Shown: piece after piece, positions 1-64,000 of the stretch | Layout: each line of letters starts with the position of its first letter | How positions within the stretch are numbered: position 1 is the first letter of the stretch | NCBI GenBank assembly: GCA_004764695.1 | Contig: SMSO01000025.1 | Span: 930,001-994,000 of the forward strand | Length of the DNA stretch: 64,000 nt | DNA from: Schizochytrium sp. TIO01 | Taxonomy: Eukaryota; Protista; Bigyra: Labyrinthulomycetes | Reading direction: 5' to 3' | Program-made: the position numbers and the translations under genes | The notes under the pieces: model-generated | What the model was told of the DNA's origin: nothing | Seen by the model: only the letters and a program-made list of their open reading frames with translations | Databases searched by the model: none

Positions 1-1404
1 ATTATCTCTAACCACATTCAAGAATGTCTTAATCTCCCTAAACTACAACATAAATCTATCTGTCCTGGAATTCATTCCCCAGGATAGCAGTTCGCTAACT
101 CGTAAATCAACCTTCTTAAAGCCTTCATCAAGCTTCTTGCGTTCATCTTCACAGTCAACCTCAAGCTAATCATAATTACCTTTCAACAAGTAGACCTAAT
201 AATCAGAAGACCCAGAGTACTTTACCCAAGTTCAACAGATCACTATCTAAGCGAAGACTCCTTAGCTTTCACTTTGACTCCGTGTTCAGACATATTTTCA
301 TCCTATTTCCCGCATCTTCACAAGTCAATAACACAACTAATGAGTATAAACTTTCAGTAAGTCCGAGACCATAAAAAATGGACTAAGCAACTATTGTTTT
401 GTTACTATGACGCCATGAGACGTACAAATTGTAATTACATATTCAAATGATGAAGTTGAATTCGGGGGTCTAAGTTTCAAATGAGCATTACCTCTTTAGT
501 TAATGCTGAGACCATTGATCGCAGGATCGTAGGGACCTTAACACACAATGATATATCATAAACTATTATGAATCGTATATGATAAGAACTAGACTGTCAG
601 ATTCAATGACGTGAGACCAAGCGGACTCGAAAGGTGAAAGTGCACTACATAGTCAGGTGAATATACGCTGAGATATTCAATTAAAGGGGGTGGGGGTCAA
701 GGAAAATATATCGCTAGAGTTCTCGGCGTCCCATTACAGACCATCAATAATTTAGGACTTGCATATGGCCAGAACTTGACAAATCAGATGCGTGGTTGTA
801 ACTCAAAGTAGCTGACAAGAGAACGTGGATATACGCATTCCAGGAGAGTAAAGTGTTGGATTGATGGTTGAATAGACAACTTAAACTAAGCTCTTCAGTT
901 GTATCTAGTATAGGTAAAGTCTGTCCTAGTTTCTTAAATAAAATACGAGTCCGTCTTTCTGAAAGTCCATTTCTAGAAACAGAGATCGCTAACTCATCAA
1001 GCCAAATTTCAGTTAGCCTTCCTAACTTTCTTAAGCCTCTTGCCTTCATTCTATAATTAATCTCTAATTGACCAGAATCGTCCTTCAGCAATGCGTAAGG
1101 GCAAAGCCTGAATTAATGATAGACAGAAGGTGTTCTACACTCTTTGTTGGTGTGTACTACAGATCAGGTCTGTCCTAGATTCTACTTGCAATGTAAAATA
1201 GTTCACCTTGGCATTCATCCCTTAGGTCAGTAGATCTCCAACTGTAGAACTGAAGTTTGTAACACCTTCTTGCTGAGATCTCCAAACGAAGGAACTAGTT
1301 AACAAGACATTGCTAGACTTCTAGGCATCCCTTTGTAAGATCCCATGAAAATAAAGTTAACAATAGAATAGCACTAGACAACTAGATCTACTTGGTTTAG
1401 AAGT

Positions 1405-1680
1405 TATTGAATCAAATTTTCAGCTATGTACCTAACCTCGCCGAACCTCGCCGAACCTAGCTCTCCTGTCCGACACCTCCTGTCTGACACCTCCTGTCTG
1501 ACACCTCCTGTCTGACACCTCCTGTCTGACACCTCCTGTCTATTGGACTGACATAATACATTCATTCTACCTGTATCCAGACCCGAATCCACAATAACTT
1601 ATCAACCATCCTCTTTCTCTTTCTCCTGAGTTCGCCATCCTTGTCAGCACTCTTCACAGCACAAGCTACTCTGCAATAGA
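1405..1680. repeat. Dispersed repeat, copy 1 (second copy at 28264-28464)
   Basis: ttggactgacat..acattcat..cctgtatccagacccgaa..catcctctttctctttctcctgagttcg.catccttg..cttcacagcacaagctactctgcaataga is shared with 28.3-28.46 kb in the same orientation. Confidence 0.9.
1463..1541. repeat. 14-bp minisatellite (CTCCTGTCTGACAC) x ~5.6
   Basis: Read directly from the sequence; the first unit has one mismatch. Confidence 0.95.
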
Positions 1681-4204
1681 AGTAAAAAACCAAAAGTGTG
1701 CATACACTTTCTTTCCTAGAAACAATGGTGGAACCTGAATTGATGGCTAAAGAGACAAGTTAACCTAACCTCATCAATTGTATCTTAAGCAGTTCAAGTA
1801 TGTTGTAGTCTCATAATTACGACATAAAGCAGTCTGCGTCGCAACTAGATTCCAAGAATAGCAGATCTAACTCATAATTTACAGATTATCATGCCTTCTA
1901 AAGTCCCCTTGGAGACTTCATCTACCCACTTGCCTTCACTTTCATAGTCAACCTCTAGCGGACCAGCATCATCTCTCAGCACTTCTTTAATATTGATCAT
2001 ACTCTCCAAGCATCTTGTCTTCATTTCCCCATCGACCTTTGGCCTAATCAGGAATTTAACTTTTAGCAGTTATGTGCAATTTAGAGTTGTCTTAGTCTCT
2101 TTAGTTTATGAAATAAATCAATTCACATTGAAGTTTAATTATTCAGGAGCCACAAATTCCTAATTCTAAAGCCTAAAATTAAAAAGAAACTATTCGAGGT
2201 TAATTTCGAAACTTCAAGCATCTTGGTTCCATCTTGCCGGTTAGCATCCATCTAATCTGGCTTCTTTTCAGTATTGACCATATTATAGTCGGAGTCCTAT
2301 CAAAAGACTGTGAACATTGGTAGGGCATTTTAGCTTTGATTTGAAACCGAGATAAAATAGTAATATCAATAAAACAACACAATATTCGCGTATAACAGAA
2401 AAAAAGGTACAATGCTCTTCAAGAGAGACTCACGAGCGGTCCCTCCCACTTATTCACCTCCAAATTTAGGTGAAAAATAACTTCTCAGTTCCATATAATC
2501 GACAAGATGGTGACGACCACCTTCAGGTTTTAATATTTGAAATGTGTATAAACTACATCACTCATACCATTCACAACCATATCAAAATTTTTAGATAAGG
2601 AATAGTTCGCTTAAGGTTACATTCTTCGTGCAACTATCTGTTTACTTAGCGATTCGCGCAGCCACGCCACTCGTATGCTCCATATTATAACTTGAAGTAG
2701 GAAGTGATGTGGGGAGTCATCTATTCTATTCAAGGCAGAGGAGGAGCATCCTCGATGGTCATAATTTTGACGTAAGAGAATAATACCCTCTTTTAGTCTG
2801 TGTATTTGAAGTGATGAATCAGTTCCATCCAAATGAGGTCACTTCAGAGATTTAAAAGATAAGGTGCTGCAAGTCTTCTTTCTTTGAGCAAATTAAAAAC
2901 AAATTAATCATAGGCATGGACCTGACAAACAAGAGAGACGAGGAGGTTCAGCCTTTACATACTAAGCAATTGTTACTTATAATATTATGCGCAGAATAGT
3001 TATTTTCTCTTAAGTTTGATTACAAGGTAGCAGAGCTTTATCTTCACTTGAGACTTGATGTTTTAAAAGTTGAAATTGTCTATTTGTATGATTAATGAGA
3101 ATAGCAGAACGGAACATAAGACTATCAGGTACCTACTAGACTACTTAACTACCTAAGCATATAATATGCGCTATGTCATTTCGTGATCGAGGGAGCGGCG
3201 ATTTCTACCCAAACTCCGAGATGCAGCTGACTAATTGTGTGTGTGCAGCAATCAGTTTTTGTTTCACTTCGTAAAAACAAATGTGAAATAGCTTATACTT
3301 GGATGTTCCTATCTGGCACAAGCACACAGACATAGACGAAAATTAGTGGTAAGAAGTCAGAAGTATTCTTCACAGACTGCCCCAGCGTATCAGCTACCTG
3401 TATCTCACCATCAGAACCTGTGAAGCTTGAGGTATAGTTGAGGTCGGACAGGGAAAACCACAGTACTTTTATCATGTGGGATTGGTTATATCGATGAATC
3501 GGCGTTCATTATAACTCGACATGAACATTTAAAAACCTTATATTTTTCAGATTGCATTATCTTGAAAGCTAGTAAAGTGTTAGAGTTAGAGCGATGGTTT
3601 GTGAGTTCTCTTATAGTTGCTTGAAAGATTCTAAAGGTAGGTGCTTTTCAATCTGTTGGTGGTGAGGTTTGGAAACCCATGCGAAAGCTAAAAGTTTCCT
3701 TTGTCATGGTGCCAAGGTAGTCACGGTAAAAACGCAGCGAATTGACTTGAGTTTTTCCGCAAGTAAAGTGATTGATAATAGTAAATTCTGACCAGTGCTA
3801 AAAGTATTAGGAGAAAAAAAAGACTGAGGCAACTCCATGTGGAGTCAGTCTTATTAAAGCTTCTTTACATATTTATTTTCACATGATTGTAGCTTGAGTT
3901 GTCAAGAAGTGAAAGGAGTATGCAGCCTGTGACTAGTGGAAGTTCTAGAGATCCTCGAACACTGCATAGGATTCCTGATAGGCCCTACCTACTAGTGTTT
4001 TTTTTTCTTTAAAATCCGAAAAAAATTCGCTGCTTAATATTAGTATAATGGTAAGTGCCCTGGATAGGGTGCCGCGACTGAAACACTATCGGATAACCCT
4101 AGGTAGTTGCTAGTAGGTACTGTCTCTAATGAGCTACTGCTTACTACTATCTATCGTGCGGTCATCCGCCAAAACAAAAACCCAAGATCTAGAAGACCTG
4201 AACA

Positions 4205-5373
4205 ATGCTATCCACCGTGAGCATGCGCGCCTCAATGATGTCCGCCACTCGCTTTGGCCGTATGGCTAGTGCGCGGGCGTTCTCTGCTTCAACCTCTAGC
4301 CAGGCAAGCCAGGGTCGCCGCGTTGGTATGGGAATGGCTGCCATGGGCGCTGTCGGCCTTTTTGGAGTTGCTGCCTCTGCCTCGCAGACTCAGACTGAGC
4401 AGGCTAAAGAGGAATCCAAGGCTGCCCTGTCCCCTAAGGAGTTCCGCAGCTTCAAGGTTCACTCTGTTGAGAGCCTGTCGCACAACACCAAATTTCTCCG
4501 TTTCGAGCTTCCCAGCGATAACCACGAGGCAGGTCTTTCTGTGGCAAGCTGTTTGATGGCTCGTGCTGAGGTTGATGGCAAGGCTGTTATGCGCCCTTAC
4601 ACCCCGGTCTCCACTCGTGATCAGAAGGGCTTCCTTGATCTGGTAAGTTATGCTTTGATTGTCTATGCGCGTGTTAAGATGAAGCACAAATTAAGACCCC
4701 TCGTCCTCTCCTGTACAACACGATGCAAGTTCGAACCCGCATTATGCGTACGACTTGGAGCTTTTACCAAGAAAAAATGATAACTAACCTTGAAGTTTTG
4801 TATCACTTCCGTTCAACCTATCCACAGATTGTGAAGGAGTACCCTGAGCCTGGTGGCGTTATGTCTCGCCACATTTGCTCCCTCAAGCCTGGTGATGAAC
4901 TTGAGATGAAGGGCCCCTTCCCGAAGATTGCTTACAAGAAGAACATGGTCAAGAAGATTGGCATGGTCGCTGGTGGTACTGGTATTACCCCGATGCTTCA
5001 GGTCATTCGCGAGGCTCTCAGTGACCCTGAGGACCAGACCGAGATTAGTCTTATCTTTGCCAACGTCTCTGAGAAGGACATCCTCTGTCGTGATGAGCTT
5101 GAAGCCCTTCAGTACCTCCACCCTTCTTTCAAGGTCTTCTACACTCTGGACAAGCCTCCCTCCAAGTGGAAGGGTGGTGAAGGTTTTGTCTCTGAGGAGA
5201 TGGTTCGCGAGCACCTTCCGAGCGCCAAGGATGATTGCCTCATCCTGGTCTGCGGCCCCAAGGGTCTCATGGACAGTGTATCCGGAAACAAGGCTTCCCG
5301 CACCGAGCAAGGTGAGGTAAGCGGAATCTGCAAGAAGCTTGGATTCACCAAGGAACAGGTGTACAAGTTTTAA
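4205..5373 (+). CDS. NADH-cytochrome b5 reductase, probably mitochondrial (MCR1/CBR2-like); exons 4205-4642 and 4828-5373, 327 aa
   Basis: FAD motif RPYTPVS, GxMS, NADH motif MVAGGTGITPMLQ, LVCGPKG. Arg/Ser/Ala-rich presequence followed by a hydrophobic segment. Phase-0 intron GTAAGT...CACAG at 4643-4827 joins FLDL|IVKEY. Confidence 0.95.
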
Positions 5374-6626
5374 GAAAATTAAATAAATTTTACAAAATAG
5401 GTTATACCTCTTTCATATATTTTAAACGACTCTATGGTGTACAGCTATTTGACAGAACCTATACAAGTTATCTTGTCTTATATGCACATAACTCCTTTGA
5501 TACATTCAAAGAAATAAACAAAGATTTTTTGTGCATATTTTTCTTTTATGTCGTTTAGGTTTCAGATAACAACAAGGATGAAGGACCTTCGAAACTTTAA
5601 GGATTGCCATTAGTTGTTGCCCAGCCTCGTCCTAAATTCGATTATTATCCGTATAGACTGGCATCACCTTCAAATCAAATGTTTGAAGGTAGAAAGTAAC
5701 AGTTGTATCATAAGTATCTCTGACTGGCTCTCTTTTTGTCTTTGCACTAAATGTCCTCTAAGAAGACATGTGCCATTAAATTAATTGATGAGTGGGGGGA
5801 TTTCTGAATTATAATTAAAAAAGAAAAAACAAAAAAACATATATATCCGTTGCCACTCCATACTTTTTCAAGCAACTATTGGTGGTATCAAGATTCTACT
5901 TAACATTTCAATCCTCAAATATACTGGGTAAAGGTAGTAGACAAACTTATGGAAACTGCTTTCACATTTTAAGTAGACCAATTTATAGCTGAGAATCAGA
6001 ATATAATCCATGAATTCTGCACGTGCACCTCAAAGACATCTAGTAAGCATGCTTAGTATATTGTCGTAGGTGTAGGTGTCTTGTGGTTCCACGTAGTAGG
6101 TAGTAAAACTTTCCTTTGAGAAGTTCTCGACAGTGAGTGTACTAGTGGCTTTATACAAGCACAGTGTCCGAAAGGTACAATAATAGATATGATGCAAGTG
6201 TTGAATCATAGGTAGCCGCGCATTGACCAGCAGTACCAAGGAGGGGCGTCGCGTGTTGTGCGAGAACGCATAGTAAAGGGCTGTCCAGGTTCAAGGCTAG
6301 CTAGAAGGCTTTAAGAACTCCCAAACGCTGTATTGCGCAGCCATTCTCCAACAGCATTTCTAGTAGCGCATCTCAACAGACAAGTGATTGTTGTTCGTGC
6401 TGAGGTCTTCTCTCAGCCTGAGTCCTTAGCTTGCTCGACTCTGATACATCTCCTGTTATTGACCCTCAAACGATTGGGTACATTAAAAGATAGATAACAT
6501 AAACACTACCCAAAAGGTCACAACGATCCACCAGAAAGTACTCTCGAAAGAGGCATTTTAGCTAGAAAAAAAAGTCTAGTAAGCATCTAGACTAGAGTTC
6601 GAAGTTTCCCCTCTTCGAGCCTCGAG

Positions 6627-8271
6627 ATGGACGGTAAGCATGACTTAACACATCAAACAGCAATGACTCTCATTAACCAAGAATCAAACTCAGATCTAGA
6701 CTGTGCTATCGAAAGTGGATACTTTGGTGAGTTAAATTCGCAACGTCAACAGTCTCATCAGGCAGTCTGAATCAGTCCCAATCGATACACTTGCTGCACC
6801 TCGCAAGGCAATCGTACTGAGAGAAATAGAAATTCAGAAAGCCAAAGTAAGAGAAAAGTTTGCGCTTCTTAAAGCACTTGAAGATGACGAAAACTCTCGT
6901 AAATTTCAAAGCCATCGCGAAAAGGGATTACCCTCAAAAAAGCGATATGCAGAACTAGATAATCTTCGTGTTGCTCTTGAATCATCGACAAATATAAACG
7001 AAAGTATCTTTCCCGACTGGCTGGCCCGACGTGAGGACTTTCAATGTGTCTTTCCACGCTTCTCGTCAAAACCAATCGAGATTGAGGATTTAGTTCTATT
7101 TGGGATGGAGAAAGAAGTCAAAACTCGCACAGGCATGGACATTGATACCGCAGTTCGTTTTCTACAAAAGTTTGATTCATTTAGAGATATGTCGCCAGAC
7201 TTTTGCCGAAACCTCACTAAAATAATGCATGTGTCACGCCATCGGCCAGGGGAAATTCTCTTCAAGCAAAATGAGGCGGCGAATATGGTCTACTTTGTTT
7301 TAAGAGGGATTGTGGAGCTACGAATGAGAGATGCTGCTAGATCTCAAAATAGTATAGTGCAACTTCAGCGAGGTGAATGTTGTGGGACAGAGGCTCTCAG
7401 CCACGACCTGGATAGAAGAAATAAAGCTGATGCATGCTGTGTTTCAGACGACGAGGGTAAGGTCACAGAGATTGTTGTGTTGGCATTGAGTGGGCAAGAT
7501 TTGAGAAGCACAACCAAGGTCTATCTACAGTCGCAGCATGCCAGGCTCAGTAGGTTTTTACAAACACAAGTACCTCTTTTTCGAGGATGGAGCAAACATA
7601 GAGTCAATCAAGTGGCTCCACTGTTAACTGAGCGTCGTTTTCGCCCTGGAGATATCGTACAACACACAGGGGATCTGGCAGCTGATCTCTATTTTGTTTA
7701 TGAAGGCGCATGCGATGCAGAGCGCGAGGTTTCTCGTACTCAGACCAATAGGTGGCCAAAGTCTTTATTACGAGTAGAATCTGCATGTACTTTAGAGCAC
7801 GAGCAGCGTGAAACCCGGATGGTCAAATCAGTCAAGCTTGCCGAACTGGGTCCAGGTGCATATTTTGGGGAAGAGTTTCTGATTGGCTATGTTAAGAAGC
7901 GTACAACAGTGACAGCAACGAAAATGACTACTCTCCTCTGTCTTCCGAAGGAACAATCTGCAGAGCTCTTCTCAACCCGGATGATCCAAGATATTCGACA
8001 GCGCCATGATGCATTATTCACAAGTGATGAGGAGATTTTGGCCGAACACGAGAGAGCCCAACGATTAGAGGGAGACTATGAACGGCTTAAGCGTGCCGCT
8101 TTTGGACCAGCTTATTTGCAACGTTCACGTAAATCTCACAACAAAGGTAAAAACCTTCGGAAAACCATACGGGTAACAAAATCCCTGCCTTTGCTTTCAA
8201 ATAACCCATACCCCCACCCGCAGCGGCGTGTTGGTTCACAGAGTTCTGCCAACTTGCTACCTGAAATATAA
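6627..8271 (+). CDS. Protein with two cyclic-nucleotide-binding (cNMP) domains; 5' end uncertain
   Basis: Two cNMP beta-rolls: GEILFKQNE..VYFVLRGIVE..GECCGTEAL and GDIVQHTGD..LYFVYEG..LGPGAYFGEE..RTTVTA. The frame of ORF 7105 is open back to 6736. ATG 6627 is in another frame and would join via a 1-nt indel near 6761 or a short intron (6727-6775). Confidence 0.8.
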
Positions 8272-8556
8272 ATGACCTTCGTATTCGGCCTACTCTTTGT
8301 CTTCTGAATTTTAACCTTTTTCTATTGAACATCATTCAAAAATATTTGTTTCATTTTAAAAAATAATATAATCCTTCTGATTACTGCGAGGTATCAAGCA
8401 AAGCTAGCAAACATAAAAGATATCTGCAGTTTCCTTAAAAGAGTCACGGTCGTGACAAGTATCAAACTGATTGACAAATTCAAAATATGTTTTCTTTCGA
8501 AAGATAATATTGCTCGAGCACCGGAGACAATGGTTTTCCTGCTATATACAAACACA

Positions 8557-10035
8557 CTAAATGGTCAAGGCAAGCCAAACACCTAGAACACTCACAATTC
8601 TCACTAACACAGATGAAGAATAAGATGGTGAGGTAGCTGAGGTCGAAAAGGTCGTCAATGAATCGGAGGTGGTGTTTGGTACATTGAGGAAACACACGTA
8701 AGGCTGATATCCTGACGTCTCATATGAAGTTTCGAACCTTTCAACAAATGTTGCTATGGAGCATGAGCTAAAAGTCAAGCTTTCTGATGCTGCACTCACT
8801 GATGCTGATGCTTGCATTATATAACCACTTGATGCACAGCCTTCAGTACCATCATGCTGAAATCCAAGTTGGTGTCCTATTTCATGTGCGGCTGTTTCGC
8901 CTCCAAATACCTCATAAGAAACTGTCTGTTGAGAAATTGAGCCTGCTATGCGTACGCAACACCCATTAACATTGCAATAATTATTTGCATTGTTCAATTC
9001 TTCGCATTGGGAGTCATCATCGCAGGCTCCTCCAACATATCCAAGACCAATGACAGAGCCTTCTAAGTCTCGTCCAGATAAAAGATGGGCTACATCATGC
9101 GAAGGTAAGGAGTCAATGTACTCGCGACGAAATTCGTTGAAGGCAACAAGGAGATCGCTCGAAGCATATGATCCATCTGACTGAGCTGTCAAGTCTAGTA
9201 AATTAGTCGTAAAAGTAATTTGTCCAGAAAGTGAAACACTAATGTCAACGCCACTCCAATTGGTATTACTGTAATGAGCTGCTATTTGGTTCACAATACG
9301 GATATTCGAGTCCGATAACTCATCTGTACTGTCGAACATACCGAGGCGGACTTCATCAGCCACAGCCAGAACCTCAATATAGAGTTTTTCACCCGAGGCG
9401 GGTGTTTCTCCAAGTGTTGCAGTTGTGCTGCGCGTAGATGATGAGCGAGTCGTAGGTGAGGATACCTTTGACGAGTTTACATATGTTTTGGTAGGCATCG
9501 GAAGAACATCATCACCCCTCGAAGAATTGCTCTGAAGTAGATGCCTCGCCAGTCCGTGGAGATCTCCAGCTTGGTGCCGAAATTCATACATCTCTCCTTC
9601 AATGGTCACGATGGAACCAACAATTTTATTCTTGCATGTGGACATTGCGACGACTGGATCCATGGGCTTTGTTCGAACACTGATGTAGTAACAATCACGC
9701 TCGACGATTGGGTCATCAACAACATGAAGCTGGCCATTCGCGTCCACCCACATTTCCTTGTACCCTGCGGGAAATAGATCGTCATTAGCTCGCATATCTA
9801 CTTCGATGATTACGTCGTCCGGTAGTCGAACAGCAATACTGCTTAAACGGCCGCGTTGCGAGGAGCCCAAGGCCCCATCGACTTGGTCTAATCGGCGACC
9901 TAAATCGTCAACAAAGCGCAACTCTGGGGGAGGAACCTTAGTAAACCCATTGTCCAAAGGCAAGGTACCATGGGTGGCCTCAGCAATCACAGCTTGAAAC
10001 AGTGCAAAGAGAGCTACTGCGAGCACATGAACCAT
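8557..10035 (-). CDS. Secreted or membrane-anchored reprolysin/ADAM-like (M12B) zinc metalloprotease
   Basis: Signal peptide; prodomain-like CYY...VAMSTC; YIEVLAVADE; HDVAHLLSGRD; VIGLGYVGGAC; zinc motif HEIGHQLGFQHD; Met-turn YIM; Ser/Thr stalk and hydrophobic C-terminus. Confidence 0.9.
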   Translation of the reverse strand: MVHVLAVALFALFQAVIAEATHGTLPLDNGFTKVPPPELRFVDDLGRRLDQVDGALGSSQRGRLSSIAVRLPDDVIIEVDMRANDDLFPAGYKEMWVDANGQLHVVDDPIVERDCYYISVRTKPMDPVVAMSTCKNKIVGSIVTIEGEMYEFRHQAGDLHGLARHLLQSNSSRGDDVLPMPTKTYVNSSKVSSPTTRSSSTRSTTATLGETPASGEKLYIEVLAVADEVRLGMFDSTDELSDSNIRIVNQIAAHYSNTNWSGVDISVSLSGQITFTTNLLDLTAQSDGSYASSDLLVAFNEFRREYIDSLPSHDVAHLLSGRDLEGSVIGLGYVGGACDDDSQCEELNNANNYCNVNGCCVRIAGSISQQTVSYEVFGGETAAHEIGHQLGFQHDGTEGCASSGYIMQASASVSAASESLTFSSCSIATFVERFETSYETSGYQPYVCFLNVPNTTSDSLTTFSTSATSPSYSSSVLVRIVSVLGVWLALTI

Positions 10036-11754
10036 CTTTGCGGTTCAAGTTGAGGTTCGTTGTTATGGTTTTATGCACGTGCGCCAAGAATTTGTGTGAA
10101 GGATGTCTTTATAGAAGAAAAAGAAAGTGAAAAAAAGTGCTATTACTTATCTTACTACCTCTTACTACCTACCTAGCTAATTTCTTTGTTCTTCTGGCAT
10201 TCTCATCTTTTAGACTATCTGAAGGAGGTCATATGAGAGTTGCGATCTACGAACTTACTAGGTCATAGGTAGTGTACCTACTATGATGTGAAAGAGGACA
10301 CCTATTCAAGAAAGTTTTTATCTTGCCTTAAAAAAATAATAATTAAATTAAAGAAGACAAATGCGAGACTATGTCAGAGACTACCTACTACTACTACGAG
10401 CGCGAAAGCTAACCTGATAAATTTGTTGCTGCCTTAGCTTGACACTAGCAATTGCTGCATCGGTCGGCAGTTTGCACAAGTCATAAACTGAATAGCTTTG
10501 ATTTTAGCGGTATAATTCACTTGTAAGTCTTAGTTCTTAGTTTGTTCGGCATCACTGTAAGGTGGGAGATGCACAACTCCTCACCCCAAAAAGCAAAAGG
10601 CTGCCTGACTTTTTACCCCCTTCAAGTTGTGTATTTTTATAAAAAACGAAACAAAATAAGTAAAAAGCTTTTGCGAAGTATTATTATCCAAAGCATACAA
10701 CATAAAAATTAAATAAAAAACAAAACATTTTGATAGAATTATAAAACACAATCTTAAAAACATTCCTACCTGGCTAGATAAGTACCTAGGTAGTATCTTA
10801 TGGTGGTGAGAGAAACCTATCTTGCACTTCTGGCTGAAACTATAAAATGGTGCACCAGAGTAGAATAGTAATTATCAGTTTTGTCTAAGTACTACTATAG
10901 CCCAACCCTGGCCCTGTTTAAGTGTGCAATTCTATGTCTTACACACAGATCCTCTAACTATAGGGTATGTTTGATGGGTGAAAATTGCAATGAACCTTAG
11001 GTAAGATCGTTATGTTTTATTCAATGTGTGTCTGACCACTTAAGCATATGTCTTCGTGTGACACTGCAGAACAGGGCTTTTTTGTATTATATTTAATGGT
11101 TTTACGGCTAATAACCCAGCGGTCGGTCAGATTCCTCTTTGTCATGACTCGAGGTCAGTGAACCCAAGCCACTGACAAACTGACAAGCGTACCGAGAACT
11201 ACTACCTAGACCACGCTGGATATTTTTGACGGTAGGAGACCGAGCGACAAGCACTTTGGTAAAAATCACAAATGAACATTGCGTATTGTCCGGCTGACTC
11301 TATATGGCCGGGCTTGGGTAATTGCTAAAAGCCAGCAAAACAACTTAGTAACAAGATAGGCAGGTACACAGTTGACAAAGAGTTTTATTTTATAATTTTC
11401 TCTTTTAAAGCTTTAATTAAAATGAAAAAGAAAAGAGTATAAAAGAGTATAAAAGAGTATAAAACCACATAGTTGCAGTTTCTATTCGAATTCGCCTACT
11501 TTTTGCCAAGATCTACCAATCCTTCTGACGATTTTACGATGCACATCTTAGGAAGTCGATTTATGGTTTCCCTTTAGCGGGGAATAAGGACCGTTCTATG
11601 AGGTCTAAGTTCTATAATTCTGTTTTAGATAAGACTTTTGTGAAAGGCAAATTTAGTGGACCATTGTTTTATGTCAAAAAATTTGGTTGCGAACCAAGGC
11701 TTGGTCAGGTTGGAAAGTTTAGGTAGCTAGCTACCTGCCTACTGACTTGCAGTG

Positions 11755-14700
11755 ATATACCTTGAGTTTTACTTAACTTAAAGTATAGGATTGACAGGAG
11801 TACGCACCTCTGGCTGGTGAGAGTGAGTGGACGATAGCAGAGTGGTTGTCTAGCTTGAAATTTTACTCAAGTTGAAAGATTTGAATAAATTACCTCGAAC
11901 TAGTGAGAGTAGAGTAGGATTGGGTAAATAAAAAAGAGAGAGCGCCTATGATTGATTCCCTTATCTCCTGCACCTAAAAAGTTGATTCTAATCTGTTGTG
12001 TTAGTATCAAAATCGCATTGGCACCAGCTTCGGTATCGACATCAACACCACCGGTAGTAGCCCCCCACATCTAGTATTTAGTATAAACTTGAGAGAGGAT
12101 ATAATTCTAATCCTCACTGGACTTGTAATCCGAGTATGTGCTAGCTCCTCACTTGTACACAACTAAAGTAGTCCCATTGAGTAGTCCTTGTGTTGTTCCT
12201 GCTTATGGTCCGGTAAACTACACCCCTTTTTTAATGGTGTTTTGGTGAAGTTTGCTTTAGACATTCCGCTAGTCTCGAGTATCTTTGCAGCGATTTTTTC
12301 TTGTGAGATTGTGTACACTTTGTCTTGTCTGTTGTACTTGAATTTAAGTCTTAGATAGTACACTTCCTCCGGGTTGTGATTTACTTTGACTTCATACTTG
12401 TTCATAAGTGCTTGAACAGTGTTGTGTACCGCATTTGTCGTTCCAATATGAAAAGGTCATCGACCCGAGTAATGATATTGGAGTTGTTGTTCATGTAGCA
12501 ACTGGGATCAAATGTGCTTTTCCTGAGTCCACTGTCACAGAGTGTCTTTGACAAATGTTAGGATCAACGTTTCGGGCTTGTACGAAGGCCATAAAATGGG
12601 CGAGCTAATTTATAAACGTGTCTATTCGGGACTGATACTCCTTCAGGTGGTTCCACAAAGCTATTCTCGTTTTTGTGGTCGATTTCTGCTTGAAGAAAAG
12701 CTGCGGATACATCTAGTATTGCCGTTTCCCAATTTTGAGTTAGAGCAACTACAATAGCAGCTCGAAGTGTTAAGCGATCTGATGTTGGTGCATAGACGTC
12801 TACTTTCGATTCGAGTGGTTCGCCAAAGCCTTGCACAACTAACAGTGCGTTTGCGTTGCGAACGTCTTCCGATTTCTTTGTAAATGAATACCCATCTGGC
12901 TCCCATGGTACCTGTGGTTGCAGTAGATCTTGGGACCAGTAGGAAAGTGCCGTTTCGTTCAAGGTTTGACCATTCTTTCCGAATAGCTTCTATTCAGGTT
13001 CCTGGTCATCGGGCTGCATTTTTGTAAATTCTCTATATGTCTTTGGAACAGTGATATTTGAAGTCAGTTGTAGAACGGGCTTTTGTGCTGTTTGCATGAC
13101 ATTGATGTTATTGGTTTTCTGCTTTACGGAATTTGTTAGATCCCCCGTCAGATCGTGGACGTTTGGTCCCGTGTTAAGTATGTGTTATGGAAACATGCTC
13201 CACAATTCCTGAAAGATCTGGTTGGGACTGCTCCACCATCCGGGTTTCTCGTATAGTCAGTCCACTGTATGTATGTCTATTTGCTGCACCAAATGCAGTT
13301 TCAGAGTCAATGTTAATACGTGTAACTGGAATTCGTGTACGACTGCTACGTCTGATTTCTGTTGTTATGGTACGTTCCTGTGAAAGTTTATAATCATCAT
13401 CGTTATCATCATCATCTTTGTCATCTCCTGCATAATGGTAGGATATTCTGGGTAGTGCATTTTGACCATGTGTATTTCTATTTGATTCATAATCATCTCA
13501 TTCGTGGTTAGCGAAGTCAGGGTTCTCATAGTCGTCTGATTCGGGGTTAGCGAAGTCAGGTTTCTCATAATCATCTGATCCGGGGTTAGCGAAATCAGGT
13601 TTCTCGTTCATTAACAAGACCGCACTCGTTGCATGTCTGGATAAAAAAGGGGAACTCAAAATTGGTCCATTTGGAGTGGGTGATAAAATGCTAAATGGAG
13701 ACTGTGAGGTCATTCCATCTTTGTCAGGCGGCAAAGCCTTTGCAATGTGTTCAAGCGGTGAAGCTGTCACAGCACTGTTATAGGATGTGTTCATAGGCGG
13801 GCTGTTAGTCCCTAAGTGTGTTTCAAATGAAGGAGTAAGGTTAGTAGAGTTCGATACGTCAGCCCTGGTATTGGATGCATCATGTGTGATGTAGGTGAGG
13901 TTAGTGTTTCAGATTTCATTGAATCTAGAAAACAGTTGAGAACGCGATTCATAAAGAAGTCATCATTCTTGGAATACAGTGCGATTCGCAGTAATGGTTC
14001 TTGTGCATCCCGTATCTAGGATAGCCATGTTGGAGGGTAATGGAGGTCCCACGTGGAATCCGTAACCATCGACATAAGTATCAAAGTTGTTGCTGTTCGT
14101 AGTCGAGTTAGTTGAATTCGTAGGAATATGAGTTATTTTACATAGTTACATATAGCTGGATCTGCATCTCGGTTGTTTGCTGTAAGGGAAGGTCGTTGAG
14201 CCTTGTGTGGGCGTTGTCGATACGGTTGATTAGCATGTGAGTGTGTATACTGTTGGCGCGATTGTGGGTCTGGATCGGTTCTGCATTCGTTACCATAGTG
14301 TCCATTTTTGCCACACCTTTTGCATACAATGGTGCTCCGGTACGAGCGTTTGCGATTGGACCGGTTGTTATTTTGCTGATTGAGTGGACCTTGTGTCATC
14401 ATAGCCGATTGTTGAACTGGTTCTCGGACTATTTGCGAGTATGGATGATCTTTTACGTTAGGTGTTACATTACTAAGTTCCTCTGCATCTAAATGTAGGT
14501 TCTTTCTGTTACCCGCAAGGATTGTCTTGAGTTCCCAACTGGATGAGTATGACTCTATGTTATCAAGTTTTGCGAGTATGATTAATGAGGCTATTTCTTT
14601 TACCGCATTGTTTGAGTCCACATATGTGAGTAGTTCTTCCACGACTGCTTCTGCCTGAAGATAAAGGAGCTTGAAAGCTGGTTTACCTTGTCGTTGTCTC

Positions 14701-14830
14701 GCGAGGATTCCTCTTTTTGAGATTAAAGTTGAGAATGTTTTTATCAAAGCTACGGCTCCTCTATTGTTTTTCGATATGAAATGCGATTCGAGGTTATCCA
14801 TGCCTTGATGCCTGACATGGCTTCGTTGTC
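11755..14830 (-). mobile_element. Decayed Ty1/copia LTR retrotransposon (gag, protease, RT; integrase and RNase H not recognisable)
   Basis: Gag zinc knuckle CKRCGKNGHYGNEC (ORF 14133-14801); protease ILDTGCT at ~14002-14022; copia RT motifs ALLVVQGF..DVYAPT..LDVSAAFLQAEID..VYKLARPFYGLRTSP (12564-12962) and IITRVDDL (~12455-12476); G6 PPT-like tract at 12061-12066. Multiple stops and frameshifts; boundaries approximate. Confidence 0.9.
13487..13606 (-). repeat. 39-bp tandem repeat (x ~3) encoding DDYEKPDFANPES-like units inside the copia pol linker
   Basis: ggttagcgaa recurs at 13506, 13545 and 13584. Confidence 0.9.
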
Positions 14831-15174
14831 CTTGGTTATGAAAACAAACAAGTCTGCTTGTGTGTTTGCTGTTTCTACTAGAAAGGCAAATAGCTTGAAT
14901 CCACGATTAGTTCTGTACGTACATACCTACCTGATAGGCTTATTGAGGTTTGCTATCAATAGCTAAATAGGTATAGTGACTAGCAAAGCTTCAAGATTAT
15001 TATACCTAACTAGTACCTAGTATACACCAGTACAATAGAAACAACGGCATAATTCCGCATTCACGTTTGTTTGAAATGGGCACAGGAGCACCACGGTCAG
15101 TCACCTAGTCCTGTTCTGATATTTCTATTTCACTGTCTTTTCTGCCTTGGGAAGTTTGCTTTGTGGCTTAGAAG

Positions 15175-16794
15175 ATGTTGAGCCCAACTACGGGAACATC
15201 TTCGCTTGAGGTATACACGAAAGGTATCGAGAGCAAAGAGCTATCAGCGCAGTCCTTGAACTGCTCTCCAGCATCAGAAACATCAGATTGTACTCCTTCA
15301 CCCTCACCAACGCCACTATCAGCTCTCTCGTCCCATTGGACAGAAGTCAACCCAAGCGGCGATTCTAGTGATGACCAAAGCCCTCAAGACAGCGATCCGA
15401 AACTATCTTTTGACCCAAGTTGCAACAATAACGAGGAAACCAGCAGCGTTGAAGACGAATATGAAAACCTAAATGTAGGTGTGTTTCAAAATAGTAATAG
15501 TGAATCTGATAATTCACTATTAGAAGAAATGTTTGGTGGAAGCTATCCCAAAGTTGAGAATGAGACACGAAATGATGCCGAGCCTGTGTTTAATACTGAC
15601 TTGAGCCACCAGGTTCATGCAGTTACAAAGACTGGGGACGATGATGAGTCTGATGACGAATCTGGCCAAATTTCTCGCCAGGACTTTCCCAGCAAGCTAT
15701 TAGCAAGGCGTCAGGTCCTCAAAAAGAATTTCAATCGAATTACAGCACAGCTTCCAGTTTGGTTTCCGGGACATTCCTTACTCGTTCGTCAGTTAAACAT
15801 CGTAGGTAATCGATGGACTCCAAGCGGAGCAATCAACTTGATGATTTTTTGCTTGACGATGCTTGGATTGTTGACAATCTGGCTCCTTGACTCCATTGGG
15901 TATGGTTTAATGATTCTCGTGCCGGTCTGGCTTTACACTGCACTATGGTGTCTTTATCCCCTCGTGGAACCTTCCGATGGCTCAAGCAGGGCTGTAGAGA
16001 TTATGGTTAAACACCCATATCTTTATCAAGCCCAACTCGAAGGTTGTGACGCACTATATGCGCTCTCGCGCGATCGCAGCGAGGGAAAACGAGAGTCTAT
16101 TATTGGAGATGGTGCCGTAGAAGCCGTCTTGGACGCAGCGCTACATTTTGAAAATGAGCCAGATCTCGTTGCTCGTTCCATGGCGATTTTGTCGCGGCTT
16201 CTTCATGATGATGATCTCATTTCTGATCTTGTTCAAGACGACTTTATTGAGCTTGTTTTATTGTGGATGCAAGAACACATTCTTCGTGAAGCAATTCAAA
16301 GACACGGTATGGTGCTTCTTGCCACACTCGTAACTGTTCCATCTTCGCATGAGGTGAAGAATATGGTTTGCCAGCGCGCATTGCAAGCCAATACAATTGA
16401 GGTGGTATGTCAAAGCCTGGACGCGCATATCAAAGTTAATCGGGTGCAGCAATGGGGTTGTATGCTTTTGACAAACATAACAGATGAGCATTCAGGAGGA
16501 GCAGAGCCTCTTCACAAAGGCAAAGTTGTTCAACAAGTTGTTAAGACTCTTGAAAATCATGCCACTGCAGAGCCAATTCAACAAATTGGAGTAGGCCTGT
16601 TGGCGAAGTGTTTAACAAACAATCCGCAGAATCCGCAATGGGTCCAACGAATTAACCTTTTAAAGGACTCGTGCCCTAAAGTATTCAAAGTCGTCAACCA
16701 TGCGCGCACAAACTTTGCTTCCTCTCCCAATATTAAGAGCTTTACAGACCGCATCATGCGGGACGCAGAAGCCGCTACGCAGGCACGCGCTTAA
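15175..16794 (+). CDS. ARM-repeat protein with acidic disordered N-terminus and about 2 transmembrane segments
   Basis: 539-aa ORF. Hydrophobic hairpin around aa 220-265; repeated ARM-like units (GAVEAVLDAALHF, VQQWGCMLLTNI, IQQIGVGLLAKC). Confidence 0.75.
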   Translation: MLSPTTGTSSLEVYTKGIESKELSAQSLNCSPASETSDCTPSPSPTPLSALSSHWTEVNPSGDSSDDQSPQDSDPKLSFDPSCNNNEETSSVEDEYENLNVGVFQNSNSESDNSLLEEMFGGSYPKVENETRNDAEPVFNTDLSHQVHAVTKTGDDDESDDESGQISRQDFPSKLLARRQVLKKNFNRITAQLPVWFPGHSLLVRQLNIVGNRWTPSGAINLMIFCLTMLGLLTIWLLDSIGYGLMILVPVWLYTALWCLYPLVEPSDGSSRAVEIMVKHPYLYQAQLEGCDALYALSRDRSEGKRESIIGDGAVEAVLDAALHFENEPDLVARSMAILSRLLHDDDLISDLVQDDFIELVLLWMQEHILREAIQRHGMVLLATLVTVPSSHEVKNMVCQRALQANTIEVVCQSLDAHIKVNRVQQWGCMLLTNITDEHSGGAEPLHKGKVVQQVVKTLENHATAEPIQQIGVGLLAKCLTNNPQNPQWVQRINLLKDSCPKVFKVVNHARTNFASSPNIKSFTDRIMRDAEAATQARA

Positions 16795-17915
16795 ACTATT
16801 CTTTAGCTTTTATGCCAGCGTACACTAGTAAAGAATGGCATACCAGATCAGAGTGTCCTAAAAGGAAGAAAGTTTCAGACCAGAGACCCAAATACGATGT
16901 TACACAGCTTGTGCTCTTACTTCAAAGTGCCTTCATGATCGAATTAGTACTGCCTATTGTACAAATTGAAATTTCAACATATACCGTACCTGATGCGACC
17001 CAGTTCATTACATTCACTGAGCTTTGAACTTTAAGTGCCAGCAACGTAGAATAATCCTCTTCAACTATCCCAACTACGTAGCAACCTTTTCAACGATTGG
17101 ATGCTTTTTTTGTGCCTTTCTGCTATGCACATGGATCCTTTCAAATCTCAACAAACACTGTGAACTTGTTCACCAGAGCTAATCAATTTCAGCGCTTATT
17201 TTCACGTTTGCGCAAGGCAACTTAAACCTGAAAGTACACCTAACATAGACCTATTCTATCGTCTGAAGAGCAGTAACACAAGAGAAAGAATTCTGCGTTA
17301 GAACTATCATCATTTTTGTGCAACGAAATGTTTTATTCAAAATATTACTTCTCATCAACTCAAAGAACATACAGTATATTTGCTCTTTGAAGATGAAGTC
17401 AGGAACTATCGAACTTTATAATAGAATAGACAAAGTTCGTACATCAATGCACAAAGCAAGGGAAATTAGGAGATGGGATGAGTGAGGGAGGATCTTGGAT
17501 CAAGTTCGCAACTACAGTTTTTTAGAAAGTCGAATAAATCAAGAAAATTTCAAGGAGGAACTTGGATTCTTCTTAAAATTGTTTCATCATCATTGGGAAT
17601 CATCTTCGGTGCAGTATAAAGACCGTAGACGTATAATCGCATCAAACTTCACATTCTCCAATAGCAAAGGGAAAGAAAGGAAGAAATATAAAGGCGACAA
17701 GAAGCGCTAAGCACGTCTGAAACTGCACATGAGCACATGCCAAGAGAAAACATACACCGGGAATAGAAAGGGGGGGGAGGGGTACCTAACTCAACTTAAC
17801 AAGGCTCATTTCTTCGTCATGCCATCAGTCAGCATCAAAAGCAGAAATAAGGCCGCAAGCGGAACAAAAGGAATCCAAACCCTCTGGGCGCTCTGTGGTT
17901 TATGCTAAAATAGAC

Positions 17916-18479
17916 TTAGACAGCGGGGTTCTGAGACTTCTTGTTAGCCTTCTCAGCCTTGCGGTCGCGGGCAGCCTGTGCCTTGGCCTTGCGGGCCTCA
18001 GCCTGCTCCTTGATCTGCTGCTCCTTGATAGACTCGGCCTTCATCTTGTGGACGCTCTCCATGAGGTTGCGCTTAGTCTTGAACTTGTTACCCTTGGCCT
18101 GCATGTAAAGCTCACGGTACACGAACTTATCAATCTTCTTGGCCTCACGGTACTTCTTCAGAAGACGGCGGAGAACGCGCTGGCGGCGCATCCAGAGGAC
18201 CTTGAAGGGGAGACGAGCGTTGGCCGTACCCTTGCGGCGACCGTAGCCGGTGTGGCGGCCCTTGCTCTTGGCCTCGTTGCGAGCGACAACACGTGCGCGG
18301 GAGTGAACCACGTCGGGCTTCTTGATCACCAAGCCATCCTTGATGAGCTTGCTCACGGTCTTGCGCGAGTTGGCCGGGGCGATGTCTGCCAATGCGCCCG
18401 GGTCGAGCCAAACCTTGCGCTGGCCGCACTTGAGCACGGACGCCGCAAGGCGCTTCTGAAGCTTGAGTCCTGCCGGCAT
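17916..18479 (-). CDS. RPL19: 60S ribosomal protein eL19
   Basis: [51 protein letters not shown]-like QAKGNKFK. True start MPAG at 18479. Confidence 0.98.
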
Positions 18480-20546
18480 CTTTCCTCCTCGCTCTTCCCT
18501 GCGCCGCACCTGCGCCGCTGGTCGTCGCGTCCGACTTGAGTTGATCTGCTGCTGCTTCTTGCCCAGCCAAAGTCTCCTTCGCCTCTGCTCCTCTCCTTTC
18601 GTTCCCCGCTTTCCCCCCTCTCTCTCATTATCTCTCTCTCTCTCTGGTCCCTCTCCTCTGGGTCAGTCTCGGTAGAAGAAATAGGAATAACTCTAGGAGG
18701 CCTCCGCACTTCCTTCCACCCAATTGCTCTCTCTAACCACTCATTTCGAGCACCATTGTTTATAGATGGTTCTCGCGATGCTGCTAAGGAGTGAACTAAC
18801 CTACACAAGTCATATACTATAGATCCTTGTAAGAACGAAAACTAGAAGCAATATAAACTAACAGTAGAACTATGAATTTAAGTAGAACACAGCCACTTTT
18901 ATTCAAAACCTTGGAAGAAGAACTCTGCTGTTCACATCATCATGAATAGAGAAAAGTAGAGACAGAGCCAAAGAGCACAGACATCTCCAAGTGAAACTAC
19001 TATTTTACAGAATTCTCCATTCAAACTTCTCCAAGCAGAACTTGAAGTTGATAAGCATAGTTTTTCTTTCAAGATAGATATCACAAGATACCCTAACCCT
19101 GGCGTTTGACTGACTCATAATGGTTCGCTGAAGTGTCACAGTTTGCGTTCCGCATGTTTGTTACGACGCGGCCGTTTTGCGATAGCTGTCTTATTAGAAG
19201 CTTCTAGTATTAGTAGTAACAATATAAGAGTACCAGGAGTATGCTTAGTTATTATGGCTTTGTTATATGCAAGTTCCACTCCTACGGTTCTTTGAAACGC
19301 GTTATGATTAGAGAATTCAATCACTAGGAAACAGTCAAATATCCTTTCACTGCTGAGAAGGGTCTTTTCGCTGGAGGCTAAACCACATTTGACGTTTCAG
19401 TTTCATCCGGTTGAAAAGTAGAAACAAGGAAGCTTGTATTTTCAATCGTCTATCGTTAGAACTTAAATGTGGAGAAGGTAAAATAAATTCTTCAGACCGT
19501 CTAATTCTAGTTATGCGTGATTATGATTAATTATTTTAGAAGTTGAGTATCATACTATAATGATGTAGTTATAAGTTTACTCCTGAAATGTCGACATTTC
19601 ACTTCTGGTTGCTCAACATGTAAATGATTTGCTCAGCATCAAAGATTTCGAGCCATTTCCGTGGAATATTTGGGTATTCCTTTTAGTATAACATGAATTA
19701 AAATTTTAAAAAAGAAGAAAAAGAAAAAAGCCCAGACTCCTGACTTTTAGTTTGAAGCCCTGGCCACATCATCTCGTAGTACTATCTATTACCTTAGTTG
19801 AAATGGGAGAGTAGCCTTGACAGTCTTTTTGATAAACGATTCCTAGTGTTAAAATCTGAATACATTAACTTATAGATCTACATTGAGTAGGCACTGTAAG
19901 ATAGGCCAGAAGGAAAACTTAACCTTTACCCCATAGCACACTCATCGAGATAGGAAAAACATGATTAGACAATGTCTTACAACGTTTCGACTGATTTGAA
20001 ACCATGCTCAGTCAAATGCTTTAGCAAAGTGTCAGATATTTTTTATTTGGAAGCTTGGTAAGTGTTGCAGACACCCGCATGACTAAAGATAAATGTAGTC
20101 CTACACGAACAACAAATAAACGAATAAAAAAGAGAAACGAAATAGATGTAGCAATTGTAAGCGCCGTGCAAGGCTTTGTATCTTTTGAAAGATTGGCAGA
20201 GTTTTCTCATTTCCTTTGATTAGAAAAAGATGTCATTCTCAAGTTACTGTAGGCATCCATATTTGAGTTCAGAACTCAGAACTTCGCAAGATTTGAAGCA
20301 GGTTTAGGAAATAGCAACTACATACCTATAGATTGATTTTAATAATAGTATATATCATAGAAAATATATTAGTCCTACTGTATCCATTAGTAGGGTAGTA
20401 GCTATGTATTCGAAGGATGGGTTTGCCATAGGTACCTACGGCTGAGGCGTTATATTTTGCGGTAGGTCGCTGCCGTGTTCATGAAAGATACCTCAAAGCA
20501 CAAAATTCGAGGACTATTAGAACTCTGAGCTTTGCAGACTCACGTC

Positions 20547-21500
20547 ATGAGACAGGCGCGCTTTTGGATACAAGTGAGCGTTGCGGTTGCAATTATTCTT
20601 CTCTCATGCGTTGCAGCCATCTTTTCTAATGAGGGCCGTCGTCTATATACTTTCCCTGTTGGGGCCTGGCCATTACCTTTCACACGGCGTTCAAACACGA
20701 GGTTTTCAAGTGATAGATCTAATCTACTCGGTCCTTGCCGCATGGAGGAACAATTAGCTTCGGAACTCTCGTGCGAGGAATTCGTTGAGAGGTACCTCGG
20801 ACAGGAGCCCGTTGTGATCCGTCAGCTCTTTAAAGAAGCTAACAAAGCCTTCTTAGAGGATACCTCTCCAAACGAATTTCGAAAAAGGTACGGGCATCTG
20901 CCCGTGAAACTTTCTACAGCAAATTCATTCACTGGGCGCGAATGGTCAGAGACAGATCTTGCTTCATACATGGACCACATGCTTCACCCGCAAAATGAAA
21001 CGCTTTCGGGAAATCAAACCTTTTATCTGTTTGGAAGTCAGCAAGGAGCTGAATGGTCATCATTCTTAGCGAACTATTGGCGGCCATCATTGAAGTATCC
21101 AAGTGAGTCTTTCATGAAAGATCACATCGACTCTACTAACGTTTGTGAGCGTTTGCGATGGGATAGTGGTATCCAGCAAGATGAATTAACATCCCTGAGC
21201 TTTGGGCTCGCTGGGTCAGGCACAGGAGTTCCTTTCCATTTTCATGGACCAGGCTTTTTACAAATGCTACATGGCCGTAAACGATGGTTTCTATATCCTC
21301 CCCAAACAACTCCAAAGTTTCATCCAAATGAGACTACATTAACGTGGGTGCGCTCAGTCTATCCTGATCTGGCGAATGCAGACAAACCAACCCACGAATG
21401 CGTTTTGGGACCCAGTGATGTTATCTACTTTCCAAACTCATGGATGCATGCTACGCTAAATATTGACAACTATACTGCCTTCATTGCTACATTTGCTTAG
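20547..21500 (+). CDS. JMJD8: JmjC/cupin-8 protein, JMJD8-like, with N-terminal signal or anchor
   Basis: FGLAGSGTGVPFHFHGPGF..GRKRWFLYPP, VKLSTANSF and IYFPNSWMHATLN match JMJD8 hallmarks, including the HxH metal motif. Confidence 0.85.
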   Translation: MRQARFWIQVSVAVAIILLSCVAAIFSNEGRRLYTFPVGAWPLPFTRRSNTRFSSDRSNLLGPCRMEEQLASELSCEEFVERYLGQEPVVIRQLFKEANKAFLEDTSPNEFRKRYGHLPVKLSTANSFTGREWSETDLASYMDHMLHPQNETLSGNQTFYLFGSQQGAEWSSFLANYWRPSLKYPSESFMKDHIDSTNVCERLRWDSGIQQDELTSLSFGLAGSGTGVPFHFHGPGFLQMLHGRKRWFLYPPQTTPKFHPNETTLTWVRSVYPDLANADKPTHECVLGPSDVIYFPNSWMHATLNIDNYTAFIATFA

Positions 21501-21877
21501 GCTGACTGGGGACTTCCAAGTGGAGGACGATGTAACGATATTTTTTTTAGCTTTGTCAAAAGTATAATGGGCATGAGAATGTTAATAAAAAGGCATAGCT
21601 AATTTTTGTTGACACAGGAATTCTTTTCTGAGCATTTGGAAAAGGTGAAGTTTAGATATTCCTTAAAAAAACTACCTTGTACCCCAAAATGGTATCCAAT
21701 CGCTTGCCTTGCACGCCCTCTTTATTTACAGACGACAATGAAAATTATTGGTCCAATGTTCAAAAACAAAGTTGTGTACATTAGTATGGCTTTAAGCATA
21801 TAGTATAAAATTTAAATGAAATATCAAAATATGGAATCATCTTTATAAAATAGATTGCCATGTTGTTGACATAAAAC

Positions 21878-23047
21878 TTATGAAACAAGGGAAAGAATAA
21901 TTCCGACGACGCCTAACAGCAAAATAAAGCACATAAGGTTGATGCAAAAGCGTTCCATGCCCATACCGCTGTCATCCAGGTTTTTCTTGAGCGTCACGTT
22001 GATATTATCCATCTTATCGCGCGCTTTGGCTAAGTTTTCATCAATTTCGTCCATTATTTTGTCTTGTAGATTGATCTCATCTTGAATAATCTTAGCCTTT
22101 TCACCTGCTTGATCAATCAACAAGCCAATCTGATCGAGGACCTCATCGAATTCTTCGTCTCTCCGGCGGATCTGCTCCAGTCCCTGCTGTTGCATTTCTG
22201 TCAATTCTACAGTCTTTGGTTGGCCTCCAAAACTTGCACCTGTACTGGAGCTGGTTGTCGCCCCTCCTGCCCCAGTTGCGGGACTAAGGTTTTTAAAGAA
22301 ACTAGCTGTATCAAAGCCGCTCCCTCCATTACCACCAGATTCAATATCATTGACATCAAAATCTCCACCACCTGTGACACTTGATGCTTTACTGGATAAT
22401 CTCTTCATTCGCTCTAATTGCACTTTAAACTCTTGAAGAAACTGAGTTCTTGTTTCGATTTCCTCATCGCTCAGCTTGCGTCGCTTTTTGCGCACTTCTT
22501 TTGAATGAATCTTCTCCATCTCATGAAAAAGAACATCGAGCTCTTTAAGTTGGCTACGTACTTGATGAGCCTGAGCTATCTGGTCACGTGATCTGGTTAT
22601 ACCTTTTGAGTCGTGCATGCTTCGTAAAGTCTATTGCTCACGATATGGAGCGCGGATATGGAATATTATATCAGGGTGTTGTTGGAAAAAATATACAAAT
22701 AGGACAGATTACCCCAAGCCCAGTTTCACTCTCCGTTAGTTCCTGACCACTAGAATTAAAGTCTATGATACATATGCTCCCACCTCTCAATGAACTCAGG
22801 TTAAAGGTTGACTCAATGAGAAACAATAGCAATAAGGATAACTCACCTCCTTTACACTGTTCAGCCCTATAAGAAACTCCTGCTTGGCTTCGAGGAATCG
22901 GTCTGCAGAAGACTGCTTCTTCTTATCATCTTTATCTTGAACGGGCATTTCTTGTTCGATTGCACGCAACCGCATCAAAAGATCTTCTATCTCTAAGACG
23001 CGTTTGGGCTTCTTCTCCTTTGCAGAGCTCTTTGAAGCAGCTGCCAT
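21878..23047 (-). CDS. Syntaxin / Qc-SNARE (SYP7-like); exons 23047-22847 and 22630-21878, 317 aa
   Basis: C-terminal SNARE heptads (DEVLDQI..EINLQDKIMDEID..INVTLK) followed by a tail anchor FCINLMCFILLLGVVGIILSLV. In-frame phase-0 intron GTGAGT...ATAG at 22846-22631. Confidence 0.85.
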
Positions 23048-24079
23048 CTTGACTTAAAGATATACGTGCCCTCCAGCTCAATAAACGCGTGTATTTGTTC
23101 TGACCGTCTTTGATGAGGCTGCTTCTCGTGCTCGGAATTGTCGAGTGTTCTTCTTTACTTTTATTGCAGCGACACAGGTGATACGTTGCAGGTAGTGAGT
23201 ATTTTGCCACAAAGCCTACCCACCCCGACTGGGCCCTTCAGTGCGGCTGATGTGACCCTTTCGCTCTCCTGTCTGCTAACAGCAGGTTTGCACTGCCTGT
23301 CTGTTCGATAAACACAATTCTATTTTTTATGTCTATCTTCTAAACTAGTAGTCTGAAAAGATAGATTACCAGTAGGTAAGGTTACCTATGTACTTAAACC
23401 AAAGCTTAACAGTAACTGATACTCTTATCTACTAGGTACCTACCTACTAGTAGCCTTGTGTAGGTAGTTCATACTGTGAGTGAGTAAGTAACCTACCTAT
23501 ACATAGTACTCTTTATACTGGACTTACTCACCTCTTTTCAGGGAGACGAGAGATCAAAGTTGACAAACAAACATTGCTTAAAATTAGAACCTAGTATAAA
23601 AGTTTTCTATATAACTTTTGTTGAAGCTTCTATTTCGAAGTAGACGGAAAGTTGAATTTGGATACTGACAAAGATACCAGATAATTAAGTTGGCCTACAT
23701 AGTCAGACTCACAGCAGCGCCGAGCAAGGTTGATATCCCCACTGGCAGGTACCTAATTACTTACTACTAACATGAAGCATAATGGTTAGCCAATAGTGCT
23801 TGTTAGAGGAATTTTCTAGTAGTAATGATGCACCTACGTCGAAAAGCTACTAGTACGTCTAAGCTTTTTATCTCTAAAACTTAAAATCAAATAAAATAAA
23901 TGTTAGTGAACAGTTAGGGCATCTGGAGAGTGAAAAAGAGGAAAGAAAGAATTTCTGGTGCTTATAAGAAAGAATGAAATGCAGAGGATTATGAAAGGCC
24001 CACAAGTTGCAGCAACAGCAAAATATGATCCAATTAGAAGGAGCATAGTTTGTCCAAACCTTAATCGTGGCTTTCAGAG

Positions 24080-25183
24080 ATGGACAGTGCTGTTGGAGCG
24101 TCGAGCGCCTCTATGGCCAATGAGGAGCCACTCGCCCCTGTTGCGCCTTCAACAACCAACCTCACGGCTACAGAAGCTTCTTTGAGTGGAGATGCCAAAT
24201 CAGCACCACGGGTGGAAGCGCTAGAAACTCCGGGGACTGAAGACTCCGATTCTCCCGCTGCGACTTCGAAGCAACCAGTGGCAGTGATTTTTGTTGGTAT
24301 GGCCGGAAGCGGTAAAACCACCGTAGCACAGCGGATCAGTGCTGATCTTTACCAAAATAATACTCCTACATACACAATGAACCTCGACCCAGCTGTTGCA
24401 AAGGTGCCATTCGGTTGTAATATCGACATTCGGGATACAGTGAACTACAAAGGAGTCATGAAGCAATATGGCCTTGGACCCAATGGTGGTATCATGACTT
24501 GTCTGAACCTTTTCGCTACAAAGTTTGACCAAGTTATGGGATTGGTGGAGAAGCGTATTCCCGAGCTTGATTATGTTCTGATGGATACACCAGGCCAAAT
24601 CGAGGTTTTTACATGGTCTGCATCTGGAGCTATCATTACAGAGTCATTGGCATCAACAGTTCCAACTGTTCTAGCTTATGTTGTTGATACCCCGCGGACA
24701 ACTAATCCTGTTACATTTATGTCAAACATGCTCTATGCGTGCAGCATCATGTACAAGACAAAACTCCCCATTGTGATTGTCTTTAATAAAACCGATGTGG
24801 TATCCCATGAGTTTGCACAGGAATGGATGACAGATTTTGAAAGCTTTCGAGATGCTCTTGAACAACATAGTCAGAACAGTGGTGAAGCTTATATTGAGGA
24901 TTTAACACGATCTATGAGTCTTGTACTCGATAAATTCTATGCTGGTATTCGCTCCTGTGGCGTGTCTGCAGCAACTGGTGCAGGTATTGAAAGCTTTTAC
25001 GCTGCAGTGGAGGATGCCCGAAAAGAGTACGATGAATTTTACCGCCCAGAGATGGAGCGTCGTCGCGACGATGCTAAGAGGATGGAAGAGGAGCGCCGAC
25101 AGATGGCTATGGCCCGTCTTCGCAAGTCGATGAATATGGGCGATAATATCACTACTGATACGGATGGAGGTGCATCAAATTAA
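24080..25183 (+). CDS. GPN1: GPN-loop GTPase 1
   Basis: [65 protein letters not shown]. Confidence 0.96.
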
Positions 25184-25929
25184 AAACGAAATAGTAATGC
25201 TTACACTATCCGAAGTCTTCGAAATCCATGAGAAGCCTGGATTCCTTACGTTCGCTTTGAGGACGGGGGCATTGTCAATTTTTGCTCGACACTTGATGAT
25301 CCAAACAAAGGTTATAGTAACCAATTTAGTAATGGCGCCAGCTTCAATAAAAGTAAAGTAGACATTTCATGTTTTCAAATTTAGAACTGTATAATCATGG
25401 AAGGTTTAAGATTTAAATTTAGACTGTCATCATTGTTCCTAGTTACTTCCAACATTCGTTGAAGAACCCACAAAAATGAACGGGCCGACCCCTCCGTCGA
25501 TAGTAAGTATTTCTAGACCTTTTAAACTAGAAACGAGTTTTCTACTTCTAAAGTATGAAGTTGTTGAAGTTCAAGCTACTGTTTTGTGCGTTCTAATTCT
25601 GAACCGCCTTGTTAGTGTGGAGAGTTCTTCATTGATAAACACCTAAAGGTCCATACTCGTGTTTGCGACTTGGGATGAAAAGTTAGAGCAACCTAGACCT
25701 AGAACTTTGAGTTGAATTAATTGATTTAAGTGTGAAAACACTGAGTGCATGATCAGACAAACATATAGATGAAGAATTAATCAGAAAATCATGAAAGCAC
25801 AGCAGCGAAAATTAAAATGCTCAAATTGTAATTTTAGGTTTCCTATGAAGTGTTTTCAAATGACTTGCCGTCAAGCCTTGCCCAATACAATCAACGACTT
25901 CGCAAGTTATCTTTCTTCGGGCAGGCCTG

Positions 25930-26991
25930 CTAAATCTTATGCACATGCTCCTTCACGTTGTGGAGGCTGGGTGAGTGACTTTGAGGAACCTTCAAGTGCC
26001 ATTGTGCTGCAAAAACACAAGCTCCGACAAAATTGCCACAGACACATGGAATGAGGTTCAAAGTGAAAATCTCATAAACTGTCAGAGATGCGCCAGCAAA
26101 GTAACCCAATGGGAGAAAGGTCATATTAGCAACTGAGTGTTCGAGGCGCATAGCAGTAAATGCAGCGATCGGAATCCAAAGGAGCGCCATCTTGGCAGCA
26201 ATATTATCTACCATAGCTGCTTGATAAACAGCAAGGTTCACAAGCCAATTTGCGCCAATAGCTTTTACAAAGACCGTTCCCGCGCTCATGCTAGTTTTCT
26301 TCACTGCAAGTCGGATAGCATCTTCTGGGGCAACAACCTCAAAATTCGCTGCAGCATAGGCAATCACGAGGCTGGCCACAAAATTACCTAGTAGAGATAT
26401 GGATAGAAGGCGAACAAAATTTTGCCACTTCTGGCTCATAGATCGCCGCGGGTCGCCAGATATAACAGGCAAAATGCCATACAGCATATTGCTCGTCAAG
26501 AGGTCTGATCCAGTAGTTATGACAAATGCAAGGCCAGCTGGAAACATCAAAGCAGCAACAAGGAAGTTAAACTCCCACACAATTCTTACATAGATGATTG
26601 CGCCAAATGCAATATAGGCTCCTCCATATAATGAAGAACCAAATAGGGCCTGAAAAGACCTCCTACCACGATCTAAGCCCTTCTCGTTCAATTCGACGAA
26701 AGTACGCGCTTGCGCATTCAATTGGCGCGGCTCTCCCGACTCTCCTGCGCCTCGTCTCATCCCACCTGCTACATGCTCAGGGTCCATGACTCCTTCGCTA
26801 AGGAATGGTACGTTACTTGAAATTGAGATATTGCTGTTGCTACCGCTGGAGGCAGCAGCACTGGCCTCATCTTGGTGTGGCAGCGATGAGCCAACGCTTG
26901 CCAGGCTTGTTGGTGTATGACCTATTGCGGCAGATAAGAATCCTGCACCAGAATCATGAGCTGGTTCCACACTGCTTCGAAGGCCAAACAT
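25930..26991 (-). CDS. Formate/nitrite transporter (FNT family)
   Basis: FPAGLAFVITTGSDLLTSN, GNFV, KAIGANWLVNLA, EHSVANM, NLIPCVCGNFVG. First ATG at 26991 (the ORF track starts at an upstream TTG). Confidence 0.92.
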   Translation of the reverse strand: MFGLRSSVEPAHDSGAGFLSAAIGHTPTSLASVGSSLPHQDEASAAASSGSNSNISISSNVPFLSEGVMDPEHVAGGMRRGAGESGEPRQLNAQARTFVELNEKGLDRGRRSFQALFGSSLYGGAYIAFGAIIYVRIVWEFNFLVAALMFPAGLAFVITTGSDLLTSNMLYGILPVISGDPRRSMSQKWQNFVRLLSISLLGNFVASLVIAYAAANFEVVAPEDAIRLAVKKTSMSAGTVFVKAIGANWLVNLAVYQAAMVDNIAAKMALLWIPIAAFTAMRLEHSVANMTFLPLGYFAGASLTVYEIFTLNLIPCVCGNFVGACVFAAQWHLKVPQSHSPSLHNVKEHVHKI

Positions 26992-28263
26992 CTTTAGAAC
27001 TGTTGCAGTAATACTACAACCTCTGCAAATGATTGGGAATTTGGAGCTCAAGGTTGACTGCCGACTCCTCCAAAGCCGGCAGCCATGAAAAAGAAAAGAA
27101 AAAACAGTCTTTAATTAAAAAATAAAATAAAAAATATTGATACGACTTAAGATATATACTTATTGTTACTCTTCTTTTTTTCTATTATTATTGGTATAAT
27201 TCGACCCTATTTAATATTGAAGACTTGAAGCTACTATTGTTTGCATCCATTACAAAACTCGAAAGCACGAGGGACAAGCTCAATCAGGGCTCTAAGAGTT
27301 CTGACCTTCCCTTTTTTCCACCTTATAATAATAATAATAATATTGTTGTTATTATTATTATTAATACAGAAAGGTTCACTAACTAATACTACTTATGTTC
27401 GTTGCTAGCCTAAATAATTTCAAAGCATCCTCTAGAGTAAAACCACAATCTGAGTTAAACCTTTTTGAAGAGTAGCAATAAGTAGTTAGGACTCAAAAAT
27501 ATAACATGAAAACTCTTCATTTCCGGCGAAAGGCACTTCGCATATTCTTTATTCTGGATCATGACATGAAACTTGACGTTGAGTTGACCGAGCATGGTCA
27601 TACAGACATTGATAATAAATGAGAGTCGATGTTGTTGCAAGCTGTGGTCAACCCTAACTACCTATGTTTGCCAACAAGACTTACATGATCTGAAGTGCCT
27701 ACTATGCTCTCCCTAGTCAGAGACGATTTTAGTACTACCTGGATAAAAACTCGAGTTTAAACGATCAATGATACGCTATACCACTCTCACCAGTCAGAGG
27801 CTATTTGTAGAAAATTTTCACTTTGGTAGAGTCTCGACTAAAAGTAATGACTCATACCTTAGTGCACGAGCATTCGGAGATTTTTTCCCTTTGAGTTTCC
27901 GCCCAAGTCTTACTAAATACTCGAGTTAAAATATCTTATACATTTCTGTAATTTTATTCTGTGAGAATATTTCTCGAAATTAAAACACAGAATAAATTCT
28001 GCCTTAGTCTATATACACCTTGTTTCAATATATCACAAGCGTATGCCCCTTGCCATTACTGATTCAAACATGACGCATAACTTTGGACTTATGGGCTCCG
28101 AATAAAACGCAACACATTTTACTCTCTTTAATTAGCGTTTCCTAATGTGTCATGAATGGTGCTTAGAGTTAGGGCTAGGCAAAGAAAGGCTCAATTCTTC
28201 CATAAATTTTATTTCTCTATTTTGAACATAGGACGAGTGAAAACTTGAATCAGACTACGCTCC

Positions 28264-28464
28264 TATTGAAGTAATATACAGCTACTGACCTAACCTAACC
28301 TAACCTAACCTAGCTCTCCTATCTGTTGGACTGACATCATACATTCATCCCTGCCTGTATCCAGACCCGAAACCCCAATAACTCATATATCATCCTCTTT
28401 CTCTTTCTCCTGAGTTCGTCATCCTTGCTGGGCCGCTTCACAGCACAAGCTACTCTGCAATAGA
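28264..28464. repeat. Dispersed repeat, copy 2 of 1405-1680, with a (TAACC)4 tract
   Basis: Direct sequence similarity to 1405-1680; lacks the 14-bp expansion. Confidence 0.9.
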
Positions 28465-29211
28465 TCCCTAACAGTTCAAGTTTAGGTAGCCCCTGGGTAT
28501 AAAGAATGGGCTGAGTCTTGATTCATGCCACTCTCAGGGTTCCATGTTGGTGTCTAGGTAGGACGTACAAATTCCATTTTCTGACAGATATGTTTTATTT
28601 AACTCAAGGAAATGTGGCGCCTGAGTGCTATTTGTGTTATTTGGGTAAAATCTCAGGTCAAAGCAAATCACTTACCAAGGTCTCTTTTGGGTTTAAAATA
28701 GTGGTGATATTCTATACTCCTAAAGTTCTAGGCCTTGCACTTAATTAGCAAGAAAACATTAGAAATAGAAATATCTAGTGGTAGTTAGTAATTGTTATAA
28801 TTCAGGCTGAATCGTCGAGTAGAACGGAGCACTTCATCGTATGAAGGTTTTTAATTAAATTAAACAAGCATCCAAGTTATAAAACTAAGGGGGTGTTAAA
28901 TCTTCAATTTGTCTTTTATGATTACACTATCGTACCATAGTAGAAGGTCTTGTAAAGAACTACAGCTACAGGTAAAAAGGGATAGGGGTATGTTTTGACT
29001 TGAGGTTTTGCCGTGGCAAGTATAAGGATGAATAGTTCTTGCTAAGGGTGTAGTGACAGACTGAGGTAGTTCTTAGGTGCAATCATGTTATTCCTACTCT
29101 AGTACTACAGGCCCTAACCCTTGATACAAGTAGGCGAGATTGAAATTAGCCTTGCGTATGAAAAGTGAAGTCTGGCATCAGAGCCAAAACGAATTTTATT
29201 AAACGAGCGCC

Positions 29212-31448
29212 ATGGCAGCCCGCACTCCGCTGGTCGAGCTTATCAATGTTGCTGTTCGCCCTTTCCGCACCCCAGGCACCTCTCTATACCTCACGGGCCG
29301 CGCAAAGACTGCCCAAGATCATGCCAAAGTGCAGCAATCTCAGGCAAAGGTTCTGCTGCCCGGCACGAGTTGGGCAATCCAAGAAAACGAGCACTGGCTA
29401 GTTGTCGGCCCGAACGGGTGTGGAAAAAGTAAGTTATTTAATACACATGTCCTTGTCAATCTGAGTTTCACATACTTTTTTAGCAGAGGATTTCTTCTTT
29501 TTGTTGACATAGGGGTTTATTTTGACTCTACATGGTTTTGCTGGTAAAACACACAACGTTGAAGTTGAGCCATCTTGATATCAACCTCGCATTATGGCTG
29601 TTAATCACCCCTTTTCATTTCTAAGTGAAGTGGTTCAATATGATGTCTTACGCGTGTTCATTTTTTCCATTAATATATTTTCATAAAACAGGTACTCTGG
29701 CTCAGGCACTTCGAAATGGTGCACAGATTTTAGGGGGACAAGTTCGGCATCGTGAAGATTGTACGCCTCGAAATATTGCATACATATCCCTACGTGCCAG
29801 TGACGCAAAGCTTGCTGAGCAAGCTCGTCGTGTCCAAGAACTAGGAACTTGGGATAGGCTCACACATAAAGATCTCAATGTAGACCGCCTCATTGATCCA
29901 AAAGCCATGGAGGAGAACCAACATCTTCTTCATCTTGGAATCGGAGATCTTCTAAACAGACATGTACTAGAGCTGTCTACAGGCCAGCTGCGCAAACTTT
30001 GCATTGCTAAAGAACTACTGAAAAAGCCCCGCATATGCATTTTTGATGAGCCGTTTGATGGTCTTGATGCCGACTCACGGCATTCTCTTGCGCAACTTCT
30101 GGCTCAGCCTGGGCCTACCCAGACAATCTTGATCTCGCATAGGATCAACGAGATCAATGAAGTACCCGGTATTACCCATATTCTTGAGATTGGAGATGAT
30201 AACCAAGTGCATCGAATGGGCCCCAAGGATCAAGTTTTTGGAGACCACATCCTTCAACATCTTGATCATAGCTCACGCACTGGTGGTAAATTTGATGCCT
30301 CCAAACTGTCACAAGAGGTCAGTCGACTTATGAATGCATCTTCTAATATTGCCAAGACAGCTGAAGGTCAACTTCAACCTAAACCTACTACATTGATTGA
30401 CATGAGTAATGTCCAGGTTAAGTTTGGGGATACTGTCATTCTCAAAGATCTTTCCTGGGTAGTTAAACCTGGCCAGCACTGGAGTATTGAGGGACCGAAT
30501 GGCTCCGGAGTAAGTTAGTAATTTTGAGCTCGCAAAGCTGCTACCTACATACATGGATAGTACCACCATGCTCTCATCAATTTTTGGAGAAATTGGAGAA
30601 CTAATGACAAAAAATTGATCTCTGGACTCAAATATGTCTGGCTTGAGAAAAAAACTGCAAACAGAAATCAATGATGCTTGGTCTTGTTACCGGCGAAGTC
30701 CCCCAGGTATTCAACAATGAAGTATACCTCTTTGATGAGCCTCGCAGTAAGATGTCTCTGGAAAAACTTCGCAAACGTGTAGGCATGGTCTCTGCCAAAA
30801 TGCAGACTCAATTCCAGCAGTCGCACCAAACAGCCCTTCGTGCGATATGCACGGGTTATTTCAGCCTCATTGGTGGCCCGTGTCCGCCTTGCAGGTAAGT
30901 CTAAGGTCTCATGTATATAACCCCAAAAAGTAAAACAATGGTGCTTTGTTGCAGCTACAAACTGAAAGGCTTCCGACACTTGAATCATGACAAGAATTTT
31001 AAGGGTAAAGTGAACGAGATTACTGACTAAAGCAATATCAAATTGAATGTTTGATTTATGCACCACGCACCGCGCCATCTATGTCATTTATATCGTAACA
31101 AATGATAGTCAGGAACAAGAGGAGCATGCTCGAGCTTGGGCTGAATGCTTAGGGCTCACTAATTTGCTTGAGCGCCGCTTCACTTCATTGTCACAAGGTC
31201 AGCAACGTCTCGTCCTGATCTGTCGAGCATTGGCAGCAGGGCCACCGGAACTTCTTCTTCTTGACGAGCCATTTCATGGGTTGGATGCACTTGTAAGACA
31301 ACGGATGCTCGTAGTTCTTGAAGCAATCAGCAAGAATTGCACCATAGTACTTGTAACGCATCACGCAGACGAACGTCCAACTTTTATTCGCAATCGCATG
31401 ATCATGAATCCTCAGGATAAACCAACTCTTCTTTGTTTAGAAGATTAA
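29212..31448 (+). CDS. ModF-like soluble ABC ATPase with two nucleotide-binding domains; exons 29212-29428, 29692-30509, 30665-30894, 31109-31448
   Basis: Walker A motifs GPNGCGKST and GPNGSGKS are each rebuilt across GT-AG introns. Signatures LSTGQ and LSQGQ; Walker B IFDEPFDGLD and LLDEPFHGLD; H-loops; no TM domain. Confidence 0.88.
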
Positions 31449-34400
31449 GCAATTTTTCAAGTTCATCTCCTTGTAGCGCAGCAAGGCCGAGCAAATGGCT
31501 TGGTTGCGGAAAAAGAAATCCATGGGCCTCTCCAAATTTATCCTGCGTTTGATCGCAGTTTGTTTGACTAAGTATTTCTAGCCACAAAGTGTCAGGGAAA
31601 CGCGTGACCAGTGCAACAAGCACACGGAACGCAATATCATGATATTCGGTCCTATTCAATAGTTGAGAGCAATACTGAGCAATTCTCAAGACCCCTTTGC
31701 GCAGACCTGAAGACAAACGAAGCTTTGAGAATGCAACCTCAGTACATTGCAACACAACATTGACTAGATCAATTTTGTGTCGCTCTTGATGTCCATGGAA
31801 ATTATGATAAGATACTACATCATCTAAAACTGCATTCGTGACCTTCCATGGTCCATTCTCAATATATCTGCGAGACATAAATTCTGGTGCTAGGCGCAAA
31901 GAAATTTCGACTACGTGAAAGCACGCGCCCAAAACTGCTGCTGATTCTTCGTTTGCAAGACATTCTTCAATACCCTCCCAAGTATCATGAATTACGGGCA
32001 ACAGTTCGTCTTCGTTCCCCTGGAGATTTCGCAGTCCAACTTCCAAACACTCCATTGCAAGTCTTTTTTGTCTAATATCGTCGCTGCTTTGGGTGAAAAA
32101 GCGGCAGTCCATCAAAATGTCTTTAGACAATTTCTCTCTGAAGCTTAAGGGCCGTTTTGCATCATTCGCGGTTCCTGCATCGGAATCGGAATCGTCTTCG
32201 TTGCCGCCGTTCCCATCTTCCTTAAGGTGCCCATCATCACTACTCATGGTAGAATCACACGCTTGTGCAAAATCAACGTCCGTATCCTTTGAAACACCCT
32301 GTATTGTACTTTCAAAGTCATGCAGAAGACTCTCAATAGGATCGGAATAGACGCTTTCAGATGGATCTATGGAGCTAGAATCCAAAGAATCGTCTACTCT
32401 TTCATCGCTCACTTGGAGATTTGCTGTCCATTCCATTGCAGCTTTGAGTACCGCAAGCAATGGTCCAATTAAGCTTGTTTTGCGAAATTTATCGCTCCCA
32501 TTTCCACACTGTTTAAGGGCGCGTAAAACACCATGGACCAGGTCATTCAGGAATGGCTCTAGGGTAGGAAAAAGGACTCCTTGTCTAAGGATTCTTAATA
32601 AGGAAAAGAGAATGCGTGGAATTTCGGGATAATTATCAATATCTTCCAGCCACAGAGAGCAAGCATCAAGAAGGTAATCAACATTATCCTTAATGAGGTC
32701 CATACGGCTTATGTACCCACACCTAGAAGCAATAAGAGCTAACGTCGCATCCGCAGAGTCAGAAACAACTGTATCTTCACTTGAGGCGTGAGTTAAGACA
32801 GGAACCAAGACTTGAACGAGGCTGCGCTGAGCTGCCTCCTGATCAAGGTTAGAAAAACAGCGACCGAGGGTCTCGAGCTGTAAAGAAAGAATCAATCTTG
32901 GCTGTGATGTCTTCATAGCTTCCAGACATTCTTTCACGCAAGCACCGCAAGTTTCTCTGTCAACATTTGTGCAGTCAAGAAGCTTAGATAGTAGCCACCA
33001 TGCCTCTGCTTGATCACTTGAAGAATTTTTAGAAGGAAGCCCGCTAATTGGTCGGTGTACTTGAGATATTAAGTCCAGATATAGCTCTCGACAAATCAAA
33101 ATGTCCGAAAATAAAGCTTTTAGCATTCGTATTAATGCAGCGTGTGTAGGCTGTTCTTGGAAATGCATAAAACGACGTATTGGAAACGAGGCATTTAGAT
33201 CTTCCTTTCCGAGAAGTTGGACTGTGAGAGCATGCTCATTATATTCTCGTGACATTTCAATTGTTGTCAAAATAAAAGGAAGTGGAGACCATGCATCCAA
33301 TAAAACTTGCAAACGCCTTGGACCAATAGCAAGAAGGAGGGCCTCACACGTCGCCAAACGTTGTCGAAAGGGTAATTCTTTACCTAATCTCGCGTCATGA
33401 GGGAGTTTTCGAAGTGCGTCACGAAGGCACTCATCAAGAGCTGGCTCGATATAAGTTGACCAGGTACTTTCCTCGCCAGGTGATTTAGAATCACAGAGAG
33501 TCTCCATACATCTGTGACGATAGTTTATGGCAAGTTCCTGCGTTGCAACATCTTCGCTCACCTCCATAGTTATAAGAACTTCAACAAGAGTTGATAAAAG
33601 ATCCCGTTGAGCGCCAGATGGGGAGTTATCAATAATCGTGTGCGTGCATTGCTGAATGCCTTGAGACGCCAGCTCGACTAAGCTCTTTTGCGCTACCCGG
33701 CTGCCTGCACCATTGACATATTCATGGCGTAGTATAGCTCTAAGCATCACGTCAAGGCGGGCGCAAATTTCTGCCAGGTTTGCTCTGCGCCTTGGTTTGG
33801 TGCTTTGCACAAAGGCTTGCCAGGCAATATTGTCACCTTCTGCAAGAGTTAAATCTGGACCACGTTCTTCCGTATCTGGATTTAGTTCTCTCTGATCATC
33901 AAGGACACTCCAGATAGCCACTGACCAGGCATCTAATGCTGCTCCTCGTACAATAGAACCTGATTTAAAGTCTTCCATGATTATTGAGCCTAGTGCACTT
34001 GAGACACCAGGGAGGACGACTTCTATCACATTGGCATCCACAGTATTTGCTCCGGCGAGGAAAATTTTGACCAGTCTTAAACATTGAACTCGAAGCTGGC
34101 GCGCACGTACAGACTTGGCCATTGTTAGGAGTTGTAAAATAGCATGCATAAATAGACCATGTAACACATTATTCGTCTCGGAAGAAGACACAAGAGCTTG
34201 CCACACATTTCTTGGGCATTCTTTTGAGCCAGCTTCAGGACTGCCTAGTGCAGTCTCAAGGGTCTCTAGCGCACTGCGCAGTACCTCTTCTTGATTACTA
34301 CTTTTGGCATGATTGAAGAAGAATATCCCCTCTGCTTCCAATGCAGGCAATGTTACATCGAGGACTTGCACAGCGATGTCAGGCCTCTCCAAAATAAATG

Positions 34401-34836
34401 AGCTGCTGCAATGTCGGAGGAGTGCACATAGACATTGAATAAGCGAAATCCAGGTCCGTTCGCTCCACGGAGTCGTTATAGATGAAGAGGGTGGTGGTAT
34501 TTGGTTTTGTTTTATCGTTCCTGGCAAAAAAGGGGACACAGAATGAGAAGCCTCTGAAGCTTGATTCTTCACGGCTATGAGTGACGGCAAGCCTCTGAAC
34601 AGTGGAAGTAACACATATTCTATACATTGCTGAAGCTCAAAGGGTGCTAGCTGTTGAGTGGCAATAGCTGTCAGCTTGTCACAGAGCGTGCGGAGCTTGG
34701 TCTCCTCTTGAGCATCATAGACTTGCACATCTTGTCCAACTTTTTCGCAAACCATTCGCATTAGATCCGTACATATTGGCTTGAGAACGTCAAAGCCAAT
34801 ACAACTACTTAGCTCGCGCGAGCCCCTGTCCATCAT
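31402..34836 (-). CDS. TTI1: TELO2-interacting protein 1 (TTT complex), HEAT-repeat protein
   Basis: About 1140 aa, helical. Recognised segments LKPIC..L, EYVLLPL, LPGVSSAL, LIKDNVDYLLD, LLPVIHDTW, EFMSRR. Likely start MMDRG at 34836. Confidence 0.8.
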   Translation of the reverse strand: MMDRGSRELSSCIGFDVLKPICTDLMRMVCEKVGQDVQVYDAQEETKLRTLCDKLTAIATQQLAPFELQQCIEYVLLPLFRGLPSLIAVKNQASEASHSVSPFLPGTIKQNQIPPPSSSITTPWSERTWISLIQCLCALLRHCSSSFILERPDIAVQVLDVTLPALEAEGIFFFNHAKSSNQEEVLRSALETLETALGSPEAGSKECPRNVWQALVSSSETNNVLHGLFMHAILQLLTMAKSVRARQLRVQCLRLVKIFLAGANTVDANVIEVVLPGVSSALGSIIMEDFKSGSIVRGAALDAWSVAIWSVLDDQRELNPDTEERGPDLTLAEGDNIAWQAFVQSTKPRRRANLAEICARLDVMLRAILRHEYVNGAGSRVAQKSLVELASQGIQQCTHTIIDNSPSGAQRDLLSTLVEVLITMEVSEDVATQELAINYRHRCMETLCDSKSPGEESTWSTYIEPALDECLRDALRKLPHDARLGKELPFRQRLATCEALLLAIGPRRLQVLLDAWSPLPFILTTIEMSREYNEHALTVQLLGKEDLNASFPIRRFMHFQEQPTHAALIRMLKALFSDILICRELYLDLISQVHRPISGLPSKNSSSDQAEAWWLLSKLLDCTNVDRETCGACVKECLEAMKTSQPRLILSLQLETLGRCFSNLDQEAAQRSLVQVLVPVLTHASSEDTVVSDSADATLALIASRCGYISRMDLIKDNVDYLLDACSLWLEDIDNYPEIPRILFSLLRILRQGVLFPTLEPFLNDLVHGVLRALKQCGNGSDKFRKTSLIGPLLAVLKAAMEWTANLQVSDERVDDSLDSSSIDPSESVYSDPIESLLHDFESTIQGVSKDTDVDFAQACDSTMSSDDGHLKEDGNGGNEDDSDSDAGTANDAKRPLSFREKLSKDILMDCRFFTQSSDDIRQKRLAMECLEVGLRNLQGNEDELLPVIHDTWEGIEECLANEESAAVLGACFHVVEISLRLAPEFMSRRYIENGPWKVTNAVLDDVVSYHNFHGHQERHKIDLVNVVLQCTEVAFSKLRLSSGLRKGVLRIAQYCSQLLNRTEYHDIAFRVLVALVTRFPDTLWLEILSQTNCDQTQDKFGEAHGFLFPQPSHLLGLAALQGDELEKLLNLLNKEELVYPEDS

Positions 34837-35657
34837 GAAGGAATAAGTAAAGCGGGGTTTAGCCTGGGTGATAAGAGAGTATCGTGGGATGTGACACTCC
34901 AGTGTCTTGCGGTGAACCAAGAGATTTATTATCACAAAAAAAAAATTCAAGCATGCATAAATATTATCACCTATGAAAAAGTTAGAGGGAACACAGGGAA
35001 TGTTTGGAATATCCAAGGTACACCAACATGAAATAAAGATGCTAGATGCGGTCGGACTTCCACATCTCTATGCATTATTTTGCTACCTTCTGACTAGCAA
35101 GGTCTCAAACGAAAAGGATGAGCCTTTCCCTATACTTGATACTCTAAGATCTTAGCATGTTGTGAGAATAATAACTAATCAATTTCGAGCTAAGTACTAT
35201 ACATCAGCAACTCAACTAGTTTGGTAAGCATTGAAGTTGACTTTTAGAAACTATGATTTAGCGACAAGTCCTAACAATATCGCATCGAGCCACCTTATTA
35301 CTAATATTCTCCTGCTTCTTGCCTAACATCCTACTAAATCTTTTTACACCTGCGAAATCAACAGGAGTACCCAAAGTTGTTAATTTGTCTGCAAAAAGAG
35401 ATAGGTACCTACCAAGCAATTCTTGAAATGTAGAAATGTGATGGGTGGGAGAAAATCAGAATGTATAAAGTGAAGCAAAGCAGGGAAGTTAAAGGAAAAC
35501 CAACATTGCTTTGAATATGTCAAAATTTAAGTATCACAAATATAATATAGTCAGACAATCTTCAGAGGAAGAGCGTATCGCCCGGGCGCAGGTACAAAGC
35601 AATATACTCAACAAGTTATACAAAGAAAGCAAAACATATTCCTTCGCAAGTGTCTGT

Positions 35658-36132
35658 TTAAAACTGCATCATCAAGGAGCGATCTGCCGCAATTATAGAA
35701 CAGATTTTTTCATCGTTTGCTGTCCAGCGCCTCAGCCGGCATGCCATTCCTTGATGAAATACATAAAACGATAATGCAGTTTCCAGTTCGGAAGCCCTGT
35801 CAAGATCATGGAATAGGCGTAAGCATAGCACACGTATATCATTAATACCTCCTCAAAGCGTCATCTTTTTAGAAAACGAGCTATTTGCTACCTTAAACTT
35901 ACATTGATGCTTCCACTCGGATGGTGGCTTTATTAGTTCGTATGTCTACAGTTTCGACGTAGCATGAAAACCTCGCACTGCCCTTCTTGCCATAAAATGA
36001 CAGGAGGGCAGATAAGATAATGGTTGATACGAGTTTCGAGTCGATAACTGGCTCAACTTGATTCTGTGTGTCACGTGTGTTTTTAACATCACTAGAAACG
36101 TTATTGATGTTCGTCAGATGTTTTTGTCTCAT
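35658..36132 (-). CDS. Rpp14/Pop5/Pop8-like RNase P/MRP subunit; exons (>=36132)-35903 and 35796-35658; 5' end unresolved
   Basis: IILSALLSFYGKKGSA...KATIRVEAS splices via GTAAG..ACAG to MASELETALSFYVFHQGMACRLRRW, giving a pattern like the Rpp14/Pop5 fold. Confidence 0.5.
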
Positions 36133-38075
36133 GGCAGATAATGATATTTGTAAGCATATTCAGAGCTAGAAAGATGTATAGGCTTCTAAACCTGTTCGCA
36201 AATCATTTCTTCGCCTCAGGTTCATCACCCGCCGCTGCCTACTGATAATAGCTGCTCCATCTTCCAGCCTTCGCTGACTGCTTGGGTTACTTATTCTATT
36301 TTCCTCATCTTGAAACTTAACTTACACCCTGAGTGACAGAGCCATCATATCTGGTTGATTGCTGACGCACTCCATATTGATTGCGCTCCTTTAATTGTCG
36401 CCCGTACTCAAGTCGTACAATCCTGCCAAGACAATCACTTTTGATAAACTCTTGCTGGCCCTGCCTTCAAAGGTCTCATGATTGGTCGTTCCCATATACT
36501 AGTGCTGTCCTACTGCTACTATTTGTACTAATGTATAATGTTTTAGTATATATTTAGGCTTAGGCTTAAGCTTTAGCTTAGTATATTACCTAGGTCTTGA
36601 ATTTTCACCCAAAACACTTGAAGTAAAAGAGCGACCTCTAATTTCAAATTGCATGACTATCTAATCTGCGTCAATTTCATACACCTCGTGTAGGTCACTG
36701 GGATTTTACCCATGAGTAATTTGACGCAAAAGAAAGCACTAGGGTTTTATACTAAACAATTATCACATCGGTGTATGATTTTTTACAGATTTTCGTCACA
36801 ACAGCTTAATCCAGGTGAATTAATCAAAAGTATAATTGCCGGGGATTAGGTTTTATTTCAGTATCGAGAAAATTGCTTTTTATATATGCGAGGTCGAATC
36901 AAATATTCTATTTTATTTCTTTCTAAATAGCGAGAGTGTCATAATAGTTCTACTGTCAGATTCCGGACCTCTTTTGAGGATTAACTGGCCTGCAAGACTT
37001 GATCTTATTATCGGTAACAAGTTCCTGGGGATTTATGGCAGCTGGTCAATTCTCAAACCAAGCTGTAAGAGATGAAAACCAAAATTAGACAATTTAAGTA
37101 CCATTCTATTTATCAAGATTGGTAGCATATTGTCGATTACCCGTACTTAAGGGGAGGTATTTAAAACTAATAAACCTTGGTACTGTTTGTGTCCCTGGTA
37201 GTAATTGATAAATTCATAATATAGTGGAATGACTTTAAATAATGTAAAATAAAATAAGGAAATTAAAAAACACCTTATTCTGTTGATGTCTTTAATTTAT
37301 CGTGATGGCGCAATGTGTCGAAGGTAGAACTAAGCTTGAATATTGGCTCTTGCCTCTCTCACGCTGCGATAATTCACGAACGTGGTCAGAATGTTCTAGG
37401 CAGTTTTTCTACTTTAAGGCTGCGAGCTTTCAAATAATTTGACATGTAATTTAGTATGGTGGTACATAAATCACACTCACATAATATTAGTTTCCTGAAT
37501 GTGGATACTTAGAGTAGTACCTTCTATGGAGCAAAACAGTATATTAACAGCATGGTATGCTATATGCTTTGACTTGAGCTTATACTCGAATAGAAGGATT
37601 GACCAGAGGTACTGTACACGTTTCAAGTTTCACCAAAAGCTTATCCTTGAGATATCTGTAGTACGTAAGGTAGACGTGCAATGTAGAATAAAGGAATAAC
37701 CTCTTGCTTAGTGAGAGTGCTATGCATATAGAGTCCTACTTAGGTTTGCTATATATAGAGGATGTAACTAATACTCCTAACACCTAAGGATAATCAACTA
37801 AAGGCCTACTTAATACGTAGTAGCGAAGGTTGGTAGTGGTGATAGTATATTCTAGTAATAAGTGCTTGCTTAATTCTTTACAACAAAATAATATAAAGTT
37901 ATTAAGTGAGTGAGTGGTGGAGAACTCCAAGGCAGTCATTGGAATCAGGACTAATACTACCACGCGTGACCAGATTTCGACCAGGCAGTCTAAAACCAAG
38001 CCAAGCAGGCCCAGCACAGGCTCTCAACGCAACAAAGGAGGCTAACAAATAAGCAAGTCTGTTTGCGTTAGTGCA

Positions 38076-39971
38076 ATGGGAAAGTCAAAAGTTCGTCGTA
38101 CGAAAGGCCAACGCCGTGCGCGTCAGCGGGCAGCTGCTGCCAACGGTGGTGACACTCGGGATAATGGTGCCAGTGTAGGAGCACCTCGCGGTGCAGATGT
38201 GAGGCGATCTGCTCTTCGAGAGAATGCACGCAAAGAAACCGTTGCTGTGGTCAAAGCTTTACAGTCGGCAGACGTTCAGCAGCGTATTCAAGCTCTGATT
38301 GCTCTCGCTTCAACTTTCGAGGCTGGACCTGAGAAGGCGCAGGAACAAAGCGAGGCCTTTCAGGTTCTTTTTATGTCAGGCGCCCTCCCAGTGTTCGTGG
38401 CGCGTCTTGCAGACACGGACCCAACGGTTCGTCATTTGGCAAGCGGAATTCTGTGTAACATGTGCTCTGCAGGAGCATCGGAAGTATCTACACGACTTGT
38501 GAATGCAGGCATTCACACAGGCGCCCTGGAGCTTGCAAAGCGCGCTATTCCTGCTACCAGTGAATATACCCAGGACCTCATGCAAACAAGGATCCGTGCC
38601 CTCGACCTCTTAACAGAATTGTGTGTTTCATCAGCTGCCGCTTTACGAGCTCTTGAAGACCTCGATGGATCAACCTTTGTCAGCATGGCCGCTCTGCTGG
38701 AGACTACAAGCGAAACAGAGCCTGCCCTGGCCATGGAGACTGTCGAACACTCTGCTCGTCTTCTAAATGTAGCTCTAGAGAGCAATCCTGTACTTGCGCA
38801 ATGCGTGTTCAAGAACGAAGCTGCTCGCAGCACCTTAACACGATTCTGTGCATCTCCCGCTGTCTCTGTGCCTGGAGGCACCCTTCCGGAGGGCACCGAT
38901 GTTAACGCCCTTAAACTTACACATGCGCGTGCTGCGATGCATGCTGCATCTGCGCTGATGTCTGTGGCAAGTACGTCTGCCGAGGCGGCGCAGACCTTAG
39001 ATCTGTCTCAGGTTTTTGCACGCTTGTTGAGTTTGGCTAACGAGACGCTCAACTTTGATGCTGTGGATCCGGAAGCTGCGTCACTTGTGCTAGAGGTTGT
39101 CGCAAGTTCATGTGCTGTGTCAAACGAAGGAGAAAATGAAGATGGGGACAGTCCAGCTCTGCGAAACGAAAAGGCATTGCGACGTGCTTGCGCAGATCAA
39201 ACCTCTCAGAATGAAATCGCACAACGTTGTGCCCATATTATCAGCTCTAGTCAAGAATCGTTAAATTCTCCTGTAGCACAAGAATTGGCTCCTCGTGCTT
39301 GTGGCTTGCTGGATAACCTTGTGCAAAATGCTAGTGTCGAGCAGGTCGCTGTTCTCGACCCACAAGGCATGTGGAATGCTACATTTGCTGTCTTCGAAGC
39401 AATATTAAAAACTATGGCCAGTGAGGGTGACAATGCGGTCGCAGCTCTTGAGGATTTTATTACAATGATGACTGCGTTTCAGTGGTCTCTCATACGCCGA
39501 GTGATCCAAATCCAGGATGAAAGTAATAAGATGAGCCGTGGTGCGCTGTCTTTGGACATTTCGCCAGCTCAACTTGCCTTGTTATTGGATGCTCGTGACT
39601 CTGGAATTCCTCCGCATGCGAGAGTCAACATTGTTGGAATGCTTGGGGTTCTTGGTGCAACATTCAACAGGTGGGATTCAGAGACTCTCAGTAAAATTGG
39701 CTCTGGTCTTCTAAACTCGGTTGTTGATGCTTCTATCTTCGTCGCTATCCAAGCTATAGACTCTTCAATCGATATGTTTTCTGCAGATGAATTGCATGAT
39801 CTCTTTATGAATCTCAAGGGCCTGGAAGTACTAAAGTCTGCTATCCCCCGCCTCAAGCTATGCTTAGATGACCAGGACTCCCGAATTGATCGCCAGAACG
39901 TTGATCTCGTCAAAACCAACGCAGAGGACTTTGTCGAATACAAACGTGATTTTATTCGTCAAAGAAGATAA
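38076..39971 (+). CDS. HEATR3: HEAT repeat-containing protein 3 / symportin Syo1
   Basis: Basic N-terminus MGKSKVRR; ARM region VRHLASGILCNM; C-terminal AIDSSIDMFSAD..F..L..LEVL..NAEDFVEYK. Confidence 0.8.
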   Translation: MGKSKVRRTKGQRRARQRAAAANGGDTRDNGASVGAPRGADVRRSALRENARKETVAVVKALQSADVQQRIQALIALASTFEAGPEKAQEQSEAFQVLFMSGALPVFVARLADTDPTVRHLASGILCNMCSAGASEVSTRLVNAGIHTGALELAKRAIPATSEYTQDLMQTRIRALDLLTELCVSSAAALRALEDLDGSTFVSMAALLETTSETEPALAMETVEHSARLLNVALESNPVLAQCVFKNEAARSTLTRFCASPAVSVPGGTLPEGTDVNALKLTHARAAMHAASALMSVASTSAEAAQTLDLSQVFARLLSLANETLNFDAVDPEAASLVLEVVASSCAVSNEGENEDGDSPALRNEKALRRACADQTSQNEIAQRCAHIISSSQESLNSPVAQELAPRACGLLDNLVQNASVEQVAVLDPQGMWNATFAVFEAILKTMASEGDNAVAALEDFITMMTAFQWSLIRRVIQIQDESNKMSRGALSLDISPAQLALLLDARDSGIPPHARVNIVGMLGVLGATFNRWDSETLSKIGSGLLNSVVDASIFVAIQAIDSSIDMFSADELHDLFMNLKGLEVLKSAIPRLKLCLDDQDSRIDRQNVDLVKTNAEDFVEYKRDFIRQRR

Positions 39972-40499
39972 TAATAAAAATACGCAATCGAATGGATCAG
40001 TGTGCGGTCTCTTTGTTCTAATAATGTATTCCCTGTCCTTTGCACACTTTTTAGTTTGAAATACAAAACGTATATGAGCTTGCCTATAGAGGCGCACATA
40101 GCATTTTAAAAACTTGAATTCATTTTCAGCGCATTCTCCATGTTTATACGTAACTTCTTTTGTAATCTTGTGGTTATAGAGACACGTGGAAGGTTTGCCG
40201 TTTCAGGGTTGCCTGTCCATTTAAAATCAGAATGTATCTGTCTTCAGAAGAGGAACTATCCAAGGCATCACCAAACTAGCTGATTTCCTTCAACAGACAA
40301 ACAAATATGCAAGCTTTTATAATTCGATTGTCTATAAATTGGGTTTATGCTTTGACAAAGTGAGCCAATAAAACTGATAAACAATATTCATACAAGAGTA
40401 AATTAAAATAGATCATGGATCTTAACTTCGGGAACGGAAGGTAACTTTCGAGATATGTCCTGTTCAGATGGATGAAGTTTATACGTGAGTAAATTTGAG

Positions 40500-43400
40500 T
40501 TACATGATAGTACACGCCCGGGATGCCTGGGTTTGTTGCTGCGGACTTTGAAAGGTTTGAGTTGCCTCTAAAGCTTTTGTTTTACTCTCAAGTTCGCGAA
40601 AATCGTCGTTTCGTCGGGTCAATTCCTTCGTAAGCAATTTTATTTTATTTTCCAGCTCTTTGTTAGCATCCTCCACAGCATTTGAACGCGTCTCAGCATG
40701 CTGCAAGCGATCTTGAGCTTCTGCAAGTTGTTGTGCAAGACTTGTGTACGCTTGTGATTCTTCCACTGCATCAGGAGCCTTGGTTTCTTCCTCTACGACA
40801 ACTGGGGCCTGGAAATGGACAGATTTTCGAGCCTTATCAACTTGATGTTCTGAAACGGAGCATATCTGATCTGCCCCAGGAGAATAGAGGGGCAGCTCTG
40901 GGTCAGGGCAGCCCCAAACTTGAAGCTCTAATGGTTCATGCTGCAAGTAAGTCACAAATTCCTCCGTTACTTTTATAGTGAATCGATTGACATGGTCAAA
41001 GCGAGGGTTAATTGTTTTCTGCGCACATGATGGAGTCCTTTGTGGATTTTCTTTGAAGAATTTGTAAGAGACAGCAACATTATTCGATAACTTTTTAGGT
41101 AGTCCATCAACTCCGTGCACCGTTACAGTTAAACGCAGTTCAGTACCTAAAATATCTAAAAGGGTTGTTTCTTCGTCTGTATCGAACCTCTCGAGAGCAT
41201 CCACTTGTTTCTCGTCCAAGGAAATGGACACATGTAGAGCACCATCTGTTTTCCCCTGAAATTGAATTACGGACGGAGTGTCGTCAATGTTAATAAAAAA
41301 GTCTAAGGGAGCAAGCATTACATATGCTTTGCCGATGAGTTGTTCTTCAGGAGGATCAAAAAATGGGTCATACTCTTGCCCATATATTTCCTCGACCTCT
41401 TCCATATCACGTCCAGCATCTACGAAATCCTCATACATTTCACGCATTAGATATAGACGATTTACGAACTTTTCAAGGGACCACATTATTGGCGTGTCCT
41501 CGTCGCTTTGAGTTACACGAATCCAAAGAGTTGTTTCCATGGTGCGAGCAATTTCATCCACATCGGTCTGTCTGGAAGGTTGGCCTTTATCTTTATGACA
41601 AGATGTTTGTATTGACCCCGAAGATGTTGCGACAGGCTGAAGTCCGAATCGTTTTCCTTTACTAAGCTCTTCTGATATAGCGTTCGCTTCAGATACCAAA
41701 GGCAGGGTTCTGAGGATTTCTTCTTCCAGCACAGCTTGCTTGCGTCGTTCATCATCTTTTTGAGCTTGAAGGCGGTGCGTACTATCGATTTGAGCTTGCA
41801 GCTTTGCTTCTAGTATGCGCTGCTCTTGCATCATGCGTTCCCTCTCAGCGTCGGTCGCAGCGCGTGCTTCTTCTTCAGCTCGCAATCGCTCTTGAGACAT
41901 TTGGAACTCAAGCTCACGGACTTTTTCCTGCATTACACGAGCCTCCTGCTCCGCCTTTTCTCGTGCTTCACGTTCGCCCACAGTTAAGCTAGTTATTTGT
42001 GATTCGTTGAGTTCGAGCATAGCACTATCCCATGAGTATTTATTTAGCAGAGCTTCCTTCTCCGAAGCATCATATCCCTTTTTGCATGAGTGGGGAACGA
42101 TGCATAGGAAAACATAATTGTTGCCTATGACAACACGATCTCCATGTTGGAGTTCTGCAGCACTGTTTTCAAAAACACGTTTTCCATTAACAAAGACTTT
42201 TGCTCCCTTACAAACTTCTAGAGTGAGGCTATTTTCTACTCGCGACACTGTGCAGTGCTCTTTTTGGATGCTCAAACCATTGAGAACGATTGTTTGTTGA
42301 TTTGGAGCATCCGCTCGACCAAGACGTGCAAGACCCTCCTCGAAAAAATATGTAAGTACACCTGACATTAGAGGGTCTTGATTTAAATTCATGATGTGAG
42401 GTGTTGAATGTATTTTCTGTGAACTTATACCCATACCTAGCTTTTCTAATGCTGCATTCCGCTCTGCCATTTGGTTTTGAGACTCCTTCAGTCGATCCTC
42501 CCAAGTCATCTCAGATTCTCGTAGGAGGCGTTCGTTTTCAGTCATTTCCTCTTTTATGCGTCGAACTTCTGCAGTTCCAGGACGAACTGCATCACCACTC
42601 GAACCTTGTGCGAGCATTTGTCTAAGCTGCTCAATCTCCTCTTTAAGACCTCTGATAAGCTTCTGATTAGGGTCTTCATTTACGATTGCCTTGTTTTTAA
42701 TTTGCTTGGCGCGATCAGCGTATCGCAGTGTACTCAATGTTTCATCATAGTTAACACAAGAAGGGCTAATGGCAGCAATCATAACAGTTTTGGCATTACC
42801 TCCCAGCGAATTTTTAAGGAGATGAGTCAACACAGAGTCACGATACGGAACGATGATGTTCTTTTTCTTGGTGTTTGTTGCCTGTTCTGCTAGAGCTGAA
42901 ATAACGTTACCAAGGGCTGAAAGACTCTGATTAATCGCGCAACCTTCTTTGAGTCGATCTCCACTAGCGCCAGTTCGATCTGCTCTTTCACTGCCTGCTA
43001 GATCAATAAGACTCACTGTGGATACTTTGTCCATCGCTTTACCAGCATCTTTGTCGATCGTCGTCTGCGTCACGACGACCTGAAATATCGTATGGGCACG
43101 TGAAGACGTTGCATTCATCGCTGTAGCAGCAACAGTACGTGCCCTAGTTCCAGCTTCCATCGCTTCTGAGATTTCATCGTAGCTACCTACGGCACTTTTC
43201 GTAAGGTTCTGTACATATGGTCCAGTTTTGGGATGGTCACGAACTTTCAGGCCTTTCCCATTATTGTCAGAAGCCGGGTTGAACAAATCTCTTACTTTCT
43301 CATTGTATATTTCTAGCATACTGGCCTCTACTTTGAAGGTTGTATCTGGACTTTTGTTGTTTGAAATCCGCTCAAAAATCTGCCTGCATGCTCGAGGAAC

Positions 43401-43942
43401 AATACCTTCCGCTCCAGGATACCCAATCTTGGCATTTTTATTTCGTTCAGAGTATACACAGTGGTCAATTATGCAAAACAATTGATCCGTATTTCACCAA
43501 TCCAAACACAAACTTCTATCGTCAGTGAATTTGTTCAGATTTTCTCAAGTAAGGCTTCTCGGCGGGAATACAAAGATCCTGCCTAACGTCGACCTTGCTA
43601 ACTTCTCTATTTCAAACCTACCATTGAGTGTGATTTTCCGGCTCCAGTTTGCCCGTATGCAAAGAGACTAACATTGAAACCTTTCCATGCATTATCAAGG
43701 ACGTCCATTCCTAAATCTTGCCAAACTGTCTCTTGGCTAGCATGGTCTGGATGCTCATCTGGCACAAAAGAATTATAAGAATAGTCAAAGGTATAAATTT
43801 TCTCCACTCCGGTGTCAGGGTTAATTATGATTGTTTGTTGTGTCTCTCTATCCATACGAATTATGTTTCTGATTCCTTTTGCTTTTTCATATTCATGAAT
43901 AAATGGACGAACTCGAACTGCAACCCGTACCGATTCGGACAT
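40500..43942 (-). CDS. Kinesin-3 (KIF28/KLP-6-like: motor, FHA, C2-like region, C-terminal CaaX); exons 43942-43622 and 43427-40500
   Basis: VRVAVRVRP, AYGQTGAGKS, SSRAH, LIDLAGSER, VPYRDS, ETLSTLRYA, NEDPN; FHA-like LGR..IQKEHC..VNG..HGDRVVIG; YDPFFDPPE; ends in CTIM*. Intron GTAGGT..CAAG joins SHSM|IGYPG. Confidence 0.93.
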
Positions 43943-45825
43943 AATGGAGGTTGAGACAGAACGTCGAATCGCTTCAGATCTTATGCATCAATTGGCAATG
44001 CCTTGCGCTTCCCACCAACTCAACCTAGAGATCACTTTCTCACTAGCTAGTGGCCTTCAGTTTCCATATGCATGCATTGTTGAAAAATCTCCCCTTCACT
44101 TCTGCAAATTGCATCGGTGCTTTCTCTGCCAGCCTTATAAAAAGTAGCATCTATAGTATATTCAGTAATTCTCATTTTAAAGCTTCTGCGAATAATAGTG
44201 TGCACTTCAGCCTTCCACCATCCTTAGGAGCTCTTTTACTTCTTATTATATGATTATCGAGACATGTGGATAATCATAAGTAACTACTATGGCATTTTAA
44301 AACGGCCATACTGTACAAGGACTGGAAAAGAGTTTTGTAGTAGCTAACCCGATTTAACCTGCCCATGTTTCGACATATCTCTGTAACAGGATAGGTACAG
44401 CCAAGGAGGATCATATGTAGAAATTGAAATTGTTCTGTGATCAGAATACGGTTCTCTATCAAGCTTGCTTCAGTAACACAACTCCACGAAGTGTTTATAC
44501 TATCTCACAGGCAAAGTAGTACCTTACGATAGATGAAGACTCTATGGGTAGAAAAACGGCAAATCTACAGGTACTTTTGAGCTTCGAAGGAGCTACTTTT
44601 ATGAAAAACTCTAATTGGTTGGTAGGTAGGTAGGTACCCTACTACTAGCCGATATCGATTTTGAAAATAATAGTAATACGAAAATGTGTAGGTGGGTTAG
44701 AAACTTTGGAATAGCAGAAGCCTTGTCATTGTTACCATGGGAAACATAAACTATGAATGGACGCGACTTGCAAGAAATATATACTCCAACGGGCCATTCA
44801 TAATTAGGTTCCTGCCCTTGGGAATCTCAGGCTATAGACTTCATCGCCTGCCAGGAATGACTAGCGTTTCTCAGTTTTGGCCAAACAAGCACTCCACATT
44901 GCCTGCTCTTAGTATGAATAGTAGGACAAAACCCTGATTGCCCAACCAAATTTGGGGAATAACCCAAGTACCCATATCCAATACTATTAAGTACTTAGGC
45001 GAACGGGGTGCTAAAGCAAAGAAAAACAGACAGTCAGTCCCTCTTCTTTTTTTGGGGTTGAAAGCTCCGGTATAAGAGGAACTCCTGTAGACAAGCCGAT
45101 AAAAGTAGAGAAAATGGCGCCCGCGTTACGTGGGTATTTATTTGAATATGACAAAGTAGGAATGCCTAGTTCTTTCTTAAGCAATTAGATCATATATGAA
45201 TATGAATCCATACATGTATATACATATACTTATATGAATCGCTATTAGTAGTACACTAGTAGGCATTCTACATGCTATGATCAACCTAGGGGCCATTTTA
45301 AATGTCTCCGAGACTTTAGTTTTGTCAGCCAGATGAGGTATGGCATGGTGGCCGTATACAAATAAGGAAAGTCGGATATCTGAAAGTGGCATCGAACACA
45401 GTACCACGGGCTGCTTGCGTAGATACTTTAATTCGTAGTGTGAGCTTACCCAGACCAACCCTCTAGTTTGCTTGCGACCAATCCTGCAATTCTCAGTTCT
45501 TACTCGAGTGATCCAGACGACTCAGTAAGGAGCACCGTAAGGACTTCATTCTTGACTTGAACCCTAACAACGACAGTGTCAAAGGTTTCCGTAAATCCTT
45601 CGCGGCTGCAGTGAACGTAAAAAAAATTGAAGGAAAAAGACCCACCCGCCTTGCCGAAGTCTCTGCAAATTGTTTAGGTCGATCGTGCCTGCGAATATTG
45701 ATAAGGCGACTAACCTGTTCGTGGAGCAATTCAGAAACAAGACAACAGGTCAACGCGTCAGGGTCTTTGTCGTTTGAAAAGTTTAGAAGTACCTCGACTG
45801 CTAAAGCTTCGAAATAAATCGTGGG

Positions 45826-47085
45826 ATGTTGTCCACTACAGATCTTCACAGAACAGCCAGCGCAGCTAACCGCCAGCCTTCATCCATTTTCATTCGTCTA
45901 GCTCGTCTGGCAGGGCTTGGAGGATATTTACTTGCAGCTTATCGCACATTTAAGGAAATGCAAAATGAAAGGCAACAGAAAGCCTTGCTTAAATGTTGGT
46001 GTTCCATAGGCATGTTACACTACGCCGGCACCCTGTTGCCAAGTCTTCAAGTCCTTGAAACATCCTTGGTTTTGTGTTTTGCTCTCTCACCCTCTCCACA
46101 TCACTCACATTGTATAAAGACCCCACCAGCTTTTACAAATCAACCCCGAACACGGGCAGATATTTTGCAAATGTACAAGGTCTTAAAGCAAGGTGAACTT
46201 ACAAGTATGGAGCACAACCAAGAGAAGTCAAACTTTATTTCTGTGCTCTTTGAATATATGTACCGATCCTTCGTCTCACGTTGCTTCAAGATTTATGAAT
46301 CTGCTTCATCCCGTGTATATGACTACCTCCTAGATGCACTTCGAATTCTTCTCATAAATTGGATTTCAAGAATGCTCAACTTGCTGTCAAAGTCTCAACT
46401 TCGGGAATTCCAATTGACCCTGCGGACATCTCTTCTACTTCTAAAACAGGAGCGATCCAAACGAAAACATCTTTCAACAGTTTCATCAAAATTACTGAAT
46501 GACGATGAAGAGGAGATTTCTGCGGAAATTCCAACAGCACAGCCACTTGATTGCTCAGGAAGATCCTCTTTTGAAAGGTATTGCTCTCCAGCTTCCCAGA
46601 ATAACTATTCTTTAAATGAAGAGCAGCATTATATCCACAAAAACATGTCAAACTTTGAAGCTATTGGGTCTGAAGCCACTCATTTGTGGAGATACCAAGA
46701 GCAAGAAGAGGAAATCGAGAAATATTGTGAGCGTGCAGGTGTCGGCATCTTGACAAGATCCCACCACTCTCGTCAATACAATCATTACTCTAGTGCAGAC
46801 TTTACTCAAAACCATTCCTCTGACAAAGCAAGAGATAATCTTGACTATTTTGAATACGAAGGAAAAGATCTCGACGAGAACCTTGACTATGCTAATGATA
46901 GACTTTGGAATCAGCAGGTTAGTCCAGAATCAAAATTAGAGAAACTCTCGATGAATTTCTCCCTCGAAATCGACTCGGAAGAAGAGGAAAAGTGTGGTAG
47001 CAACTATACAGATTTCCACACGAGTGCAAGTACCGATGTCCATATCGGCTACGAATTAGAATATGACACATCAGAAATGCTCTAA
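45826..47085 (+). CDS. Uncharacterised protein with a divergent HVA22/REEP(TB2/DP1)-like N-terminus and acidic tail
   Basis: 419-aa ORF. GYLLAAYRTFK...LLKCWCSIG resembles the HVA22 pattern GYxYPAYxSxK...WLxYW; family call is weak. Confidence 0.5.
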   Translation: MLSTTDLHRTASAANRQPSSIFIRLARLAGLGGYLLAAYRTFKEMQNERQQKALLKCWCSIGMLHYAGTLLPSLQVLETSLVLCFALSPSPHHSHCIKTPPAFTNQPRTRADILQMYKVLKQGELTSMEHNQEKSNFISVLFEYMYRSFVSRCFKIYESASSRVYDYLLDALRILLINWISRMLNLLSKSQLREFQLTLRTSLLLLKQERSKRKHLSTVSSKLLNDDEEEISAEIPTAQPLDCSGRSSFERYCSPASQNNYSLNEEQHYIHKNMSNFEAIGSEATHLWRYQEQEEEIEKYCERAGVGILTRSHHSRQYNHYSSADFTQNHSSDKARDNLDYFEYEGKDLDENLDYANDRLWNQQVSPESKLEKLSMNFSLEIDSEEEEKCGSNYTDFHTSASTDVHIGYELEYDTSEML

Positions 47086-47166
47086 CAATGTTTACAACAA
47101 CTACCGATATGTATATCAGCCACGAATTTGTATATGACACATCAGAAATGTTCTAATAATATTTAC
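47031..47166. repeat. Tandem duplication of about 65 bp (period 71) between convergent gene ends
   Basis: taccgat..atatc.gc.acgaatt..atatgacacatcagaaatg.tctaa.aat.tttac occurs at 47031 and 47102. Confidence 0.85.
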
Positions 47167-48970
47167 GGACTATTGCTACTAGGTGCAGTCTCAGGTGGGG
47201 TCAAAATAGAGGCCTGAGGGTGTGCCTCCTTGCCATCCTTTTGCAAATTGCGGAACTTTGTCTGTGCATCACTAGCAGCTTGCTGCCGAGCACTATCTTG
47301 TTGAAGAGGATCAGAATAGTAGCCCAACCCCTTCGAACCAAGGCGAAATACGAAGCCAGGGCGAGCGCCTTTAAATGTAGTGTGTGGGCCATCAAACACA
47401 CCTTCATCGAGGTTGATTTCAGCAACTGAGATGGGCTTTGACGGTGTGACATTATTCTCAAGAACCTCATAGTTCTCGACACACATGTCATGGAGGCCAA
47501 GTTCATCATCATCTTCATATGAGCGCTTGTAAAGATCCTCTTTCCAAATTGGGTTCTGGTTCAGGGGCAGTAGGACTGTAAATATAAGAGTTGGCCAGGG
47601 GATCTCGAATCACCAAGGTAAATGGGAACAGCACCACTGCAAACAGCCTCGAAGCTCTCCTCAAGTTCAGCAAAGCGTTGACGGGATGCTTCAGTGGCAG
47701 AGTCACCGGTAGCGAAGTCTGAGGCCTGCCCATCAAAGAGGCTACCCTTAATAAGAGACAAGAGACCTTCCACAGTGGTGTACATGCCACCAAGAGAGCC
47801 CTGCGTCACCTCGATCTCGAGTTCAGGGATGAACACACCAGCAGAATTACTTTTCACAACATCGCGATTCATGTCAAGATGCCATGTTTTCTCACCCTGC
47901 TCCTCAATGGAAGGGACCCGCAAACGAATCTCTTTGCCCATGTCTGGAATGGCCCCTCCACCTTTAACCTCACTCGTGCGGTAGCCACAAGAATCATTAG
48001 GGCAGTCAAACGCCATGATAATAATTTCCTTGAAAAAAGGGATATCAGTAATGCATGTCTTGGATGTGCCTTCGGTGCCGCAGTTAGGGCAGTTTGACGG
48101 AATCTGAAAAACCTCCTTGTCCATGATGTTCGAAAGCGGATCACCAGCTTTATCCCGGTTGATCGTGGAACCTTCAGGAGCGTGGAAAGTCTCCGCAATC
48201 TCCTGGCGCCGTTGTTCTAAGGTAGCCTCCGCCTCCAGTTCAGTCTCTGTTTTTGCAAGTTCATTGGCCAGCTCATCGTCTTCATAGTTCTCGACTTGCA
48301 GACCCAGCTCTTCATTTTGCTCTTTCGAGCGGATGTACCTAGTTACATGAAGTTTCGGGTCTGATTTCGGGGCATTAGGATTTTCAAGAAAAGAGTTGCC
48401 AGTAGGATCATCTAGAACAACATGCACTGGGAAAGAAAGACCGCTCAACATCATGGCCATGCGGGCAATAAACTCGTCCACTTGGGCAGCGACCTCAGGT
48501 GCAACGCGCCGGCGATCATCCTGGCTCTCCTTAAGTTCATCCATAGCAGTCTGAAGAATACCCTCGATGGTCGTAAATACACCTTTACCCTTGGGCACTT
48601 CAAATTCGAGCTCTTCTACAGTGAGTGTAGCATGATCGCTCTTAACGAGTTGGCGCTGAAGGTCCTCCGGGGTTTCAACACTCACTCGGTAACGGGTACC
48701 ACGATCCTGCACACGAGATCCGCTTTGAATCTCATTATTAGACCATCCACAGTGCGGGCATCTAAAGCTCATCAGGATGATCTCTCGAAAGAAAGGAATT
48801 TCCGTGAAAAGAAGCCGCGTCTTGCCATTCTTATGGCAATTCATGCAAAGGCTATCGAGCTCGGTGGGCATGTTCTTGTCTACAGAAACAACATCTCCAA
48901 TCTTCGGGTACATCGTTTCTTCGCCCTCTATCTGGGCTGGTGCTTCCACTTGCTCGGCAGCGGACGACAT
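47163..48970 (-). CDS. ZPR1: Zinc finger protein ZPR1; C-terminus split by two apparent +1 indels (~47625 and ~47543)
   Basis: Two Zpr1 modules (SLCMNC..IPFFREII..CPHCG..NNEIQ; CPNC..IPFFKEII..NEV-like SEVKGGG; GGMYTTVEGLL). The conserved tail FTLVIRDPLANSYI and YKRSYEDDDELGLHDMCVENY lies in shifted frames. Confidence 0.93.
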
Positions 48971-51900
48971 GTTGAGGTCAATAATCTCTCTTGAGGAGAA
49001 CGTGTGGCGTCCAACCAGTCAGGGCGCTTTGCTCCCACGAAAGCTCACCTATTAAGAGTTTGATTCCTCGCCAGCCTGAGGTTTCGAGCAACAAAACGTT
49101 CAAAGTTTGCTGCACTCTATATCTACCCCAGCAATTTCAACCAATCGCTCCCGATTTTTCCTGAGGTTTCGCGAATATTCGGCCTTGGTTTGCAACACCA
49201 CCGAGGCTGTCTCAGGTCCATTCCTATTCCTAGGTACTTACATAATGCCGTACCCTTATGCACTAAGAAGGTAGTAGATGCCTATGCATGAACTATTAGA
49301 GTCATAGTGACACTGCAATAAGACATCTACTACTAATAATATATATAGCAGGTATTGATAGGCTTGCTAGTTTATTCAAGACTCCAGTGATTGTTTTGAC
49401 TCTAGCTAGAGTAAGAGTGGGAAGACTCTGCTAATCGAGTAGTTCTAGTACATGTTAACAACATCATGTACGTGCAAACAAAAAAATTGGAATGCCAGTG
49501 ATATAGTAATTCTTTAAAAAATAATAATTAAAATAGCATCCCAATTCTGTCGGTGTTGATCAAAGAGAGAGGTCTTAGGTGAACTATGACGAATAATATG
49601 GTATTACGTGTTTTTGCCACTATTTTGAGTTTGTGGTAAACGAAAAACAATTCAAACATCAAGCATTCCCTTTCCTGGACTAGAGATAAGTGTCACTTCT
49701 CTCCTCCTTTTCGAGTGCTTTGCATCAATGCTCGCTCGCATTTGCTTCAGAATCTGCACTATACATGATAGATGTACTTGTCAAATATTGAGCAGAGTGA
49801 GCATGTGTTTCTATTTCCTTCGATAGGGATAAACTCCTCGTTTTTGTAACATAATTATGTGATAGATCTGATTTTAAAAAGAAAGCTAAGCTCGGTAAAC
49901 AAAAAAAATGACAGACAGTATTGAGAGGAACAGAATTGGAAAATTATGGTCATGTTTCATTAATGAATGAATAAGAACAAATCATGAAAAGTTAAACGAA
50001 TGCAGGGGTTCATCAATATTGGTATGGTCTGGCAGGGAGCGTACCAAAGGTAAGAAGAGCAAATTACTGAAGGACTTTAACTTGCAGATCTGATAGAAAC
50101 CCGAATGTTGCCCTCGAACCAGGATTATACATTTGGACATTGTGGACTTAGAGAATTCCATTATTGTCCATTGCATTCAGATTAGTATAATAGGTATATA
50201 GGTCTCACGACTTACTATTGAACATTCTTCGTGTGTTTCTTTTTTGGCAACGGAAGTGTCATTTGGTTACTATTCTTTTTCCTTAATTTGAAATAATTAG
50301 CATCATAATTGAGAAGGGTTTCACAGGCTATCTTTTTAAAATACGCCTAATCAAAAGTACAGGAATTTCGAATTTTCTGTGGATTGCCTCAATCTTGATA
50401 AAGATTCCTTCATGTTGCGTTGATTTCATTTTGAATGTTCTAGAGTAAATGTGGCTGGTTATACTGATTCGGATGCTGTCCAAGTGAAGTTTGCGTGTTA
50501 CAGCCATCAAACTATTTAAATCAATTGCAGACTATGCGTCGTCGTCTCTCCGTGTGTTTATTGCTACAGAAATTCAACATTGATTACTTTGCTCTGTGTA
50601 TGGTCTCGAAAGGAATGGTACTTGATGTCTTCCTATTAACCCAGCAGGTTCCTTTCAAGTTCTTGTAGAGTAGGGGAGTTTGTCAGAAAGAGAAAAGGTT
50701 ACAGTCAATTGAGCACAATTAAGCATAAAACGATTTTCAGTCTATTGGTTCTAGCGACGAAAAATTCAAAATAGCTTGATTTGTAGGCTACAGAGCTAAG
50801 ATGTCTTCTCAAGTATTGCGGGTGTCATTTAGCCTATGAATCTTGCGTGCCTGCCATAAGCGCTAAATAACAGCTGCTGGCAAGATTCCAAGAAGTTTGT
50901 TCTGGCTAAACTATGGGCCCTATCCACATCCGAATTGATTCTGGGTCCTGCATGACATCATAGCTTTGATTTTTACCATAGATTAAAACACAGAAGCATA
51001 TCAAATATAGCCTGTATTTTGACTTGAGTTTTTACTTTTAAGGTAACAAGATGGATAAGAATAGCTTCTGAATATACTTTTAAAATGCATTCAGTGTTAT
51101 ATACAGTAGTGGAGAAAACACCAAGTTAGAAATAGTAGTTAGTAGGTATCACAGTACTCTGGTAACTGAGTGGCTGATTGCCTTGAGTTTGTACCCAAGA
51201 ACCAATTTTAAGGATTTGCCTATGGCTAGTAAGTACCTAAGTACTAAACCAAGTCAAATCTCCACCTTCGTATAAGTGGCCATGTGGTATATAACTTTTT
51301 ATTATTTTAAATCTATCATGACAATGACACTTGAACTAGAAATAGAATAAAATGATTATTCTACCTGGGTCATCGTTTCAAGTTATTTAGTATACTACAT
51401 GAAGGAGATATAAGTTGTTGATTTTAATTTTATTTTTCTGAACCATACTAGTAATACTAGTACATCAACTTTTAAAACAATGATAAAACAAAATGATAAA
51501 CAAAGAAAAAATAAAAAATAAGAAACAAGGCAAGCATATCAGGAGCGCGGAACCAGAAGCTCAAGACCAAGGACGCACCTTCAGTACTCGTACCCGTGGG
51601 CAAGGCAAGGTTGTAATCGCAGAAACCATCTTAGGCTCTAATATTTTTGGTGCGACCAAGAATACTCTGCGATAAGAAGCGTTTCGAACCGGAGATCATT
51701 GAGCGGCAAGTGCTTTGATTTCCAACGACGGCCACATCCCAAGCTGAGTTGCAATTCTTCTTGGCCTCTTCAAGCAGTGCCAAGAAGAGAGTCTTGAACA
51801 AGAGAAATTTTGGACTAATCGATACACCTGCTACCCCAATCATAGTAGGAAAACCTCGAGTGAAAGTCACGAAGTTTCGAAAGAGAGAGACTCCTTTTAT

Positions 51901-52106
51901 GGTTGTGGTAAACGTCTACTTTAAGGAACGATACAGGGCTTCTTCTCTGGGAATCTCAGACAAAGCAGCTTACATCTACTTTGTTGCCAAACGCTCTTAC
52001 GCAAAAGCACACCTCCTTCCTTTAGTTTGCTTGCAAAAGTGAGGGATCTCTTCGCCTTCGTCCTGTTTTTTTCGCACAGTCTGCGTTTTTGTCCAAAGGA
52101 TAACCC

Positions 52107-55100
52107 ATGTCTCAGGAACCTATTGCAGTAGGAGCAGGACCTCCCCAGAGCCCCGACCTGTTAGCAGACTTGAGCGATGAAGACGATGATCGTGAAGCAG
52201 GCTCTATGAGCGAATCTGAGAGCGACCTAGAGCAGAATCGTAGCCCCAGTCTAGTTGAACAACTTTCGCATTCCGCCACGGCTGAAAAGCATGCTGCCCC
52301 TAGTTCTTGCTCTGATACAACTGGTCAGACTGCCGTCCTCAATAACGGAAAGACAACCATTCTTGACATTACGACATCGCCTAGAGAAAGGCAAGTAGCC
52401 AAATCAAAAGGTCAACCAGAAACCACCCCAGCAGTCAGCAAACGTAAATATTTACCCTCTGCATCGCATCAAACTAGCAGAGCTACTTCAAAGAAACAAA
52501 GTTTGATACCAATGCAAGCGTTACTGATGATCATTCGTCTCATGGCGATGATGACGTTGATGAGGAACAAAATTTGGAGTCAACACACACTGTACAATTT
52601 TGCTATGATTTTGAATTGAGCCAAACCTCGTCTCAAGGGTCGGTTAGCGAAAAGGTATTCCCAGTACGACAGTCACCTTTGGAACGTGCTCGAAGAAAAA
52701 AACTCAAGCATGGGCACTCTATTAGCGTAAATACCGAGGATCAAGTTAGCGATCGCGATGGCTCAAGTCCTTGGTCTTCTATTCAGCAAATTCAGTCTAA
52801 TGAGGTGCTGCTAGATGAGGAGGACATCACAAAGCCAAGATCTAGTAAAGACACTGTATCAGTCCAACGTAGGCCTCAATTAACCCGCCCCAAGTATATT
52901 GAAAAGGAAAATTCGGATTCAAACCTTCTGAGTGATTCTTCTGTAGCATTGTTACACGGTAGAATTGGCAAAGTTACTCCTGGAAAAGAGTTGACCCAAG
53001 ACGTTGCCGAATGCAAAAATCAATACGCACACTCATCTATGAAGTTGCTTTCTACACGCAATCAAAATATTTATCCAAATTTCAGTCAGCAAGCCATAGT
53101 GTCCAGAACAGTTAAAAGCGACGGTTCTACGTCTGTATCGACCATGGTCTCGGAAAATGAGTTAGGGATTGAACTTATTTCAAAACCACATAAGATGAGA
53201 GTTGAGGGTGGTCATGGTCATGGAAGTGGAATGAATACCAAATTACCCGAGCAATCCATATTTCCAGGCAAATCGCATAGGCGACCGGCAGGTGAACACA
53301 AAAACTATTCCTTAGATCTGGATAGATGTAAGGGTGCCCATGGCCAGATCCCAGGCTGTCCCGATCATGAATGTGCTAAACCTTCGTTCCACCCACCTAT
53401 TTCAAACACCATCGTTAGTCTTTTCCAAACCGGGTCTGGTAGAACAATTCAGCTGGACAAATCATCACTGATGGCTGCTCGGGAATCCTTGGGCTCCTTG
53501 CATGCCCAAACTGTTGATGGAGATATAGAGATCAATGACGAATTTTCATTAGGAGAAGCATTCCATAAAACAAATGTGCAAGAGCTAAGCACAATGGACG
53601 AACTGATAGGCGGAAATTCAAAGTATGCCTTAGGTTCTTCATGCGAGGCTCCATCTGTTTGTAGCACAAATAACCCAAGCTTTGCGCTCAAAGGCTACAA
53701 AATACAGGATACTACTGATATTAGTCCTCAAGAACCATCAATGTCGAGTCTGAGTGAAGTCTCTCGTAGTGATGGGAATCTTAACTCTGCTCAGCCGAGC
53801 TCTGTCTCGAGTTTGTTCTCGACAGGGTCTCGCAAGCAAGTGAGCATTAGTGAAGACAGCTTGTCTTCAGCTCAGCGATCTCTTGGGCTTTCCAGTAACA
53901 GTGGCAACGTGAGCTCTGCTCAGTCGAGCTCTGTCCCGAGTTTGTTCTCGACAGGATCTGGCAAGCAAGTGAGCATTAGTGCAGATAGTTTGTCTTCAGC
54001 ACAGCGATCTCTTGGGCTTTCCAGCAATAGTGGCAACACAAGCCCTGCTCAGTCGAGCTCTGTCCCAAGTTTGTTCTCGACAGGATCTGGCAAGCAAGTG
54101 GAAATTAGTGAAGACAGCTTGTCTTCAGCTCAGCGATCTCTTGGGCTTTCCAGTAACAGTGCCAACGTGAGCTCTGGTCAGTCGAGTTCTGTCCCGAGTT
54201 TGTTCTCGACAGGATCTGGCAAGCAAGTGAGCATTAGTGCAGATAGTTTGTCTTCAGCACAGCGATCTCTTGGGCTTTCCAGTAACAGTGCCAACGCGAG
54301 CTCTGTCCCGAGTTTGTTCTCGACAGGATCTGGCAAGCAAGTGAGCATTAGTGAAGACAGCTTGTCTTCAGCTCAGCGATCTCTTGGGCTTTCCAGTAAC
54401 AGTGCCAACGTGAGCTCTGCTCAGTCAAGCTCTGTCCCAAGTTTGTTCTCGACAGGATCTGGCAAGCAAGTGGAAATTAGTGAAGACAGCTTGTCTTCAG
54501 CTCAGCGATCTCTTGGGCTTTCCAGTAACAGTGCCAACGTGAGCTCTGGTCAGTCGAGCTCTGTCCCAAGTTTGTTCTCGACAGGATCTGGCAAGCAAGT
54601 GGAAATTAGTGCAGATAGTTTGTCTTCAGCACAGCGATCTCTTGGGCTTTCCAGTAACAGTGCCAACGCGAGCTCTGTCCCGAGTTTGTTCTCGACAGGA
54701 TCTGGCAAGCAAGTGAGCATTAGTGCAGATAGTTTGTCTTCAGCACAGCGATCTCTTGGGCTTTCCAGTAACAGTGCCAACGCGAGCTCTGCTCAGTCAA
54801 GCTCTGTCCCAAGTTTGTTCTCGACAGGATCTGGCAAGCAAGTGGAAATTAGTGAAGACAGCTTGTCTTCAGCTCAGCGATCTCTTGGGCTTTCCAGTAA
54901 CAGTGCCAACGTGAGCTCTGGTCAGTCGAGTTCTGTCCCGAGTTTGTTCTCGACAGGATCTGGCAAGCAAGTGAGCATTAGTGCAGATAGTTTGTCTTCA
55001 GCACAGCGATCTCTTGGGCTTTCCAGTAACAGTGCCAACGCGAGCTCTGTCCCGAGTTTGTTCTCGACAGGATCTGGCAAGCAAGTGAGCATTAGTGAAG

Positions 55101-58100
55101 ACAGCTTGTCTTCAGCTCAGCGATCTCTTGGGCTTTCCAGTAACAGTGCCAACGCGAGCTCTGTCCCGAGTTTGTTCTCGACAGGATCTGGCAAGCAAGT
55201 GAGCATTAGTGAAGACAGCTTGTCTTCAGCTCAGCGATCTCTTGGGCTTTCCAGTAACAGTGCCAACGCGAGCTCTGTCCCGAGTTTGTTCTCGACAGGA
55301 TCTGGCAAGCAAGTGAGCATTAGTGAAGACAGCTTGTCTTCAGCACAGCGATCTCTTGGGCTTTCCAGTAACAGTGCCAACGTGAGCTCTGGTCAGTCGA
55401 GCTCTGTCCCAAGTTTGTTCTCGACAGGATCTGGCAAGCAAGTGGAAATTAGTGAAGACAGCTTGTCTTCAGCACAGCGAGCTCTTGGGCTTTCCAGTAA
55501 CAGTGCCAACGCGAGCTCTGTCCCAAGTTTGTTCTCGACAGGGTCTGGCAAGCAAATGGAAATTAGTGAAGACAGCTTATCTTCAGCACAGCGAGTACTA
55601 GAACATGCTACCCTATCTGCTGAAAGTTCTCAGTTCAAGTCACCTGCGCGTTTGGAAGGCGCATCTATACACAAGAAGTTTTCTGCTCAACAGCCTGCTA
55701 TTGCTTCGAATGTCTCTACTCCAATACGTCCCCGTGGACGTTTACCTGAACTGCGCGTTAAGTCAGCCACCTCCAGTGATACAAGACGTCCTAAACGTCC
55801 ACGTGCCTTTGTAACGCCGTTTAAAAGTGGCGGCAGTGCGCAAAAGCTAATCAAGAGGTCTGCAGCAAGTGCACCACCAAAGTTTAGTACTGCGATTGGT
55901 TCGACTTCAAAAAGTGGTCCACCCGATAAACCAACTTTAGGAATAGCAGATGCCGTTGCTCGTTGTTCTAGGTCGAGTCTAAGCAAAGTTGCCGGTTTTA
56001 TTTTTTCACAACAGAGCTCATCAGAAATGATTTGTGAGAGCGCTATAGAGCTTGGGACGCCGAAGTGGCTCCTTGCTATCAACAGTGAGAGTGCTGCGTG
56101 CGTTCGATTCTCTCCCGATAATGGACAACTTCTAGGAGTAGCACCATTCCCCTCATCTGAAGGAACTTATGATTTGGCACGTCAACGTCTTCTTGAGGTC
56201 GATGGTGTTGACGAAGAACTTGCAACAGATATCTGGACAGCAAACCATTATCGATGGATTGTTTGGAAGTTGGCATCATTCCAGCGTGTTCTTGGCTCCG
56301 CTTCATCTAATCTCGCGAGAGCTTGTACCCTCGAAAATGTTGTTTTCGAGCTTCAATATAGATATGACAGGGAGCTTTTGAAAGTTGAAAGGCCTGCACT
56401 ACGAAAAATCTTTGAAAAAGACGCGCCTGTTTCGAGACATATTGTTCTTTGTGTAGCATCAGTTGCAAAACCTGGACTTGGTTTTAATCTCGTGATGACA
56501 GACGGTTGGTATTCTATTCAGGTTATTGTTGACAACTTTCTACAGCGCTTAATTGCGAAGAAGAAAATAACTATTGGAACCAAAATCCACATTTGTGGAG
56601 CTGCGATGATAAACAATGAAGAAGGTATTGGACCCCTCGAAACAGTGACGAATAACCTCCTCCTGCCGAAGGACCAAAAGGCCCGTTTAGAACCTCGCTT
56701 GCGTCTGTCGCAGAATTGTACGTTTCCGGCAAAATGGGACACAAAATTAGGCTTCCGTCCAGAAATTATTCTTTATAAACAGCTCAAAAATATCCAGCCG
56801 TCATGGGGGACTACCGTACCGGGGTTGCGCGCTATTGTTGTACGACATTTTGAAACGCAATACTGTGAACGGGACGCTAATGGTCGCTGGATAAATCGAA
56901 ATGCTCAAGAAGAGGACCTAGCTCGTAGATCCTATGAGGACCGTGTCTCTCAAGCACGAGATGCAATCGTTGCAGAACATGAACGATCATGGGAAGACCT
57001 ATCACAGGGTTCCGGGGGATCTTCGCAGCTGAAAACTCGCGCTGCATTAATGCAGAGAAGACGTGATTCGGTGTCTAATGCACTCGCTGAAGATCCTCGA
57101 ATGCCTACCCGAAGAGAGGTTAAAACAAAATTACGAATCCTGTTACAACAACCAGGAGATGATTGCTTTGCAGAGCTTGTGATGTGGAACCCACCTCAAG
57201 AGTTTGGACGTATGTATCCCGAAGGATGCTATATTGAGCTTAATGCAATCACTGTTGTGCGACCATCGGTTGCTAACATTCCTCGTACCATTGGGTTGAA
57301 CACATCGAAAGAAACTCGTTTCAGGCCTTTAGTCAACATGCACGCAAAAGCTGGCAATGTTCGAATGCGGATAGTGCAACGTATCGAAGATCTTTGCAAA
57401 GTAGATCACAACAACAGCAACCCGTTTGCAGATGTTTATGGGGTTTTAGTCTTTAAGACGGATTATCATGCATTTTTATGCAGTGAGAGCGGCCCAGAAG
57501 ATATCATGTCTATTCGGCTTGGCCCAAAGTCACTTCTTTTAGATGATACAATTGTCTTTGGGGCTCTGATTTGTGTAAGAGATTTATTGGTGCAGCTGCG
57601 CGAGCCATCAACAGATGTCCTTGCGTGTACAGAAACCCACCATACCATTTTAGTAGCAAACCCCTCGAAGACGCTTCTGGATGAAGCTCGTTGGCAGCCC
57701 TTTGCTAATGCTGTTGGACAGTTTCAAAAGTTTCTTCTGGCAGATGAAGCTGTTGAGATTTTGAAAAGCGCAAGAGAACGTGCTGAGCGTATAACTATGG
57801 GCAAAGCCCTGAGTACCAACCAAAATCATCACACGCCTGTTAAATCAGCTGAACACTTATCGACCTCGTCTAGCTCAAAGTCAACAGGAGAGTTGCATTC
57901 CCACGCTCCACAGGCCAGAAATTCTGCTGCCAAGTCTACTATCCTTCAGAGCTCTGTCCAAGCCCCTGCAGAAGATCCGAAACGAATTCAGCGACTTCGT
58001 CTTCAGCAAGAAAAACAGGCGCAATGGAGAGAAAAATATCTTTCGAGAAAGGCTGCACAAGGTCTCGCAGTTGCTCCCACTTCACCGAATCGTTTGGCGT

Positions 58101-58579
58101 CTCAGAAACACCATACTCCAAAGGAATTAGGGTCTAAAGATTCAACTGGGACGCGTAACACATTATCTGGGTCGAAATCATTGACTCTCTTTGCCCGAAG
58201 CACGGACCTCTCTCATGTAATGGTAGGCCGCAAAACCGTCGATATTCGGAAGGCAACTCAACAAATTCAAAATCTTCGAATGGGTGACCTCATAAGTTTT
58301 ACGGACTCACATCAGAGGCAAATAGTTCGTGTAAAAGCTGCAATTCCATACGACAATGTATGTAGTGCCCTAGAGCACGAACCTCTGTCTCGATTGTTCC
58401 CACGTATTTCGTCAAGAGAGGATGCGCAGATATTGCTGAGCCAGCATATCTCGTTGAGTGACGCAGTTTATTCTCTACACTTCGAAATTCCGAACGATGA
58501 GATCAATATGCCAGGATGGGCTACCCCCTCTCCGAACACCAAATCTCGTTCTCGTTTGCAGAACCAGCAATCTTCATAA
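52107..58579 (+). CDS. BRCA2: BRCA2 homologue (16 BRC-like repeats, helical/OB DNA-binding domain, C-terminal ASCH-like domain); apparent -1 indel at ~52498
   Basis: BRC-like FSTGSGKQVSIS..SL..A...L; WTANHYRWIVWKLAS; LQYRYDREL..RPALRKIFEKD; IVLCV; MTDGWYSI; AKWDTKLGF. The upstream ORF 52107 joins as SKKQ(K)FDTN if one A is added. Confidence 0.95.
53785..55595 (+). repeat. Coding tandem array of 15 BRC-like repeats (129-bp and 114-bp units)
   Basis: 15 occurrences of SLFSTGS[GR]KQ. Eight long and six short periods sum to 1716 bp between the first and last copies. Confidence 0.97.
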
Positions 58580-58980
58580 TCAGATCAAAATCTTCTATTT
58601 GCATCATATCAGGAGGCATAGCAAAACTTAATGATTAACTCTTGTAGTATTTAGGATTGGAAATTATTCCTCCTCCTCCTCGTAAAGTTTCATGAGACTG
58701 ATGATATGCGACCCTAAGCAAATCATCCAAAGATAGAACTTCCAGCACAAATTTAATAGATCAAGTCAATACATGCAAACCATTGCCGCTCCAGGAACCG
58801 ACGTAGTCTTCATTTCCTGTCTCGTTGTTGGCATCTGCTACTATGATCTCCAAAATAGAGAATAGCTCTTATTAGTATCTAATCTGTAAAATTCGCAAAA
58901 CTTGTATTTCCTATGTTGACAAAGTGGGACCCACGACCAAAAGGTACTTTTTCGAATAATACCCTTGGATAGTAGCACCA

Positions 58981-59660
58981 AAGGATGCCTCTGACGGCGT
59001 GGATATCACGGTCGGCTACATTCTTGCATTTGGAGGATTTGAAAAGCTTGGATTTTCGGAGCTTGTTATGGATGATACCACATTCATTGCATATTTTCGA
59101 AATACAATCCTCTTGATAAATTACAAATCTGCACTAGAGGAAAGAGCAGCAATGTGAGTGAGCGCTTGATGGAGTATAAAGTGACCCCAACGACACGTCA
59201 TTCGAACTGTCTTGCTATCGATCTGTCTTGTATACTTGTTCGAATACCAAGCTTTGTCTGAGCGGCCAATGCCTCGTTTTTAGTAGGACCAACATCAAAA
59301 ACTCTGAATTATCAACAATTCCTAAATCTCTCACAGCTTGTCGTTCCTCAAGAACTCAGACAGGTGCGTCCATCTTTTCTTAAAGGTGCACTACTTTTTC
59401 CCTTTATAGCTATCACAAAGTATTGTAGGATTGCCCTTTTCGTCTTTCAAGACTTGCTTCGTTTTTTAGTCTTTCCTTATGCGTGCACCTTGATGCAGAG
59501 CCACAAGTTCGTCTTTACCTTTGGACAAGTCATAATGAAAGGCAACACCAATGTTGTATGCTCTCCTAGTAATGCTAAACCATTTTTTTAAGTTGAGTGT
59601 GCTGATCTGTCGTTAGACACGAACCTTTCTAGGACAAACTAGTATCTCCTCTTTCTTGGT
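58981..59660 (-). pseudogene. tnpB: TnpB/Fanzor2 RNA-guided nuclease pseudogene, internally deleted
   Basis: N-terminal RKVRV/LTTDQHTQLKKWFSITRRAYNIGV; ELLIIQSFDV; RQIDSKTVRMTCRWGHFILHQAL; QEDCISKICNECGIIHNKLRKSKLFKSSKCKNVADRDIHAVRGIL (Glu ahead of the zinc ribbon, then RuvC-III DRD). Confidence 0.88.
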
Positions 59661-59664
59661 TGTG

Positions 59665-60278
59665 TTACGTGCCGTCACACGCGCTCTTTTCTTTCTCGCT
59701 GCGCCTCCACCATCTTTTTTGCGCTGCCAGTTTTCCATGATGCGACGCCACAAACACGGTGATGGTGCCAAGGGGGTCTTTTGTGGAGTCCCCGGCGTGT
59801 GCATCTTGGCCATGTCACGAGTTTGACATTTTTCCTTTCAAGAAGGTGCTTATGGATGTCGACGGCGATTCGCGGTAGTCGATATTCGTGCAGGACCGAT
59901 GATTCCACTGGCGTCACAAGTGCCCACCCAGTAGGGTACGCAAACCCGGCGTTTTGAAGATGGACGTGCTACCGATGTTGTTGTAGACGGCTATGGCGCC
60001 TGGATAGGTACGCTGAACATCGACAACCTGGCGTTTGAAATCCTATTTTAGCTTGGCAGAGGACAATCTGGTTTAGATAAGGGCTGCGTTGCTCACGTAG
60101 CTGCCGGAACCGCAGCTACAGATGGCCCCATATATGAGTATATGTAACTGCCTCCGGGGAGGAACCAAAGGCCACTTGCTGAGACACCAAACTTTCAGTT
60201 GGAGTACTTTCCTGGCTCATATGGAAGGTTTATTTCACTTGTTGTGTCTGGAGCTTGTTGGTTCCTTTGCCATGCCAT
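59665..60278 (-). pseudogene. tnpA: IS607-type TnpA serine recombinase pseudogene
   Basis: MerR-like HTH remnant KFGVSASGLW..LPGGSYIY; catalytic region I*TRLSSAKLK*DFKRQVVDVQRTYPGAIAVYNNIGSTSIFKTPGLRTLL at 60078-~59930 (cf. IYARVSS..QK.DL.RQ...YP....DIGSG.NF.R.GL..LL); VLHEYRLPRIAVDI...NVKLV (cf. DRL.R); C-terminal helix DPLGTITVFVASHHGKLAA. Confidence 0.88.
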
Positions 60279-60606
60279 TTTCTTACCTAGCCTCTTAACA
60301 AACTTGAAGACCTTAATTATTATTTTTTAATCTTATTTTCTTAATCTTTAAAAACATAATAAAAAATTTAAAAGTAAAAACGTAGAGAAGATACAAATGC
60401 TTCTCTTTTTTCTTTTCTTTTTTTCAAAATAAACAAACGGGGCAGGTTCCAATTTGCCAAATAAACCTAGTATCAAATCTGGCGGATTAACACCATTTTG
60501 TTAGCCGACAATAATTAATCCCTTCTATGATTCATATTCTAGGAATTTACTATACGTTTAGGTAGGAAAAACTAAGTGGGAAAAAAAAAGGGGAGAGGGA
60601 AATAAG

Positions 60607-60613
60607 AAAAAAA
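60607..60613 (-). terminator. Pol III T7 terminator of tRNA-Leu
   Basis: Run of seven T on the minus strand, 27 nt downstream of the tRNA 3' end. Confidence 0.7.
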
Positions 60614-60640
60614 TTGTATCGCGTTCACCGCGCGATTATG

Positions 60641-60734
60641 TGCAGAGTACGGGGTTCGAACCCGCGAGGCTCTCGCCATCGCATTTGCATAAGGTGCTTA
60701 AGTGCGACTCCTTAGACCACTCGGACAACCCTGC
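60641..60734 (-). tRNA. tRNA-Leu(TAA) with a 12-nt intron (60685-60696)
   Basis: Acceptor stem GCAGGGT/ACTCTGC-A; D-arm TCCGAGTGGTCTAAGGA; anticodon stem TCGCA/TGCGA with loop CT-TAA-G^A; long variable arm; T-loop GGTTCGAACCC; intron at the canonical 37/38 position. Confidence 0.95.
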
Positions 60735-60981
60735 TTCTTGTATGACTTCACTGCTTGACCAGGGAATTGCTGACCATACCGGACCAGGCTCGGTCAGGTA
60801 TTGGTGCACCACCCTGGCTTCTTTTCGGCCATGTTGCTAATGATGTTATCCAGGGTTATAAACAATTGCATGATGAGAGTATTTCCATATTCGAACTATG
60901 ATCCCATGTTACTACCACACTGGTATCCAGGTTTATAAACAAATTCATTGCGGCATTTTCGTTTGTATTATAATCATTAAA

Positions 60982-62043
60982 CTAAGAAGAATAGTACTTT
61001 TCAAAAATAGTATCTGGAGACATACCAAGAAAGACATAAGCTGCCACAAAGCCCCAGTTCCGCAACGAGTTTGCCAAGATACCGTTTTTCTCCCATCGCC
61101 GAGGAGAGCACAAGGCTTGGTCAGGATGAATATAAATTTTTAATCCATTTTTGAGTGCTTGAGCTCGAGCTTTCGAAACTAGTGCAAAGTCTTCCATCAT
61201 TCGAACCGCAGGAAACCCACCAAGAAGATAGTAGTCCTCCTTCCTGAACCCAAGGCTTTGGTCCCCGTAAGGAAGCCATAGCCAATTCGCACGAAGGTTT
61301 GTCAATCGCTCAAGACGCTGAAGCCCCTTTTCAAATTTTTCGCTTTCGACCGGTTCGACTGCATCATTTCTAACTAGTTCTGCACACACATTTCTTTGTG
61401 AAGAGAATGACGAAAGCGATGGTTGCACTCTGTTGACACCAAACGAGAATGCTGTCATCAAAACTTCTTTTCTTACTAGGCTGGATCGAATCGACCTGTC
61501 AAAGCCTATTGGAAGAGCGCAATCTGTATGAACAAACAAAAATAGGTCTCCAGATGCTAAAGCTGCACCGCTGCGCAAGGCATAGCCTCGTCCAGAATTT
61601 GAAGACCCGATTATAATCTTTGACCCTGGCGCACGATTTTGAAACTCGGAAATGTCTCCTTGAAAAGTGTCATCCTTGCAGCCAGCATCTACAAGAACAA
61701 TTTCCATTTCGTTCGGTTCTTGAGCTTTAGAGTATAGGTCTTCCACCATTTGAAGCAGGTTTTTACGGCCCTCGTTGTAAACAGGGATAATTATGCTTAG
61801 TTTGGCTAGTTTAGCTGTGGAGAGTATAGACGAGTCATTCTCAGCGGTCCGTTTGCAACCCTGGGTTGGATGTTTTTCTAACGGAACACTTGGCCGATCT
61901 GTCAAATGACCAAGCGACCAGCTGGGCAATACCAGATTGAATAGTGCTGCTGGCCACGTCACAGGTGCAGGAAGGAATGGTGCAACATAAGCAGCTGCCA
62001 CACACGTGGTTCCCAAGCAAGACCAGCGCACGAGTCGAATCAT
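60982..62043 (-). CDS. GT2 glycosyltransferase, TIGR04283-like family
   Basis: LSIIIPVYNE, VDAGCKD, GRG..L..GA, LFVHTD (family typically HAD), LPYGDQ, GGFP..MMED, SPRRWEKNG; N-terminal hydrophobic leader. Confidence 0.88.
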   Translation of the reverse strand: MIRLVRWSCLGTTCVAAAYVAPFLPAPVTWPAALFNLVLPSWSLGHLTDRPSVPLEKHPTQGCKRTAENDSSILSTAKLAKLSIIIPVYNEGRKNLLQMVEDLYSKAQEPNEMEIVLVDAGCKDDTFQGDISEFQNRAPGSKIIIGSSNSGRGYALRSGAALASGDLFLFVHTDCALPIGFDRSIRSSLVRKEVLMTAFSFGVNRVQPSLSSFSSQRNVCAELVRNDAVEPVESEKFEKGLQRLERLTNLRANWLWLPYGDQSLGFRKEDYYLLGGFPAVRMMEDFALVSKARAQALKNGLKIYIHPDQALCSPRRWEKNGILANSLRNWGFVAAYVFLGMSPDTIFEKYYSS

Positions 62044-62559
62044 CTCTCAGGAACTTATTGTGTAGTAAGTAACCTCTCAGACAGACAACGCTTGATTCCT
62101 TTCCTTGAACGAGTCTGTCGGCGTATCAGTCTTGAATCGTGGATATCCTCGCAGAAGCTTTCTAACGTAGCAGTGCAGTAAAGAGCAGGGAAGGAAGAGT
62201 CTTGCTTGTTCTGGCAAAAGATAAGAGTAGTTTATCTACCTCATCATGTGGTTCTGTGAGGTCTCGCAACACATACCATTGGTATTTCTGAAGAAGCCCT
62301 TCCAAGTTTGCTATTTTGTCTGTTCGTTTATTTTTATTTTATTATTTTATTATTTTATTATAGCTGCAAATATTCTTCAAACGTAGTGTATCAAAAGTTT
62401 GTCCCTCTGGGAGATCTCTATGGATGTTGAATTCTCAAAGTAAGATCTTTGTGAACGAAAATGGAGCGATTGAAACAGTCACTATAGGTCATTATTGTCT
62501 GAGGATGATGTTAGAACCGAAAATCAGGGCGCCAAGTTGATGTGTACGATTTCTTGAAT

Positions 62560-64000
62560 CTGCAGTAAAACGCTACCCAAATAGAATTGATAGGCTTACA
62601 ACGCTCTTGCGAAGATCCTCAGCATGGTGGTGAAGCTTACGAAGGTATATAATAAAAAAAATGTATCTACGATGTTGCAGAAATGGTGAATTCAGATTAA
62701 ATGCATGATGAGACTATAATAATGATGTGATCACACGTGATGCGACCAGTGAATATTGAAGTGAGCGGGAAGTACCACGAACATGTTTCTTGCTATGCAT
62801 ATTAGCAGACGAATGTAGAGAGTAGAGTGCTGCAGACGTAACACATCACAAATTACGAAGGAATTGTATCGTAAAATTGTATATTGGATTTCTTGTTGAA
62901 TTTCTTGATAAGCTCGACGCACAGTTTTGCCTAATCAACAGTCAAATATGTCTCAAGTAGATTGTACAGACTGCTCTTGATCTCGTTTTAAGAACTTACT
63001 TCGCCACTCTTTTGTCAATATCGACGTATGTGGCTAAGATTTATTGCATTGTTATTCGATTCCATATGTAGCTTTGACTGGTATCCGTTGATACCAAATC
63101 CCTCATGAAATGAAACTAACCGAGTTCAAAGGCTTTTGTGTTTACACTCGTGCAGATACTGCGTCTTATATCTTCTTGATACTTGGCCTATAGTAAAGTC
63201 CTGTCTTTTTTTTGGTTCTCGTTAAGTTCACCAAGCATCCTACGTGGAATCTGTTCCCGCTACAGTGCTTACTCGTCCATGTATATAACGCCATATGCTG
63301 AATTGACCTACAGACTTCGTTATTCTAAGTTACAAGTAACATTCGTAATACTCATTCCAACTTTATAATTAGCATGTCATATGACTAGAAGGGCTATAGC
63401 TTATTTCGCAAAATATTACCACCGGATTGCGCATCTGCAGTTTTGCTGATATAGATAGATTCACGATAGCTTATACGGGTTCTTTAATAGACATCTCGAT
63501 ACCTTCAACAAAGCAGCATTAAGCATCAAGTGCATAACGCTCTTCGAAATGGATGAAGGTCTTTAAAGAAGGCTTCCCGCTGTAAAGGTTGCTGTGCTGG
63601 GTTGAAATATGGATATTTTCCAACGAGTGAATAATGATCGTTGAAGTACGCCTTGCAGAATTAAAACTTATTGAGGTTAAAACAACGCGTGGGCTTAAGT
63701 GAGACGTTTAATAATGCTCTAAGTACAAATACCTGTAGCTTTTGTGCAGATGAGATTTGGGGACTTAACCATTTCGTGCTAATATAGCTTGACCAAGGGT
63801 GCTTTTCATCAAACATTGGTCTTCTCATGCTGAAAAATCACATCTTCGAGTTTGTAGCAAATTAATGTTCTGTTGGTTTGAATATGACAAGAGAATTCCT
63901 TGCTTTTCAGCCAATGTAGTTCTAAGGGGATTCCACTGGCTGCGTTCAATAAGAGTTTTGCTTTCGCAAACCTGGTAAAAACCGTAAAGGGTATTGACTA
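62560..64000 (-). other. Possible small exons of an unidentified multi-exon gene or pseudogene
   Basis: Short open stretches flanked by GT/AG, e.g. MRRPMFDEKHPW..AQKLQ|AYFNDHYSLVGKYPYF and VRRAYQEIQQEIQYTILRYNSF. No consistent gene model could be built. Confidence 0.25.

Follow-up and report, generated by a model that had tools for sequence, protein, structure and literature searches.

The described elements closest to the locus reported here combine a TnpA serine recombinase with a nuclease of the TnpB/Fanzor2 type. In those of Bao & Jurka 2013 (ACa-1 and ACa-2 of Acanthamoeba castellanii, CRv-1, ISvAR158_1 and ISvNY2A_1), the tnpA serine recombinase gene is followed by Fanzor2 (PMC3627910). 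ApmFz2, listed as "TnpB-like protein L79" (PDB 9b0l) and carried by the ISvMimi IS607 elements of Acanthamoeba polyphaga mimivirus, performs RNA-guided cutting with a GGG transposon-adjacent motif (PMC11832414, PMC10530073). The fingerprint of Fanzor proteins is a DPG motif plus an alternative Glu six residues before the first CxxC (Yoon et al., PMC10711439), and the cyanobacterial "pro-Fanzors" carry it as well (Yoon et al. 2023). The literature that we searched contained nothing linking thraustochytrids to Fanzor, TnpB or IS607.

We analyzed a window of 64,000 nucleotides from the thraustochytrid Schizochytrium sp. TIO01 (contig SMSO01000025.1, positions 930,001 to 994,000). As judged from its sequence, the stretch from about 60392 to 58866 on the minus strand is almost certainly a decayed, non-functional fossil of an IS607-type element carrying Fanzor2 (Table 1). 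The initial annotation had reported such an element at 58981-60278; it does lie there, and its real extent is slightly larger. All the minus-strand peptides quoted at that stage were recovered by three-frame translation of window 58850-60320: the HTH peptide KFGVSASGLWFLPGG, the resolvase core I*TRLSSAK and DFKRQ..YP..IGS..PGLRTLL, then HEYRLPR and TITVFVASHHGK, and on the TnpB/Fanzor side RKVRV, LKKWFSITRRAYN, SKTVRMTCRWGHF..HQAL and EDCISKICNECG...ADRDIHAVRGIL. At the DNA level, an intact copy from elsewhere in the genome (L009) aligned to the window in two blocks, 2754-3687 to window 60294-59428 (67% identity over 942 nt, E 2e-92) and 4481-4754 to window 59213-58948 (72% identity over 274 nt, E 7e-35). 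The homology of the window copy, its anatomy, its decay and its intact relatives are direct observations.

Table 1. Features of the fossil element, in window coordinates
Feature	Positions	Strand	Basis
Entire fossil IS607-Fanzor2 element	58866..60392	-	~1.53 kb versus 2.2 kb intact; DNA alignment to L009:2656-4860; left boundary approximate
Left-end non-coding remnant	60279..60392	-	MAFFT alignment of left ends (window, seven old fossils, two young copies)
tnpA pseudogene, IS607-type serine recombinase	59650..60278	-	tblastn with intact TnpA (45% identity, E 7e-33); frame map
TnpA nucleophile (catalytic) Ser codon	60061..60063	-	Intact VIYARVSSAKQ aligned to window ALI*TRLSSAK
Fanzor2/TnpB core, N-terminal part (HTH_OrfB/WED/REC)	59245..59642	-	Residues ~230-378 of the intact 662-codon frame
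Internal deletion junction, approximate	59244..59250	-	~0.5 kb lost; 793 nt of L009 (3688-4480) versus 214 nt in the window
Fanzor2/TnpB C-terminal part	58972..59243	-	PF07282, E 1.5e-5; IS607_TnpB, E 1.5e-4; tblastn 50-55% identity, E 2e-19
Right-end 3' non-coding remnant, presumed omega-RNA scaffold	58866..58971	-	Alignment with 10 young and 4 old copies; RNAalifold

Pfam searches of ten stop-free pieces of the window returned nothing relevant for nine of them, and the TnpA pieces individually remained unmatched. The 84-aa C-terminal piece (window 58882-59133) matched both PF07282, the Cas12f1-like TNB profile covering the TnpB zinc-ribbon/RuvC-III region, at 25.5 bits, below the 26.3 cut-off, and NCBIfam IS607_TnpB (E-values in Table 1). 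A six-frame genome scan with PF07282 scored the locus at 23.4 bits, and a genome-wide scan with PF00239 (Resolvase) did not pick it up. The tBLASTn and HMM searches proposed in the initial annotation were borne out in part, by tblastn and by the PF07282 match near its cut-off, and failed for TnpA at the profile level; the TnpA call rests on the intact relatives, not on a generic profile.

The tnpA pseudogene starts with the ATG at 60278 and keeps the catalytic core and a MerR-like HTH, the latter with an 11-aa deletion. Its reading is interrupted by at least three frameshifts and by four in-frame stops (60197-60195, 60075-60073, 60045-60043 and 59667-59665), the second of them three codons upstream of the retained nucleophile Ser of the YARVSS motif. 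Alignment to the intact in-genome TnpA confirmed the codon that had been named as catalytic. Two stretches of the Fanzor frame are recognizable, one bounded by PRKVRV (about 59642) and GPTKNEALAAQ (about 59250), the other by SNKYTRQIDSKTVRM (59243) and RGIL (58972). The N-terminal core contains several stops and frameshifts; an intact Fanzor frame used as tblastn query recovered it over residues 71-327 of that query (48.7% identity, E 1e-57), with an additional match at GPTKNEALAAQ. The ~0.5-kb deletion takes out residues ~380-555, including the Asp of the RuvC-I DPG (residue 460), and it arose in the window copy, as other old fossils retain ~480 nt more at this place. Preserved in the C-terminal part are the alternative Glu of RuvC-II (codon 59112-59110, sequence QEDCISKICNEC), the first zinc-finger CxxC (Cys codons 59091-59089 and 59082-59080, the second Cys pair being degenerate) and the RuvC-III RD motif (Asp at 59007-59005).

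Both ends of the window copy are decayed. The right end closes with ...AATAAGAG (...AAGAG) at 58866; ~26-32 nt are missing from its hairpin region. Between the old and the young subfamilies, the ~110-nt 3' non-coding region as such is conserved, and it shows predicted hairpins and a few compensatory changes. The left remnant is alignable only over ~60279-60330, the remainder being AT-rich and decayed, and its end at ~60390 was placed by length analogy with intact copies, in which 114 nt lead from the left end to the tnpA ATG. The copy had been described as dead from the beginning, and the stops, the frameshifts and the ~0.5-kb deletion agree with that description. With these lesions, and with the RuvC-I catalytic Asp and part of the right-end RNA scaffold lost, the window copy can neither move nor cut.

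Intact copies had been predicted to exist elsewhere in the genome, and a search of the 64-Mb assembly (37 contigs) found them. Of the 52 matches in the six-frame scan with PF07282, 17 fell in open frames of 615-682 aa (~55 bits); the scan with PF00239 gave 33, of which 12 were stop-free with an open frame of 233-243 aa. The suggested reconstruction of a consensus is unnecessary, as natural intact copies exist. The young family consists of a 2.2-kb element (L009:2656-4860) with 94-99% identity between loci and unrelated flanks (18 copies retrieved); young copies number about twenty in the genome, and in several of them both genes are intact. The intact TnpA (L009:2770-3468, 232 aa) matched PF00239 with 72 bits and NF033518, "IS607 family transposase," with 144.9 bits (cut-off 110). 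Its closest solved structures are catalytic domains of IS607-family TnpA (6dgc, 3ilx and 6dgb, ~E 1e-18), gamma-delta resolvase following at 1e-3.

The nuclease is encoded by a 662-codon open frame (L009 2762-4747) with HTH_OrfB_IS605, a weak OrfB_IS605 and Cas12f1-like_TNB matches (PF12323 and PF07282) and a guided_TnpB match of 94.4 bits over residues 242-654. Its DPG at residue 460 (ALDPGVR) is invariant in the alignment of relatives, and an alternative Glu at 608 stands six residues ahead of CNEC (E-x6-CxxC) in a stretch reading QESYTSKTCNEC. The zinc finger has the form CxxC-x14-Cx4C-x4-DRD, and a strict CxxC...CxxC regular expression fails solely on the Cx4C spacing. By sequence, the best match among solved structures is the mimivirus Fanzor2 9b0l (E 2.5e-18). 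A Foldseek search with an AlphaFold2 model, built from a 12-row alignment and with pLDDT of 70-90 in the core, placed 9b0l first (E 9.8e-17) and the ISDra2 TnpB second, with the Fanzor1 SpuFz at E 1e-6. Further relatives, P0002-P0008, are 39-46% identical.

These features support the assignment of the intact relatives to the IS607 family on sequence grounds: a MerR-like HTH and serine recombinase TnpA, with tnpA upstream of tnpB on the same strand. The order tnpA to tnpB on one strand is the same in the window fossil, and the order of HTH, serine-recombinase core and TnpB/Fanzor read from it earlier is that of the intact copies passing NF033518. Similarly, the DPG, the alternative Glu, a zinc finger followed by RD, the eukaryotic genome and the greater closeness to TnpB and ApmFz2 than to Fanzor1 support a classification of the intact nuclease as a putative Fanzor2. 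The two hallmarks on which the initial annotation had based its Fanzor2 call, the Glu before the zinc ribbon and the IS607 TnpA partner, hold in the intact copies. Fanzor1 was considered and rejected: the partner is an IS607 TnpA, terminal inverted repeats and target duplications are lacking, and the fold matches to Fanzor1 are weak.

The thraustochytrid element shares with ApmFz2 the DPG and alternative-Glu active site, an N-terminal extension before the (K/R)(V/I)R(V/I)YPT strand, the IS607 TnpA partner and a 3' RNA scaffold, here presumed. It differs in that the protein is only ~19% identical over the fold alignment, has ~235 rather than ~130 residues ahead of the core and forms its second zinc-finger pair as Cx4C; the element ends in AG, whereas ApmFz2 has the GGG transposon-adjacent motif (PMC11832414), and the window copy itself, unlike ApmFz2, is a pseudogene. 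In common with the elements of Bao & Jurka 2013 are the gene order, the lack of terminal inverted repeats and target duplications, the motif D...[TS][TS]xx-C4-...RD and a multicopy presence in a protist nucleus (PMC3627910), the host being here a labyrinthulomycete thraustochytrid and the N-terminal extension long. As in bacterial IS607/ISXfa1 TnpB elements, TnpA is an NF033518 equivalog, the nuclease core matches guided_TnpB and an RNA scaffold is presumed at the right end; the DPG and alternative-Glu fingerprint is also that of the pro-Fanzors. In contrast to bacterial IS607 elements and pro-Fanzors, the host is eukaryotic with nuclear copies, the N-terminal extension has a basic NLS-like tract, and both genes appear to lie on one ~2.2-kb transcript.

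The junctions of 17 young copies, all with unrelated flanks, show a right end ...CTAAGAG and a left flank (A)CAG, giving AG at both junctions. A repeat search and a comparison of junctions found no terminal inverted repeats or target duplications in the young copies. From at least 17 copies of 94-99% identity at different loci, we infer TnpA-catalyzed excision and integration. On the left side, (A)CAG precedes the conserved left-end body by 2-5 nt (L010-L026), and the nucleotides between them vary even among near-identical copies (GA, TAAGA, TAGGG, ATGGA). Two of the 17 young copies lie head-to-head with an old fossil, ~0-60 nt from its left end (L023, ~2425-2570; L016, ~2580-2702; oriented coordinates), and in L020 the first 11 nt past the right end repeat the element's own left tip (AAGAAACAAAT). 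These arrangements suggest an insertion preference for end-like sequences. Separately, L013, L015, L018 and L026 have a common 295-bp insert with telomere-like (CCTAA)n repeats in tnpA codon 28 (after the equivalent of L009:2851). This subfamily comprises at least four copies, with a tnpA stop as well in L013 at the least; it retains an open Fanzor frame of 632-665 aa and was presumably mobilized in trans.

On balance, we lean towards the ~235-residue N-terminal extension of Fanzor2 being translated in the +1 frame over the full length of tnpA, such that both proteins are dual-coded and produced from one mRNA by leaky scanning. The +1 frame is open over the whole of tnpA in L009:2762-3468 and in two divergent giant-virus loci, L059:3983-4644 and L058:3748-4449, which hold relatives of 30-34% protein identity. 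It contains no stops where 1.6-5 are expected (P of 0.005, 0.0016 and 0.14 for the three loci by codon shuffling), and the other four frames over tnpA have 3-10 stops. Across the young copies, substitutions shared by lineages affect 15 of the 696 overlap sites, against 112 of the 1,279 sites of the Fanzor-only part, a four-fold lower frequency in the overlap; the third positions of tnpA are likewise depleted of them (8/232 versus 49/427); singleton changes after insertion are equal (4.2% in the overlap and 4.0% in the Fanzor-only part). The next AUG in any frame after that of tnpA (aagaaaATGG) is the AUG of the Fanzor frame, 124 nt downstream. As judged from the open frames, the overlap arrangement is kept from the thraustochytrid nuclear copies to the giant-virus copies.

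The extension matches 123 representative clusters (50% identity), mostly at the N terminus of proteins of 550-780 aa. Between lineages, however, the similarity in the +1 frame is only 12-20 bits above that of the non-coding +2 control frame, and we consider the protein-level conservation of the extension to be mostly a by-product of the constraint on TnpA, as the +1 frame barely exceeds this control. A folded domain was considered for the extension and rejected, residues 1-238 of the AlphaFold2 model being mostly disordered, with pLDDT mostly below 50. The extension may include a basic "thumb"-like tract and a conserved LW..ITENEQRK helix, the latter possibly corresponding to RuvC-R of ApmFz2. 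According to the ApmFz2 structure paper, the N-terminal extension of that protein is functional and comprises NLS, RuvC-R and thumb, but the paper is silent on tnpA or an overlap; we found no description of a tnpA/Fanzor2 overlap in the Fanzor papers searched.

There is evidence that the young family is expressed: MMETSP transcripts contain complete ORFs of 601 and 617 aa at 92% identity. A 2176-nt contig of depth ~595, from a run guessed to be RNA, comes from a relative, since it shares just 42 conserved nt with the window. Over the fossil itself, runs guessed to be RNA give contig patches of 3-6x, versus ~77x on the BRCA2-like gene, and a weak read-through transcription of the fossil is possible.

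Compared with all relatives in the genome, the window copy has a DNA identity of 67-76%, none being above 76%. A tree built on the 5' 870 nt groups it with seven other fossils in a star-like cluster and sets the young family apart in a tight one. The terminal branches of the fossil cluster measure 0.15-0.20 substitutions per site (~0.2 for the window copy) and the internal ones are very short. Such a shape, with its long terminal and short internal branches, points to an old burst and subsequent neutral decay; the window copy would be one of at least eight fossils of that burst. About 51 kb before the start of the window, the contig carries a further old fossil of this family (G000:C24:878108-878882), which matches the 5' part of tnpA and the Fanzor C terminus. 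The broken copy of the window also occurs in 15 or more public runs, which come from 10 studies and carry several organism labels, with ~99% identity where contigs span it (run X12). In the contigs of run X12, the fossil has 0.8% differing sites, the adjacent non-coding DNA 1.4% and the BRCA2-like coding sequence 0.13%. The fossil shows no sign of constraint, given that its between-strain divergence resembles that of non-coding DNA and is far above that of BRCA2-like coding sequence.

This divergence also bears on whether the fossil has been exapted, its right end serving as the 3' end or terminator of the BRCA2-like mRNA or as the source of a regulatory RNA. In two runs guessed to be RNA, BRCA2-like contigs end at 58893-58896, ~30 nt inside the right end of the fossil, as such a role would have it. 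Contigs cannot define transcript ends, however, the RNA status of the runs is a guess, and the hairpins of the right end are partly deleted; with the fossil diverging between strains as non-coding DNA does, we consider exaptation highly unlikely. That the locus is instead a fragment of an endogenized giant-virus genome has a close to negligible probability: relatives with a protein identity of 30-34% occur on giant-virus contigs (L057-L059, beside a capsid-like gene), one named homologue takes its annotation from chlorovirus A625R and IS607/Fanzor2 elements are common in giant viruses, but the similarity is confined to the 2.2-kb element, starting and stopping at its ends, the flanks are host genes (BRCA2-like, tRNA and GT2) with no adjoining viral genes, and the family, with ~50 copies dispersed among unrelated flanks, behaves as transposons do.

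The wider neighborhood in the window is likewise eukaryotic, with genes for BRCA2 OB/helical domains, ZPR1, a GPN-type ATP_bind_1 protein and SYO1, the ZPR1 being 79% identical to that of the thraustochytrid Hondaea fermentalgiana. The BRCA2-like ORF (window 52574-58579, plus strand, 2,001 codons) has ~15 near-identical BRC-like repeats and BRCA2 helical and OB1 domains; the gene adjoins the right end of the fossil, directly downstream. About 250 bp upstream of the left end and in the same orientation as the fossil is an intron-containing tRNA gene (window 60641-60734, minus strand; Rfam 42.7 bits) with a 15-nt insert after the anticodon and a long variable arm, probably a tRNA-Leu UAA, which was found by Rfam and missed by ARAGORN in bacterial mode. 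The copies L023, L025 and L051 also have tRNA genes within 70-360 bp, which hints at tRNA-proximal insertion or survival of element copies.

The reading that we prefer is that of a cellular transposon copy. The ancestral element would have encoded two proteins, a serine-recombinase TnpA and a Fanzor2 (eukaryotic TnpB) nuclease. From what is known of the family, TnpA would act by serine recombination at a short core, excising the element and re-inserting it with neither terminal inverted repeats nor target duplications. By analogy with characterized TnpB and Fanzor2 proteins, Fanzor2 would be guided by an RNA from the right end and the adjacent flank, and the Fanzor2-RNA complex would, as in ApmFz2 and TnpB, cut sites with a motif adjoining the left end. 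The window copy would have inserted, in the ancient burst, between the BRCA2-like gene and the tRNA gene of a thraustochytrid, and would since have accumulated ~0.2 substitutions per site, stops, frameshifts, the ~0.5-kb deletion and the deletion in the right-end scaffold.

The fossil is ordinary genome debris, and its value is that of a marker. It indicates an ancient arrival of IS607/Fanzor2 elements in the thraustochytrid lineage, in a burst whose copies have each drifted since by ~0.15-0.2 substitutions per site, and the family is still active today. The natural intact copies may provide RNA-guided nucleases that are compact and native to a eukaryotic host, in a group of oleaginous protists that are important in biotechnology. 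The element family is also a clean case for the question of dual coding of a transposase and a guide-RNA nuclease.
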